Source of the DNA: Octopus vulgaris
Lineage: Eukaryota
DNA length: 64,000 nt
NCBI GenBank assembly: GCA_951406725.2
Contig: OX597827.1
Coordinates: 34,844,001-34,908,000, forward strand
Direction of reading: 5' to 3'
In this document: positions 1-64,000 of the stretch, piece after piece
Numbering within the stretch: position 1 is the stretch's first letter
How the letters are laid out: each line of letters starts with the position of its first letter
The notes under the pieces: generated by a model
What the model saw: only the letters and a program-made list of their open reading frames with translations
Database searches by the model: none
What the model was told of the DNA's origin: nothing
Translations under genes and position numbers: made by a program

Positions 1-214
1 TTTAAACTGGTTATATCTGGTCCAAATATTCTACTTGTTTTATGTTCAAACTGGCCACATCTGGCCTCTCACACCTATCTTACAATGTTATTCTAAAAAT
101 AAACAATCACATCATCAAAATCTTGAAGTTAGGATATAATGCATGATTAATTCAAACCAGTGTGAATAAATAAGCATTATAAGAATAAGAATAATCTGAA
201 TGCTAAAGGATTAA
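1..214. mobile_element. piggyBac-type MITE, left end cut by window edge
   Basis: Same internal sequence as 452-647 and 18401-18595; ends AATGCTAAAGGA-TTAA. Confidence 0.6.
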
Positions 215-451
215 CGTCTTGATCAAGATAACCTCAAATCACATCTTACAATAAATCCTAGGTACACTGGATCTGATGGGTAAACAAAATGATCAAACTG
301 GAATGTCTTTTAATTGTAGGTTTGTTCAAGTAGGATTGACAGGGGGGTTAAACAACAACAAAAGATGAAAACATTTACAATAACAAAAGCACATGAAATA
401 AACTATGGATGTCTGCAATGGAAACTAAATTGGCAGAGAAGTTTGATTATT

Positions 452-647
452 TTAACCCTTTAGCATTCAAACCGGCCAAAATATTCTACCTGTTTTATGC
501 TCAAAATGGAGATACCCGGCCTCTCTCACCAACACTACATTATGATTCTAAAAATTAACTGTTACCTCATGCAAACTCCCAGAGTTACAAAATAATGCAT
601 GATTAATTCATGCTTTTGCCAAAATAATATGAATGTTAAAGGGTTAA
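452..647. mobile_element. piggyBac-type MITE
   Basis: TTAA-CCCTTTAGCATTC ... GAATGTTAAAGGG-TTAA: TIRs starting CCC with TTAA target site. Confidence 0.7.
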
Positions 648-768
648 AGATATCCTGAATATAACAATTATATCTGTAATTATAGAAAATTAAACTACAT
701 GTTTGGTAAAGAACAGAACTTCATTGCTATCAGTTTTCTGTGGATTTTGAATGTATAAAATAAATATA

Positions 769-1156
769 GGCACAGGAGTGGTTGTGTGGTAAGTAGCTTG
801 CTAACCAACCACATGGTTCCGGGTTCAGTCCCACTGCGTGGCACCTTGGGCAAGTGTCTTCTACTATAGCCCCGGGTCGACCAATGCTTTGTGAGTGGAT
901 CTGGTAGACGGAAACTGAAAGAAGCCTGTCGTATATATGTATATATATATATATGTATGTATGTGTTTGTCCCCCTAGCATTGCTTGACAACCGATGCTG
1001 GTGTGTTTACGTCCCTGTCACTTAGTGGTTCGGCAAAAGAGACCGATAGAATAAGTACTGGGCTTACAAAGAATAAGTCCCGGGGTCGATTTGCTCGACT
1101 AAAGGTGGTGCTCCAGCTAGGCCGCAGTCAAATGACTAAAACAAGTAAAAAAGAGT
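769..1156 (+). mobile_element. tRNA-derived SINE, family 1 (CORE-like body, internal (TA)/(TG) tract)
   Basis: Box A-like TGGTTGTGTGG, box B-like GGTTCAGTCCC, GCACCTTGGGCAAGT core, A-rich tail; about 10 copies in window. Confidence 0.8.
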
Positions 1157-1806
1157 ATGGGAATATTTCCCAGTGTTGCCAGTTGCATAAAGAACGTATA
1201 GTTAAGTGGGGAACAGAATCAAGGTAGTATGCCAAACAATGTTCACTCAATTAAAATTTTACCTATAATAGTAACAAAGGTAGAACAATCATCAGCATTA
1301 ATGATAATTCTTGTCAAGAAAATAAGGGAAATAATTCTGAAATCCTAAGATTTTTGTTCATTGAAGACATTTAATAATACTTAAAAATATCCATAGTTGT
1401 TACCATACTTACCAAAGATAATACTCACTCCCCATAGTATGTTCAAATTTTAATAAATTCAGATTTCAGAGTTATCTCTCTTTTTCATCATAATAATTAT
1501 CATTAATACTAAGGGTGATTTTCTTCATTACAGATATAATTTTAATTCAGTAATATTTATTTTTTATTTTGGTTCCAACAATAAGTATGTCACTCTCAAT
1601 TAATTACTTATTTCCACTGATTACATCCATAGTAAAGTTTTACAAACAGAATTGAAATAGTTGTGAATAAATGATTTTTTAATTAATACTGAAATCTATA
1701 TTGATGAATAGCCAATAAAATGATACACTTAATAGTAATTAAGATGACACATTCAGGTCCTAAATTCCTAAAAACTGAGAATAACAATCATGAGAAACGA
1801 AGGAAT

Positions 1807-2856
1807 TTATAGTTGATTAACACCACCAGATTCTGGTAGGTTGTACTGGAAAACTTGATCCTTGTTAGATGATGGATTCACTTCAGCCAAGTTTGGCATC
1901 ATATGTGCTTTCTCATGACACTGTAGGATTGATTTTTGAGGGAAGACTTTTCCACAGACATTACATTCAAAGATTTTTTTGTTGCCATGTGTGCGTTTAT
2001 GAGTCTTGAGATTGCCTTTCTGGGAGAAATTCTTCCCACATATATCACAGGAGAATGGTTTCTCACCTGTATGAGTTCTGATGTGACTGAGTAGGTTAAT
2101 TCTTTGTGCAAACGCTTTGTCACATAAGGTGCAGACATATGGCTTGTGACATGCATGTGTGTGCTCATGGTTACGAAGGTGTGCACGCTGGCTGAATGCT
2201 TTTGAACAATGGGAACATTGAAAAGGTCGCTCTCCAGAGTGTGTCCTTATATGGTTACTAAGATGATCCTTCTGGCTGAATGCTTTTGGACAGGTGGGAC
2301 ATTTAAAAGGCCGTTCCCCTGTATGGGTGCGCTCGTGTACTTTGAGATGAGCTTTTTGGCTAAAAGACTTAAGACAAACTGAACATGTGTAAGGGCGGTC
2401 ACCTGTGTGTGTCCGCTCATGGCTGCGCAAATGTGCTTTCTGAGCAAACACTTTCTGGCAGTAGACACAACTATGATGCTGTTGCCGGTCACTATTTCCG
2501 GAAAATGCACTGTGTTCATGATTTTGAAGGTTTGCTCGCCGACTAAAGCTTTTGCGGCAAATTTCGCACTTGTAAGGTTTGCTGCTGTGACTTGCGACCT
2601 TGGCAGAAGTTTGCGACTCTGGTGCATTTAAATGTTCACGGTTATTCCGAGACTGGTAGCCACCCTTGACTGAATTGTTTAAATAATGAGGGCAAGTGGG
2701 TTCATGGTGATGGTGGTGATGGTGGTGGTGGTGGTGATGGTAGCGTGAGTGATTGTTATCTTCAGGTTGTTGAAATGGCTTGTTGTTGACGTCATATCTG
2801 TACTGGTTATCCACAGAAGATGAACTTGGATAAACAGGTTGCATGTGAAACATCAT
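1807..2856 (-). CDS. C2H2 zinc-finger protein (349 aa; poly-His tract; 7 canonical plus 1 degenerate finger), single coding exon (ZNF1 below)
   Basis: Intact ORF with CxxC-x12-HxxxH repeats and TGERPF/TGEKPF linkers. Confidence 0.95.
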   Translation of the reverse strand: MMFHMQPVYPSSSSVDNQYRYDVNNKPFQQPEDNNHSRYHHHHHHHHHHHHEPTCPHYLNNSVKGGYQSRNNREHLNAPESQTSAKVASHSSKPYKCEICRKSFSRRANLQNHEHSAFSGNSDRQQHHSCVYCQKVFAQKAHLRSHERTHTGDRPYTCSVCLKSFSQKAHLKVHERTHTGERPFKCPTCPKAFSQKDHLSNHIRTHSGERPFQCSHCSKAFSQRAHLRNHEHTHACHKPYVCTLCDKAFAQRINLLSHIRTHTGEKPFSCDICGKNFSQKGNLKTHKRTHGNKKIFECNVCGKVFPQKSILQCHEKAHMMPNLAEVNPSSNKDQVFQYNLPESGGVNQL

Positions 2857-3595
2857 AATTATATGTATGCGAAGGGCTTTGTTTAAAACATAAGGAATAT
2901 CTCATTCCATAGCAGTCATGGTGTTGCAAGCAAAACCAATTCTTTTTAAATTTTGTCAATTCTTAAATCATCACCTTAAACACCTACTGTTAATAATTCT
3001 TGACAATTCAAATACTTGGCTCTTAGAGGAAAGTTTGGACAAGCTGTAAGGATTCTTTATGCTTGATCATTGCATGCAAGCAGTTATGATATCTAGGGAT
3101 CATTGAAAGAATTAATGACTTTTGAATAATTTATAAATATATATATATGTGCATATAAAATTTTTTACAATGATCATATTTGTCTTAAATACTGTAGAAC
3201 CCCATGTACTATATGTAGTTTATCATAAAAACCAGTATTAAAATTAGAGGTGTATATAATACAATGTACTCATTAAAATACAGGTGTATATGAATATCTT
3301 GCTCAAATAATTTACAAGTAATCACAAGGTTTTTAAGACAATTTAGGTCCCGAAAATTAAGGTATGTACAATATACACAAACTTTATACTAAGTCAAATA
3401 AAGACTAGTAAATAATTTTTTCCTGCATATTTAGGTGTTACAGGATAAAAAGTCTGTTGTGTTGTGAGCTAGTTAGATCTGTTGAGTAGTCTTCATATAG
3501 TGTGTGACTTTGGCATCTCAACAAGATGTAGTCAAGAAAAGCAAATAAGACTCTTCTAGTTTTCTGTTTCAGTTACCATTCCAATCTCCATACAT
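2857..3595 (-). other. Putative 5' UTR part of the ZNF1 coding exon (acceptor AG at 3597-3596)
   Basis: Minus strand TTCTTTGTGTCTTTGCAG|ATG; repeats begin just beyond this point. Confidence 0.5.
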
Positions 3596-4298
3596 CTGCA
3601 AAGACACAAAGAATTAATCCAACACAAGAAAGCATGAAAGGCAACAACACAAACAATATAAATTTGAAGAAGTAGTAGTAGTAGCAGTAGAAGAAAAAGA
3701 AGAGCTCATAGTCATCTCTGATTGAGCAGACCTATGACCAACGATATACCAGCCATAATCAGAAACACTATATTGTCTAATGTGCTCTTCCTTTTTACAG
3801 GTAACAGGGAGTGATTTGAAATTTGGTTACTATTTCTAGCAGCTTGAACAACTGTGTAGATGCTCTCTCATTCTCTATAAAACCTAGTATAGTAGCAATA
3901 GTTTAGCCCTACATCAGGCCCTTTTGAAATAGTTTTATGACTGAAGATATTTCATCCTTGACCATCAGGTCTTTTATTTTCCAAGAAGCCTCTATGTAAC
4001 TGCTTGATCTGCTAGAAACAGGCACCACAAAAATAAGATGTGAGATTTATATGGAAGGTAAAATGTAACTGTGGGACATTTATTCCTTTTTTTTAAAGAG
4101 TATTAGTGAATTGGATGCAGTAAAATAGCTAGAAAAGATGGCAATTGAAAGTAAGTCTTAGGAAGCCAGGAAGAAGGGACCATAACTACTGTATTTTGTC
4201 TGATGTCAGTCATTTGGTGGGGGGTAGGATCACAGTGAATTAAATTGACCTCAGAATTTAACCAGCACTTTTCTTTTAATGACTATAGAAGAATGGTA

Positions 4299-4500
4299 AG
4301 GTGGCAAGCAGTCAGAATTGTTAGCATGTCAAACGAAAATCCTTAGAAGCATTTCTTCCTGTTGTTTATGTTCTGAGTTCAAACCCTGCCAAGGTCAACT
4401 TTGCCTTTTATCCTTTTGGGGGTCGATAAAATAAAGGACCAGTCAAGTACTGGGGTTGATGTAGTTGACTTGACCTCTCTTCTTAAAATTGCTGGCCTTC
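4299..4500 (+). mobile_element. tRNA-derived SINE, family 2
   Basis: GTTCTGAGTTCAAA box B, GGTCAACTTTGCCTTT, AGTACTGGGGTTGAT; further copies near 9515, 25370-25740, 33790, 37230, 37910, 41240, 62430. Confidence 0.7.
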
Positions 4501-4579
4501 AACCCTGCAATAGATTGATAGATAAATCTAGCTCTTATCCTCTCAGTTAACTTCGTTAGCAAGAGGAAGAAATTTAATG

Positions 4580-4945
4580 ACTTGTATGGTTAAGAAGCTT
4601 GGTTTGCAGCTGCTTGGTTTTGGGTTCAATTTCACTGTGCAGTACCTTGGGCAGATATCTTCTACTACTATAGATGCAGGCTGACCAATGCCTTGTAAGT
4701 AGATTTGGTGGACAGAAACTGTGGAAGACTGTGCAAGTGTGTTTTTGTGTTTGTCTTCCACCACTGCTTGACAACTGGTGTTGGTTTGCTTATGTCCCCG
4801 TAGCTTAGCAGTTCAGCAAAAGAGACTGTTAGACTAAGAATCAGACTTAAAAATAACTACTGGATGGAGTCAATTTGTTTGACCAAACTCTTCGAGATAG
4901 TGCTCCAGCATGGCTGCAGTCCTATGACTGAAACAAGTAAACAAT
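4580..4945 (+). mobile_element. SINE family 1, diverged copy
   Basis: Colinear with 769-1156. Confidence 0.75.
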
Positions 4946-7849
4946 AGATGATTAAGACAACCTTCTAACAGAGTGCAAAATTGATGTTAAAAATTTAAAA
5001 AGGAAAGTAGACACAACAAAAAATAAAAACATCAGTAGGTAGGTGACCAAAAATTTTTAAGCGTGAAAACAGGTGACAATACAGCAGCAAGTGTTCTAAG
5101 ATCATATTTTCCTTCTAACGCAGGGATTAGCTTTGCAGGGCCCCATGACAGACTTCTCTATTTTGCCCTGCGCTCTACATCCTTACCTAAATAATTCTAC
5201 TTACTCGTTTCCTTCAGGTATATTTTCATTGATCTTCCCTTTCCTTCCACATGTTGAGGAAGTGAGATGTTTAAGTGCAGTCACAGCTCCTTGGTTAAGA
5301 AGTTTATTTCACAACCATGTGGCTATGGGTTCAATCTCACTAAGTAGCACCTAGGACAATTGCCGTCCTTCAACTGTAAACTTAGATTGCCCAGTATCTT
5401 GGAGAGCTCTAGGTATCTCCACCTGGGTAGCTCTAAGGACATAATTGAAGGAGGGACACCCTGTTTATTAAGGAAATAAGCTTCTTAGATTCACGACAGC
5501 AGTTTTTGTTACCATATTTCTGTTGAAATATGGTAGCAAATTACTTTGTTACCATATTATTGCCTTTGTTTCAATTAATTTTGAAAATATTGAAGAATTT
5601 AATCAAATAAAACAGTCATTGTTAAGCTGGTATATGGAACATAAATTAAGATGAAATTTTGGTGGCAAGTTTTAACAGCAAGTTTGTGTTATAGAACCAA
5701 GGGCAGTTTCAGGTGTTTTGGCATCAAAAGAATTAAAGATATCAAGACCCAAATGATTAAATCAGCAGGGAAATTGTAATGGGGTGGTGATGGTGCTAGA
5801 GTTAAGCAGGTTGTTGTTCAGCACTAGGTCAATCCTGATGAAAGACCTAAGATTAAAGGCATTCTAGTTTGGACCATCTTGTCTTTGTAGGGGTACCTAA
5901 GACTACATTATGCAATGTGATCTTTTTTTTCTAAGACAAGATATAATGTGATTAGAGGGAGGTTTAACTGTTATTTCTAATGACTACAGACATGTTAACC
6001 TTGTTTGAGGTTTTGATGAAGATGCCTCATTAATTTAGCAATGCTGATGAAGTCAATGAAAATTAAGCTTATTCCTAAAAACTGGAAGAGGAGGAGGATA
6101 GGATGGGTTGTGTGTGTTATTGGAAGGGAACTGATGAAATGAGAAGTGAAATGAAGAGAATATGAAAGTAGTGTGTGTATGTGTGGAGGAGGTTCAGGCG
6201 CGGACAACATTTGTAGTAAATGAAGAAAGAGGAATGGGAGGAGGAAGAGCAGATTTTCAATAATCAATTCAAAATTACACTACAACAAAATATTTAAAAT
6301 TAGAATATTTAGAATGCATTCTTCCTTTTAGAACTTAATACCCTAGTCAATGGAGAGACACTATAAAAGACCGGAGGTAGTTAAGTAGATAGAATAGTGG
6401 GGTTGGACAGTACCAATGAGGATAACACTAATTGATTAGAGATATGGCGGAATATAGTGAGAGAGAGAGAGAGAACTACAGGAAAAGGGTATTTATAACA
6501 AGGAAGTTGGAAGGATACAGGGGAAAGTGTAAGAGAAATGAGGAAAAGGAGAATTTTTTAAACTTGTTCAACCCAACTATGGAACAAAAGTGTAGTGGTA
6601 GAGTATTAAATGAGATAAATTGGGTGTTCGTATTTCGGGGCTATTTTTTTATCATTATTGAGTAAAGTTTATAGCGAGATGTTACGTGTTTAATTTACCT
6701 GTATGTTCCATTGTACATCAACAAACGGAAGGGCGCTGGGGAAGGAGTGGGTTATTTTGGCAAAACAACAGCACCATAATAAAATGTTAAGTGGTAGGTA
6801 GGACAGTAGATTGAGTGGATCAAAGGTATTAAAACCGTCCAATTTTTTACGGAAGTATCTAAGATAACATTATGCGGAATGTCCATAGGATGTAAATGAA
6901 TACAGATTTCTACGTGAGTGAGCAGACATGTTCGTTCAGGACAATAGTTATCAAGACATGATAGGGAAGAACATTCTTAGATGTTCCATGATTTTAGTTA
7001 ACCATACAATACCTGATCTCCATCACGATTATTTGAAACGAAATATATAGAAAGTGGAATGGTAACCACTCCTAACAGAAATAGGCATCAAAAACTGCAA
7101 AGACGAACATAACAGGAAAACAAAGTGAAGACGGAATACTATTGTTCCTAAACCTAAGAAAAAAATCAGGCATAAACTTGACAATTATTGATTGAATAAA
7201 AAAATTTCCTCTCGGTTTATATTTTATCTTCTTAAATTATGTTGTGAATATCTTGTTCTGGCTGTAAACAAGCTAATTCAAAACTCGTCTTCAATCATGC
7301 ATTGATGTTATTACTAAGTGAAGAACCCTTTTTCGGGTGAAATTATTCTTTTTTGTAATTACCGGACATTTATTTTTCAATATTACAGTAATTTGTAACT
7401 GGAATGTAAAATGAAGATAATATTGTCGTTTAGCTCCAAGTCAGCTCTGGTCAAACTGTCGACAATATAAGTTCAGCACCATTCGATCTGTGACGATCTT
7501 TCTACGAATATCTAAGACTAGGTTTTCCAAGGTGCCCCTTGTTTTTAAGACAGATAGGCTCTGATTCAAGAACTTGCTGCTATTTCTAACAGTGCAACTT
7601 ACCATGCGAAGGTAAACCTCGATTCCGAGGAGAAAGCGAGTGGAGTAGAATGTGTAATATTGGAGTAAACAGTTGAAAGTGAAATAGATTGAATTGTAAC
7701 GACAAAGAATTGTGCTTCGCTCTATCTACTTGTATATCGGACGAGTGTTTTGGCGTGGACATGAAAGAAACACACGTGTGTATGTATAAGATTAGCGGCT
7801 CAGTTTATTTGTACGTCGGATATGTGGAAGGAAACAGTGATTATAGATG

Positions 7850-8300
7850 CATGGTGTTTCCCAGTCGACTTCCATTTTGAACAAGAGGGAGAAAAAACGA
7901 AATTGATGTTTCACTGAGTCGTTATACGGGACATGACGGGGAGGGAGACTGATACAACATTGGCTGTTCACTGTATATTAGTTATATCTGACATTAATGG
8001 TTGGAAAGAACAGTTGTGTGTATATATAAAAATTTATGATGTTTCGTTATCGACTTCAATCTGGAACAGAATAAAGGGAGAAAAAAATATATAAAAATAA
8101 CGTTTCCACTACATATATGGGACATGAAGGTGGGGAGAATATGTACAAAACATTGATGTTTCACTGTAGACTTGTTAAGGGCGGGAAAGAATATATATAG
8201 GAAGTGAAGCAAGCACTAACACACACACGCACACTAGAAAATATTTGCTGATCCATTGTGGACTTGATATATCAGACATGAAGGGAGGGAGAATGTTTGA
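7850..8300. repeat. Degenerate ~60-70 bp tandem repeat
   Basis: Recurring GGGAGA...TTGATGTTTCACTG...GGACATGAAGGG motifs. Confidence 0.5.
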
Positions 8301-8343
8301 TTATTTTTCAGTTGATCGAAAGTAAGAGATGATGATGACTTAC

Positions 8344-8430
8344 ATTCCAGCCTCCACTTAACGAGAGAACTGTGAATCTGCTGCGGCCATAGGTTGCTTC
8401 CCTTTGTTAAACTACCATGGCCGACCTACT
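8344..8430 (-). promoter_or_regulatory. Putative non-coding first exon / promoter of ZNF1
   Basis: Minus-strand donor GTAAGT at 8343-8338; YY1-like ATGGCCGC and GGCCATGG motifs; locally CpG-richer, repeat-poor. Confidence 0.45.
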
Positions 8431-11400
8431 TTCCTCTATTCTCATTTGTGAGAAACACTTGAACAATGACTAGAATTTTTTTTATCCCAGTTACATTTCC
8501 AACTGAAATATTTTGTTTGATAGGTTACTCTGTGTGTGTGTGTATATATATATAATAATAATAATAAAAAATATATATATAGTTAATTCACACACACACT
8601 GAATGTAATAAGAATATAATTTATATATTTCTTTCTCAAAATCTGCAAATAAAAGAAATATAAAAATGTTGGTAATAATCTCCATCCCTCCGCCTAAACA
8701 ATTCCAAAACCTCCTTCCCTCCATAAGATTTTTTTATATCTTCCAATCATACATCTTTTTATTAATTTGTTTCTGGAAATTTATAATTATTTTTGGAAAC
8801 CAAATATTTTTTTCATAAATGAACGACTTTTTATTATGATTGTATAATAAATAGAATTTAGTTAAAGCATTTAAATAATCCATCAATGAATTTCTCTTCA
8901 AAAATAAAATGTATTCAAGTAGGGAGGGGGAAGACAAAAAGACAAATATCATGCTCCGGTTTTTCTCGTCGTCATCGTCAATTTTCGTCAATAATTTTGT
9001 AATTTATTTTCATTTAACTAATACAAAATGGAGTTCGAAATTAACTTTCAAAATGAACTAAAAACTACTTTTGCAAAATAGAATTAATATTAAATGATAT
9101 TAAATTTAGTAAAACTTGATTTGGATTCCTTTCTCTCTGCAGCCAAAATAAAAAAAAAGCCAACGTGATCGAGCTGTTTAGTCTATCGAGATCTTAGAAC
9201 TTAGAAATAAAATACGCTTTAACATCGATTAGTTAATCCAGTTTTAATACAGTGTAGTGGTTAATTAATTTTATAATAATGCGGTGAGATTAATTTTATA
9301 ATAAAAAGGCGAGATTAGCTTGTATAGTTTGGAATAGAATGAGACTTGTGGAGTAAAAAATAATTACGAATTAATATCTTCTAATGCAAATTGTTCGCTT
9401 TTCTACCTGTGCCAAAAATATCGATTTCTTTCTTGGTTGGGTAACATACCGGTATAGGAAAGGTTATGGGTAATTGAATCAACCTTCGTTTAAAACAGGT
9501 ATTCAAGTATGGGAATTGGCAGAGTCGGTAGACCAACGGATAAATGCCAAATGGTATCTAACTACGGCCCTTTACGTTCTGAGTTCAAATCCTCTTGAGA
9601 TTAAAGTTGCCCTTCATCCTTGCGTGGCCATAAAATACAACTACCATTCGAGTACTCGATTTAGTAATACTATAATGGAATTTCAATAGATGAAAAAAAC
9701 CCACAAAGGGGCTTCTATGTGGTTGCTGGCTCTTTTAGAAATAGCACCAAAATCTCTTTCAGATATCACTGTTATTAGAAAAGTAGAGAAAGATGCACTG
9801 AATTTGAAAGGACAAGAAGGCCATAACGGTAACACTTTGGTCATAGGTTTGCTTTGTCAGAAATGAATAATTTTACTCACTCCTAGAGAGATGGAAGGTA
9901 AAAGTGTTAACTAGGATTGAACTTTGAATATAGAGTGAATTAAATGTTGGATGCCATTTAGGGTGGTTCCATATAAATGAATAAGCCAGAGGATTATGCC
10001 AAATTTCTGTGTCTGCTTTGGAATGATGGCATGGAAAGCAGACGTTAAACGACGGCGATGATGATATTATTTGTTGTCATAGTATCACTCATGCTTTCAT
10101 GAATCTGTTGATATAAAACCTTACATACTTTGAGAGCATAGGGTCATATTTGGTAGTATTGGTTTCCAGTTTTGGCAGAAGCAACTGTATGAAGCATTTG
10201 TCATAATTTATATTATTTGTTGTCATGGTATCACTCATGTTTTCATGAATCTGTTATAAAACCTTATATACTTTGAGAGCATAGGGTCAAATTTGGTAGT
10301 AATGGTTTCAAAAGTTTGGCAGAAGGATCTGTGAGAAGCATTTGTCATAAATGATATTACTAGCAAATCTACCCATCTACAATGGAGGCATAAAATGAAG
10401 GAGGGATGCCTTAACAGCAGTATGTATTGAGAAATGTGTAAGTGGACTTGATAGATTACTGGATGATGTATAAGAGTAATCACATTATTGTTGGTGATAC
10501 AGAATTCTGTTGCAGCTATATGATGTGTTCGTGATCGACATATGAAATAGGCTCTCAGCCTCTGTATCATGAATGGTTATATGGACCACTCCTAACGAAA
10601 GCCAGAGCTTCTTTCGACCACTACATAAAATGTATTAAGAAAAAAATGCTGTTTAGATATACTTTTATTTTAGTTGTTTACACTATTTTATGCTTGTTTA
10701 TACTTTTATATATTCAAAATTCACAAATTTCCATATTTAAATTATGAATCATATTCCTTTCGATAATATCAATATGATTACAAAAACTTCTTTGTAGATG
10801 ATACATTCTGTTTGGTTGACACTAATTTTCAAATTACTGGAGTCTGTTGCTCTACTCATAAATGGCCCTGTGTAAACATCGGAGTGGGTAAAAATACACC
10901 TACATGATCTAAAGTCTGGCCCTGTGCTTTGTTTGCTGTGAATGCGTGAGCAGAATCGTTAGGGTTGCAAAAGCTCAAACTTACCTCTCACTGCTCTATG
11001 CAAATAATGTCTGGATGTTCTGGTACCATGGATTATTTTGATTGACAAAACTGAGATGTAAACTTCAGCCACTTTGATTAGCCATTTCGAATCCTGCTTG
11101 AGACAGACACACTTCAATAACCACACACATTTTTTCCATTTCATTTTCACTATTAACCAACCTTGCAACCCACTTTGTATCTAAGATGGGGCCACAAACT
11201 ATACAATGAAAATCCAGAGTTACATGTGGTCAGTGAATTTTTGATAAAAATGCGAAGGCGGTTTATTAATTCAGAAATCAATATCTACAAAATAATCATA
11301 CATTCTGATCCTTTAATTCTAAAACCCTTCCTGATGACTGTCTTGGTAATCCCCCAAAATATTGTAACCATTGGTCCAGCCATTTGGCCATGAGCAGGGA

Positions 11401-13011
11401 ACAAAGAGATGGACATAACACCCATTATAGTAAGATAGCAAATCTGCCCATCTACTATGGGAAATAAAGGGAAAGTATCGCAAATCTAAACCTTCTAAAT
11501 TCCTGAACTATACGAGGATGGGTGGAAATCCAGAGTTAATCCTCATCAAACAACAAAAAACAAATTAATACAAAACTCAATATCCACTAAATAATCATCC
11601 TTTTTCCCATTTTTTCTGCCAACAACCTTCTTGATTACCACCTTTGTAATCCCAAAAAACATTGTGACCATTTAACCATGGAGAGGGAACAGACAAATGG
11701 ACATAACTCCTATTATAGTAAGATTTGTTGTCATAGTATCACCTATATGCTTTCATGAATCTGTTATTATAAAACTTTAAACATTTTGAGAGCAAAGGGT
11801 CAAATATATGCTATGTAGTTGTGGCTCTTCCCACAAAGGGGAATTTATTGGTAATATTGATTTCAAATTTTGGCCCGGGGCCAGCAATTTTGGGGGAGAG
11901 ATAAGTCCAAGAGATCAACCCAAGTGTTCAACTTCTTATTTTATTGATCTTGAAAAGCACAGTCGACCTCATCAGAATTTAAATGCCAAAACCTTCCCAG
12001 GCGAAGAGTGTACCCCACAACATAGACTGGTAGTCAGTGACTTTAGAATCAGGACTAAGAGGACGACTAGAAGACGACCAACATGGAGAAGAAGGGTCTG
12101 GAAGCTTAAAGACCCTGCAAATGGACAGAGATTTAGAGACATGTTACTTGAAGCCTTCAACGAAATAGAAGGGGGTATAGCTACACATGGGGTAGAAGAT
12201 AACTGGACGCTTCTAAGGGACAACCTGCTGAAAGCCACAGACCAGATCTGTGGCTGGTGCAAAGTCCCCACAAGACCCAAAATAACGTGGTGGTGGAACA
12301 ATACTGTTGACAGGGCTATTAGACAAAAGAAACAGGCTTGGAAGGACTGGAAGAACGGTGGTAGCAGGGAAGTGTATCAGACTGCAAGAAGGGAGGCTAG
12401 GAGGCAGGTGTATTTAGCCAGAGGAGAAGCAGATAAGAAAAAAATTTGCCAATGTCCTGCGCCGTGAAGATGAAAGACTTGAGGTATTTCGTGTTGCAAG
12501 ACAGTATGTGAGAGAGAATCGTGACGTGGTAGGAGAGAAATGTGTTCGCAAGGATGACGGCTCACTTGCGCTAAATGAGGATGCAAAGAGAGAGGTTTGG
12601 AGACGCCACTATGAAAGGTTGCTGAATGAGGAAAATGAATGGGATAAAGAGAGTCTGCCGAATGTTGACCCAACAGAGGGACCAGCAATCCGAGTTGACA
12701 GTTCCTTAGTAGATAAGGCAATTAGAAGCATGAAAACAGGGAAAGTCCCAGGCCCATCAGGAATTACTGCAGAGATGCTCAAAATATCTGGTAGTGCTGG
12801 CTATAGCCTAGTCACCCTATAGTTAACCAGGTGATACACGAAGGAGTCATTCCCAATGACTGGTGTAGCAGCATAATAGTTAACTGCTACAAAGGTAAAG
12901 GTGACGCTCTAGATACAAATAACTACAGGGGTATCAAGCTGCTAGATCAGGTAATGAAGGTAACGGAGAGGGTTATAGCCCAACAAATTAGAGAGAGTTA
13001 GCTTAGATCAG

Positions 13012-14346
13012 ATGCAGTTTGGGTTCGTGCCAGGGAAAAGTACTACTGATGCTATTTTCCTTGTAAGACAGCTGCAGGAGAAATACCTAGCCAAAGACAA
13101 ACCCCTATACCTGGCTTTTGTCGATATGGAGAAAGCCTTCGACAGGGTCCCCCGATCCCTTATCTGGTGGTCAATGAGGAAGCTAGGGATAGATGAATGG
13201 TTAGTGAGAGCTGTACAAGCCATGTACAGAGACGCTGCTAGTAAGGTGAGGGTTGGCACCGAGTACAGTGAAGAATTCAGGGTAGAGGTAGGGGTCCACC
13301 AAGGTTCAGTCCTCAGCCCCCTCCTATTTATCATAGTCCTCCAGGCAATAACGGAGGAATTCAAGACTGGATGCCCCTGGGAGCTCCTCTATGCTGATGA
13401 CCTTGCTCTAATTGCTGAGTCTCTATCAGAACTGGAGGAGAAGTTTCAGGTGTGGAAGCAAGGTTTAGAATCGAAGGGCCTTAGAATCAACCTAGCCAAA
13501 ACCGAAGTCCTAATAAGTAGGAAGGTAGACCAATCACAAACGCCTTCAGGTAGATGGCCTTGCTCGATCTGTAGAAAAGGTGTAGGTAGAAACTCTATCA
13601 GATGCACCAAATGTAAGCTATGGACACATAAGAGATGTAGTAATGTCAAAGGAAGACTAACTAGGAAAATAGTTTATATCTGTGGCAGATGCTCAAGAGC
13701 AATAAACTCTGAAAATATGCAGAGACCAACTTCTATCAAGTTTCAGGGAGAAAAACTAGAAGTAGTTGATAGCTTCCGCTACCTAGGTGACCAAGTCAGT
13801 AGTGGGGGCGGGTGTGCTGAAAGTATAACTGCTAGAGTAAGAATAGCCTGGGCAAAGTTTAGAGAGCTCTTACCCCTACTGGTGACAAAAGGCCTCTCGC
13901 TCAAAGTAAAAGGCAGACTGTATGATGCATGTGTATGTACAGCCATGCTACATGGTAGTGAAACTTGGGCTGTGACTACTGAGGATTTACGTAAGCTCGC
14001 AAGAAATGAAGCTAGTATGCTCCGTTGGATGTGTAATGTCAGTGTTCATAGTCGACATAGTGTAAGTACCTTGAGAGAAAAGTTGGACCTAAGAGGCATC
14101 AGATGTTGTGTGCAAGAGAGACGATTGTGCTGGTATGGTCATGTGGCGAGAATGGACGAAGATAGGTGTGTGAAAAAGTGCCACACCCTGGCAGTTGAGG
14201 GGACCTGTGGAAGAGTTAGACCCAGGAAAACCTGGGTCGAGGTGGTGAAGCACGACCTTCGAACTCTAGGTCTCACCAAGGAAATGACCAGAGACCGAGA
14301 CCTGTGGAAGTATGCTGTGCGTGAGAAGACCCGGCAAGACCAGTGA
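13012..14346 (+). pseudogene. RTE reverse transcriptase ORF fragment (444 aa) with PHD-like Cys/His insert
   Basis: YADD, then CSIC..CTKC..H..C..CGRC, then FRYLG; upstream frameshifts near 12440-13010. Confidence 0.85.
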
Positions 14347-14364
14347 GAACAATCAAAATCAAAT

Positions 14365-14835
14365 CATATATCCGTGTCCGCTGCCAGCCTCGTCTGGCAC
14401 CCATGTCGGTGATACGTAAAAGCACCATTCGCTCGTGGCCGTTTGCCAGCTCTGTCTGGCCCCGTAAAAGCACCATCCGTACATGTTCATTGCCAGCCTC
14501 GGCTGGCCCCCGTGCCGGTGACACGTAAAAGCACCGTCCGTTCGTGGCCGTTTGCCAGCTCTGTCTGGCCCTGTGTCGGTGGCACGTAAAAGCACCATCC
14601 GTTCGTGTCCGTTGCCAGCCTCGGCTGGCCCCCGTGCCGGTGACACGTAAAAGCACCGTCCGTTCGTGGCCGTTTGCCAGCTCTGTCTGGCCCCGTGTCG
14701 GTGGCATGTAAAAGCACCATCCGCTCGTGTTCGTTGCCAGCCACGGCAGGCCCCGTGCCGGTGACACGTAAAAGCACCATCCGTTCGTGGCCGTTGTGCC
14801 AGCTGTCTGGCACCTGTGCAGGTGGCACGTGAAAA
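14365..14835 (+). repeat. ~60-bp minisatellite (about 8 units, alternating A/B) in the RTE 3' UTR
   Basis: CACGTAAAAGCACC core repeated with GCCAG...CTGGC hairpins. Confidence 0.9.
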
Positions 14836-15444
14836 ACACCCACTACACTCGCGGAGTGGTTGGCGTTAGGAAGGGCATCCAGCTGTAGAAACACTGCCAA
14901 ATCTGACTGGGCCTGATGAAGCCCTCCGGCTTCACAGACCCCAGTTAAACCGTCCAACCCATGCTAGCATGGAAAACGGACGCTAAATGATGATGATGAA
15001 CATAAAGACGAACGAACTGCTGCAAAGCAATTTGCACAGCATGCTAACAATTGTTGCTGCCTTAGTTTATTGGTACCCTTAACCACTTGTTGAGGTTTTT
15101 TCCTTGTCAACAATGGAAACAGAGAAGATGTTGCTAATGAAGGTATTTGTGTAACTGCTTTACCTGCTACAAATAGCTTTCAAATCACACTCTATGGTCT
15201 GAAAATAATGCGAGACACACATTGAGCAAAGTAAGTTGTGACATACAAAAAAAGACAAAATGTTCAGGAGTGGAATATCTCTCATTATTGATCTACTGAA
15301 AGTGGCAGATTGGTAGAGTATCAGGGAAAAAAGAAAAAACAACTTTTGTAGCATTTGTTCCAGCTCATTTCATTCTGAGTTCAAATCTTACCAAGGTTAG
15401 CCAAATTTAAATTTGACTGATTGTTTGACTTACCTTCTTTTTTT

Positions 15445-15870
15445 GTTTGAGTCATTGGACTGCAGCCATGTTCAGGCACTACCTTGAAGGGTTTAGTTGA
15501 AAAAAATCAACCCCAGTACTTATTTTTAAACCTGATACTTGTTCTACTGGTCTCTCTGCCACATCATGAGGTTACAGTACTTACTTGTACTTGTGGCAAC
15601 ATTCACCCTGGGTGGGTTGAGTTGGCTTCTTCTACCACCCTCGAGGTTACAGTGATGTAAATAAACTAACACCAGTTGTCAAGCAGTGGTAGGGGAAATA
15701 CACACACATATACTTTTATATATGATGGGCTTCTTTTAGTTTTTGTCTATGAAACCCATCCAGAAGGCTTTGGATGGCCTAGGGCTATAGCAGAAAACAC
15801 TTTCCAAGGTGTGTCACACAGGATGAACCTGGAAATGTGATTAGGAAACAAACTCCTTATGACACAGCTA
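15445..15870 (-). mobile_element. SINE family 1, diverged
   Basis: Reverse complement of the 769-1156 motifs. Confidence 0.65.
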
Positions 15871-17013
15871 TGTCTTACCATATATTAAGTCATTTTTTTT
15901 CTATAACCATTTTAACATCCATTTTCCATGGGAGAATACGTTTTCAGTGTAGGCATTGCTTATTTTAATCCAATATCACTTTATCTTTGAGATTCAACAT
16001 CTTGAAATTTGATTTCATCATTTCCATGTATGCATTCCACAGCACCAGCAGGGGGCTTCTATTGTAAATGCACAGCAATTCATTGTCCAGTACTAATTCA
16101 CTTATGTTACAGGTTCAGACAAATGCAATATGCTCTTCTACATACAGACGCTGCTTGCGTTAAAACCTGTCTGAGACTCCGTATGTGTGTGTATATCAAT
16201 CCAGTACACTCTATTTCACTCTTTCTATAACTACCATCCACTATTTTCCCTCATCTAGACCATCTGTATTTGTTACCGACCACCTACTTTTGCTATGTCC
16301 ACCTCTGCTATTGCCCATCACTCCCTTCCTGTTGCCATGCCAACAATTCTGTCTCTACTATCCTATTCTTCCTGCTTTCACTCACCCATTCTGACCTGCC
16401 ACAGTGATCTAATCCTCAAACAGATGACCTGAGTGGAAATATGTCTTAATTTATTGAATGAGAGGTGTGTATAAAGCCCCATACAAAGGCCCCTCTTGTG
16501 TGATTAGTAAGCAGGCAGTAGTCTCAAAATGTCCATTAGTTATGTCTCACCAAAGACTATACAATCTCTTTAGCGGGTTCATGAAAAAGACATCCAGTTC
16601 ACATTGTGAAGTGGCTGACTTATCAACCTCTGGTGTTGGTGCTATGAGAATATGTACTCAGTATACTCTGTAAAAAGGTTAGTGATAGGAAGAGTATTCA
16701 GATATAAAAACCAAACCAAATGACATCAGTAACTTTCAATGAGGACTTGGATCCTGATGACCTGTCCAACCCATACTATTATAGAAAGCAGACACATATT
16801 GTCTCAAATAAGCATCTATCCAACTCCTGCAGCATGGAAAAATGGATATAAAACAAATGACTGAATGAATACCCACGGATATGGGACTGTTTAATCCTAT
16901 CACTGTCAAGCAGTGGTGGGGGTCAAACAGTACAAACACATATATGATGGGCTTCCTCAGTTTTCACCTACCACATTCACTTACAATGTGTTAATTGTCC
17001 TGGGGCTTTAGCA

Positions 17014-17670
17014 CAGGGTGTACAAAAAGTCTCTCCGCAGTGATTTTTTTTTTTTCATCCAGACTCTCCAAGATGTATTTCAAAACGTGTAGAAAAGTCA
17101 ACTTAAGTATTGAAAATGACACTTTCAACACATCTTATAAAGATTTTTAAAGTCTTGACAGCACCGGCCGAGCATGATCATTGCCAGGGATGCAGACTGG
17201 CCCTCATGCCGGTGGCATGTAAAAAGCACCATTTGAGCATGATTGTTACCAGCGTCGCCTTACTGGCACTTGTGCTGGTGGTACGTGAAAAACAATATTC
17301 AAGCGAGGGTGTTGCCAGTGCCACTGGATTGGCTCCTGTGCAGGTGACACATAAAAACATCATTTGAGCGTGGCCATTACCAGTACTGCCTGACTGGCCC
17401 TTGTGCTGGTGGCACATAAAAGCACCCACTACACTCTTGGAGTGGTTGGCATCAGGAAGGGCATCCAGTTGTAGAAACTCTGCCAGATCAGATTGGAGCC
17501 TGGTGCAGCCATCTGGCTCACCAGTCCCCAGTCAAACTATCCAACCCATGCCAACACGGAATGTGGACATTAAACAATGATGATGATATTCTTTTGTAGT
17601 CCTATACGAGCTTATAAATATTTATTTTGCAATAAAATACTTACTGCGGAGAGACTTTTTGAACACCCTA
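17014..17670. mobile_element. Tc1/mariner-type MITE inserted in a SINE and carrying an RTE 3' fragment
   Basis: TIRs CAGGGTGTACAAAAAGTCTCTCCGCAGT / ACTGCGGAGAGACTTTTTGAACACCCTA followed by TA. Confidence 0.75.
17160..17586 (+). mobile_element. RTE LINE 3' UTR fragment
   Basis: Homologous to 36700-37140; ends TAAACAATGATGATGAT. Confidence 0.85.
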
Positions 17671-18400
17671 TAGAAGACACTTGTCCAAAGCGTTGTGCAG
17701 TAGGACTGAACTTGAAACCAAGTTACAGAATGAGCTTCTTAACTGCACAGCCGTTCCTTAATAACTTTTTTTTCTTGCATTGTACAGAATTGTCTTCTAT
17801 ATAAGCTGCTTACCAATATTGCTAGGGTCAGGCCACTTCTTTTACTGGATTCAGTTATTGGATTGTGGCCAAGCTGGGACACTGCATTTGAGGATTTTTA
17901 GTTAATCATATCAACTCCAGAAGAGTTCAGTCTCACATTTATTTTTGTAGATCAACAATTATCAAATTGGTTCAGTTGCATTTTTGACACAATACCAGTT
18001 TTTAGGTTATTTTGTTCAATTGGGTTTTGTTTGGTCATGATGAAATATTACTTGGGAACAGGTGAGAGATGGCAACAAGAAGGCTATCCAATCATAGAAT
18101 ATCTGCCTCTTTAACTTCCATCCACTCCATACAAGCATACAGAAGTAGACATTAAAATGACACATACTCAACAGGCTTTATGCACTCTTCCTATCGCCAA
18201 AATTCTTCTTTCAAAATATTGCTCAATCCAAGGTAATTGTAGAAAATGCTTAAGGAGACATCAAGTAATGGAATTAAAACCAGAACCATGTAGTTGCAAA
18301 GCAAACCTAACCACACAGTTACATACATATATACTACATTTACTGGGCCACTCAATTCAGCAATGGTGACCTAACACTATTTTCTCTCTTAATTTATTTC

Positions 18401-18595
18401 TTAACCCTTCAGCATTTAAACTGACCATATCTGGCCAGATCAGGTCCCTCACTTCTACCCTACAATGACATTCTAAAATTATACAGTCACATCATCAAAA
18501 TTTTTGTATTTACAAGACAATTCATGATGAATTCAAAATAATGTGAATAAATAGGCAGTACATTTGACAGAGTAAACTAAATACTAAAGGGTTAA
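18401..18595. mobile_element. piggyBac-type MITE
   Basis: TTAA-CCCTTCAGCATT ... AATACTAAAGGG-TTAA. Confidence 0.7.
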
Positions 18596-19199
18596 ATATA
18601 TCTTATTTGTACAACAAACATCAAAATGAAATTACAACTATGACAAATATATAAATTGATCAACAACATTGCTTTCTTCTTCAATTGTACATTATCAAAT
18701 ATGTTGTCTGCATTTTCTATTGGGTTACAAGAAACACTGGCTGGCCATGCATTCTCTTACAGCAGCAGCATTTTTTCCCCGTCTATGTTCCGGTGTCAAT
18801 CTATAGCTATATTGTTCACTTTCTCCTCATCTGTCTTACTTTTCCCTATCACCCCTCTCCCTTCTTTGACGTCTGAAATTACACACACACACACAAACAC
18901 CTAATTAAAGTCACAAACATGTTCACCCACTTAAAATTTCATACACACACACTTTTAGCTATATTTGTTCTACCTGATCCAAGGAAGCATGGAGAAGTGG
19001 ACATTAAACCAATGATGATGATATATAAATATATATGCAGGCATCATTGTGAACAATAAATGCTCTTTACCCTTGAACTATTTCAGACAATCAACCAACC
19101 TTCCTCTTAAGTTTTCTTTACATTCCACACAAAAGAAAAGCCCATTACTAAATCTCAAAGGACACACTACCTACATCCAGATAGTCAACCACCGCCATA

Positions 19200-20760
19200 C
19201 CTGGAAGAGAATCATTAAACAAGTAAAAGATAAGTTTGAACAGCACACAACCTGCCATCTCTCACCCACCAACAGGTAGAATCTCCTGGCCTCTTCCCAC
19301 AAAAATCTCCAATGGCTTTGCGGACCTTAGATTAGCCTTTGGGTATGTGGGTACTTTGAAAATACATCATAGAGTGACGACCATGCCCTGCATAGTTGCA
19401 GGTTGCCCTCTAGCAAGGTATAGCACCCGTTCAGCCATATTACCAAGGATATGGTGAAGTCGTGGGACTGCAGCATGGCAGATTGTGAAGAGGTAGCAAG
19501 AGAGCTCAACTGAGCCAAAAGTGCTTCTTATATTGATGCTGAGCAAAAGAATCCAAGAAGATCAACATCCAGGATCACCAGCTTTATGAAGAATAACTGC
19601 AACACATCTGCAAATGAAAAATTAACTGATTTAAGCTCTCAATTCAAATTCAAAATAATAGAACTGTTTGGCAACAGAGTTATGAGAATCCATGAAAGCA
19701 GTGCAACAAAAGGGCAGTGACTCCAGACCTTAGCCAAAAAAAAAAAAAAAAAAAAATCCCACTGACTTGTGAGGAAGAGACATCTCAATACTGATACTTT
19801 ACTTTTGTGACTCCAGATGAGAAGCAATACTGATCTTAGTGGGAAGAGCCATAACTAAATATCACAGGACATTTGCTCTCAAAGTATGTAAGATTTTATA
19901 AAACTCATGATGGCATGAATAAAAACTATGACCAAAATAACATCAGTTGGGTCTATTCCTCAACACTGTCATTTGAAGCTGCAGGAAATCTCAACCCAGA
20001 TGACTATGATAACAGCATGCTTAACTGAAAAAAAGCTCCAACTCCGGGTTCTATGCCCTTGATCTCTTCCCCACCAGTCTCAGTATCACCAATCATTCTG
20101 ATCTTCACTTCCATCACCCTTAAACGGTACACTCAAGAGTTATCTCCCATTAGATCCAAACTCTTCATTCTCCGTCTGTAGTTCATCTTAAAAACGGAGG
20201 TAGTATCTCCTATTTCAACCAAAATATGGAAGAGAGGGGATTATTGCCCTTGTTTTTAACAACTCGGGTGATGATAATTGTAAATAACTTTCTTTATCAC
20301 GTTGAATCTCCTTTTCTTCTCCTCAGAGTCCGCTGCAATAAAGATTGCCATATGGCCCTTACCAATAGATCGTTAAATTTGAGGACTTTATATGTAAAAT
20401 TTTTGAATCAGAAATTTCCTGGTAGGCTGCAACTACTGCTGCATGTGCTGATGGTGTTCTTTCTGAATCTACCCACAAACTATTAAGTCTAGCACACCCC
20501 AAAGTTCAGTAATGTCTCCTACATACTTCCATTTAAACATCAACAACCTACTAGTTTCCAATGAACACTCTTATGTGGATATGATACATCACTCATTTAC
20601 ATTTCACACAAAAGTGTCATTTACACATCTCAAGAGATGTTTCATGAAGTTTGAGCTTGGGAACATCATTCAACAGGAAACATGACAACCTGATCTCTCT
20701 TTCAACAGCACATTCACTACACATTTCAAAGAAACAGATTCATATGTAAAACATTGCTTT
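19200..20760 (+). mobile_element. Highly decayed CR1/L2-like LINE remnant
   Basis: INNLL..SYVD-like RT remnant near 20540-20590; no intact ORF. Confidence 0.3.
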
Positions 20761-20834
20761 AGTTATAGATAACTTAGACCATCGAAGTCACTACAAATGT
20801 GAGCCGATAAGATATTGTTACTGTAACTCTTTTA

Positions 20835-21170
20835 TCTTTTACTTGTTTCAGTTAGTAGACTGTGGCAATGCTGGGGTACCACCTTGAAGGGTTTTTTGTC
20901 GAATGAATCAACTCCAGAACTTTTTTTTAACCTGGTACTTATTCAATCGATCTCTTTCACCAAACTGCTATGTTACAGGGAATTAAAAACACACACACAT
21001 ATATACATATGTAATGGGCTTCTTTCAGTTTCTGTCCACAAAATCCACTCACAAGGCTTTGGTTAGCCCAAGACTATAATAGAAGACATTTGCATAAGGT
21101 GCCACATAATGGGACTGAACCCAGAACCATGTGGTTGGGAAGTAAGCTTCTTACCACACAATCATGCCTG
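20835..21170 (-). mobile_element. SINE family 1
   Basis: Reverse complement of the family-1 head and body. Confidence 0.75.
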
Positions 21171-21777
21171 TGAATGTGAACTGTATTATAAATACTAAGG
21201 CTGACTGCATGCAGTCACCAAATAGTTCAGGCCTGATCAACTGCTAACTTCCTATTGAGCACAATAACAATATTTGAGTAGTGCCAACGTCTAAGGAAGG
21301 GTACTGTTGATGTTATACACATAACATTTTAAAGTCAAAGATGGAGCCTCTCCATGGTCACCCAACCTGCAAGAAATACCAACCAAATCTTTTTCAAATA
21401 ACAACCATCCTAAAAAAAAAATACATTGGACAATGAATTGTGTAGGTATGTGTAATTGTTAATATGTGTGTGTGTGCATATTGCTTTGTGTATTGTTATG
21501 AACGAGATGAGAAATAAGAACAGATCACATTTTTAAACTGTCTTCTTGTATTTTGGGCACCTTTATTCACCAACATGTGGTGGAATTCAAATGATCCTTC
21601 CAAATAATGCTGGTCCAGTAGGTAACCACGTTTCCATAGCAATAACTGACAGTTTACAGCAACTGATTATCACTGCCATGAAGAGTGATACCATATTTTA
21701 TGGAGGGAACAGAGGGTGATAGGACAGAGAGAACCTTGTGCTATCAGAAATAGAACAGCAACTGTTGAAAGTTAGAC

Positions 21778-21837
<60 letters not shown>

Positions 21838-22466
21838 AGGGGGACATGATAAGGGAAAAGTATTAGAGTTTGTGTGTAAATAAAAAGAATGACAAGACAG
21901 ATACAAAAAGAAAGAATATGGAATATGAAAAACAAAAGGAATGTGAATGTGTATGAAAGAGATAGACAGAGAAAAAAGAGTGTGAATGAATAAGATTCAT
22001 AAAGAGAAAAATGCATGTGTGTTTATGGGATAAATTGGACATGCTCAGAGGAGACCAAATATACCACTAACCACTCTTTTGAATCACGACTATAAAGGTA
22101 GAGAACCTTATTGTGTTGAAGGAGTTTAGTGGAAGAGGTGTATTTCATGAGTAAATGAGGATCTAGTCAGATGTATGTAGGATACAGTGAAGTTGTTGCC
22201 TTGCTATGGGTAGTGAAGGTTGAGTGGGTAGTGTTGAGAACATAACATCTGAAAAGGTGTGGCAGACATTTTATGGGAATGAAAGAATATGTTGAAGAAG
22301 AAGGGAGAGGAAGAGAGAGAGTATAGACATGAGTATGAAAGGAAAAGTATGTGTGTGATACTGAGGAGAAAAAATCACTGAAATTACAAAAAAAAAAGAG
22401 AAAGTGTACAGAGAAATAGTAAGGAGGGAGTGAGAAAATTAGAAAGGAAAGGGGAAAATATAGAAT

Positions 22467-23690
22467 TTAATTGTGCACATCTGTGTGATAGACGTCCATC
22501 TGCTGTACAGAAGGGTGGTAAGCAACACTGATCTGAGGAGCAAGATTAGTATGGTAGAGTACATTGCCTGGATGTGGTTGTACAGTGATGTGATGGGGCA
22601 CATTGGTTAAGGTAGTTATAGTCGTTGCATTGCCATTGCCATGGTGAGCAGCGGCAGCTGTCACTGCAACTGGCTCTCCATTTTGTTCAGTTTCTACAGT
22701 CACAGCAGTTGAAGTCCCTTCTTCTGCAACAACACTGATACGAGGTACACAACTCAACTTTCTGACCCCTTTATTTGGCCGCTTGTGTCTTTCCAGATGG
22801 TCAATCCGCGTAAAGGCATAGCCACACAGTTCACACTTGAAAGGCCTCTCTCCAGAGTGAATGCGTTTATGGACACGTAGGTGATCACGCCGGGAAAATG
22901 CTTTGTTGCAGACATCACAGTTGAACAATTTAGGGCGTGAGTGTATCTTATGGTGAGTGGAGAGCTTGCCTGTTGTTGAGAATCCTTTACCACAAACATC
23001 ACAAACATATGGCATGACTGGAATATGCCCAGATGATGCAGAAAACTGACCTTGCTTTTGAAGACCAATGCCTTGTGATTGGTTGTATTCTCGCCAACAT
23101 TCTTCACAGTCAAATGGTGGATTCGATGTTACTGGTGCAATCTGGTTGGAGATAACTTGATGATGTTGTTGTTGTTGCTGAGGATAAACAAGATCACTGG
23201 ACCTCACTGCATTACTAGTATGTAGGTTTGCATTGTTATTCTTATTACTCTTTTTGACCCGATTTTTCTTCACAGGAGATGCTTGGGGTGTGGCAATTAT
23301 TTGGTTGTTGATGTTGTACACTTTGCCACTGTGTTGTGTACGTGTGTGCCGTACGAGGTAATCTTTCCGTGAAAATGCACACCCACATATATTGCACTTG
23401 AATGGGCGTACCCCAGTATGTATCCGCTCATGCACAGTGAGATGTGATTTCTGGGAGAAACTGCGATCACAGGTCAAACATGTAAAGAGCTTCTCACCGC
23501 GATGAGTGCGTTTATGACGCTCCAGATTGTGACGGCTGAAAATTTTGCCACAAATATTGCATACTGCTGTCTTATCAGTGACAGATGCAGTGGAAGCAGT
23601 TGTATTCAGGTGAACTATAGTGGCAGCTGTTTCTAAATCCTGCACATCACAATGGATCAAAGTAGCAGTACTGGGCATAAGAGTATTCAT
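22467..23690 (-). CDS. C2H2 zinc-finger protein (~407 aa from first ATG; two 3-finger clusters separated by a Q/N-rich linker) (ZNF2 below)
   Basis: Intact ORF; track start at 23723 is TTG, first ATG at 23690 (MNTLMPS); linkers TGVRPF, SGERPF. Confidence 0.92.
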   Translation of the reverse strand: MNTLMPSTATLIHCDVQDLETAATIVHLNTTASTASVTDKTAVCNICGKIFSRHNLERHKRTHRGEKLFTCLTCDRSFSQKSHLTVHERIHTGVRPFKCNICGCAFSRKDYLVRHTRTQHSGKVYNINNQIIATPQASPVKKNRVKKSNKNNNANLHTSNAVRSSDLVYPQQQQQHHQVISNQIAPVTSNPPFDCEECWREYNQSQGIGLQKQGQFSASSGHIPVMPYVCDVCGKGFSTTGKLSTHHKIHSRPKLFNCDVCNKAFSRRDHLRVHKRIHSGERPFKCELCGYAFTRIDHLERHKRPNKGVRKLSCVPRISVVAEEGTSTAVTVETEQNGEPVAVTAAAAHHGNGNATTITTLTNVPHHITVQPHPGNVLYHTNLAPQISVAYHPSVQQMDVYHTDVHN

Positions 23691-24319
23691 TGGTGACAAG
23701 GTAGAAAATCCAGAAACATACAAATAATTGAGATCTTAGAAAACAAAAAAAACTGACCCCTGGCTTTCTATAGTGAAACGGGGTTAAATATTATCTTCAT
23801 AGTAATTAGTTTAGTCTAATGAAAATAAAATGTTCATTAGGTTGCTTTCTTCCCTAAATTACTGGTTAGTCACACTCTGTATAATTTTTCTTTATAAAAC
23901 TTCATATATATAGCTTTTAAAAATAGTTTATAACAAAATGCTGGCAGCTACCATAACTAAAGATTTTAAAAAAGTAGTAGTAGTAGTATCAGCAAACATT
24001 AACAGGAGTTAGTTGACTTCGTGAATTGAATAACATGACAACACAAATAGAACCTCTTCCAAATAGTCTGCTTTGATTTCATTCCTCTCAGCTATCTTAA
24101 ATAGTTGTGACAAGAACAAGAGCACAACTCTGTAGAAACATGAGAGTGGATTAGCTCAAAGTTGGTAATAGATATGTGTCTCTATACGCATATGTATGTA
24201 TATATATATATACACACACAGAGGAAAGAAGGTAGTCAATATGTAGTGTTGGAGATAAAGGCACTTGGGTGACGTGGAGCAGCTAATATTTTGGTAATAC
24301 ACTTCAGCACAGCATCAAC
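23691..24319 (-). other. Putative 5' UTR part of the ZNF2 exon (acceptor at 24321-24320; alternative at 23736-23735)
   Basis: Minus strand TTATTTTTATCTTTGTAG|GTT. Confidence 0.45.
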
Positions 24320-26129
24320 CTACAAAGATAAAAATAACATTTCTATAAATCAAATGAATGTCAAACAGTTTTGTGTGTGTGTATATATATATATATGTAA
24401 TAGCCGCAATTATATGTATATACACCATTCAGAAGTTGAGAGAATAGCTTAAGGCCAACATTTACTTTTATTGTGACTACTTCTACATCCTTATAACTAA
24501 TCCAATTCATACACATAAATTAACCAGTAGGATCAAAGCAAAGTAGAGATGGTCTGTACCAGCAATAAGTACAAACTGCTGAAAAGTGGAGAAAATTGAG
24601 GGGAGATATGTCAGACGGGCACCCTACTGTCCCATCCTCACCTTGAGACTCCTAAGTTTTCAACAACAAAGATTATGAGCTTGCTCCTAAGGATTCCATG
24701 TGGAAAAATATGGGAGATTGTGGTTCTGAAAAAATATATATGTCTGTGTTTACCCCCCCCCCCCCCATCACTCACCACCACTTGACAGCAGGTACTGGTG
24801 TGTTTATGTCTCCATAATGTAGTGGTTAGGTAAAAGAGACTGATAGAATAAATACCAAGCTTAAAAAAAAAGTACTGGGATTGATTCATTTAACTGAATT
24901 CTTGAAGGCAGTGCTCCAGCATGACGGCAGTCTAATGACTAACAAGTAAAAGATAAAAAATATAACAGATAAATATTCTCAAAATTTCAATCTTTTTAAA
25001 TTCCACCACTCCCTCATCTCCATACCAACACCTCAGATGTTTTAAAAACTTGACTATTCATTCCCTCATGCAAGGATGCTAGTCAAACCAGTAGAAATGA
25101 ACAGCAGCTCAACATGTCTAAAACAACAACCAAATCTCTCAAAGTTTTTCCAGAATTTCCCCCTTTTTTATACTATTTCGTTCCTTTGCTTTCAAAATAA
25201 CAGAACCCACTCAAAAGAAATATGGAATGCATCAACACAATTGTTCCTGCTTAACCCAACCAACTTGCACTGAAATATTTCAGTAAATTTTTTGTCCACA
25301 CCTGTTTTATTAACGAGAAGATGAGGGAATACCTGATTTTCAGGATTCTGTCAATCAACTACCTCAATAATAATAATCCTTTCTACTATAAGTACAAGGC
25401 CTGAAATTTTTGGGGACGGGATAAGTTGATTACACTGACCCCTGTAAAGACAGATGAAATGCCACTAAACATTTTGCCTGGCATAGTTATGATTCTGCCA
25501 GCTCACTGACTTAATAATAATAATAATGGTTTCAAATTTTGTTACATGGGCAGCAATTTTGGGTGAGGGGATGATTTGATTACATTCACCCCAGTGTTCA
25601 ACTAGTATCTATTTTATCGACTCCCGAAAAGATGAAAGGCAAAGTTGACTGCGGCAGAATTTGAACTCAGAACATAGTGATAGGCAAAATGCCACTAAGT
25701 GTTTTGCTTGTACTAATGATTCTGCCAGTTCGCTGCCTTAATAATAATAATGATTTCTAACAGAGGCACAAAAAAGTTTGTGGAGAGGAGGTAAATCAAT
25801 TCAATCACCTCCACCACTGTACTTGACTGATACTTTATTTTATCAATCTCAAAGAGATGAATGCTAACCATGGCAAGATTTGAACTCAGAACAGTTAAGT
25901 TATGGGGACATAAAGAAATCAACAAAACATATAGACATGTACACATAGATACATACATATATATCTGCATATATGATGGGCTTCTTTCAGTTTTTACCTA
26001 CTAGATCCATTCACAATACTTTGGTCAACCTGGGGAGAGTAGAAGACACTTGCCTAAGGTGCCACAGAGTGGAATTGAACCTAAGGCTACTTTGTTGGGA
26101 AACAAGTTTCTTAATCACACAGTCATGGC

Positions 26130-26188
<59 letters not shown>

Positions 26189-26327
26189 CTATTCTATTCA
26201 GTCATTTCTGATGATTGTTAAATTTACCTTTCCATCTTTGGCATGAAACTGTTTGATAATAAATTGGCTGTCACAAGAACAATAATAATAATCCTTACTA
26301 CTATAGGCACAAGGCATATATATATAT

Positions 26328-26485
26328 AGGTGCAGGAGTGGCTGTGTGGTAAGAAGCTTGCTTCCCAACTACATGGTTCTGGGTTCAGTCCCATTGCGTG
26401 GCACCTTGGGCAAATGTCTTCTACAATAGCTTTGGGCCGACCAAAACCTTGTGAGTGGATTTGGTAGATGGAAAGAAGCCCATCG

Positions 26486-26526
<41 letters not shown>

Positions 26527-26745
26527 ATGTTTGTGTCTGTGTTTGTCTCCCCAACATCACTTGACAACCAATGCTGGAGTATTTACATCCCTGTAACTTA
26601 GCAGTTCGGCAAAAGAGACTGATAGAATAAGTACTAGGCTTACAAAGAATATGTTCTGGGATCGATTTGCTTGACTAAAGGCAGTGCTCCAGCATGGCCG
26701 CAGTCAAATGACAGAAACAAAAAAAAAAGAAAAAAAAAAAGAAAG
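26328..26745 (+). mobile_element. SINE family 1, near full length
   Basis: Highly similar to 769-1156. Confidence 0.85.
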
Positions 26746-26799
26746 AATACCATCCTTCAGAACCATCACCTGTGACCTATCAGGTTTCATCACCCATGC

Positions 26800-27280
26800 A
26801 TCTTTTTAGACTCTTCCTTTCTTCAGCAGCCTGCATCAACATCTTCAATCTATAATTCTCCAAGCAAAAGAATACAAGCTGCCTTTGTGAATCGTGTTTC
26901 TTGACAATGAAAACCCTTCAATAGTATCAAGACAAATGCCAAAAACTGTTCAAGGATGTGAAGTCTGGATACACCACCAATGTAGCTCTGCTTTTGTCAC
27001 TTGTAAGAGCACCAATTCAGAAAGCTGTCAAACAAGGATGTAGTCTCTCCAAAGCTCTTCACCGTGTTTCTAGAAATAGTTATTAGAGGCATTAAGAGCA
27101 CAAGTGGTGTGAATGCCAACAGTGTACTACTAACACATCTCTGATGCTCAGATAACACTGTACTCATCGTCCAAACCACAGATCAAGTACAGAAAAGCTA
27201 ACAGAGCTGAACAGCCACAGCTCAGTAATAGGTTATAAAATGAACTACATGAAAACAAAATACATGTGGCCCAAGACTAT
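26800..27280 (+). mobile_element. Decayed RTE-like RT fragment
   Basis: VKQGCSL(SP)KLFTVFLE motif across a frameshift at ~27025-27075. Confidence 0.5.
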
Positions 27281-27402
27281 ACTATAAATTGCTCTCACAA
27301 ATACTAAAACAAAATTTGGGATTTATGGAGGGTCAAAGTTAGGAACAAAAACAGGATAATACATAAAGATATATGTATATATATACATACAGACAAAAGT
27401 AT

Positions 27403-27454
<52 letters not shown>

Positions 27455-27790
27455 CATATATATATATACATACAGACAAAAGTATATACATATATATATA
27501 TACATACATATATATATATACTTACAGACAAAAGTATATACATATATATATATATATACTTAGATGCATAATTCAAATTTACAGAAAAACAAAAGACGAA
27601 GGGCTTCGCTTGCACCTCACCACGCACTGAAAAAATAGGCTGACCACCTGGTAAAAATCATTAATGATTTTTACCCTTTATTATTATGTACATATATATA
27701 CATACACAAACACACATACATACACATATATATATATATACACACAGACACACATATACACTATTTATATATATATATATATATATATAT

Positions 27791-29049
27791 GGGGTTGGAT
27801 AAAATAATGGAAACACCTTAAAATTTCAAGCAAATTATTTTAATATGGGGTAGGACCACCTTTGGTAGTAATTACAGTCTGAATTCTATGAGTTATGGAC
27901 TCGTACAAAGTATGAATTGTTTCCAATGGAAATTTTGTCCGCTCTTCAGCTATAACAGTCTCCGGTTCTTGTAGTGATGAAGGTGGAGGATATAAACTCC
28001 TTACTTGTTTTTCTAAAATGCACCATAAATGTTCAATAATATTGAGATCTGGGGACTGTGGTGGACAGATAAGATGTTAAACCTCACTAGAATGTTCTTT
28101 GTGCCATTTAGTAACAACTTTTGCTGTGTGAATTGGTGCATTATCATCCTGAAAGATTGTGTTTCCCTCCAGAAACAGTTCTGCAACCACAGGATGAATT
28201 TGATCAGATAAAATGCTTAGTCTTGACTATTATTTCTGCCATGAAGGAAAACTATTGGGCCAGCAGATTTCCAAGATATAGCCCCCCACCAGATCATCAC
28301 AGATCCTCTTCCATGTTTAACAGTTGGAAGAAAGCAGTCTGGGTCAAATACTTCTTTTGGCTGTCTCCACATGTATACTTGGCTGGTGGTCAGAAATAAG
28401 GTAAAGAATTACTCGTCTGAGAAAATAACATTCTTCCACCGCTCTAGGGACCAATTCTCTAGGCTTTTACTCCACTCTAAATGCTTTGCAATGTTTGTTT
28501 TTGAAAGTAGTGGTTTTCTGATTGCAACCCTCCCATGAAATCTGGCTTTGTGCAGCTCCCAGTGAACAATTTTTGTGGAAACTGGGTTCTCGAGGTGGCC
28601 ATTAAGCTCTGCAGAAATTGTGGGAGGTGTACTTTTGTGATCCTTTCTAACAATTTGTGAAAAAGTCCAATGGTCCCTATCTGAAAGTATTGGTTTTCTT
28701 CTGGATTTTTGTTTCAACAAAGAGGTTTTTCTGTGTTTCTCAAAGGCTGTTATTACTTTTGAGACAGCATTTCTTGATACACCAAACATTTTGGCTGTTT
28801 AGGTTATGCTAGCGCCTACCATATGAGTGCCAGCAATTTGACCTCTTTGAAAGCCCAATAGATCTGTCATTTTAATGAATTTTAATTACCTTTTTCTGAT
28901 GATATCTGAAAAGAAACAGCAATTTTAGCAAAACATATTAAGCAACACTAATAATAAATCAAAACACAAAAATAAACAAGCTTTTGATGGTTTTATAGAT
29001 ATTTCAAAATTATGATGCTAGGGCTTTCCATTATTTTGTCCAACCCCTG
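27791..29049 (-). mobile_element. Tc1-family DNA transposon with pseudogenised transposase
   Basis: TIRs GGGGTTGGATAAAATAATGGAAA / TTTCCATTATTTTGTCCAACCCCTG in TA tracts; transposase FQRGQI..GVSRNAVSKV..RKPLLS..WKNVIFSDE with stops. Confidence 0.9.
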
Positions 29050-29339
29050 TGTATACATATATATATTTGAAATATGTATCTTGTAGTCAAGGCAATGTGT
29101 GAATTACTTAACATTAAGTGTTCACTGATGACTGTTGTCGATATATATTTATTGAACATTGACAACTGAACAAAAGTATAATAATGCCTCAATTATATAT
29201 GAGAATAACTAACAGCTTGCACACATTAAACAAACATAACAGCAAGGTCTGCGTTTAAAATATTCCAGTAACATTGTTGTGACGTGCAATAGGCATTTCG
29301 TGACAAGTGGCATACACATACATAAATATACATATACAC

Positions 29340-29388
<49 letters not shown>

Positions 29389-29429
29389 CACATATAGAGA
29401 TACATACATATATATATATTTATATATAT

Positions 29430-29645
29430 TCACTCAGCTGTAGAAATGAGTTGCGACGTCACTGGTGCCAAGCTGTATCGACCTTTGTCTTTCCCTTGGA
29501 TAACACTGGTGGCGTGGAGAGGGGAGGCTGGTATGCATGGGCGACTGCTGGTCTTCCATAAACAACCTCGCCCGGACTTGTGTCTAGGAGGGTAACTTTC
29601 TAGGTGCAATCCCATGGTCTGTGTCGTGACCGAAGGGGGTCTCCG
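29430..29645 (+). mobile_element. 3' fragment of a SINE/LINE-like repeat inside a TA tract
   Basis: GC-rich block beginning CACTCAGCTGTAGAAATGAGT, bounded by (TA)n. Confidence 0.4.
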
Positions 29646-29654
29646 ATATATATA

Positions 29655-31125
29655 CAGGGGAAGAATTCACAAAAAAAAACCCAAAAGACGAAGACTGGTG
29701 GTGTAGACAACAAACAGATGTATTTGTTTAATGCTTGGGAAGTGAAAGTCTTTAACGTTTGAGCCTATGCTCTTCCACAGAAAGAAACAAGGAAAGAAAA
29801 TAAAGAATGTGTAGGGTCTAGTGATCTATCGTGGTGAATGCCAGACAGAGGGTCACACAGGAGAGCTAAGAAGGGGAGATAATAAAGAAGTGTTGATCCC
29901 AAAATGAAGGTGTGTGTGCATGTACAAGAGAGCATGTATGTGTGTTTGGAGGAGGGCTGGTGACCTTTACATGTGTGTGTATGTGTAGGGCTGGGAAGTA
30001 GTCAGTGCTAGTGTGTGTGTGGTGGTGTGTGGTATGGTGTGGTGGTGTTGGGATGTGGGGGAGGTGAGTGGGGAAAGCAAGGGTGGGTGTGGGGTATGTA
30101 GGAGTGAGTGTAAAGGATGGGGTGGGATGGGATGGATAGGGAAGGTGGGGTTGGATTATGTAGGGGTGGGTTACAAGGGAGGGTGACGATGAAGGGAGAG
30201 GGGGAAAGTGGGTAGGAGTGAAGAGGAGAGTAGGAGTGAAGAGAAGTAGGAGTCAGAGCAAGAGAGAGGTGGGTGGGAGGAAGTAGATGTGAGAGGGAGA
30301 GAGGAGAAGGGAGGAGTGTTGAGCCCATGTAGCATAAAGGAGCGAAGAAAGAAGATTAATCCCTGTTCACGGCAAAAACAGGAGTCTGGATGGCCCCTGT
30401 GCAAGGACAATCTGAATACAGACAGGTGTTGAAAAGAATGACTGGTAGAATGGAAATGGCGTGAGATTGGGGTGTCATTGCTGAGTTGGATGCCTCAGAG
30501 GTGTACTGCAAACCGCTCAGCCAAGCGGCATACCGTTTACCTGATGTATAGAGAAGGGCAGAGAGAGAGCAGGAGATGCAGTAGCTGACATTTGTAGAAG
30601 TACAGGTGAAGGAGTTGGTGATATGATAGGGTTGATGATGGGTACCAGAGTGGAGGGTGGTATTGAAGAGGTAAAGGCAAGTGTGACAGCATGTGTGGGA
30701 GCAGGGGAACAAGCCAGGTTGGGAGGTTGGGTTAGGGAAGAAGCTGTGGACCAAGAGGTCTCGTAGGTTGTGGGCTCGTTTGAAGGAGGGGAGGGGTCGG
30801 TTAGGGAAGATGTGCAAAGTGGAGGGGTCGGACTGGAGTCGCAGGAAGGCTCGGAGAATGGTGTGTTGGAGAGGTAGGGTGGTAGGTGAGGGGAAATGGG
30901 AGATGGAAGGGCGGGTGCAGGGGAGAAAGTAGATGCACGGTCCACAGAACGTGCTCTAGAACGGTGTGGATAGTGGTGAGGGAATATCCATGTAGGATGA
31001 AGTGGTGAGCCATGAGTTGAGATTGAGTCTCAAAGTCATGGTCATCACTGCAGAGCCTGCGTAGACGGAGGAATTGGGAATAGGAGTGGAAAGCATGGTG
31101 TGTTTAGGGTGGAAGGAGGAGACAT
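29655..31125 (-). mobile_element. Penelope-like element fragment (RT C-terminus, GIY-YIG endonuclease, 3' pseudo-LTR)
   Basis: SFHPKH, KRAHNLRDLLVHS, PCSHTCCHTC, FTCTSTNVSYCISC motifs in broken frames. Confidence 0.8.
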
Positions 31126-32299
31126 ATTTATACATATATATATATATATATATACACATATATATATATATATACATACATAACCTTCTGTTTTTTCCGT
31201 CCTTGTTTTTGTATACATTCGCTGCTTTCTTCCAAGGAATCTAATGCTCTTAGCTTAGTTTTTCCTTGGGGCTGGCCAGATTGGAGCAATCTCGAGTATA
31301 ACCAGCTGAAATTGCAAAGATAATCTGGAAATGGACTGAGGAAAGAAAACTCCAAATGACCCGCCCTTGTTTTCTTTGCATCGTCTATCTAGATATTTTG
31401 TTGTCCCTTTCTTGTATCATCTGTCTGGATGTTTTGCATTCTTGTCCCATTTTGTATTTATATATATATATATATATATATATGCATATATATATATATA
31501 TATATACACACTTACATATATACACATATATATATGTACACATATATATGCACACATATATATATATATATACATACATATATGCACACACACATATATA
31601 TATACATACATATATATATACATACACACACATATATATACATTTACATATACGTGTATATATATTTACACATACGTGTATATATATATATCGTAGTCAA
31701 GGCAATGCGTGAATTAACTGAATATTAAGTGTTCACTGATGACTGTTGTCAATATATATTTATCGAACACTGATAAGAAGACATGTATAAAAGTTATATT
31801 GCCTCACTTATTATAAGAGAATCACCAACAGCTTGCACACAATTAAATAAACAAACATAATAGCCAAGTTTGAGTCTAAAATAGTTTAGTAACAATGTCA
31901 TGGCGTGCGACAGGGTATTTCGCGACGGGTTAACGTTGGCGCGCACCTGCTCAACTCAGCCCAGCTGTTTTGATGGTGCGAGACAGCTGTTTTTGTTTGC
32001 ATACACAAATGTAATAGTTCCCAATACAATGTATTCAGAGAGAGAGGGAAAAAAAGTCTAACTTCCTCGAAGAGATTATCTTGTAAAAGGAAGAAAGTTT
32101 TGTAGGAAAATAAATAGGAAAAAAAAAAAAAAGCGAAATTTGTACAATATCATTTGATCTTGCACTCGGATGACTAGTTCTTTCTCTTTCTGTACACACA
32201 ATGTATCGATGAGAGGGAGAGAGAGAGAGAGAGAGAAAATCGCAGAAAATCATGCATATATGTATAGACGCATAAAATATTTACAGTGAGTTTGAGTTT

Positions 32300-33550
32300 A
32301 CAACCGGATGTAATTATAACGCTGAATGTGTTTTTAAATATTGATTTCTTACGTAGGTAGATGTAGCAGTAAGGTAAGGGAGAATATTTAAAATGTTAAT
32401 GCCAATTTATTATTTTTATTTAAGATTTAGCCGTGTAATTGAGGTATTTATAACAAAGAAGTGAAACCAGAGTCACGAACGAGACTAACCGGGTCTATTA
32501 TGTCAGTTAAGTCTAACTATTACTAACAATTCTTTCCACTTCGGCAACACGTAGATATATTTTTATAAGTCAAAATTTTTGTATTATTATAATAGAATAT
32601 CTACTTAAATACATAGACGATTTTAACGTACACCATATTTTTTAGAGGGAAAAGTTGTAGAAGGCAGTCAAAACATTTTTGCAGAGTAACTGATGACCGG
32701 TGTGCTTTTCAAATTACCAAAATACAGGCTAAACGTACTGTTTGACGGTTGAGGATTCAGCATTATCAATATAATGCCGTTCAATATAAAGCAATAATAA
32801 AGAATTTACTAATCACCATAAGGACCATATATAACAAAAAATCGTACTTCGATCTTTAATATTATTTATCAAATGAACGTAAAATAAATAACGGCGAGGT
32901 ATGGTTAGCCGGTATTTAGTAAAGAGAATTCTAGCTATATGAACTATGCGCAGAAGTTTTACTTATTATTATTGCTAACTATCTTTCGTTTTTGGTGTTA
33001 CAATGTAAAAGAAAAAATTAAGTTGAATCTTAAAAATATATCCAAGTATTTCGGTTCAAAAGACGGTTTTTGTTTCTCTACATGTTTTCTGCATTCTGTA
33101 ACTACCAAATAGTGTCCTTTACAGACTGACAGGCAGAAATGGTTGAAACTTTCGCTTATACCTACATACATACATACACATTGTTGTGAGGAATATATAT
33201 CTATATTTCTCACAATCATAAATCTTTGTTGCTCTCCAAATTTTTTTTTTAAATGCCCAAGCTATTTTAAGGTTATTTATAAAAAAATCATTTGGTAAAA
33301 ATAAAATAAAAAAATTAAAATGTTTTTTTTTATATACAAATTTCTAATAAAATAAAATTGAAGTTTAAATTTTTTACCTTCTGATACGTTTCCCGCAATT
33401 AAAAAAGAGACGTTAGGGCTCCTAACAAAGGAGACGGTGTAACCGGTGCAAATTTTCTACAGTTAAAAAAAAATCGCTTATTGTATTATTACCGCAATAT
33501 ACTTCAAAAACAAAAGTACTAACTAACGAAGGTGGTTGCTCTTTTACCCT
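32300..33550 (-). promoter_or_regulatory. Candidate promoter / first-exon region of ZNF2
   Basis: Repeat-poor and CpG-retaining; minus-strand donor-like sites at ~32352 (GTAAG) and ~33377 (GTAAA); ETS-like CCGGATGT at ~32304. Confidence 0.3.
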
Positions 33551-34534
33551 GGAGTCTGCTCCAATTAATCAAACCCATAATCAAAGGTATTCCAATCGTG
33601 ACCGTCAAGTCACTTTTTTTAAAATTCAAACAGTGCACTCTTATAAAAAAAAATGTAGTAAGACGTTAGTGGTATTTGAGGGAGTGTTGACTGTTATTTC
33701 TAGGAGATCGTACGGTGTTCCTCTGTGGTCTTAGTCTTATTTTATAATTCTTTTCTTTTCTAGAATGCTTTGTATCAGAGTATTCAATCGTTTCTGTGTA
33801 CTTGACTGTTTTGTAGACCCCCAACTCCCGCTGAAGGGCGAACGACAAAGATGACTTTAGTCGCGGAATTTGAACGCAGAACGCAAAGGACCATTTTACA
33901 GACATTTTGTTTGACACTAACACTAGCGATTCTGTCAATCCACTGCGCGGCCAGCTAGAAATAGCAGCCCAAATCTTTCTTAATTCACTTTTGTCTTTAA
34001 TACAAAAAATAAATAGATATATAAATAAATAAAAGACATTTAGTCAGCAATGTCAAATCTCACTCAATTCACACTCTCACAAATCTTGGGTTTTCGAGAC
34101 TCGTGAGAGGAAAGGAGGGAATAAATATTCTCTAGCTGGAGGTTTGGCTCGAATGTAATGTATACCAATAGAAATATGGTATCAAACGGGTTTCTAGGAT
34201 TACATTGTTAAACATTACAATTGTTCTTAAACTGATTCTGCTAAAAGCTTCCAATATACCGAATGAGGGTGTTAAACTAGGAGTCAGTTTAAGTTTACCA
34301 TCCAAGTAGGCAGAATTTGAACTCAGGACGGAAAGAACTGGAAAAATTATTGCAAAACATTTCATCCAATGTTCTTAGAGTTCTACCAATCCACATCCCA
34401 CGATTAGTTCTTTTTAAACGTTACTGAAGAATAAGAAATAAAGTTGACCTTGGTGGGGTATCCCGTTTGTAGCTACAGATCCTATGTGCTCATCATAAGT
34501 ACGGCCACATGAATAATTGTCGTATGATATGAAA

Positions 34535-34860
34535 TCTATATAAAAATCAGAATGTGTGTGTGTTTTTGCCTGTATGTGTGCATCAATAAAACTCGAGAAT
34601 TACCCAACTGATTTCATTCAAATTTTACACATGCCCTACTTAGGGTCCATGCAGTGCCATGGGCCTAAAAAAATGTTCAGTTTCTTGCCTAATGCTAGCC
34701 CGGAGCAATCTCTTTTCTCTTTCAGTATTACATGTCAAAAGTGAAAAAATAACATCTCCATTGTAATGCGAGATAGTACTTTCATTTTTACTGGTGAAAC
34801 TATTAATATTTTCACTTTGTATATATATACTGATTTCATTTCTATTACCTTCACGATGCA
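34535..34860 (+). mobile_element. Non-autonomous Helitron-like 5' fragment
   Basis: TCTATATAAAAATC then TGTGTG and TGATTTCATTCAAATTT, like the Helitron 5' ends at 54-55 kb. Confidence 0.45.
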
Positions 34861-34874
34861 TGTATGTGTGTTAA

Positions 34875-34920
<46 letters not shown>

Positions 34921-35145
34921 GTATATGTATATTTCTGTGTATATATGTGTGTGTATATATGTATATGTATGTATATATATGTATACATATGCATATAGGT
35001 GTATATATATGTATGTATATATGTGTATATATCTTTGTGTATATATGTGTGTGTATATATATATATCTATATATAAATGTATATGTGTGTGTATGTATAT
35101 GCATATATATCTATATATGTGTGTGTATATGTATATATAGATAGA

Positions 35146-35198
<53 letters not shown>

Positions 35199-35222
35199 AT
35201 TGACTGTTTTGTGTGTGTGGCC

Positions 35223-37140
35223 TTAGAGTGTGCATATGCAGTTTGGGTTCGTGCCAGGGAAAAGCACCACTGATGCTATATTTCTGGTAAGATAGCTGCA
35301 GGAGAAATACCTAGCCAAAGATAAACCTCTGTACCTGGCTTTTGTTGACATGGAGAAAGCCTTTGACAGCCCCCCCCCCCGATCTCTTATCTGGTGGTTA
35401 ATGAGGAAACTAGGGATAAATGAATGGTTAGTGACAGCTGTGAAAGCCATGTACAGGGTCGCTGTCAGTAAGGTGAGAGTTGGCAATGACTACAGTGAAG
35501 AATTCTGGGTAGAGGTAGGGGTCCACCAAGGTTCAGTCCTCAGCCTCCTCCTATTTATCCTAGTCCTCCAGGCAATAACAGAGAAATTCAAGACAGCTCC
35601 TCTATGCTGATGGCCTTGCTCTAGTTGCTGAGTCACTATCAGAACTAGAGGAGATGTTTCAGGTGTGGAAGCAAGGATTAGAATCAAAGGGCCTTAGAGT
35701 CAATCTAGCTAAAACCAAAGTCCTAATAAGTAGGAAGGCAGACAAACCACAGGTCCCTTCAGGTAGATGGTCTTGCTCGATCTGTAGAAAAGGTGTAGGT
35801 AGAAACTCTATAAGATGTACCCAGTATAAGCTATGAACTCATAAGAGGTGCAGCGATATCAAATGAAGGCTAACTGGGAAGATAGTTTTTATATGTGGCA
35901 GATGCTCAGGAGCAATAAACACTGAAAATGTGCAGAGAACAACTTCTGCCACATTCCAGGGTGAAAAACTAGAAGCAGTTGATAGCTTCCATTACCTAGG
36001 TGACCAAGTCAGTAGGGAGGTGGGGTGGGGGTGCACTGAAAGTGTAGCTACGAGAATAAAAATAACCTGGGCAAAGTTCAGAGAGCTCTTACCTCTGCTG
36101 GTGACAAAGGGACTCTCACACAGAGTAAAAGGTAGACTGTATGATGCATGTGTACGAACTGTCATGCTACATGGCAGTGAAAAATGGGCTGTGACTGCTG
36201 AGGACAGGTGTAAGCTTGCAAGGAATGAAGCCTGTATGCTCCAATGGATGTGTAATGTCAGTGTGCATACTCTACAGAGTGTAAGTACCCTGAGAGAAAA
36301 GTTGGACCTTAGAAGCATCAGTTATGGTGTGCAAGAGAGGCGACTGTGCTGGTATTGTCATGTGGTGAGAATGGATGAGGATAGCAGTGTGCAAAAGTTC
36401 CACACTCTAGCGGTTGAGGGAACCTGTGGAAGAGGTAGACCCAGGAAGACCTGGGATGAGGTTGTAAAGCACAACCTTCAAACATTAGGCCTCAGGGAGG
36501 CAACGACTAGTGACCAAGACCTTTGGAAATATGCCGTGCTTGAGAAGACCCTGCAAGCTAAGTGAAACCATAACCCATGACCTATGCCAGTGGTGTAACC
36601 AGCCCACTTATGTGTACCTTTCCTTCATTGGACACTAAACTCTGCTTGTGAAGACCTGTTGAGGGAAGTGGAATTGAAATCAAAATCAAATTCAATGACT
36701 GGCATCTATGCCAGTGGAGTGCTAAGAGAACCATCCGAGCATGATCGTTGCCAGAGCAGCTGACTGTCACGCAAAAAGCACCATTTGTGTGTGATCGTTA
36801 CCAGTGTCACCTTACTGGCACTTGTGCCGGTGGCATGTGAAAAGGCATTCAAGCAAGGTCGTTGCCAGTGCTGCTGGACTGGCTCCTGTGCAGGTGGCAC
36901 ATAAAAAAAACACCATTTGAGTGAGGCCCTTGCCAGTACCGCCTGACTGGCCCTCGTACCAGTGGCATGTAAAAGCACCCACTATACTCTCAGAGTGGTT
37001 GGCGTTAGGAAGGGCATCCAACTGTAGAAACTCTGCCAGATCAGATCGGAGCCTGGTGCAGCCATCTGGTTCACACGTCCTTAGTCAAATCGTCCAACCT
37101 ATGCTAGCATGGAAAGTGGACGTTAAACAATGATGATGAT
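35223..37140 (+). mobile_element. RTE-clade LINE, older decayed copy of the 11980-14999 family
   Basis: Colinear RT fragments with stops and frameshifts, 3' UTR repeats, (TGA)n tail. Confidence 0.9.
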
Positions 37141-38134
37141 AGTGATGATATATATATATAAATATATATATAGGGATATTGGATATATGTATGGAAAAGT
37201 GGATGGTAAATGAAGGGAATAACAATGATGGTTGGTAGAATAAGTAAAGTTTCGGAAAAAAATGCCTTGTGGTACTTAGTTACAGCTTTCTATGTTCTGA
37301 ATTCAAATCCCATCAAGGTCAGCTTTGCTTTTCTTCCTTCTGGGATCTATAAAATAAAGTACTAGTATTGTACTGGGATAGATATTCGGCTATAACTTTT
37401 TCCCAGATTTGAAGCCTTGTTATTTTGTTAGAAATCAATATTTAAAAATAAATGTACTTGCATAATGTGTTGGTGTATCTCAAATAACATGCTTACACTG
37501 GCTATTCAGTACAGTTTCATGTGGTTTACTACATTGTGACAAAATAACTTAACAAAATGACAAGACAGAAAAATAACAGACAACAGATGTCTTGTAGCCG
37601 TTAGCTTTAAACCTAAACACTATAGATAGATAGACTAACAGACAGAGTGAGTGAGAGAGAGAGAGAAATAGGTGAGCAGGTAGGTACATGAATAAATGGA
37701 GAAATAGACAGATAACTAGAGAGATAGATTAATGGATAGATAGACTGAGAGATAGTAAGAGAGATAGATACATAGAATAAATATTAAGATAGATAGACAA
37801 TAAAATAGTATGATAGATAGATAGATAGCAATATTAACAACAAACTAGTTGTAAGTACACTGTGTGCATGACTGCTTTGTTAAGCACATCTTATAATAAT
37901 AATGATAATAATAATAATTCCTAATTTTGGAACTAGGCCAGTAATTTTGAGAAGAGGCAGTTACATTGGCTCCAGTATTTGACTGGTAATTATTTTATCA
38001 ACCTAAAGAGATAAAGTTGATTTTGACAGAATTTGAACCCAGAACGTAAGGCCAAAAGGAATGCTGTTAAGTCCAGCATACTAATGATTCTGCCAGCTTA
38101 GTGCCTTAATAATAATCATAATAATAATAATTAA

Positions 38135-39258
38135 AAAAATGAAATAAGAGAACTAGACCAAACTCAGACATACAAATACTTAGGAATCAATGAACTAGAT
38201 ATGGTAAAACACACAAATGAAAGAGAAGCTAAGGAAGGAATATTAGATTAGTTCTTAAAATAGAGATGAATACAAAAAAAAAAAAGATAATAGGTATCAC
38301 TACTCTATCTATTCCAGTTACAAGTTACAGTTACAATATTCTTAATTGGATACTAAGTGAACTAGCCAAACAAGACACGAAAACAAGAAAAATAACAGAA
38401 TTTAGAATATACCACCCAAAATCTGACATGGAAAGGTTGTATTTATAACAAATTGAAGATGGTAGAGGCCTTATACAATTAGAAAATAATTCTAAAATAT
38501 CCATCATAAGACTACAGAAATATCTGCGTCAGAACTGGGGAAAACTGGTACAAATAACTACAAAATATGAACCAAACAAAAAACTGTTTTTAGTCTTCAA
38601 GAAAGCCAAACAATACAAGAAAGGTCATAATATCTGACATCTATGAAGTAAAAGAAGAAACAACAGACTTTGTAAAGTAACTAAAAACTAAGCTAAAACT
38701 GGAACTAATAAATATGATGAAATGATGACAAAAAAAGCCCTTATATGGCAAATTCTAGGATAAGCTAAACAGAAAAGAAATAGACAAAGTAAAATCCCTG
38801 CAGTGATTGAGAATCTTGGGATTGAAAGCAAAGACTAAAGGGTTTTTAATTGCAATACAAGATCAAGCCCCCTCCCCCACCAACAAAAACATACTGAAGA
38901 AAAATACATTAAATAACTACAGAAAATATGGTGATAGGGAAGAAATAATAAAGCATATTGTCTCTGGCTGCCCAGTCTTGGCTAAGAAGAATATATCTAC
39001 AGACATGACAGAGTTGGGACATATATGCACTATGGGATGACAAGCAGAAAAATGGTATTAGCTTATCTCAGGAAAGGTCTCAGAGAATGACAAAGTAAGC
39101 ATACTTTGGGATATGCCAATATACATAAATAGAGTGATCAAGGCTACTATGTTAGATATTGTTGTCAGAGGCCCCCCCCCCAAAAAAAAGCATGCCTTCT
39201 AATTGGAATATCAGTCCCAAGAAATGATAATGTAGCTCTAAAAGAAACAGAAACTCTC
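38135..39258 (+). mobile_element. R4/Dong-clade non-LTR retrotransposon fragment
   Basis: YKYLGI, YHPKSDMERLY, GRGL, AIQDQ, HIVSGCPVLA, ILWD..DIVV motifs; follows (AAT)n. Confidence 0.75.
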
Positions 39259-40912
39259 AAAATAGCATTAAAACCAATATGGAACAGGAAAACATATGTG
39301 ACGCGAGGAAGACGCTTTGGCACTATTGAAGTGCGTTTTGCAACAGAGGAAGAAGCAAAACAGCATTCCACAATGCCACTAAAAACTGAAGAATTTTTGG
39401 GGGTCCTTTCTCAGCAGTGCCACCACCCTTCGACAAACGAAAGTGGGAATTTTCCCATTCTGCTGCCAGTTGCAGTAAACGTTTGCTAAGAAGTCCGCAA
39501 ACAAGTCTGGCATCGAAGTAGAAAGCTCGTAGGGCAGACCATGGAAACCCAGCGATCTACCTCTCGTGCAACTCTTCATCGCTTCCTGTATCTCCGCGGC
39601 TGTTATCGGTCATTTGCAGCACTCCGCCTCGCTCGCCGAGAGTCGTTGCATTCCGTCCATCCACACACCGAAGTCTGCCCTGTTGTCCGTCCTACTATTC
39701 ATCCCGAACAGTCGAGCAGAGTGCCGCTGAAAAGCCGCAAACATCTGTTTCGGTTCGAACACCACGCATCCGCTCTTGTTGCTTCTGTTCCATCTCTTTG
39801 TATTTGGAGCAGTCGACCTTGATGTGCTGAACGCTTTCACAAAAGTAGCACCTGGGCCTCCTGCCCTCCACGGCTCCGTGTAGTCTCGCAACGTCCGGTA
39901 AGTTTATGGAGTCAAGAATAGAATTTAGGGCTTCTTGTTCAATTTGAACGAGGAGCTCCAATTCCTAGCCCGTCCAATTTTGTTGGTGCAATATATGCAC
40001 CTCCACTATTGTGGCGGTATCCTCTATATCAAAGAGGACACCCGCTACCAGCCAGCATATATTTATTTCGGGGGGTACCTCCCCAATTTTTATTTTTGTA
40101 ACACGCCGGCCCAGGTATATCGGCACGAGCAGGAATTCTTCAGTATTTAGAGGCATTGTGGAATGCTGTTTTGCTTCTTCCTCTGTTGCAAAACGCACTT
40201 CCACAGTGCCGAAGCGTCTTCCTCGCGTCATATATGTTTTCCTGTTCCATATTGGTTTTAATGCTATTTCTAATTGCTGTTGAGTCGCTTGCTCAACTTT
40301 TTTTTAAATATCTAATGTTCGGTAGATCAACGTTTTTTTTTTTTTCTGCGTATCCTTTACCAGTTCTTGTGGGGTGTTAAGGAAGATATTATTCTCTTAC
40401 TTCCTTAACAACCCATTTACATTTTTAAGTCATCGGTAGTTAACTGAATTAATTGCCTGTTTTGTTTCGCCGCCGAGGTGAAACCGTTACCCCTTGGTTT
40501 GTCGTTGTAGTTCCTGTTTGACATTTCTTTTTTGTCTGTGTTCATGTTGGTGTTGGCGGTATTTTCCTGACTTTTTTCTTATTTTTCTATGTTAATAGTG
40601 GTGTTGGTTCTTGTGCTGTTCAGAGGAGAGGAAATCTTCGCAGTACTGGCCGTCATAACAGCCATTGTCACTCCCCTCGACAGAGGAAGCCATCTTGTTC
40701 TTCGTTCGACGAAAGACAAAAAAATATTTTTAATGGACAAAAAGTCCAAAATTCGCCTTTAAATGAGGAAACTTTTCAACAAAAGAACCCCTTCTGCACA
40801 CCATAAGAGGTTCAGGAAACAAAATCAAACAAACAAAACAGTCAAGAACCTTCAAAAAGCTACAACAAAATCCCAACTTACGTAGCACTCAAAACACGTC
40901 TTACCTCGCCGA
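39259..40912 (-). mobile_element. Rearranged Tx1/L1-type LINE: 5' UTR, ORF1 (RRM-like plus CCHC knuckle) fused to an ORF2 RT piece
   Basis: FGTVEVRF and CYFCESVQHIKVDC in ORF1; GLPYE..PDLF..NWQQNGKIP..LLRKDP in RT. Confidence 0.75.
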
Positions 40913-40929
40913 CAACAACAGCAATAATA

Positions 40930-40978
<49 letters not shown>

Positions 40979-40979
<1 letters not shown>

Positions 40980-42430
40980 CTCATACTAAAAACTGAACTC
41001 AACTCTAAAAATCGCATCGATACCATTAACACTCTGGCATTTCTAGTCGTCCAGTATAGTTTTAACATCATTAACTGGAATTTTACAGAGCTCCAATGCC
41101 TGGACAGGAAGACAAGAAAAATATTAACTTCTAAGAACATGCACCACCCAAAACCAGACGTTGATCGTCTGTACCTACCTAGAGGTAATAGGGGAAGAGG
41201 AATGATGCAGATAGAACTGTGCTATAAGACTTTCACAATAGTACGCCGGGTGAAATGCGTAGCGGTATTTCGTCCGTCTTCACATTCTGAGTTCAAATTC
41301 CGCCGAGGTCGACTTTGCCTTTCATCCTTTCGGGATCGATAAATTTAGTACCAGTTGCGTACTGGGGTCAATATAATTGACTCACCCCCTCCTCCAAAAC
41401 TTCGGGCATTGTGCCTAGAGTAGAAAAGTACAGAGGATTAAGCGCAATGACTTAATTTCGTGTGCAAATACGAAAGCATCAAAAAGTCACATTTGATTGT
41501 CAAAGGAAGCTTGCAAATTCGCAAGGTAACTTGGCATTAACCCTAAAATAGTTGAAGAACCTGAAACCACTGTCACAAAACAAGCATACTGGATCAAGCA
41601 AACTGCAAAAAGTACGGGCAAAAACAAATTGAGCAAAAACAAATGGATCCAGAAGCCTCTGCATGGACATTATATACTTCGAAGTCGAAATGCTGATGTA
41701 GATCAAGCAACAACCCATCGGTGGCTGAGAAGTTCAGGACTAAATGCAGAGACTGAAGGTTTCATATTGGTGGCACAAGGCCAAAGCTTGCTCACAAAAA
41801 AAAAAAAAAAACAAACAAAAAAACTATCAGGCTGACTTTCTTCAAAACGGTTCTAACCTTAAAAGCAGATTCTGCGACACATTTGACGAAACAATAGACC
41901 ATCTCGACTCGGGATGTCCCGTGTTGGCACCAAACGAATATAAAACTGCCACGATAGGGTAGGACAGTATGCCAATATACATAAATAGAGTGATCAAGGC
42001 TACTATGTTAGATATTGTTGTCAGAGGCCCCCCCCCCCCCCAAAAAAAAGCATGCCTTCTAATTGGAATATCAGTCCCAAGAAATGATAATGTAGCTCTA
42101 AAAGAAACAGAAACTCTCAAAATAGCATTAAAACCAATATGGAACAGGAAAACATATATTGGAAAATATGTAAACACTACAAAATCGGCACTCCTACTTA
42201 CTGGTACGAACATCATCCTGATCTAGTCGTTGAAGGTAAAAATGTCACTATCCTCTGGGATTTTCCAGTCAACAGTAATAGCACTACTAGGCACCGCGCA
42301 CATCCTACGTAAAACACTTTCAATACAGTAAAAATAAGAGAATCACAACAAACCACAGCGCATACCCAAGGCACACAGCACTGTGCAGGGTAGTGCAGTG
42401 AAAACACGTGATAAGAATAAGACTACTGAA
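40979..42430 (+). mobile_element. Second R4/Dong-clade fragment with its 3' end, flanked by (AAT)n, interrupted by a SINE (41240-41425)
   Basis: MHHPKPDVDRLYLPR..GRG, KPLHGHY, WLRSSGLNAETEGF, C..FDETIDHL.SGCPVLA, TILWDF. Confidence 0.8.
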
Positions 42431-42459
42431 TAATAATAATAATAATAATAATTGATCAG

Positions 42460-45400
42460 AGTCCCACCCATGCCAGCTTCGTTACCCACCCTCTCTATGA
42501 TATAGCACATAAAATGGAGGTTATCGTGTATAGTCCTGGTTGGGATGGCGCATGTTTGCGCCTCGCCGATACTCAATTTGCCCCCCCCCATATCGCTAAG
42601 TTGAGTTACTGGGCATGATGATGATGCGAGATATGCACAAAGGCTGCGTCATCTCCTACAATTCTTTGACATTGAACAGATGTGATTGACGTTTGTCAAA
42701 CGCATTTTTCTACAACACATCTCTTTGAAAACTGTCGTCCTGAATAAGGCTAAGATCGAGACAGAGCGCTCGGTATCTGAAATGTTGAGAAGTGCTTACA
42801 GCCATCTGACAGGGTAATGTGGTCGGTGGAAGTTTCATGTTGGAATTCTAAAGGGAATTAGTGATAGACAAACACAACAGCAGTCTAGGAGAATTTCAGG
42901 TCAACGACGAAAACCAACCGGCTTGTCTGTTCGGGAGACTTTCGGGCCGGAGCCCGTAGATAATTTTAAAAAATCCCTAACCAGACAGTACTGCCATGGG
43001 GCATTGCCGGTCTGAGATAAACTCTACAAGTATGAAAGTGTCGTCAGCCGTGTCTGTCCGAGATGTACGCAGAGGGATGAAACCGTTGTGCTCACACTCG
43101 TTCAGTGTCCGAGCTTGACTGGTGGAGTTATGTCGAAAAGCAACTATCACAGAGAGGATGGATTCGGCTTCAACTGAGACTGTTGTGAAGATCGTCCTGT
43201 CACGTTCCTTTGGTCTGGAAAGGTAGACAGTCTTGTGACATTGTCGAAAGAGGCGGAGTGGTGGACGATATTGAAGTGGGTGCAGACAGGTACTTTCTTC
43301 TTTGGCCAAGCCGGCATCAAGTTTCACTTAAAAAGGAAAATATGGGCGGAGAGGGAAGTTGAAATTTGATAGAAGACGCGAATGAGAGTGATGAACATGG
43401 TCCGACTAAACGGTCTTGTGCTGAGCATACGCCTGCAGACTAGAGAAGAACAGTCGAGAGCGGGAACATTAGCCTTATTGGCCACGGTGACCGTGGTTTT
43501 GTGGAGTTTCGTCCAGTAGCCCAAGGAAGACTTTCAACACTTTGATGGAATTATTTGAATCTTATATTTTCGTTGCTTTTTGGTTTTACCCATTTTTATA
43601 TTCTGACCAGCGGGCCCGTCCCATCTACAAAAAAGCGGAAGAGTAAGGTGCTCCAATCTGATCGGACGTGAACTGGGGCAAGGCACGACGCTAAGTATAG
43701 TAGACGATGGATACGATGTAGGCGTTCGCTACCTCTGCCTAACGTTTCAGGGATAACTTCTTGCTTGTCACCGTCTTTGTCACCTTGTCCTATTTCTCCA
43801 ATTAGAGATCTGAATCAAACCAGACACCGAGCAATTTAAATGGTCCGTTCGTCTATCTCTCCATGACGCTACTGGACGGCATGGACCTATCTCTTCAGGT
43901 GCTGAGTTGCAGCTTCACCATTTTTCCTTGATTGATTGTAGCTTCCATCAGTGCCTTGAAGTTTTCGAGCGGTGCTGATCACCTCGATGTACTTGAATGA
44001 ACTTGCTTCTAACACCATGAAATTTACGTCGTCCCCAAATGCCGATAAGGATCTTTTGCATCCCAGTGCGCGTGAGCTGCCTCTCAACGACTCGAGCTTC
44101 TGTAGTAGTGGTCGATCCTCAATACCCACAAAAGAGACGCAAAGGGACGATCTTGAAGCACCGAGAGTATGATACTGACTGGTTCCGATAGGTGGCCAGT
44201 CACTCTTACCACCGAGCTGATGTCGCTGTACATTGCGGCGATCTGACCAGCGGAACCTGTTCCCTCCAGAGAAAGTGGAAGAACAAGCGCTCCAGTTTGG
44301 TCGGTCATGAAACAGAGCAAGCACAACAGTCAGGTGTTAAATGATGTATGGATACAATGTGGCATTCACCAATTCCGCACGTCTCTTCAGAGATAGCTTC
44401 CACTCGGGCCCATTTCTGGATGTGATTTATCACTCCACTCGTCACCACGCCCCAATTCTTGTTCACTTGATCTGTATCAAACTGGACCCCGTGCAATTCA
44501 ACCGATTCGTCTAGCGCTTCACGACGCTGTCGGGTGGCATGGATCTACCTCTCCAGGCCCACCAAGATTTTCTGGTTAATTTTTACTCCTGTAACCGCTT
44601 CATACATTCTCAGAGCTGTGCCGCTCACCTAGTTGTATTTGGTGTCCGACGCTATAACGGGGATGCCATTCACATATGCAGACACAGTTCTCCCACATCC
44701 TAGTTCACAGGAATACTCCTCGAAACCTCTAATTTCTGCAATAGTGGCTGAAGCGCATGATACTGAACGGTTCCGATAGATCCAGTTACTCTCACCACTG
44801 AGTAAATGTCGCTATACATTTCAGTAGGCCAACCTCTGAAGACGGGATCGAAATCAACCGCCGTGAGGACAGCCGCCAAGTATTGATGGCTAATCCTATC
44901 GAATGTTTTCGACTACCTAAACTGATGATGGTCCCATCCATATCAGGTTCTTTACTTACTCTTTCTATGACGTATCGCGTGAGGTGGAAGTCATCGTGGA
45001 GAGATCTGTTTGCTATGGTACATATCTGTGTGTCTCAACAGATCATCGATGAGAAGTGCCAAACTCTTCGCTAACATTTCGGCCAAAATCTTCAGTTCTG
45101 CATTTATTGGCATGAAGTTGTTAAAATCATCTACCTTGTTTGGGTCGTTTCTCAGTAGTGTCACCATATCTCGTTTTGCAAAACTGGCAATTCTTCCGTT
45201 CTGCTACTGACATCTGCCCGAACACGTTTGGCATTATAGAGATAAAACTCGTAGGGCAGTCCATCCAGCTTTGGTGATTTCTCTCTCGTGCAGCCAATCA
45301 TCGCTTCCTGTATTTTATTAGCTGTTATCGGCCTTTCACGTAATTCCGCGTTTCCAACTGAGAGAAGGCTAAAAAGACGTCGAGGTAGGCAATAAAATTC

Positions 45401-46930
45401 ACCCCCATTTTCCGTTCACCGTCCACCCCAAACATTTGAGAAGTACCAGGGAAAAGCCCTACGCGTCTGCTTGGAATCTTATAGCACACACCCATCCCGA
45501 TTGGTCAAAGACTGAATTGTGGCTTTGTTGACACGTGGACCCTTTGCCTGCACCATTTCCAGTGCCCATCTAATGGTTCTGACAATGCAACCTTCATGAA
45601 GAATTGATTAAGGGCCAATTTCGCGCGTGTATCTCTACATATAGCTTTCCAAAACACCTCTTTGAGATTTATAACTAGCTGTCCCTCTATTCTAAAATGC
45701 TCTGTCACCATTTCCTTACTAAACCTTATCGGTTTATAAACCTTATCGATTCATAATCCCGTTCAGGACTAACCACAATCAGTTGTCGACGGTCACTCCC
45801 GTCAACTTCCTCTTAACTAATTCTATAATCCTTTCTCCGTAAACATGACATGCCGAAAAAATGCGTTCAGTTTCCAGTAATTGGGTCCCTGTCTAGCAGC
45901 TCATCTAGGTCGACCGTACAGATCACAAATTTGTGACCTGTGTAACCGACAACTTCGAAATGTGAACATTTTATGCTAACCGTATCTACTGGCCTACAGA
46001 ATACTCTGTCTAGAGTTTTCTGTGTGATTCGATGCTGTTTGACCGCGTTCACAGTGGCACATTCGCAAAATCAAGTCGATACCTCTCCGACAGATGGAAA
46101 CCTTTGTGCACGTTTTTTGCAACCCAGTAAAGTTTCGCGATCTCTCAACATAATGTATGCCAATATTCATCAGCAGTCTAGCTCTGATAGGACTCCCTGC
46201 ATTGTTATCTTTACTGCTCTTCTTCCCAAACAAACGAGAAATATAGTGAAGTTCTCATGTCGGCCGAGTGACCACTGTATATTGTACAACGAGAATCTCA
46301 GCCTTAAATAGGACCGTGATTCCACCGAACTGCGTTGCTCTCAATATATCCGATGTCCTGCCATACATCGCAAAGGGCTTTTGTATCTGCACATTCGTGA
46401 CCATCTCTGGGTGACGGTTAAACTCACGATGCGAATTTTATCACTGTTTCTAGCGATACATAACTGTCTTCTTAGCTAGGGTGTCACGATGAAGCGCAAG
46501 CTCGGCTTTTCTCCTTCTCAATTTTCCTAAATCGAGCGGTGTTTTCTAATTTTTCACCATTCATCTTCTAGGATAAACTATCTAAGGAAACCTCTGTAGT
46601 GGCTTCATGCAGACATGGCATGGATTCTATCCTCAATTACCGAATTTCACTTAACAGTTCAACCGCACTTTTCTCACGGTAAAACATTTGTTTTCTGTGA
46701 GTGACAGCAGTTACATTTGCCAGATGCCTTCGCTAATCAGAATAATGTCATTGCCACCTGAGCCTTCTAACCTCTTCTAGGCCACCAAAAGCTAGAATAG
46801 AGATAACAGACCGCCAACGAAATCTGTTGTTCTCAACAATATGTCTATCCTTCTGGCTGGTTTTGGATAGTTATAAAAACAAAAACTCCGCAAGCCAAAG
46901 TCAGTTAATGAGAATCGAGTCAGGCTGACC
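42460..46930. mobile_element. Scrambled, decayed Tx1/L1-type ORF2 fragments (mostly minus; C-terminal part plus at ~42900-43400)
   Basis: QTCAIPTRTIHDNLH, SAFGDDV, SPKLDGLPYE, HFEVVGYTGHKFV, GALPV..CPRC..DET motifs. Confidence 0.7.
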
Positions 46931-46949
46931 GGCTGAACAAAACGCCGTC

Positions 46950-47194
46950 TCTGAAGGAAAAGGCACAAAGGGATAACTACGGTAACTCACCAACGAAGCA
47001 AGTGTTTCGTCCCACCACTCTCACTTTCACTAACACACTTTCTTTTCTCTTGCCATATCTCTCTGTATCATCCGTCGTGGTATGGCATATATCAAAGTAA
47101 CGGTAAATAAATATTTCTTTACAACTTCGATCACTGTTCTTCGTTCATCTTTCACATCTTACAACATGCCGCTACAATAACAACAACTGTTACA
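46950..47194 (+). mobile_element. LTR-like 3' part (R-U5) ending TGTTACA
   Basis: AATAAA at ~47106, terminal ...TGTTACA, 2-nt spacer, then tRNA-Trp PBS. Confidence 0.55.
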
Positions 47195-47196
47195 AT

Positions 47197-47232
47197 TGGT
47201 GACCCCGACGTGATTCGAACATGCAGCCTTCT
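47197..47232 (+). other. tRNA-Trp primer-binding site extended to 36 nt (antisense copy of tRNA 3' half with CCA)
   Basis: Reverse complement AGAAGGCTGCATGTTCGAATCACGTCGGGGTCA-CCA matches the metazoan tRNA-Trp 3' half as recalled, with one transition. Confidence 0.8.
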
Positions 47233-47582
47233 ATTGCGACAAGAGCCGTTACAAAGGCAACAAAGAATAGCCCAATCGTTACACTTCGCAATTGTTGGTG
47301 TTGTTGTTGCCGCTGGTGGTCTTGCTACTGCTGCTTCTGCTCCTATAGTTACCTTATCTTTGCCACTTCTGTCGAGGAGAGAGATCAAATCGATTGCATC
47401 GACCCCCAGTACTTGACTAGTTCTTTATTTTCTCGATACTGACAAAACCGACAGCAACATAAGTTGAAGAAGTACCACAAAACATTTTGCTCGACGCTAA
47501 TGATTAGCAAATGTTCAACTGTTCCCACAACTTTTTATAAATACTTAAACTATGACTATTTTCCTTTATAGAAGCAGAGACC

Positions 47583-47996
47583 GGATCATTTCGGTTTGAA
47601 CGGCAGTTTTTTCTAGCGGTGTCATATGAAATTGTCACCCATAATTATGACCCTAGAATCGTTCTATTGCATTTCAATCTCTTTTAGGGTTAGGGTTAGG
47701 GGTGGGGGAAGGGTATCTTTTTTTCTTCACAAATGTAAATAAACCCAATCTGTTTCTTAAACGAGGGACATATTCATACGGCACAGAATACTTTTTAACA
47801 CAATAGACGTCACTGATTGGTTGAAATTGCAGAAATTGAAGAAAAAACAACAAATATCTTACAAACTATAGAATTTTTTCGATAAAGCCAAGAGAAAAAG
47901 ATGTTTTATAAACACATTCTACCAGTATACGAAGTTTAAAATTTTTTAGTTACCTAGAAATTATGTTAAAAATTGCCGTTCAAACCGAAAAGATCC
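47583..47996. mobile_element. 414-bp MITE, probably Merlin superfamily
   Basis: ~28-bp TIRs starting GG (GGATCATTTCGGTTTGAACGGCAG / TTGCCGTTCAAACCGAAAAGATCC); perfect 8-bp TSD CAGAGACC. Confidence 0.8.
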
Positions 47997-48669
47997 CAGA
48001 GACCACCGTTCTGTTTCCGCTATTGATTTCTGTTGTCTCAACAACAGAATTTCATTAAAAACCAACAGAATAATTGCCTCCAGTCACTGTCATCAAATTC
48101 CTTTTCATCAACAAACTCATTAGCCTAAGGACCTACACTACAACGTACGAATGTAGGTACATGGTCAACATGTAAGGGATGACCTAGCGTTAAATAATAG
48201 CAGCAGCAACAACAACAACAACAACAACAACAATAAGAACAACAGCAGCGACAGCATCTTCAATAACAGGCATACAAAGAACGACTGGATTGCAGAGGAA
48301 TCCCAAGACTACAATATTTCACTCAATGCGATTTATCACGGTTTAAGAACGCCGTGTCATTCTCAATTGGATCAGAGCAATGTTCGTCTGGTGAACAAAT
48401 ATAGTGTAGATCGCACCATGTCAGCCGACTGGTCACCCTTATATGGCATTTGTTTGTTGTATCGGGAATGAAATAACAATATGAACAACTAAATAGCATA
48501 TACTTCCATATATCCTCTACAATTGTACATTTCTTTAACACTTACTGAACTTTTCCAGTCATTCTGCTTTCCACCTCAAATTTGGTTAATGTCGATGATA
48601 TTAACTAAATTTCATTGATACTAATCAAATTTCGTCGATACTAACCAAATTTCATCACTCACCCAAATA

Positions 48670-49000
48670 ATTCTCTTCTGATTTCAATGCCCAAAATTTT
48701 CTCTGGATTTCCTCTCCTTCGCAATCACATAAATTAATTCGAACTATTTCCCCCGTCTTCCCTTGATAATTATTTCCTTTATTCTTATTTTGGATCACTC
48801 ATCTCAAATCCTTAACACATTTCGCATCAGTTGCGTAGATAGAGTGTGTGCCACTCGAGTAGCCCTTGAATTTGCCGCCCCTCTTTGGGTCCTTAAGCCT
48901 ACACAGATTTATACAGCCGAACCAAAAGTACTGCCCCCACCATAAAAACATTGCCCGGAGTTGACTCCCTCCCAGCTAAGCTACTGTTTTACATCATCCT
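48670..49000 (+). mobile_element. Decayed CR1-like endonuclease remnant
   Basis: DFNA and ILD motifs in broken frames. Confidence 0.3.
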
Positions 49001-49975
49001 CATTTATAACTCTTAATTTTACCCCCTCTCCCTCTCACCTCCACACCCATTGCTCCTTTAGTCACTGTCTTCTTGTTACCATCACTCAACAGCCAACCAT
49101 CTGCTAGTCTAATATTTTGCTTATTGAAATATGTTCTTCAGTCGGACTTTAGGGTAGGTTATACTTGATATAAATCTACGTTTTGTCTCACTCACCCTCA
49201 AGAGCCAACCATAACGGTTGTTGTTTTTTTGCCTCAGGTCAACTCTGATCGAATAACCGTAACCACCACGTCGTTTTACGGATAGGTCTAGGAATTACAT
49301 TGCTTATTGTGTCTTTTCCTTATTTGATATGATAAGGATGTGATTTAAAGGAGATAGGGCTATGTTTACTTGATCGAATAAGTAATCCAATGAACCCAAA
49401 CCCGGCTGCTATTGACAATACTAGTAAATGCTTTAGTCACTGTTTCCAGTGTATCCGAGGCAATAACTCTCGTCCAAGCGTGTGGCTGACGGCGAGTACA
49501 CATCAGTGACAAGGCCCAAGAAGGCCGAAATGCATCTGGCATTCTCGCAAGATGCTGCCAGGACGATTTTCCGCCTCTCTACAATCTATATTGTATTTTT
49601 AAACTCAGCACATATTTAAAAGATTTTATATTTATCTGTGGTGCACTTGAGCACTGTATACAATAATTTCATTATTATAAGAAGTCATTATTATCTTGGA
49701 CGAAAACCGCAGTACATTAAATATAACATACTGATGGCTATTGAAATATCTACATTCATTTATCGAACTAATTAGAATGGAGAGATTTTCAGTTGATCAT
49801 GCCATCATTTTATTTACTAATATTACCTTCAAAAACACCTTAAAACACTGTAATGTCGTAGATTATACTACTCTTCATACCTTCTCACTACCTATACTTT
49901 TCCTTTCTCCTCACTTTTATTTAAACCTAGCCCCACTTACACTCTCCCAGTACTCCGGTCTCTATTCTGTCTACC

Positions 49976-50019
<44 letters not shown>

Positions 50020-50249
50020 ACTTTCTCTCTTCACACACCTTCATCACCTTCATCTTTTCTTTAATCTATGCCACATTTCTTGTAGACGTCGACTCCAATT
50101 CACTTCAGGTTGTGCGAAATGACATTGTGCACGCAAATGTTCTGTGTCCTGCATAAATTCACGGACACGTACTATGTGGGTCTGACCATCAGGATCGAAC
50201 GACCCCACGGGGTTAAAAAAAAAAAGTTCAGTAACGTGTTGATCTGTTC

Positions 50250-50950
50250 GACGAAAACAATGGCCTGCGAATTTTAGCCGTCTTTGATCATCTATGTTTG
50301 ATTATCTGGCTGACGGGCGGTAAAGATCTATATAGTGACTTGTTTGATGACTAAGAGATGATAAAGGCTATGACAGAAGTCGAATGTATGTGCCACCTAG
50401 TGAGCATTGTTGTGCCACCGTAAGAGGACAATATTCAGAGTCGTAGACGCGAACAGATTCTACTGTAGCACGAAACAGGCGTAGTTTTAGGTCAGTGACA
50501 GTTGTGGTGCTTCCCATACTTTCCATAACTTATCGGATGCTGGCCGTTTTATCGCTTCACCAATGTTAACATCTGTACTGGCAGAGCGAATACGAGAATT
50601 TAGGTAACAGAAATCGGCAACTGATTCAATGGGCCCTGAAGAAAGCGTAAGGTCATCCACACCAGCATTTTCACTAATGATTATCTTTGTCTTTGAGTGG
50701 TTTATTGAGAGACTAACTTCAATGGCAGCAAACTTCGGGTTTGTGAGGAGAGTTCGAGCATTTGTGATTATATGTGAGACGAGTACGACGTCATGTTGGA
50801 AGTCGAGGTCGGTGAGGTATGATCCTGGACGACGTGAACCTTGGCGGGGACAGACAGTTATGCCCAGCTCAGATACCATAACGTGTCGTAGTACCTAATC
50901 AAAGACTATAAAGAAAAGGAAAGTAGCTAAGGTTATTCCCCTGGAGAACT
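50250..50950 (-). mobile_element. Decayed RTE-type RT fragment (different family)
   Basis: LTDLDFQHDVVLVS, LSINHSKTKII, IESVADFCYL motifs in ORF 50487-50879. Confidence 0.7.
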
Positions 50951-51007
50951 CTTGTGTTAAATACGAATGTATTGGTGTCTCTGTCAGGGGTGCTTACAAA
51001 ACTTTTG

Positions 51008-51135
51008 CATCATCATCATCATCATCCGCAACATCGTCATAGTCCTCCTCGTCCTCCTCGTCCTCCTCCACGTCCTCTTCATCCTTCTCATCGTCATCGT
51101 CGTCGTCGTCCTCCTCCTCCTCCTCACCACCACCA

Positions 51136-51167
<32 letters not shown>

Positions 51168-51175
51168 TCATCATC
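51008..51175. repeat. Compound trinucleotide microsatellite (CAT/CCT/CGT/CAC)
   Basis: Directly visible. Confidence 0.9.
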
Positions 51176-51425
51176 TCTCCTGTCTTCAGTAATTACTCTC
51201 AGTCTGCTTTATATTCCTCTCAACCCCTTTCACTCTCCATCCACCCATCTTTTCCCTTTCGTCTTATACCGTTTTTTCCCCTTTTCCCATCTTAAGTAGT
51301 ATCTGTCACTCCATCTCCCTACTTTTGCTCTCAAACTAGATCGACCCCTCTTTTCACCAATAATCTCTGGCCTTTCAATGTATTAAAAAATTAAAAACAA
51401 ACAAAAAAATGAATATAAATACATG

Positions 51426-51474
<49 letters not shown>

Positions 51475-51477
51475 TTA

Positions 51478-52640
51478 CTAGCAGAGATACCCGGCGTTGC
51501 CCGGTTACATTCAATTGAAGAATTAGACTTTTCTGTTATATTTTCTGTAATGAACTGGAATACCTATGTTTCAAATTTCATTAAAATTGCAGATGAGGGT
51601 TATTTCCCTCTTTACACACCCTAAAAAATTGTAATCGTACCACATGTATCCCATACTACTGATTTTTATGTGCATATTCCAAAATTCCAGTCTTATAGAA
51701 CCTGTTAAAAGGATTTTGCTCTTGAAATATGGAGGTCATGGAGCTCTAAAATGTGAGAGTTAGCGCCCCTATTGGGGGTGGGCATCTTAATGCCAACCAG
51801 AGAAGTTGAATTGTTGAGAATCTTTTTAATTTGGGTCTTATATCTATTGTTTGAATTTCTTTGAAATAGGAAATATATGTTCACTGGGTTTGTAAAAGAG
51901 AGCAAAGCTACAGGAAACCAAAAGACGAATGATCACAATAAGCAGTCAGCTACAGTACCCTAGTCGTTACCACTCCCAATATAGGATTCCTCACCATCCA
52001 GGTGACAGGCACAGCCGTAAGATGCATTACGAATCTATAGCAATTGGAAGGGCGTGACCCAACTGAAATAAACATGAACAACTGTGTGACGTGAGGGCTA
52101 AGGAGAAATGAAAGCTGGAGTTTGCAAATTACCACTATACTGATACGTAACTGGACAGAGTAAATATACAATCTATAAATGTCTTTGAATAACCAGTCAC
52201 TCATTTGGGAAGACCTTGAAATCAATGTTACCGTGTGGAGACTATGTGTGACCGAGTGATAATAAAAAGACTGAAAGGAGGTCTGCAATCAAATAACTTT
52301 ACTCAACACTTTGCAACTGAATCAGTGGAGGCAAAGATGTCTCTCATTTACTTGACAATTTATGCAGCACATTGCAGAAATCACAATGTAAGTGTATGTC
52401 AAAGCAAACTGTTACACTGTTGTACCATTGAATAAGAAATAATGCCCAACTTTTATGCTTGGGTAACCCTACAACTTCCAAGAGTACAACTGTATTCGTT
52501 TTTGCTTAGATAAAATGACAAAATTGTGGGTGTTAAGTCCCCATGGAGGGGTCTTTCTAACTTTGTAAGAAGATGAAATTTTATAAATATTACTTCATTT
52601 GTATCTAATATATATGACTAAAATTTGGCAGTTAGGGTGT
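51478..52640 (-). mobile_element. Non-autonomous Helitron, long family (copy A)
   Basis: 3' end CCGGGCAACGCCGGG hairpin plus CTAG on minus strand; inverted match to 55640-56748. Confidence 0.8.
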
Positions 52641-52714
<74 letters not shown>

Positions 52715-52938
52715 TACAAAGATAAATTGATAGATTTATCTTTGTATGTGTGTGTGTGTGTGTATATATATAACACCCTAATGGGAGCCTTAACTGCCAA
52801 ATTTTATTCATTTCTTTTATGATCCAAAACTAGGTCAAAAGTACTGAATGGATTTTTATGAAATTTGGAAATTATATTCTATGCATAAGGGCCATAAACC
52901 CCATGACAATTCATATATTTTTACTGTTGGCAAGACTA

Positions 52939-53514
52939 GAGCGATAAAATGAAGTAGCTGTTCGTCAAACGTGATCGATAAAATGACGTAGCGGTTCGCC
53001 AAACGAGATCGATAAAATGACGTAGCGGTTCGCCAAACGAAATTGCTAAAATGACTTAGCGGTACGCCAAACATGATCCATAAAATGACTTAGCGGTTCG
53101 ACAACGAGATCTATAAAATCACTAAGCGGTTCACCAAACGAGATCGGTAAAATGACTTTGCGTTTCGCCAAACGTGATCGATAAAATGACTTAGCGGTTC
53201 GCTATTCAAGATCGATAAAATGACATAGCGGTTCGAGAAATTAAATCGATAAAATGACTTAGCGGTTCGCCAAACGAGATCCATAAAATGACCTAGAGGT
53301 TCGGCAAACGTAATCGATAAAATGACCTAGCTGTTCGCCAAACGAGTTCGATAAAATGACGTAGCAGTTCACCAAACGAGATCAATAAAATGACCAAGCG
53401 GTTCGGTGAACAAGATCGTTAAAATGGATTAGCGATTCGCCAAAAATGAGATCGATAAAATGACCTAGCGGTTTGCCAAACGAGGTCGATAAAATGATGT
53501 AGTGGTTCGACAAA
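52939..53514. repeat. 34-bp minisatellite, ~17 units
   Basis: Consensus GATCGATAAAATGACNTAGCGGTTCGCCAAACGA. Confidence 0.95.
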
Positions 53515-53554
53515 CACACACACACACACACAAACACACAAACACACACACACA

Positions 53555-53596
<42 letters not shown>

Positions 53597-53616
<20 letters not shown>

Positions 53617-54632
53617 TCTAGTTGTGTGAGTGTCTGTCCCCTTCGATTTAGATTCCTAACTCCTCCCACATTTTGCGGTGCAGTTTAACCAAATTCGGGT
53701 ATCTTATAGTCGTGATTCATATCGAGCCCGTCTGACTATTAGCGCGCGTCAACGATGAGTCTACGATTTTAAAAATAATTTAACATAATTTTTTATTCCA
53801 TTTTAATGCATAAAATGCATCGTATGTCGATGGCGGCGGAGTTGGCGTCCACGCTCACAGCTGCACCTGTTTGCTTCTCCCCCTTCCCTCCCTCGTGAAG
53901 CTGTGGGGAAGGGAGTGTAAAGAAATCAACGTCGTAATGCGTTGTGAAGGAAACCAGCGTTCTTTTAGAACAACGACTTCATGGCTTGAAGACACCAAAA
54001 CAAAAATGGCTAAGAAAGCCCGAATTGGCATCTATAAGGGAAGTAACTCTCTAAAAATGCTTATATAGTTATTTCCCTTACAAACCCGAGCAACGCCGGG
54101 CGATACTGCTAGTATATCTATATATATAAAACTGTAGTTGTGTGAGTGTCTGTCTCCTACGATTTAGATTCCTAACTCCTCCCACATTTTGCGGTGCAGT
54201 TTAACCAAATTCGGGTATCTTATAGTCGTGATTCATATCGAGCCCGTCTGGCTATTAGCGCGCGTCTACGATGAGTCTACGATTTTAAAAATAATTTAAC
54301 ATCATTTTTTATTCCATTTTAATGCATAATTTTTCGTGTGTCGATGGCGGCGGAGTTGGCGTCCACGCTCAAACACCTGCACCTGTGTTTGCTTCTCCCC
54401 TTCTTCCCTCCCTCGTGAAGCTGTGGGGAAGGGAGTGTAAGGAAATCAACGTCGTAATGCGTTGTCAAGGAGACCAGCGTTCTTTTAGAACAACGACTTC
54501 ATGGCTTGAAGACACCAAAACAGAAATGGCTAAGAAAGCCCGAATTGGCATCTATAAAGGAAGTAACTCTCTAAAAATGCTTATATAGTTATTTCCCTTA
54601 CAAACCCGAGCAACGCCGGGCGATACTGCTAG
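53597..54632 (+). mobile_element. Two head-to-tail ~516-bp non-autonomous Helitrons (B 53597-54112, C 54117-54632)
   Basis: 5' TCTATATATAAAA (copy C); both end CCCGAGCAACGCCGGG-CGATACTGCTAG|T. Confidence 0.88.
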
Positions 54633-54770
54633 TATATATATATATATATAGTTATCGCCAAACTAATATCCAGTAACGCTGCCGTAATCTCCTTTAGAGA
54701 GACTTAGTAATTTTAATAGTTCTATTATATATATATACATGTGTGTATATGTGTACATTCATATTTATTA

Positions 54771-55159
54771 CTAGCAGTATCACCCGGCGTTGCTCGGGTT
54801 TGTAAGGGAAATAACTATATAAGCATTTTTAGAGAGTTATAGCCCAAAAATAGCAAAAAATGGAAAAAAAATTATGGTAATTTTTTTTTAAATCGTTGAC
54901 TCATCGTAGACAATTTTAGAGAGTTACTTCCCTTATATAATAGCGAAAAAATGCATTAAAATGGAAAAAAATGATGGTAAATTTTTTTTAAAATCGTAGA
55001 CTCATCGTAGACGCGCGCTAATACACAGAAGGGCTCGATATGAATCACGACTCTAAGATACCCGGTTTTGGTTAAACTGCACCGCAAAATGTGGGAGTAG
55101 TTAGGAATCTAAATCGCAGGAGACAGACACTCACACAACTTCACTTTTATATATAAAGA
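54771..55159 (-). mobile_element. Non-autonomous Helitron, short-family variant (copy D)
   Basis: Same termini as B/C on the opposite strand, different internal segment. Confidence 0.85.
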
Positions 55160-55161
55160 TA

Positions 55162-56748
55162 TCAAAGACAATGTCTTTATGTGTTCGTGTATTACTTATA
55201 CATTCGAAAACTGCTGTACCGATCATAATGAAATTTGGAACACAAAATCGAAGCCTAGGGAGAAGGTTAATGCTGTGTGTTTCATACAATTTCATGGACC
55301 AAAATCACTGAATGGATCCTTATGATATTTGAAACTTAGATTCAATGCATTTGTGCGGGTATAATGCAATATGTTTGGTTTGAATTTCATATATTTTCGA
55401 TGTTGATGAAATTTCAACCATGCGTAATTGACACACATCAAGAAGTATTCTCAAAGTTTCCACTTCACATGAGGATTCTAAGACACACTAATGGGGGCCT
55501 TAACTCCCAAATTTTAGTCATTTCTTTTATGATCCAAAACTAAGTCAAAAGTACTGAATGGATCTTCACGAAATTTGGAAATTATATTTTATGCATAAGG
55601 GTCACAACCCCCATGACAATTCATATATTTTTAAACCATAGATATTAGATACAAATGAAGTAATATTTATAAAATTTCATCTTCTTACAAGTTAGAAAGA
55701 CCCACAATTTTGTCATTTTTTCTAAGTAAAGACGAATACAGTTGTACTCTTGGAAGTTGTGGGGTCATCCGAGCATAGAAGATGAGCATTATTTGTAATT
55801 CAATGGTACAACAGTGTAACAGTTTGCTTTGACATACACTTACATTGTGATTTCTGCAATGTGCTGCATAAATTGTCAAGTAAATGAGAGGCATCTTTGA
55901 CTCCACTGATTCAGTTGCAAAGTGTTGAGTAAAGTTATTTGATTGCAGATCTCCTTTCAGTCTTTTTATTATCATTCGGTCACACATAGTCCCCAGATGG
56001 TAACATTGATTTCAAGGCCTTCCCAGATGAGTGACTGGTTATTCAAAGACATTTATAGATTGTAAATTTATTTTGTCCAGTTACGTATCAGTATAGTGGT
56101 AATTTGCAAACTCCAGCTTTCATTTCTCCTTAGCCCTCACGTCACACAGTTGTTCATGTTTATTTCAGTTGGGTCACGCCATTCCACTTGCTATAGATTC
56201 GTAATGTATCGTATGGCTGTGCCTGTCACCTTGATGGTGAGGAATCCTATATTGGGAGTGGTAAAGACTAGAGTACTGTAGCTGAATGCTTATTGTGATC
56301 ATTCGTCTTTTGGTTTCCTGTAGCTTTGCTCTCTTTTACAAACCCAGTGAACATATATTTCCTATTTCAAAGAAATTCAAACAATAGATATAAGACCCAA
56401 ATTAAAAAGATTCTCAACAATTCAACTTCTCTGGTTGACATTAAGATGCCCACCCCCACATTAACTCTCACATTTTAGAGCTCCATGACCTCCATATTTC
56501 AAGAGCAAAATCCTTTTAACAGGTTCTATAAGACTGGAATTTTGGAATATGCGCATAAAAATCAGTAGTATGGGATACATGTGGTACGATTACAATTTTT
56601 TTAGGGTGTGTAAAGAGGGAAATAACCCTCATCTGCAATTTTAATGAAATTCGAAACATAGGTATTCCAGTTCATTACAGAAAATATAACAGAAAAGTCT
56701 AATTCTTCAATTGTATGTACCTGGGGCAACGCCGGGTAACTCTGCTAG
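55162..56748 (+). mobile_element. Non-autonomous Helitron, long family (copy E)
   Basis: A|TC start; ends GGGCAACGCCGGGTAACTCTGCTAG|T. Confidence 0.8.
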
Positions 56749-56799
56749 TATCCAATATATCCTTTAGTTTCAACGATTTAAGAAAGACTAAATCGTTTA

Positions 56800-57810
56800 A
56801 AGTGTGATTTGAAAGGGATTTGATTACTATTTCTAGCAAATCGAACGATCGCCTAGAGGTCCCCGAAGGAGGTTTTTCTTGTTTAATCCCAAGTTTATCT
56901 AACAGAGTTGATGTATAATCAAAGTCATTTCAGTCTTGACCACCCAATCTTGATTTTAGATCTTAGGACAGCGTGATTCAACTTTTCCCTACCTTATTTA
57001 AGACGGCAGGGAGATTTGGTCGTTAACTCTAGCAAGCCAAGTGACCACGTAATAGTTCTTATCGAGTTTCAGTACGAAGGAAATACGTAATGGTTCTTAT
57101 GTTGTTTCATTTGGAGAAGATAATCCATTTTTATAGAGTGTTTCAAACATTTCGATCGATCTTAGTTGCTCCCATCTGTTGTTTGATCGATAACTATAAA
57201 ACACATTCACTGTGAACAAATTATCCGGCTTTGATTAATGCTAGCTATTGTGTAGTCAATTGCTCGATCTCTAATCACATTATATGTATTTTAGGTTTTC
57301 TAATAGCTCTTGCTTTTCCAACCACAGAACAAACTATTCATTATAGTTGTTCCAGTCATGACCTTCCAAACTGCGTTTTTTTTTCCGGTTAATCTAGAGT
57401 TAGATTATCCAATATCGTGTTCCCTTTTAAAATAGTGGGGGTGTTATTTCAGGGAGATTTTTAGTTCTTATCTCTAGTTGATTCAACGACCGTATAGAGT
57501 CTTTTTTAATGGTTCATATTATGTTGGTTTGTTGTTTAGCCCATGGTCAACTCATGCTGAACCATCCCTGCTGAGCCATCACGCCTTTTATATGTGGTAT
57601 CTAGAACTACATGATCTAGTATGTGTTAATCAAATTAAGACAGTGGGGTGTGAATCAGTGAGTGACATAGCAAGGTTTCTCTTAGCCTGCGGGTTGGTGT
57701 GAAAGCCACCTTAAGCATTTGCTCCCCTTCGCACTACTTTTGTTACATTTCTGATGTGATTTGAGGGATATTTGACCATTATTTCTGACAGATCGTGGGG
57801 CAATGTAGAG
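56800..57810 (+). repeat. Cluster of diverged ~200-bp interspersed repeats
   Basis: TTGTTTAGCCC...GATTTG..TATTTCTAGCA motifs, also near 220-360, 3700-4020, 5810-5990, 7425-7610, 61900-62100. Confidence 0.55.
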
Positions 57811-58529
57811 GCTCGCTTATCGGTTAATACTGTATCAGCATACAATATAAGTTCTCGAATATTGGTGTGAGTTGGATTTTATGTTGTCTATACCAGTGGT
57901 TTTAAAATTTAGGTTGTCTACACCAGTTGTTTTAAAATTGAAAGCACCAGCTTCCGCAACCAAATACCCCTCCATCTTTATTAATGAAAAGAAAATCATA
58001 AGTTCGAAGTCTTATAATAATTTCTTTCTTTGACATGATGTTGGGAAAATTCAAAAGTTACGAAATCATCTAATTTTATTTTGCATGGCAATTTGTTCAC
58101 TGCTTTTTCAATCCTCACAGGTCTCCTCAGAGAGAGAGCTACCCTCTATGAGAAACACTGGTCTCTGCTCTTTACTTATTTTTGTAGGGGTCATAAGCGG
58201 CTGTTGAAGGAATGTGTACTGAGGGTTTGTGAATGATAGTAGCGATATCTATCGACACCGTCTTGATATAATTTTGGTCGTAGTTCGTCATTTTATGATG
58301 TATGACACAGGCAATCGACCGGACGCTTGGGTTCAGTCTAAAGATCCATGTTCCCGGCATAGTTTAGCTTTGCATAGTTGAGGACCATACTTGATACTCT
58401 AACATGTGGTGGTTGGTGTTTAGCTCCACCTACAACAAATAGTTCCTAAAAGGTAAAAAGAGAAAAAATACTCAAAATGAGCAAAGTTCAATGAGTATTG
58501 AACTGTCACTGGGAAATCAATTGAAAATG

Positions 58530-59972
58530 TCAAATATAAATAGTTTTGGAAAGTTTTTTCGGCCAGTGAACAGTTCTGCCTGACCTCGTAACATAAGGTC
58601 TGGTCGAGGCAGGCTGCGACGACGAAGGTGGTGATGTCGATGTTGGTGTTGATGATGGTGCATGTGTAAATAGTGGTGTTGTCAAAGGTGCATGTGAAGG
58701 TTCAACGATGGTTGTGGCAGTGGGGTCATTAAAAGATGTGGACACCTCAAAATATGCCCTTTTAAGACGATCTACGGAGACGGTCTCCGAACGACTGTTA
58801 ATTTCAAGTTTGAATACCTTCGGCGTGCGAGAAATCACACGAAAAGGTCCTTTATAAGGAGAAACAAGAGGTCCTTTGACAGAATCATCACGAATAAAAA
58901 CATGCGTCCAAGAATTAAGGTCTGATGGCACACTAGAAGGAGGATTTTTGTGTCGAGGGTCCATAGGAGGAAGGGCAGAAAAATATCTGCGTAATCGAGC
59001 AACATAAGACTCTAAATTAAGAGACTGTGACTTGTCTGGCACCAACATCGTACCAGGCAATGCCAGTGTGGTACCATACAAGAGCTCGGCAGACGAAAAA
59101 CCAAGGTCTGCTTTAATCGCAGTCCGACATCCAAGCAGGACGATCGGTAGAATTTCAGTCCATGACTGTGGATTCGGCGAGGCACGCAAAGCGGCCTTAA
59201 GTTGCCTATGGAAACGCTCCACCATCCCATTAAAAGCGGGGTGGTAACTTGTGGTGCGTATATGATGCATCCCCAGGATTCGTGATAACTCACGAAACAA
59301 TGCAGACTCGAATTGTCGACCACGATCTGTGGTTAAACTGTACGGTACACCATACCTCGAAATCCAATTAGATACGAAAGCCCTCGCAACAGTTTCAGCT
59401 GAAATGTCTGCTATAGGAATAGCTTCCAGCCAGCGTGAAAAGCGATCAATACAAGTTAAAATGTATGAGAACCCGCGACTCACAGGCCATGGTCCAACCA
59501 AATCAAGGTGGATATGGCGAAAACGGGCTTCAGGAGAGGAAAATTGTCCAAGTGGAGCACGAACGTGTCTATGGACTTTAGCACTCTGGCACCTCAAACA
59601 AGAGCGTGCCCAAGAGGTAATTGATCGTCGCATATTGGGCCAGAAGAACCGAGCAGTAACAAGCTTTACTGTGGCAGAGATACCTGGATGTGACAGTGAA
59701 TGAAGAGCATCAAACACAGAACGTTGATGTTTCTCAGGTACTAATGGTCTAGGTGAACCGGTAGAAACGTCACAAAGAATAGAGCCTTCCGCTGTAGGGA
59801 GCGGAAGGTAGACAAACTTACAGTTAATAAACTTAGGCGAAGTTAAATCCAACTCCTCTAAAGGTGGTTGATCCTGCGAAATAGCAGTTAAATCAATTGC
59901 TGCAGGAGAGGAAATGGAATTGACAGGGAGTCTAGAGAGAGCATCTGCAGGGACGTTCTCACTGCCTGGCAC
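58530..59972 (-). mobile_element. Ty3/Gypsy integrase region (CsRn1/Kabuki-like), 480-aa open fragment without gag/RT
   Basis: HSLSH..CLRC zinc motif, [36 protein letters not shown]. Confidence 0.92.
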
Positions 59973-59973
59973 A

Positions 59974-60588
59974 TGCCTGGTACGATGTTGGTGCCAGACA
60001 AGTCACAGTCTCTTAATTTAAAGTCTTATGTTGCTCGATTACGCAGATATTTTTCTGCCCTTCCTCCTATGGACCCTCGACACAAAAATCCTCCTTCTAG
60101 TGTGCCATCAGACCTTAATTCTTGGACGCATGTTTTTATTCGTGATGATTCTGTCAAAGGACCTCTTGTTTCTCCTTATAAAGGACCTTTTCGTGTGATT
60201 TCTCGCACGCCGAAGGTATTCAAACTTGAAATTAACGGTCGTTCGGAGACCGTCTCCGTAGATCGTCTTAAAAGGGTATATTTTGAGGTGTCCACATCTT
60301 TTAATGACCCCACTGCCACAACCATCGTTGAACTTTCACATGCACCTTTGACAACACCACTATTTACACATGCACCATCATCAACACCAACATCGACAAC
60401 ACCACCTTCGTCGTCGCAGCCTGCCTCGAACAGACCTTATGTTACGAGGTCAGGCAGAACTGTTCACTGGCCGAAAAAACTTTCCAAAACTATTTATATT
60501 TGACATTTTCAATTGACTTCCCACTGACAGTTCAATACTCATTGAACTTTGCTCATTTTGAGTATTTTTTCTCTTTTTACCTTTTAGG
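59974..60588 (+). repeat. Inverted duplicate of 58445-59059 (integrase C-terminus plus 3' flank)
   Basis: 615 bp, 8 substitutions counted by eye. Confidence 0.95.
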
Positions 60589-60707
60589 TGAATTAAAAAA
60601 AATTTTTTTTTTTAAATAGATATACTTTATTGTTTTATACCGGTGAGAAATCAGTGGTATATCTGATATCCTTTGTTCTGGGCACGCAAGGCTGAAAGTT
60701 AATCGCT

Positions 60708-61239
60708 TGTAAGATTTACAATGTTCAGCCGCTAAAAACAGAACGGGTTAAAGATGGCCGCAGAATATGAAGACGATGTTGTCCGCAACAATTTGGTAAA
60801 AAACCTTCGGCCGACTGCTATCAAAGCTGGACAGAGAGAAATATACGTCTGCTGGTATCAAAGGCCTTCTGCTGTCTCTCTGCTGTCTCTCTGCTGGACG
60901 CTGATGGGCAAGGTTTTTGCGTTCCCTTGCCTCTTTTCTAAGGGTCGCTTTTCCTAGCCAATCAGCTAATTCCACGAATAGCAATATTCCCTCTTCTGTT
61001 GATGAAAACACGCGCGAATCAGAAAAGGGCGTTGCGCGCGCGCGCTGTTGTATAGCGTCACTACAGTTCCGTTATTCGGAGGACTTCTTTCATCTCAACG
61101 AATGTGAATTGCTGCTATATTTCCTTCGTACTGAAACTCGATATTTCGCATCCTACGTCTTTTAATCGTATTCTTTTATATAAATAATTGGTGAAATTGC
61201 CTTGAGATTTCCAAGAGAAACAGTAAAAATCTTGTTACA
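60708..61239 (+). mobile_element. Candidate LTR (~530 bp) or host CpG-rich promoter
   Basis: TGTAAGATTT ... AAATCTTGTTACA near-inverted termini; CCAAT box; YY1-like AAGATGGCCGC; no PPT or TSD seen. Confidence 0.45.
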
Positions 61240-62119
61240 ATTCAAGAAGTTATTGGAACTTTTTTGAGATAGTTCTGTGTCTTACTTTAGCTAATCTCAT
61301 GCCCAACCGGAGAATATGAAATATTTTGGCGCAGCAGTTTTGGTGCTGCCTATTTGGCATCGATGATTCGACGCTGACTTACTTGATATAAAATGTTTTT
61401 ATGTTTCTCTCGTTTTAATGTTTCCCTTGTTCTCTCTTTACTTTTCTTTTCCTCTCTTTTTCTCTGTGTGTGCGTGTGTGAGAGAGAAGTGTATGAGGAG
61501 ATGTTCAATTTATTAATTGTAATAACTCTTTCTCCTCCTCTCCCTCTCTTTCTATCTGTTTGTGTATATTTCTACTCGTACGTGTACTTGTGTGTATGTG
61601 TGCATGAGTTTATGTGTGCGTGTGTGTATATGAGTGTATATACACACAAACACATGTATATACACTGACAGGCTATAGTAGAAGCCACTTGCCCAAGGTG
61701 CAATGCAGTGGGACTGAATCGGAGCCATGTAGTTATGAAGCAAATTTCTTACTTTCTGGAAGGTCAAAAGATCGCATAGAGGCTTGAAAGCGATTGTGTA
61801 AAAAGTGACCAGGACTTCAAGAGTTGAAGCTTACTGTTTCAACAAACACTAGAATCCATAGAAATTGAATTGACTGTCTGTAGAGGATGAACACTGCAAG
61901 CAACGTGGCAAGAACTACTTGGTTGCTCGACCTACCAGAAATACCAGCCATATCGCCCTTTACATCGCATCCACTATCTTAGAAAGGAAGCACATATTGT
62001 ATAAGGTAGCCAGTTATTCAAAACCAGAAAAAAGGCATCCTACGGAAAAAAAAAAACGGTGGAAAGGTCACAACACTGACCTAGGAATAAACGACTGCCG
62101 CTACAAGCACAACTGTTAC

Positions 62120-62162
62120 CACTGCCACCTCCACAACCACCACCACCACCACCACCACCACC

Positions 62163-62194
<32 letters not shown>

Positions 62195-62212
62195 AACAAC
62201 AACAACAACAAC
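62120..62212. repeat. (CAC)n(AAC)n microsatellite
   Basis: Directly visible. Confidence 0.9.
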
Positions 62213-62595
62213 TCTCTGCTGGATTGTTCATTATGTTTCTTAGCTCGGCAGAACTATGCTATGTCGGCAGCAAGGGTCATAAAGGTCAATTAGTCGTTCG
62301 GTCGAAGGGCTGTCGGATAAGAATTGATCTAAGGTTACGCAACAACAACAGCAATTTAATACCTCTCACTATCTCTTCATAAAAAGTTGTATTTGTAATG
62401 GTTTCTTTAAATAAGCAGAAGCAAAGAAGTTTGCTGGGAGGGGAATGGTCAATTATATCGATTCAGTACATGATTAGTATTTTATTTTAACGATTGCGGA
62501 AAGATGAAAAGCTTAGTTGTCCTCGGTGAAATTAAAACTCGAAATGTAAAGAGCCAAAATTAATACTGTAAAGTTTTTTGGTCGACGTTCTAACG

Positions 62596-62700
62596 CAGTG
62601 GTTCTCACCCGAGGTCCATATGTTCCCGAGTGGGGTGGGAGATTCCATATAAGCTTTATGGGGGGTCCAAGCCAGCAAAATAGTAAATTGGCGATCCACG
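62596..62700 (+). mobile_element. hAT-like MITE end
   Basis: CAGTGGTTCTCACCC..GGTCC start typical of hAT/Charlie TIRs; related GGGGTCCAC segment at ~63090. Confidence 0.4.
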
Positions 62701-63139
62701 AGGATCAGTTAATTATGATTTTATTCAACATATTCTCATCTCAGATTCACAAACTTCAGTTTTTCTAAGCCCTGCAAAATAACTCGGAAGGTTGGGCCTC
62801 CAACCAGGCCTTTCCCGACACCCTTAAAGCCAGGAACTTTTTAGCACCCACTCGTACTATATTAAGAACCCTTAATATTAAGATCCTTAATATATTAAGG
62901 GCCCTTAAAAAAAATGTTACTTTGGTTGTATTTATCACAAGAAACAACTAGGTTTCTTTCTTTGACATTTTACATACTTCGGCTTACACAAGTTCATATG
63001 TGAAAAGATGAAGAGCAAAACAGGAATTTTGAAAGAGGTAAATATAAAACTAGTTTTAAAAAATCGAATGGCTATGGTGGTGGTGGTGGGGGGTCCACTA
63101 TAATAAAATTGGGTCCTTTTCTGTTTGGCTGTACCTCTC

Positions 63140-63432
63140 TTTACTCTATTACTCTTTTACTTGTTTCAGTCATTTGACTGTGGCCATGCTGGAGCAGCAT
63201 CGGTTGTCAAGCGATGTTGGGGGGACAAACACAGACACATAAACATACACATACATATACATACATACATGTATACATACATATATATATATACACATAC
63301 ACGACGGGATTCTTTCAGTTTCCGTCTACCAAATCCACCCATAAGGCTTTGGTTGCCCAAGGTGCCACGCAGTAAGACTGAACTCGGAACCATGTGGTTC
63401 ATAAGCAAGCTACTTACCACACAGCCACTCCT
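63140..63432 (-). mobile_element. SINE family 1 with internal deletions
   Basis: Reverse complement of 769-1156. Confidence 0.8.
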
Positions 63433-64000
63433 GTGGAAATTTCAAAGTGAAGATTTTAAGATTTGGTGTAGTGATGTAATTTTTCACGTTGAATCTCGGG
63501 GGATATTTAACTTTTCCCAGAAAATTTTAAAAAGAAAGTTACAAAGATTTAAAATTTAATAATCTTTACCCAGTCAGAGAACAGGATTTGGAAGCTGTCA
63601 TTTAATGCGTGACAGCACGTGTTGTCAACTGTAAACAAATGAAATATTGGCGGAATTCTGCTTTGCGCACGTCATATAACCCCTCATAACTTTTTCATTT
63701 TTGGGAATTTTCAGAAAACTTTGCGAATTTGTATTCTACACACGGGAATTTATACGATTATGTAATAATAAAGAAATTGGTGCGTGATTTAAGGCCTACT
63801 TAGCTATTATTTTTAGCAAATCTTCACAACCATCATTTAATAAGCGAAAAATGACTGCATGAGTAAATAATTTGAGAACAGCTTGGCTTGTTACTATGGA
63901 AACAAGCAAGAATGTATCTGTGTAAAGTTACCCCAAATTTGCAAACTTTAAAAACTATTAACTCTTTATTTCTTGATTAATGGCGAAAATGAATTTCATG

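Follow-up and report, generated by a model that had tools for sequence, protein, structure and literature searches.

An expressed zinc-finger gene on the octopus protocadherin chromosome with a predicted preference for A-rich triplet repeats

The window analysed here, a stretch of 64,000 nucleotides of chromosome 14 (C14:34,844,001–34,908,000) in the 2.8-Gb genome of Octopus vulgaris, carries ZNF1, an expressed and spliced C2H2 zinc-finger gene with a single coding exon. ZNF1 is a member of a C14 group of no fewer than 30 related genes, in which the DNA-contacting residues are nearly unchanged from finger to finger. Judged from these residues, ZNF1 could well be a transcription or chromatin factor of a conserved group that binds A-rich triplet repeats, (NGA)4 and (NAA)2(NGA)4, wherever they are present, a reading in which we place middling confidence. 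An earlier note on this DNA had proposed that ZNF1 may recognize the (TGA)n tails of neighbouring RTE LINEs, or (TAA)/(TGA) microsatellites, as part of a possible system sensing transposable elements (TEs). The predicted preference for NGA and NAA repeats was supported and RTE ends were found among the predicted sites, while a dedicated sensor for RTE tails is unlikely.

The ZNF1 gene and its finger array

The coding sequence occupies 1807–2856 on the minus strand, within an open frame of 1807–2901 in which the ATG at 2856 gives a protein of 349 aa, comprising a low-complexity N-terminus, eight C2H2 fingers and a short C-tail. Joints at 3595–7603 and 3595–8344 with CT..AC ends were present in contigs from all four runs examined, indicating that ZNF1 is spliced and that all coding sequence lies in its last exon. 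The 5′ untranslated part of this exon (2857–3595) begins at the splice acceptor at 3595, and is joined either to an upstream 5′ UTR exon at 7603–7887 (contigs of runs X17 and X9) or to an alternative one at 8344–8422 (contigs of runs X4 and X5), all on the minus strand; an in-frame stop ahead of the ATG marks the upstream exons as non-coding. AGA(TGA)3 occurs at 8327–8338, immediately beyond the splice donor (8344) in the first intron, and scores 9/12 on the motif scale given below; autoregulation by ZNF1 is conceivable, and chance is likely.

The array is a tandem of seven intact fingers behind a degenerate one, and follows an N-terminal region with a 12-His tract (2704–2739, minus strand, as are all fingers and linkers below). 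The degenerate F1 (2512–2568, helix RRANLQN) has a mis-spaced second His, and a similar first finger was also found in the related genes L028, L032, L081 and L070. F2–F5 (2155–2469), joined by the linkers TGDRP, TGERP and SGERP, all carry Q at position −1 and H at +3 (QKAHLRS for F2 at 2407–2469, then QKAHLKV, QKDHLSN and QRAHLRN), and are predicted to read 5′-(NGA)4-3′. F6–F8 (1903–2133) consist of QRINLLS and QKGNLKT, predicted to read NAA NAA, and the terminal QKSILQC (1903–1965). The helices of F2–F7 were found letter for letter as they had been quoted. Canonical linkers join four of the six finger pairs in F2–F8 (those within F2–F5, and F6–F7), while the F5–F6 linker ACHKP (2140–2154) and the GNKKI linker preceding F8 are non-canonical. 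ACHKP sits exactly at the boundary of the predicted NGA and NAA blocks, which puts the change from NGA to NAA at the joint that is least dependable. The closing two-finger design also ends the paralogues L002/L007, L011 and L035. No KRAB, BTB, ZAD or SCAN match was returned by a Pfam scan of the whole ZNF1 open reading frame, which gave C2H2-type families only; the earlier note had called ZNF1 KRAB-less.

A second C2H2 gene, ZNF2 (22467–23690, minus strand, 407 aa), has helices unlike those of ZNF1, arranged in two finger groups parted by a Q-rich spacer; its orthologues are annotated in O. sinensis and O. bimaculoides, and 16/16 scored contacts are identical in the latter. Further features of the window are an LTR-type integrase frame (rve, H2C2) at 58530–60503, whose 3′ part is partially duplicated in inverted orientation on the other strand, and a 34-bp tandem unit in 17 copies at 52938–53515.

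Predicted site and its occurrence in the genome

The site of ZNF1 was predicted with the −1/+3 rule, applied to residues beyond Q, H and N as general zinc-finger background, and matches were scored out of 12. Position +6 was omitted from the 12-point score; N at +6 favours A rather than T, and when +6 was read literally, one RTE end stood among 31 clusters of at least 15/18. Engineered modules having the same −1 and +3 residues as F2–F7 are reported to bind AGA (QLAHLRA), TGA (QAGHLAS) and AAA (QRANLRA) (PMC3607563; PMC7317221), so 5′-NAA NAA (NGA)4-3′ is a fair reading of ZNF1 as a prediction, and the reading direction adopted in the earlier note was right. The modules differ from ZNF1 at other helix positions, and F4 and F5 of ZNF1 carry N at +6.

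Alternatively, the code may mislead: ZNF1 and its relatives would then use just a subset of their fingers to contact ordinary A-rich promoter sites of short length, dA:dT tracts or RNA, and the repeats would not be their working targets, a reading that we consider quite possible though on balance doubtful. ZNF384 has both Q/H and Q/N helices. Its binding to homopolymeric dA:dT (PMC8589989) favours such an outcome, as do the two non-canonical linkers and the degenerate F1 of ZNF1, and the report that code-based motifs agreed with ChIP-exo motifs in 11 of 236 human cases, where simple repeats were also described as a frequent output of zinc-finger motif predictors (PMC10547256). Arguing against it, the Q(−1)/H(+3) and Q(−1)/N(+3) pairs match well-tested engineered modules, and the helices stayed near-identical over 7–11 fingers despite synonymous saturation (see the next section).

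Three LINE copies on the plus strand were compared with the predicted site. A 5′-truncated, frameshifted element at 11980–14999, with a reverse transcriptase and a PHD-like module, has a 3′ UTR with a 61-bp unit in about six copies (14463–14840) and ends in TAAA(TGA)4, while a copy consisting of this 3′ UTR only (17170–17587) and a decayed, 5′-truncated copy (35240–37140) both end in TAAACAA(TGA)3. More short decayed 3′ ends of the family lie at 10040–10065, 16830–16870 and 18985–19022. The label RTE was taken over from the earlier note, and the reverse transcriptase, sub-threshold PHD-like match and microsatellite end agree with how RTE-2_OV is described in a paper that also reports microsatellite 3′ ends to be common in RTEs (PMC9115989). 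The tail texts quoted for 14985, 17572 and 37125 were correct. Their special match to ZNF1 was not borne out, as each of the three ends scores 10/12, the same as any pure (TGA)6. Among 97 RTE-like ends gathered, of which 69 were parsable, TAAA was followed by CGA in 36, TGA in 15 and CAA in 11, CGA being commonest even though 47 of the 97 stem from a search with a CAA copy; genome-wide, TAAACGA(TGA)4 was counted 42,986 times and TAAACAA(TGA)4 6,489 times. The usual RTE end is therefore TAAA-CGA-(TGA)n, and the AAA-CAA junction is a minority form that most likely arose by CpG decay of CGA.

In the window, 20 clusters reached at least 10/12, four of them at RTE-like ends, and the three 11/12 sites were non-RTE. 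A genome sample of 80 evenly placed 10-kb stretches (800 kb), containing 42 RTE-like ends, held 18 perfect motif clusters, compared with 0 perfect sites in shuffled DNA. This number is far above that of shuffled DNA, but the excess stems from microsatellites in general. Only 2 of the 18 perfect clusters lay at RTE ends, and most of the other 16 were (TAA)n(TGA)n junctions. At a threshold of 11/12, 18 of 122 clusters (~15%) lay at RTE ends, which make up ~0.15% of the sample (42 × 57 bp, both strands), giving a roughly hundredfold enrichment. This enrichment speaks for the earlier note, but was equally high for a comparison motif, (NGA)6 (15/102 clusters at RTE ends), with (NGA)4 giving 27/186.

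These data bear on the proposal that ZNF1 reads the 3′ terminus of the neighbouring RTE family as a KRAB-less counterpart of TE-targeting zinc fingers. In its favour, 18 of the 42 sampled RTE ends score at least 11/12, the genome holds ~49,500 sites with TAAAC(G/A)A(TGA)4, and octopus ZNF motifs are reported to be enriched in TEs in aggregate (PMC10547256). On the other hand, the ZNF1 motif matched 2 of the 42 ends perfectly, as against 17 for NAA(NGA)5, which differs in one finger, and 15 for (NGA)6, and F6 mismatches the usual CGA. When all 15 arrangements of two NAA with four NGA triplets were compared, that of ZNF1 topped the perfect RTE ends (2 vs 0–1), while at the 11/12 threshold four other orders equalled it (17–21 vs 18 RTE ends). 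Among 37 genes scored for tail fit, ZNF1 came fifth; the four better ones include L070, which matches 18 of 47 RTE ends perfectly, compared with 2 for ZNF1. With the AAA-CAA form being a minority and 16/18 perfect sites lying elsewhere, the claimed fit of ZNF1 to LINE termini did not hold, and a sensor dedicated to this family appears very improbable.

Genome-wide, the motif had 90,270 exact matches, of which the CAA tail supplied 6,489 (7%) and (TAA)3(TGA)4 junctions 26,036 (29%), so that a TE-specific site was found neither here nor among the sampled perfect clusters. The reverse order of the junction occurred 21,800 times, and this small gap gives no sign of selection for the order of ZNF1. 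Several repeat families adjoin (TAA)n tracts (loci L086–L165), one of them ending in ...GCCAGCTC(A/G)C..CCT and another having a tRNA-like head; such families may seed many of the (TAA)n(TGA)n junctions.

No other single source contributed as many (TGA)4+ tracts as RTE ends (23/84). Upstream flanks shared with other loci were found for 41/84 (TGA)4+ and 60/111 (TAA)4+ tracts, some of these groups being merely repeat-rich flank, and about half of the sampled tracts had unique flanks. The shared flanks lend modest support to a further explanation, that the C14 group as a whole evolved to read the simple-repeat tails common to many non-LTR retroposons, as do the perfect match of L070 to many RTE ends and the frequency of microsatellite ends in RTEs; since a simple-repeat tail is not easily escaped, frozen helices would also be expected. 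The unique flanks of about half of the tracts, together with the lack of a repressor domain in the Pfam scan of ZNF1, count against it, leaving a small chance that surveillance of this kind shaped the group.

The chromosome-14 group and the age of its helices

C14 is the protocadherin chromosome, carrying 80 of 83 Cadherin_2 matches. Relatives were chosen for their likeness to ZNF1, with scores computed for 150 of 16,276 candidates, a criterion that inflates Q, N and H residues both on and off C14. With this bias in both sets, Q(−1) occurred in 248 of the 321 fingers of 29 other C14 genes (Q/N in 168, Q/H in 35, hence 203 with N or H at +3, and N(+6) in 143), as against 120 of the 260 fingers of 17 genes off C14 (Q/N in 23, Q/H in 27). 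Q/H runs do not just reflect a default C2H2 helix, as Q/H was seen in 74 of 1,153 fingers and a run of at least three in 1 of 120 generic hits. In a tree that was unrooted, included the helix residues, left out one of 47 genes (fewer than six fingers after the first Met) and had a bootstrap that was not settled, a single branch separated 30 C14 genes from 16 of other chromosomes with support of 96/97.

Within the group, ZNF1 fell into a five-gene H-rich subgroup with L028, L070, L032 and L081 (support 98/94). The helices of L028 are near-identical to those of ZNF1 F2–F5 (60/84 identical residues), and Q[K/R/Q]GNLK[T/S] is a frequent late finger among C14 genes; the predicted motif of ZNF1 is thus largely inherited. 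A mosaic origin, with F1–F5 from an L028-like gene and F6–F8 from an L002/L035-like gene, is conceivable from the helices and from F5 and F8, whose best matches are terminal fingers, though the nearest-finger matches of F2–F4 and F6–F7 are scattered.

The cleanest candidates for binding tests are four arrays, namely L066 (L066:1978–3936, plus strand; QxANLxN-type, Q/N in 10/10 fingers), L083 (L083:1176–3494, minus; QRANLDI-type, 11 fingers), L032 (L032:685–2151, minus; a QRTHLNN-type array of seven fingers, with Q/H in 7/8 fingers) and L070 (L070:1681–3699, minus), an array of mixed G/A type, the best six fingers of which fit the RTE end in its usual form. Other arrays differ in kind. L078, L079 and L084 (C14:77.05–78.87 Mb) form a second repetitive subgroup with xxDKLQI-type helices and K at +3, for which another repeat would be predicted, and in L003, L005, L074, L075 and L077 the helices recur every three to four fingers (NQFFLKN, QKINLKN, QRGNLKL, QKINLND), as would suit a target repeating every 9–12 bp. 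In P0176 (554 aa), eight Q/N fingers follow one another and the N-terminus differs from that of the octopus group; it may be an array of like kind that arose independently. A start of M-Y/F-S/P/T-x-Q, often MYPxQPxY, was seen in 19/30 C14 genes and in 0/17 elsewhere; it is kept in the relatives P0145 and P0150, ZNF1 has the variant MMFHMQPVY, and the start may be an effector or degradation motif.

The fraction of differing codons for the same residue was 0.43–0.60 between fingers of one gene, compared with 0.56–0.59 expected for unrelated fingers, in the 10 genes tested, L032 being the least saturated at 0.43. Position −1 was invariant in six of these genes, whereas in nine the residue opening the stretch between the two cysteines was 4–24% identical across fingers. 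Recent finger duplication as the source of the repeated helices was ruled out by this synonymous saturation, and near-saturated synonymous sites with alike contacts indicated that the uniform helices are old and maintained. Helices that stay near-identical over 7–11 fingers despite such saturation are what a periodic target would select.

Consistently, the finger regions of three paralogues were identical between O. vulgaris and O. bimaculoides (389/389, 280/280 and 332/332), including all contact residues (56/56, 40/40 and 48/48), and a further orthologue of L012 kept 54/56 contacts with 53% identity outside the fingers, as against 98% within Octopus. For ZNF1 itself, a 430-base contig of run X19 (depth 4, ~98% identical) showed 10 differences, of which eight were listed, seven being synonymous and one a Y-to-F change outside the helices. 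No ZNF1 protein orthologue was identified, the whole-protein search being swamped by unrelated many-finger proteins and the representative search, whose query took in finger 1, likewise swamped; searches with the N-terminus gave 0 of 18 candidates and then one weak match among 38, Atlas searches generic C2H2 clusters only, and a PDB sequence search generic arrays. Exact look-ups of three ZNF1 start variants gave none either, an absence that says little since 8/9 paralogue ORFs were likewise absent. The long-range conservation of ZNF1 is therefore deduced from its paralogues.

Rapidly changing base contacts, a trait of an arms race, were found neither in the paralogues tested nor in the X19 contig of ZNF1, and the helices of the C14 group look old and frozen, unlike in an arms race. 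The helix fingerprint on which the TE-sensing role had been built is a family trait, frozen across species in the relatives tested. The paralogue helices stayed unchanged, yet LINE bursts in O. vulgaris are dated to 18 and 56 Mya (PMC13282606) and RTE-BovB expansions are described as octopus-specific (PMC8967140), which further argues against a sensor of one RTE family.

Candidate function and relation to known systems

Should ZNF1 bind A-rich triplet repeats as predicted, the core contact would be made by F2–F5, joined through canonical linkers, with a run of four NGA triplets, and F6–F7, set off by the non-canonical linker, would favour NAA more loosely 5′ of it. Its strongest sites in the genome would be expected at compound (TAA)n(TGA)n microsatellites and at other tracts, of the (TGA)n, (AGA)n or (GGA)n type. 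RTE tails, at roughly 7–15% of top sites, would make up one plentiful class among these and not a selected target, while the N-terminus, with its His tract and MY-x-x-QP-x-Y-like start, would probably act as the effector part.

CLAMP, GAF and ZSCAN4 are C2H2 factors that bind simple repeats. Similar to ZNF191/ZNF24, which bind (TCAT)n (PMC2694838), and to ZNF384/CIZ, ZNF1 would work as a periodic array reading a periodic sequence if the prediction holds; those factors are single genes or small families, whereas here ~30 paralogues vary one helix type. With the TE-targeting KRAB-ZNFs and FiNZ-ZNFs (PMC10547256), ZNF1 has in common a tandem C2H2 array and a predicted site found in a TE, but it has no KRAB match, its tested relatives gave no positive-selection signal, and its predicted site is a simple repeat lying mostly outside the neighbouring RTE.

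As a multi-finger C2H2 gene on the protocadherin chromosome, ZNF1 resembles the C2H2 expansions of cephalopods (PMC9068888; PMC9795677; PMC12513265), in which a C2H2 cluster on that chromosome is reported (PMC9068888; PMC9795677). In the passages considered, these papers deal with C2H2 counts, trees and expression; PMC12513265 calls the targets of the expanded genes an open question, and the words helix and motif were not found in it. Taken together, octopus ZNFs have been suggested to target TEs (PMC10547256; PMC12988792), and the expansion of C2H2 genes is commonly put down to an arms race with TEs (PMC12988792). A frozen group of ~30 genes with near-homopolymer Q/N/H arrays was not found in literature searches, while Supplemental Data 3 of PMC10547256, with predicted octopus ZNF–TE matches, may already include these genes. 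The C14 group goes the opposite way to a TE arms race, its contact residues being frozen and repeated.

As a broader and tentative proposal from the helices, at least 30 frozen C14 zinc-finger proteins would form an ancient cephalopod family that shares out the A-rich simple repeats of the genome. Just as tentatively, L066 would take poly-A-like tracts, L083 (NAA)n, L032 (NGA)n, L070 NAA(NGA)5 and ZNF1 (TAA)n(TGA)n. Because the arrays are near-homopolymers of one finger, a few repeat oligonucleotides would put these predictions to an unusually simple test. If true, the very large content of microsatellites and retroposon tails in these genomes would amount to a regulatory code with a protein family dedicated to reading it.

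Follow-up and report, generated by a model that had tools for sequence, protein, structure and literature searches.

During reverse transcription of LTR elements, the plus strand copies the LTR and then enters the attached primer tRNA. According to the accessible text of PMC8599865, the retroviral enzyme normally halts before A58 of this tRNA and copies more of it when the stop is missing. The plus-strand strong stop at m1A58 is described there for tRNA-Lys3 in HIV-1 and tRNA-Pro in M-MLV, and its role as the in vivo stop has been argued for decades; an additional stop that involves extended genome-tRNA pairing is reported too, and over-extended strands are said to be unable to finish plus-strand synthesis or to integrate (PMC8599865). 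Ty3 copies 12 nt of tRNA-iMet, and its first, tRNA-bearing plus strand is displaced and accumulates in quantity as a dead end (PMC5371799, accessible text). Ty3 and Ty1 do not normally inherit their primer-binding site (PBS) from the tRNA, and their short PBS is accompanied by a second block that pairs with the tRNA (same text of PMC5371799). The CsRn1 clade (CsRn1, PwRn1, and AgCR) combines a tRNA-Trp PBS with a 4-bp target duplication, TGT...ACA ends, and a CHCC motif (accessible part of PMC2582038). Read-through in vitro, the stop at m1A58, and dead-end plus-strand DNA are known already. Our search of freely accessible main texts found no report of integrated fossils that join an LTR to a long tRNA copy and keep the signature errors of tRNA modification, nor of tandem PBS arrays in U5; the accessible parts of PMC4139406, PMC9223172, and PMC12789967 hold nothing further on overshoot fossils.

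The window, that is, the whole stretch of DNA analyzed here, comprises 64,000 nucleotides of the 2.8-Gb genome of Octopus vulgaris (C14:34844001-34908000). Within it lies a single LTR whose 3' end includes a copy of part of a mature tRNA-Trp. The features are as follows, in window coordinates:

43500..46594, minus strand: decayed LINE-like host DNA that received the LTR, found by six-frame translation; the left limit is the start of the translated stretch
46591..46594, plus strand: left half of the target duplication, CCTC (4 bp)
46595..47283, plus strand: single LTR, with its 3' array of end motifs, from a non-coding Gypsy-type family; other copies share its TGTAG start
47169..47176, plus strand: LTR end motif no. 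1, decayed, CCGCTACA
47187..47194, plus strand: LTR end motif no. 2, CTGTTACA, followed by a 2-nt spacer (47195-47196)
47197..47232, plus strand: antisense copy of nt 76-41 of mature tRNA-Trp, CCA included, 36 nt, 35/36 identical
47233..47245, plus strand: 13-nt junction behind the tRNA tract, as similar to the tRNA 5' end as to the family unit
47246..47253, plus strand: re-made LTR end motif behind the tract, CCGTTACA
47254..47283, plus strand: last unit, made of a 22-nt spacer and the terminal end motif TCGTTACA (47276-47283)
47284..47287, plus strand: right half of the target duplication, CTTC, matching the left CCTC in 3/4 letters

The initial annotation had described an LTR end followed by a 36-nt copy of mature tRNA-Trp with no gag-like sequence behind it. 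The upstream DNA is a true LTR, as two-LTR members of the family exist; the copy lies where it was reported, and no gag-like sequence was found behind it. The LTR starts at 46595 and not near 46950 as first proposed, and the element was wrongly taken to end at the tract: two more end motifs follow, to 47283. The four motifs finish at 47176, 47194, 47253, and 47283, where CTTC follows, opposite CCTC on the left. A 4-bp target duplication flanks 46595 and 47283, with one of its letters mismatched; we estimate that a match of at least 3/4 arises by chance in ~5% of cases. Other copies carry ~100 bp at 47068/47072 that the window LTR lacks; a first look at the genome gave 867 candidates for this LTR. 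The host sequence 43500..46594, which we take to be LINE-like from its translation, has only four copies in the genome, all distant, and is unrelated to the tRNA finding; its two short ORFs gave no Pfam match.

Contigs from related organisms cross the junctions. Those of organism C cover 45900-46674 (X10) and 47104-47583 (X14), and a contig of organism D (X17) spans 47187-47587 with 1 difference. As these contigs come from other sequencing runs, the window structure is not an assembly artefact. Organism C has the same insertion, ~92% identical across the left flank (65 differing letters in ~775), and 10 extra letters after 47245 that contain one further end motif. The insertion is already present at the 5' junction in organisms C, D, and E. 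The structure is real and predates the split from organism C. An empty site was not found among the host LINE copies, which are distant, the matches of the right flank, which were only to simple repeats, or organisms C, D, and E, which are filled. L214 is weakly colinear across the insertion site, and the breakpoint is not placeable from it.

The tract at 47197-47232 matches a tRNA-Trp gene of the same genome (L063; tRNA-Trp(cca) by ARAGORN) plus CCA at 35 of 36 positions, the sole mismatch being a CpG transition at tract nt 26. It ends at tRNA nt 41, within the 3' strand of the anticodon stem. The position opposite A58 (T at 47215) is read correctly. No TGG precedes the tRNA-Trp genes among the gene matches listed, which confirms that the CCA is not gene-encoded, as the initial annotation had assumed. 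Searches with reversed patterns gave 0 matches, which excludes a chance match. ARAGORN predicted no tRNA gene in the window, Rfam found no tRNA match in 46000-48000, and neither the whole fold nor the two promoter boxes of a tRNA gene or tRNA-derived SINE are present at the tract. Because the window tract has no misread letter and stops 3 nt short of G37, its origin is argued from the CCA, its register, and the population of similar tracts. The repeated end motif had suggested a whole-tRNA retrocopy with a 7-bp duplication, a candidate that was ruled out when the motif proved to be the LTR end of the family. Most of the tRNA-Trp genes lie on C6 at 58.38-58.67 Mb (L064-L080), in a cluster of ~20 that are mostly identical.

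The window LTR belongs to a Ty3/gypsy family with direct terminal repeats, TG...CA ends, a PBS, and a polypurine tract. Two-LTR members with both PBS and polypurine tract are L233, whose LTRs are 94% identical, and L174 and L175, whose LTR pairs are partly deleted. None of these three encodes proteins, and the two-LTR members and long stretches that were examined yielded no coding element bearing the LTR of this family. The internal region is related to that of the young element L173 (73-76% between L233 and L173), itself related to the coding element L239 (74-83%). L236 and L239, which carry LTRs of other families and the same PBS, encode a CHCC Gag motif and reverse transcriptase (RT), RNase H, and integrase in the gypsy order. 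The family resembles the CsRn1 clade in its tRNA-Trp PBS, 4-bp target duplication, and ends, and the CHCC motif is found in the coding L236 and L239. Unlike CsRn1, it is non-coding, and its U5 arrays of old PBSs and end motifs are absent from the accessible CsRn1 account (PMC2582038). The tRNA-Trp primer proposed by analogy with this clade is the one used: the tract matches tRNA-Trp plus CCA and the family PBS pairs with the same primer. The family would thus work like a non-autonomous CsRn1-type element that has no protein of its own and only an indirect link to coding elements. A separate young non-coding family primed by tRNA-Trp (L031-L060, e.g., L173 591-3140) has LTRs that are 99.5% identical, and nearly each copy differs in the 20-30 nt directly before the U5 end motif; in L056, a PBS-plus-leader unit is duplicated.

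The 3' end of the family LTR is often an array of units, each with a PBS decayed to a varying degree, followed by a spacer and by the end motif (C/T)CGTTACA. Both LTRs of L233 share this array, which is therefore inherited. Tandem Repeats Finder detected no array at the end of the window LTR. Perfect 4-bp duplications flank the solo LTRs L005, L019, L023, and L191. Among 25 rows tabulated for the family, the duplication is perfect in 4 and has one mismatch in 3, with the LTR ending at the last motif; most of the remaining rows are 3' LTRs, microsatellite sites, or ends misplaced by the script.

At eight of the ten sites clustering with the window LTR, the PBS is 9-12 nt long and runs into a shared leader; the two long sites (window, 36 nt; L144, 34 nt) came from the long-tract search and their ends differ. 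Similarly, 35 of 37 PBS-like units match the tRNA over at most 15 nt (56 array stretches, some loci being present twice). With a PBS of only 9-12 nt, this is not a long-PBS family, contrary to one option of the initial annotation, and the short PBS of its members provides the support for read-through that had been predicted. In 5/8 family leaders, the tRNA is matched a second time, near nt 50-40 and close to register, by an exact block of 8-9 nt; at least 9 nt are matched by 1% of random 38-mers, and the leaders, being related, are counted as one observation. Like Ty3 and Ty1, the family thus has a short PBS and a second block able to pair with the tRNA (PMC5371799, accessible text). By its resemblance to their bipartite PBS, this second block could be a putative landing site for overshoot strands. 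Loci L092, L101, L106, L109, L110, and L153, as well as L094, L112, and L157, show a short PBS, an A-rich spacer, and a second tRNA-complementary block. This arrangement, with the second block complementary to the region of the variable loop and T stem, is a possible split PBS in two families. In L150 (1200-1260), exactly 18 nt precede a normal leader in a family with a 12-nt PBS; judging from this arrangement, the PBS was apparently overwritten from the tRNA. In L149, 18 nt are followed by an inverted U3 end.

Pattern searches of the genome retrieved 44 distinct CCA-bearing antisense tRNA-Trp tracts, 28-51 nt long by our end-calling rule. A further tract, the 45th, is found on the opposite strand of L148 and is 65 nt long; L172 is a full-length copy of 75 nt in which A58 is misread and 1 nt is missing at G26. 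Most of the 44 tracts have differing ends and junctions and lie behind several unrelated LTR families. Clustering by the 350 nt upstream assigned 27/44 to seven groups of two or more loci, and 17/44 remained single. The tracts are partly non-independent: L053 and L145 share a junction, and L132, L134, L135, L143, L145, L147, and L161 share a leader.

Opposite A58, 13 of the 44 tracts are mismatched (7 A, 5 C, and 1 G). The other A/T positions between 4 and 29, within the search pattern, are mismatched in 6/439 cases (Fisher p 9e-11 against A58), a control biased by the search itself, in which position 19 was unconstrained and one mismatch was tolerated at the other positions. Outside the pattern, A/T positions 30-39 are mismatched in 2/130 (p 3e-7 against A58), a control that depends on the end-calling rule. 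Among tRNA gene copies, A58 is changed in 1/29 (L070, with the same change as seven tracts). The single G (L134) is probably later drift, since L134 and L135 have a mutation and their flanks in common and L135 has T opposite A58; this leaves 12/43, and the junctions of these 12 are all distinct. Nineteen tracts reach G37, opposite which they have C in 10, A in 6, and G in 3 (one of the latter, L140, may be target DNA), so that 9/19 are misread; the tRNA genes have C in 29/29. All six tracts with A at this position then give the correct next letter, T. The commonest tract end, found in 8 tracts by the end-calling rule, is just at G37. Three tracts reach nt 50; the break comes before G26 in two of them and directly behind it in the third.

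In tRNA sequencing, mismatch and stop peaks at positions 58, 37, and 26 correspond to m1A58, m1G37, and m2,2G26 (accessible parts of PMC5066629 and PMC8062790). The A58 and G37 errors in octopus are as expected from reverse transcription of modified mature tRNA. From this correspondence, we infer that A58, G37, and G26 of octopus tRNA-Trp are m1A, m1G, and a methylated G, respectively. The read-through past A58 advanced in the initial annotation is thereby supported by the error pattern over the 44 tracts.

Overshoot ends of the sibling tracts have several fates. In L083, L130, L138, and L168, the tract is followed by a short shared sequence and a second copy of the U5 tip, and the element is flanked by a perfect 4-bp duplication. 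L129 has a perfect 4-bp duplication and combines the tract with an inverted U3 end. In L122 the whole LTR forms a palindrome and in L167 there is a short inverted tip, each with a duplication matching at 3/4 letters (by eye for L167). Fold-back or head-to-head arrangements are seen in L085 and L148. In L053, L132, L134, L135, L143, L145, L146, L147, and L161, the tract leads to a new end motif with a fresh PBS or a shared leader. The window copy, from its sequence, fits the re-capped or the leader class, with one more unit behind the tract. No duplication was seen at nine tracts with a placeable LTR start (L088, L123, L131, L136, L139, L141, L142, L166, and L172), for which integrase-free capture is possible; in the remaining tracts, the LTR start is not placeable for this check. 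A 4-bp match behind the tract of L140 was not counted as a duplication, because the left flank resembles a polypurine-tract remnant. An inverted match at L144 was rejected as a fold-back, as it sits in the flanks, outside the LTR.

We consider, with a probability of about 0.78, that the window tract was copied from the mature tRNA-Trp primer during plus-strand synthesis of a Gypsy (CsRn1-type) LTR element, which likely passed A58, and that the strand then likely returned to element DNA, acquired an end motif again, and likely owes its insertion to integrase. Its source would be an element primed by tRNA-Trp at a PBS of 9-12 nt and dependent on a putative helper; the PBS, the two-LTR members, and the polypurine tract are found in the family. 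Plus-strand DNA from the polypurine tract copies the whole LTR and enters the attached tRNA, as is established for LTR elements. Complete LTRs starting at TGTAG and the exact PBS register show this step here; the antisense, non-encoded CCA stands in that register, within a match of 36 nt where the family has 9-12 nt. The RT would sometimes pass A58, often misreading it, and stall or misread again at G37 and G26, as seen in the error pattern. The overshoot end would be rescued by a template switch to the U5 tip, to its own strand, or to the leader through the second tRNA-complementary block. The re-made end would then be integrated with a 4-bp duplication, which is observed for siblings and, in 3/4 letters, for the window copy.

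The first part of this scenario, in which a plus strand primed at the polypurine tract copied the LTR, entered the tRNA, passed A58, and left it at nt 41, is in our view highly probable. The second part, a template switch that regained an end motif and an insertion by integrase, at once or after another cycle, is probable. As another unit follows the tract, the window copy may have gone through one more copying round with the tract already in place. Such a cycle would involve priming at the downstream PBS and then solo formation, a course inseparable here from immediate insertion.

As in retroviruses, the octopus RT would enter the primer tRNA, normally halt before A58, and copy more when this stop fails (compare the accessible text of PMC8599865). 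Unlike the retroviral expectation, the octopus germ-line genome holds such strands, several with integrase-type duplications and with the misread letters kept. Ty3-type displaced plus strands would be a ready source of such substrates. The copied stretch is longer in octopus, 28-75 nt of tRNA-Trp against 12 nt of tRNA-iMet in Ty3. In contrast to the Ty3 dead end, the octopus overshoot products appear to have been rescued by template switching and integrated, and some long tracts stand in inherited leaders.

Among the other explanations, the best placed is a variant of overshoot followed by rescue, in which the enzyme copied the whole tRNA but skipped the part between the anticodon stem and the D arm; 47233-47247 would then be the tRNA 5' end. 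Full or near-full read-through does exist (75 nt in L172 and 65 nt in L148), and 9/13 aligned columns of the junction match the tRNA 5' end (p ~0.02). However, a common family unit matches 47233-47245 equally well (p ~0.02 for both, in a post hoc test), and differences would be denser in the junction (4 in 13) than in the tract (1 in 36). We therefore regard this variant as unlikely. Scored as the best over all arrays, the junction gives p 0.8. The likeness of the last-unit spacer (47254 on) to family units is non-significant (p 0.19).

One option of the initial annotation was capture without integrase. Overshoot plus-strand DNA would have been captured at a DNA break by host repair, and the later motifs would be flanking DNA or chance. 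A precedent comes from Ty1, whose 3' LTR intermediates, with additional nucleotides that occur solely in cDNA, enter the yeast genome at breaks (accessible part of PMC11372161), and both the nine sibling tracts without duplication and the imperfect duplication of the window copy would agree with it. The Ty1 captures, however, are repair at induced breaks (PMC11372161), whereas the window copy has a re-made end at 47276-47283 and a near-perfect 4-bp duplication (CCTC/CTTC), and siblings have perfect ones. Furthermore, two family-type end motifs lie within 51 nt behind the tract, with a third in organism C, and LTRs of the family have their end at the last motif of this kind, flanked by 4-bp duplications. 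For the window copy, break capture is thus improbable.

A tRNA-half retrocopy made by a LINE, or a piece of tRNA gene DNA, landing beside the LTR end is more improbable still. The LTR sits in LINE-like DNA. LINE-made retrocopies would likewise bear CCA and modification errors, which counts in favor of this explanation. Against it, the tract starts at the PBS spot of short-PBS members in every clustered family and is antisense to the LTR, neither a poly-A tail nor a duplication of its own surrounds the window tract, and the genes lack CCA. A minority of tracts could still be of LINE type, as ~17/44 have no family mate upstream. Least probable of all is a naturally long family PBS, decayed in most copies and kept in the window copy: the second 8- to 9-nt block in 5/8 leaders could be its relic, but the leader between the blocks is A-rich, unlike the tRNA T arm, only 2/10 sites are long, the young two-LTR member L233 has a short PBS, and inheritance would not explain why unrelated families differ in the letters misread at A58 and G37.

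On the reading of overshoot followed by rescue, the window copy alone is of modest interest and the weight is carried by the whole set. These events, which took place naturally in the germ line, show how far past A58 a Gypsy RT reaches, which letters it inserts, where it halts next, and how the strand is rescued. They would make tRNA modification state readable from the genome alone, in animals without tRNA chemistry data and backwards in time. They also offer another way for solo and palindromic LTRs to form, which matters for the solo-to-full ratios used to estimate recombination. More tentatively, and with somewhat more doubt than belief, we suggest that overshoot in tRNA-Trp-primed Gypsy families may be a recurring side pathway. 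Displaced plus strands would re-cap or fold back and integrate as one-LTR or palindromic elements, so that some "solo LTRs" would never have been full elements. A split PBS would let others re-enter the lineage, U5 lengthening into an ordered series of former primer sites. A datable germ-line record of tRNA modification (A58, G37, and G26), older than the split of the present species, would then be stored in the genome.

Among the set are also real tRNA-CCA-U5 chimeras, a type of structure that was once put forward as the seed of SINEs. In the strong-stop model of tRNA-SINE origin, reportedly put forward by Ohshima et al. in 1993, the copied primer tRNA is joined through its CCA to U5. The octopus tracts differ from this model in having whole LTRs, as plus-strand products, and in mostly lacking the tRNA 5' half. 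Read on the other strand, L172 (1501-1574) is a whole tRNA head followed by U5, joined through CCA, a form once suggested for founders of SINEs.

Elsewhere in the window, 58445-60588 is a Gypsy integrase fragment with an ORF at 58530-60002 (Pfam rve and Integrase_H2C2), the last 615 nt of which stretch are repeated inverted at 99%. From this arrangement, it is a young fold-back product and perhaps another aberrant reverse transcript. Two long C2H2 zinc-finger ORFs are present at 1807-2901 and 22467-23735 (minus strand), and an ORF at 12979-14346 combines an RT with a PHD finger. A pair of inverted repeats of 762 nt, 95% identical, spans 51773-56458, and a 34-nt tandem array occupies 52858-53515.

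Follow-up and report, generated by a model that had tools for sequence, protein, structure and literature searches.

Aberrant insertions of retroelement cDNA are already known as a kind. In vitro, the minus-strand DNA of HIV-1 can prime its own extension, a dead end that is suppressed by nucleocapsid (PMC6088434). Both ASLV and HIV-1 can insert through a single good end, usually with a target duplication much longer than normal (PMC5041404), and proviruses that are inverted or have truncated LTRs are found in vivo (PMC9278108). In the accessible text of PMC12657518, nothing on inversion or self-priming was found. The CsRn1 clade of Gypsy elements is marked by a CHCC Gag motif, a tRNA-Trp primer, and a 4-bp target duplication (PMC2582038), and AATAAA with a GT-rich stretch is the usual polyadenylation layout of Metaviridae (PMC3601003).

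Here we analyzed a stretch of 64,000 nt from Octopus vulgaris (contig OX597827.1, positions 34,844,001 to 34,908,000; the window), in which an earlier note had reported a fold-back duplication of a Gypsy integrase. We found that the inverted repeat is part of one larger 2.6-kb object, located at 58446-61065. This insertion is a one-off, dead fragment of a Gypsy retrotransposon rather than an intact or autonomous LTR retrotransposon. In the literature covered, mainly non-subscription texts, we found no description of a poly(A)-primed, snap-back LTR insertion, and this combination of features was likewise not found described.

Structure of the insertion and its parent family

The two 615-nt arms reported previously (58445-59059 and 59974-60588) were recovered, separated by a spacer of 914 nt where ~915 bp had been given. 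The arms differ by eight substitutions, and all six of those in coding sequence are non-synonymous, as the earlier note had counted. The long minus-strand frame (58530-60002) is indeed still open. It carries the integrase zinc-binding (PF17921) and core (PF00665) domains in Pfam; both fall within the spacer, and the arms hold only the C-terminal part of the integrase and the 3'UTR.

Alignment to a full-length element placed the inverted arms on a natural copy of the family and brought out the LTR piece, the A11/T8 junction, and the target duplication, which had been missed before. Read on the minus strand, the order on one natural copy is LTR nt 1-445, a run of eleven A (A11), T8AA, antisense 5011-4384, and sense 3472-5005. 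The LTR piece (60614-61065, minus strand; 452 nt), which we read as U3-R, begins at the exact TG. It contains a TATA-like box (60639-60633) and AATAAA (60631-60626) and breaks off 12 nt past AATAAA, so that the GT-rich part of U5 that follows AATAAA in the family is missing. The piece is 92-96% identical to family LTRs and belongs to the same subfamily as the arms. It is followed by A11 (60613-60603), a putative poly(A) tail, and by T8AA, a 10-nt inverted and locally templated insert (together 60593-60613, minus strand); the insert and the A-run can fold into a 10-bp stem with a 3-nt loop. The right arm (59974-60594, plus strand), a second copy of the integrase C-terminal part and 3'UTR, extends to the first two T of an internal T-tract. 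At the fold-back junction (59974-59978), the joined sequences share 5 bp of microhomology (TGCCT), embedded in an imperfect match of 11-12 nt. A TGCCTGG repeat had been proposed as the junction signal, but its first copy is native antisense sequence. The spacer, or loop (59060-59973, minus strand; natural copy 3472-4390), contains the end of RNase H and the zinc-binding domain and catalytic core of the integrase in single copy. The left arm (58446-59059, minus strand; natural copy 4391-5005), again integrase C-terminal part and 3'UTR, forms the non-LTR end.

The insertion is bounded by GTTC (plus strand) at 58442-58445 and by the same four bases at 61066-61069, a coincidence with a chance of ~0.005; because the adjoining bases also match, duplications of 3-5 bp can be read. 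The exact TG at 61065, the duplication of family length, and an empty site (see below) point to a likely integrase-made insertion. A CA-3' att sequence is not present at both ends, the left end reading ...TTTTAG. Two direct LTRs, PBS, PPT, and gag-pol are also lacking at the locus, which holds LTR 1-445 and internal 3472-5011. An integrase DNA transposon of the Ginger/TIR type, or a fold-back family, was considered and rejected: one arm is internal, and neither the junction nor the left end recurs elsewhere in the genome.

Both arms had been described as ending exactly at a splice acceptor-like site. However, the right arm follows the family copies for 6 nt more, to 60594, and the left arm's final base (58445) is part of the target duplication. 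All 24 close copies read TTT(T/A)AG followed by TGAA and the T-tract, while the AG is missing in four of five more distant copies, the fifth being unaligned at that point. The exact motif was matched 25 times (the 24 other copies and the right arm) with continuation as TGAATT; genome-wide, the left arm alone breaks off after the motif and is the sole place without a following T. Since 24 other copies continue through it, the acceptor is not an end signal. The arms terminate at the internal T-tract, not at a splice site. This tract was present in 11/11 copies examined (one of the 12 whole copies was left out) as 6-16 T located 109-115 nt before the 3' LTR, being the longest T-run in only four. 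The antisense piece begins exactly at the tract, and the left arm stops 6-7 nt short of it.

We searched the 2.8-Gb genome for relatives of the insertion. Among the best 40 of 580 candidates, 24 loci matched the 1529-nt sense piece at 97.8-99.1% identity, and five others did so at 91-96%. Twelve whole copies, chosen among the top matches, were taken with their flanks. They are mostly ~5.7 kb long, with LTRs of ~565 nt and TG...CA ends, and 11 have a 4-bp target duplication, the twelfth being unreadable. The domain order is RT-RNase H-integrase, and the CHCC Gag motif (CX2HX9CX3C) was found in 10/12. In six of six copies examined, the PBS is complementary to the 3' end of the genome's tRNA-Trp over ~10-11 nt, with one extra base in three copies and one mismatch in one. 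Judged from Gag motif, primer site, domain order, LTR ends, and duplication, the insertion derives from a CsRn1-like family of Gypsy elements that is still young. The earlier claim that the family is young held: besides the 24 near-identical copies, LTR pairs are only 0-1.4% apart (pooled, 43/6829 bases differ). The closest named protein, 94% identical over 49% of the query, is labelled Octopus sinensis; proteins of Schistosoma and Spirometra are among the integrase relatives at 46-53%. Two LTR subtypes were seen among L031-L042, 81-85% alike over part of the LTR with nearly identical internal regions, which suggests that family members recombine or that their U3 turns over fast.

Several tRNA-Trp sequences were also noted. 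Eight tRNA-Trp genes lie within 10 kb at L091 946-9522 (G000 C6, ~58.38-58.46 Mb), with further pattern matches near this cluster; ARAGORN found no tRNA genes in either the window or L087-L090. At window 47195-47220, the plus strand carries a long stretch exactly complementary to the 3' end of tRNA-Trp. ARAGORN does not call it a tRNA gene, and it probably represents the primer site of a different LTR element.

The window contains other repeats and frames. A second inverted pair (51500-52534 and 55697-56725; ~1035 nt, 95%) consists of a high-copy dispersed repeat (2068 candidates, 93-95% identical). At four loci checked, no second arm of this unit was found within 1.5 kb, and the similarity of the pair runs beyond the called ends; it is therefore likely to be two independent copies in opposite orientation. 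Inside it is a 34-bp tandem repeat of ~15 copies (52858-53515). Single-exon-like frames for C2H2 zinc-finger arrays were seen at window 1807-2901 and 22467-23735 (both minus strand) and at L044 6158-7954 (plus strand). With such frames on both sides of the insertion, the locus sits in a zinc-finger gene region. Remnants of LINE-type reverse transcriptase with a PHD-like finger occupy window 11790-14346 and 35296-36565.

Origin of the inverted repeat

We compared the arms with the family to determine how many templates were involved. At one position, both arms share an allele that is absent from 29/29 other copies, and a second shared allele is absent from the 24 closest copies. At the eight positions where the arms differ, the family base is in the left arm four times and in the right arm four times, giving four derived changes per arm. 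The rare shared alleles together with this 4/4 split exclude arms derived from two different copies, in agreement with the earlier rejection of two replicating copies, and indicate that one molecule was copied on itself and that both arms mutated afterwards. The divergence between arms is 1.30%, and each is 97.8-98.6% identical to young family copies. C-to-T or G-to-A changes make up five of the eight differences and A-to-G changes none, which rules out RNA-editing marks among them. The non-synonymous changes had been taken as a sign of neutral divergence; the count is right, but with P=0.17 for six of six under random change, the pattern alone is weak evidence.

Sequencing runs revealed the site without the insertion. 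In run X4, a 2076-nt contig matches 61065-61380 with its letters 1-316 and 57400-58446 with its letters 311-1367, the two matches being joined as one record by their same length, depth, and strand. This contig is the empty site, with a single copy of the duplicated bases. Run X7 has a contig of the same length, compared on the right side only. The X4 flanks differ from the window at 17/1373 bases, plus gaps. This resembles the 1.3% between the arms, suggesting that the insertion dates from about the time of that split. In runs X1 and X2, contigs enter the insert from both unique flanks with no differences, reaching 27-29 nt, which is under the 31-nt bridging rule; one of these runs may be the source of the assembly. 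The two inner junctions were not seen among the contig matches listed, in a data type where contigs drop rare variants. Run X19, guessed to be RNA and matched at the left junction only, has one family-type contig that leaves the flank uncovered.

The reading that we favour, with moderate confidence, is that a poly(A) tail primed reverse transcription on a U-tract, that the cDNA snapped back, and that integrase joined its one good end. The tail, of the same RNA or of a co-packaged partner, would pair with the U-tract ~112 nt before the 3' LTR and prime minus-strand DNA without a tRNA, a short false start leaving the 10-nt insert, whose folding on the A-run fits an abortive start. About 1.5 kb on, the 3' end of the DNA would anneal to itself at TGCCT and be copied back, producing the arms and the 914-nt loop. 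Copying would then leave the DNA for the attached RNA primer, running through poly(A), R, and U3 to the polypurine tract. Second-strand synthesis from the polypurine tract would create the exact TG end, while removal of the primer would leave the other end at the T-tract; this could explain why the stopping points of the two arms lie within 6-7 nt. Finally, integrase would insert the LTR end, the other end being trimmed by ~15 nt and joined at the 4-bp stagger. We infer these steps from an anatomy, a single template, a target duplication, and an empty site that are themselves observed. On this account, the arms have decayed neutrally since insertion. One process would thus explain the site of the LTR break, a seemingly untemplated A11 without homology at its join, the start at the T-tract, the shared arm ends, and the TG with its duplication.

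Other observations bear on these junctions. The two family sequences joined at LTR/A11 have no homology on either strand, and none of 29 other LTR loci (best 40 of 742 candidates scored) has an A-run at the LTR break. Breakpoints lying as close past AATAAA and before the GT-rich stretch make up 2.6% of the copy and 7.5% of the LTR. For 3'-anchored self-annealing, 93 of 4349 natural-copy positions are as good as the fold-back site or better, placing it in the best 2%. The 30-mer across the fold-back junction occurs once in the genome.

Against the favoured reading, the genome has a single instance: in exact-pattern searches, which miss diverged cases, the poly(A)-joined LTR pattern, the junction 30-mer, and the left-end pattern each matched this locus only. 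The poly(A) site of the family is predicted from motifs, some family LTRs carry a second polyadenylation hexamer, and A11 could be the antisense of the T-tract. The T-tract, as noted, is the longest in only 4/11 copies, the inner junctions are not among the contigs listed, and self-primed HIV-1 products are suppressed dead ends (PMC6088434). The weak point is the normal 4-bp duplication at an end without CA, which keeps two rivals alive.

In the first, which we consider unlikely but the most serious contender, synthesis began normally from the tRNA, the minus strand folded back on itself, and its T-run then annealed to the poly(A) tail of a second RNA and was extended. The product, with two good LTR ends, integrated normally, the 3'UTR end and 3' LTR being deleted later. 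This would yield the same poly(A) and fold-back junctions and explains the normal duplication without a non-CA end. It needs, however, a later deletion of ~690 nt running from the base of the stem exactly to the target duplication, with 1-2 nt of homology, and recombination between direct LTRs would instead leave a solo LTR.

The second rival, also improbable and placed just behind it, is that a full-length copy inserted here and that break repair subsequently reshaped it within the chromosome, through fold-back inversion and deletions. A single template fits, and the 4-bp duplication comes free. Fold-back at short microhomology with a small templated insert is typical of break repair, and chromosomal fold-back inversions at double-strand breaks have inverted arms, an unduplicated spacer, and microhomology, as does this locus. 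Unlike them, the locus is bounded by a transposon target duplication and has an empty site, and no flank is duplicated or lost. Rearrangement would require three independent breakpoints to coincide with the poly(A) position, with the T-tract in each arm, and with the exact LTR end; the LTR/A11 join lacks DNA homology, and neither arm extends into LTR or flank. The local duplication proposed earlier stands as to its one template, while duplication in place within the chromosome is doubtful: a cDNA folded before insertion is suggested by the poly(A)-like junction together with the target duplication and the empty site.

Copying of a polyadenylated Gypsy RNA into a break by a LINE enzyme or host polymerase, through twin priming or templated repair, is very unlikely. 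It could account for the poly(A)-like run, the inversion, and the small insert, and LINE reverse transcriptase remnants are common in the window. The end exactly at the TG of the LTR already disfavours it, and the duplication has the Gypsy length. Twin priming puts poly(A) at the target junction and inverts without duplicating the 3' piece, while here the A-run lies inside the insertion and the 3' part is present twice. An assembly or library artefact is remote: fold-back chimeras are a known artefact and the inner junctions are missing from the contig matches listed, but the differences are split four and four between the arms, the target duplication is present, and the X1 and X2 contigs enter from both flanks, so that the locus, as the earlier note had also judged, is not a simple read chimera.

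Potential for hairpin RNA

The earlier note inferred that transcription would give a hairpin RNA acting against the family. Whatever the origin of the locus, a function as such a "killer" seems very doubtful. The U3 with its TATA-like box faces the repeat, and the locus has lost the GT-rich element that follows AATAAA. In a minus-strand transcript, the arms would form a 615-nt duplex with six mismatches and two wobbles, the longest run being 263, and the arms are 97.8-98.6% identical to young copies. The locus is thus, like Mu killer (PMC3440606), an inverted transposon duplication able to pair, and hairpin RNA from it is possible. However, siRNA-type Dicer and Argonaute are reported missing in molluscs, Octopus bimaculoides included (PMC12479628). 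AATAAA and ATTAAA in the first arm could end transcripts early, and the locus is missing from run X4. In addition, the arms have diverged further than the LTRs of 11 of the 12 pairs (1.30% against 0.63% for the pooled pairs), a difference of marginal significance (P ~0.04) in copies taken from the top matches, suggesting that the family kept moving after the insertion. RNA editing is extensive in cephalopods. Any dsRNA from the locus would more probably serve as a substrate for editing or as a source of piRNAs than as a silencer.

The combined scenario, in which an LTR element skips the tRNA, primes on its own tail, snaps back, and integrates, creating in one step a dsRNA locus behind its own promoter that is transcribed and restrains the family, is a long shot. 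If true, one faulty round of replication would plant a self-made dsRNA locus, whether killer or editing substrate. If the origin alone is true, the locus would be a genomic fossil of tRNA-independent, tail-primed reverse transcription, with a hairpin inserted by a single att end and with a duplication of normal length, and LTR families would have a route to promoter-driven inverted repeats. It would also provide a signature searchable in any genome: U3-R, an A-run, an antisense piece from an internal T-tract, a fold-back, and a far end that returns to this tract. By itself, the locus has little consequence, being one dead copy with a putative RNA output.

Comparison with known systems

The parent family resembles elements of the CsRn1 clade, such as PwRn1 and AgCR, in its CHCC Gag motif, tRNA-Trp site, 4-bp duplication, RT-RH-IN order, and length of ~5.7 kb (PMC2582038). 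Unlike them, the locus retains just U3-R, the end of RNase H, integrase, and 3'UTR, without primer site, gag, protease, RT, U5, or second LTR.

Mu killer of maize (PMC3440606) and the antisense nested EVD insertion (PMC11624286) are, like this locus, partial inverted transposon duplications with potential hairpin RNA. They originated, however, by transposition of DNA or by nested insertion and act in plants, which have siRNA pathways, while the candidate promoter here is the element's own U3, with putative activity.

The proposed origin is closest to retroviral self-primed minus-strand DNA, in which the 3' end likewise anneals to itself and is extended (PMC6088434). The retroviral case concerns strong-stop DNA in vitro; the proposed octopus event would have taken place 1.5 kb in, with a 914-nt loop, and its product is preserved in a germline genome. 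One-ended retroviral integrations and asymmetric-LTR proviruses share with the locus one exact LTR end and one truncated end, as well as joins of viral to viral DNA in either orientation, ascribed to reverse transcription errors or host joining (PMC5041404, PMC9278108). The locus differs from these cases in its duplication of normal length, its internal poly(A)-like run, and its lack of U5.
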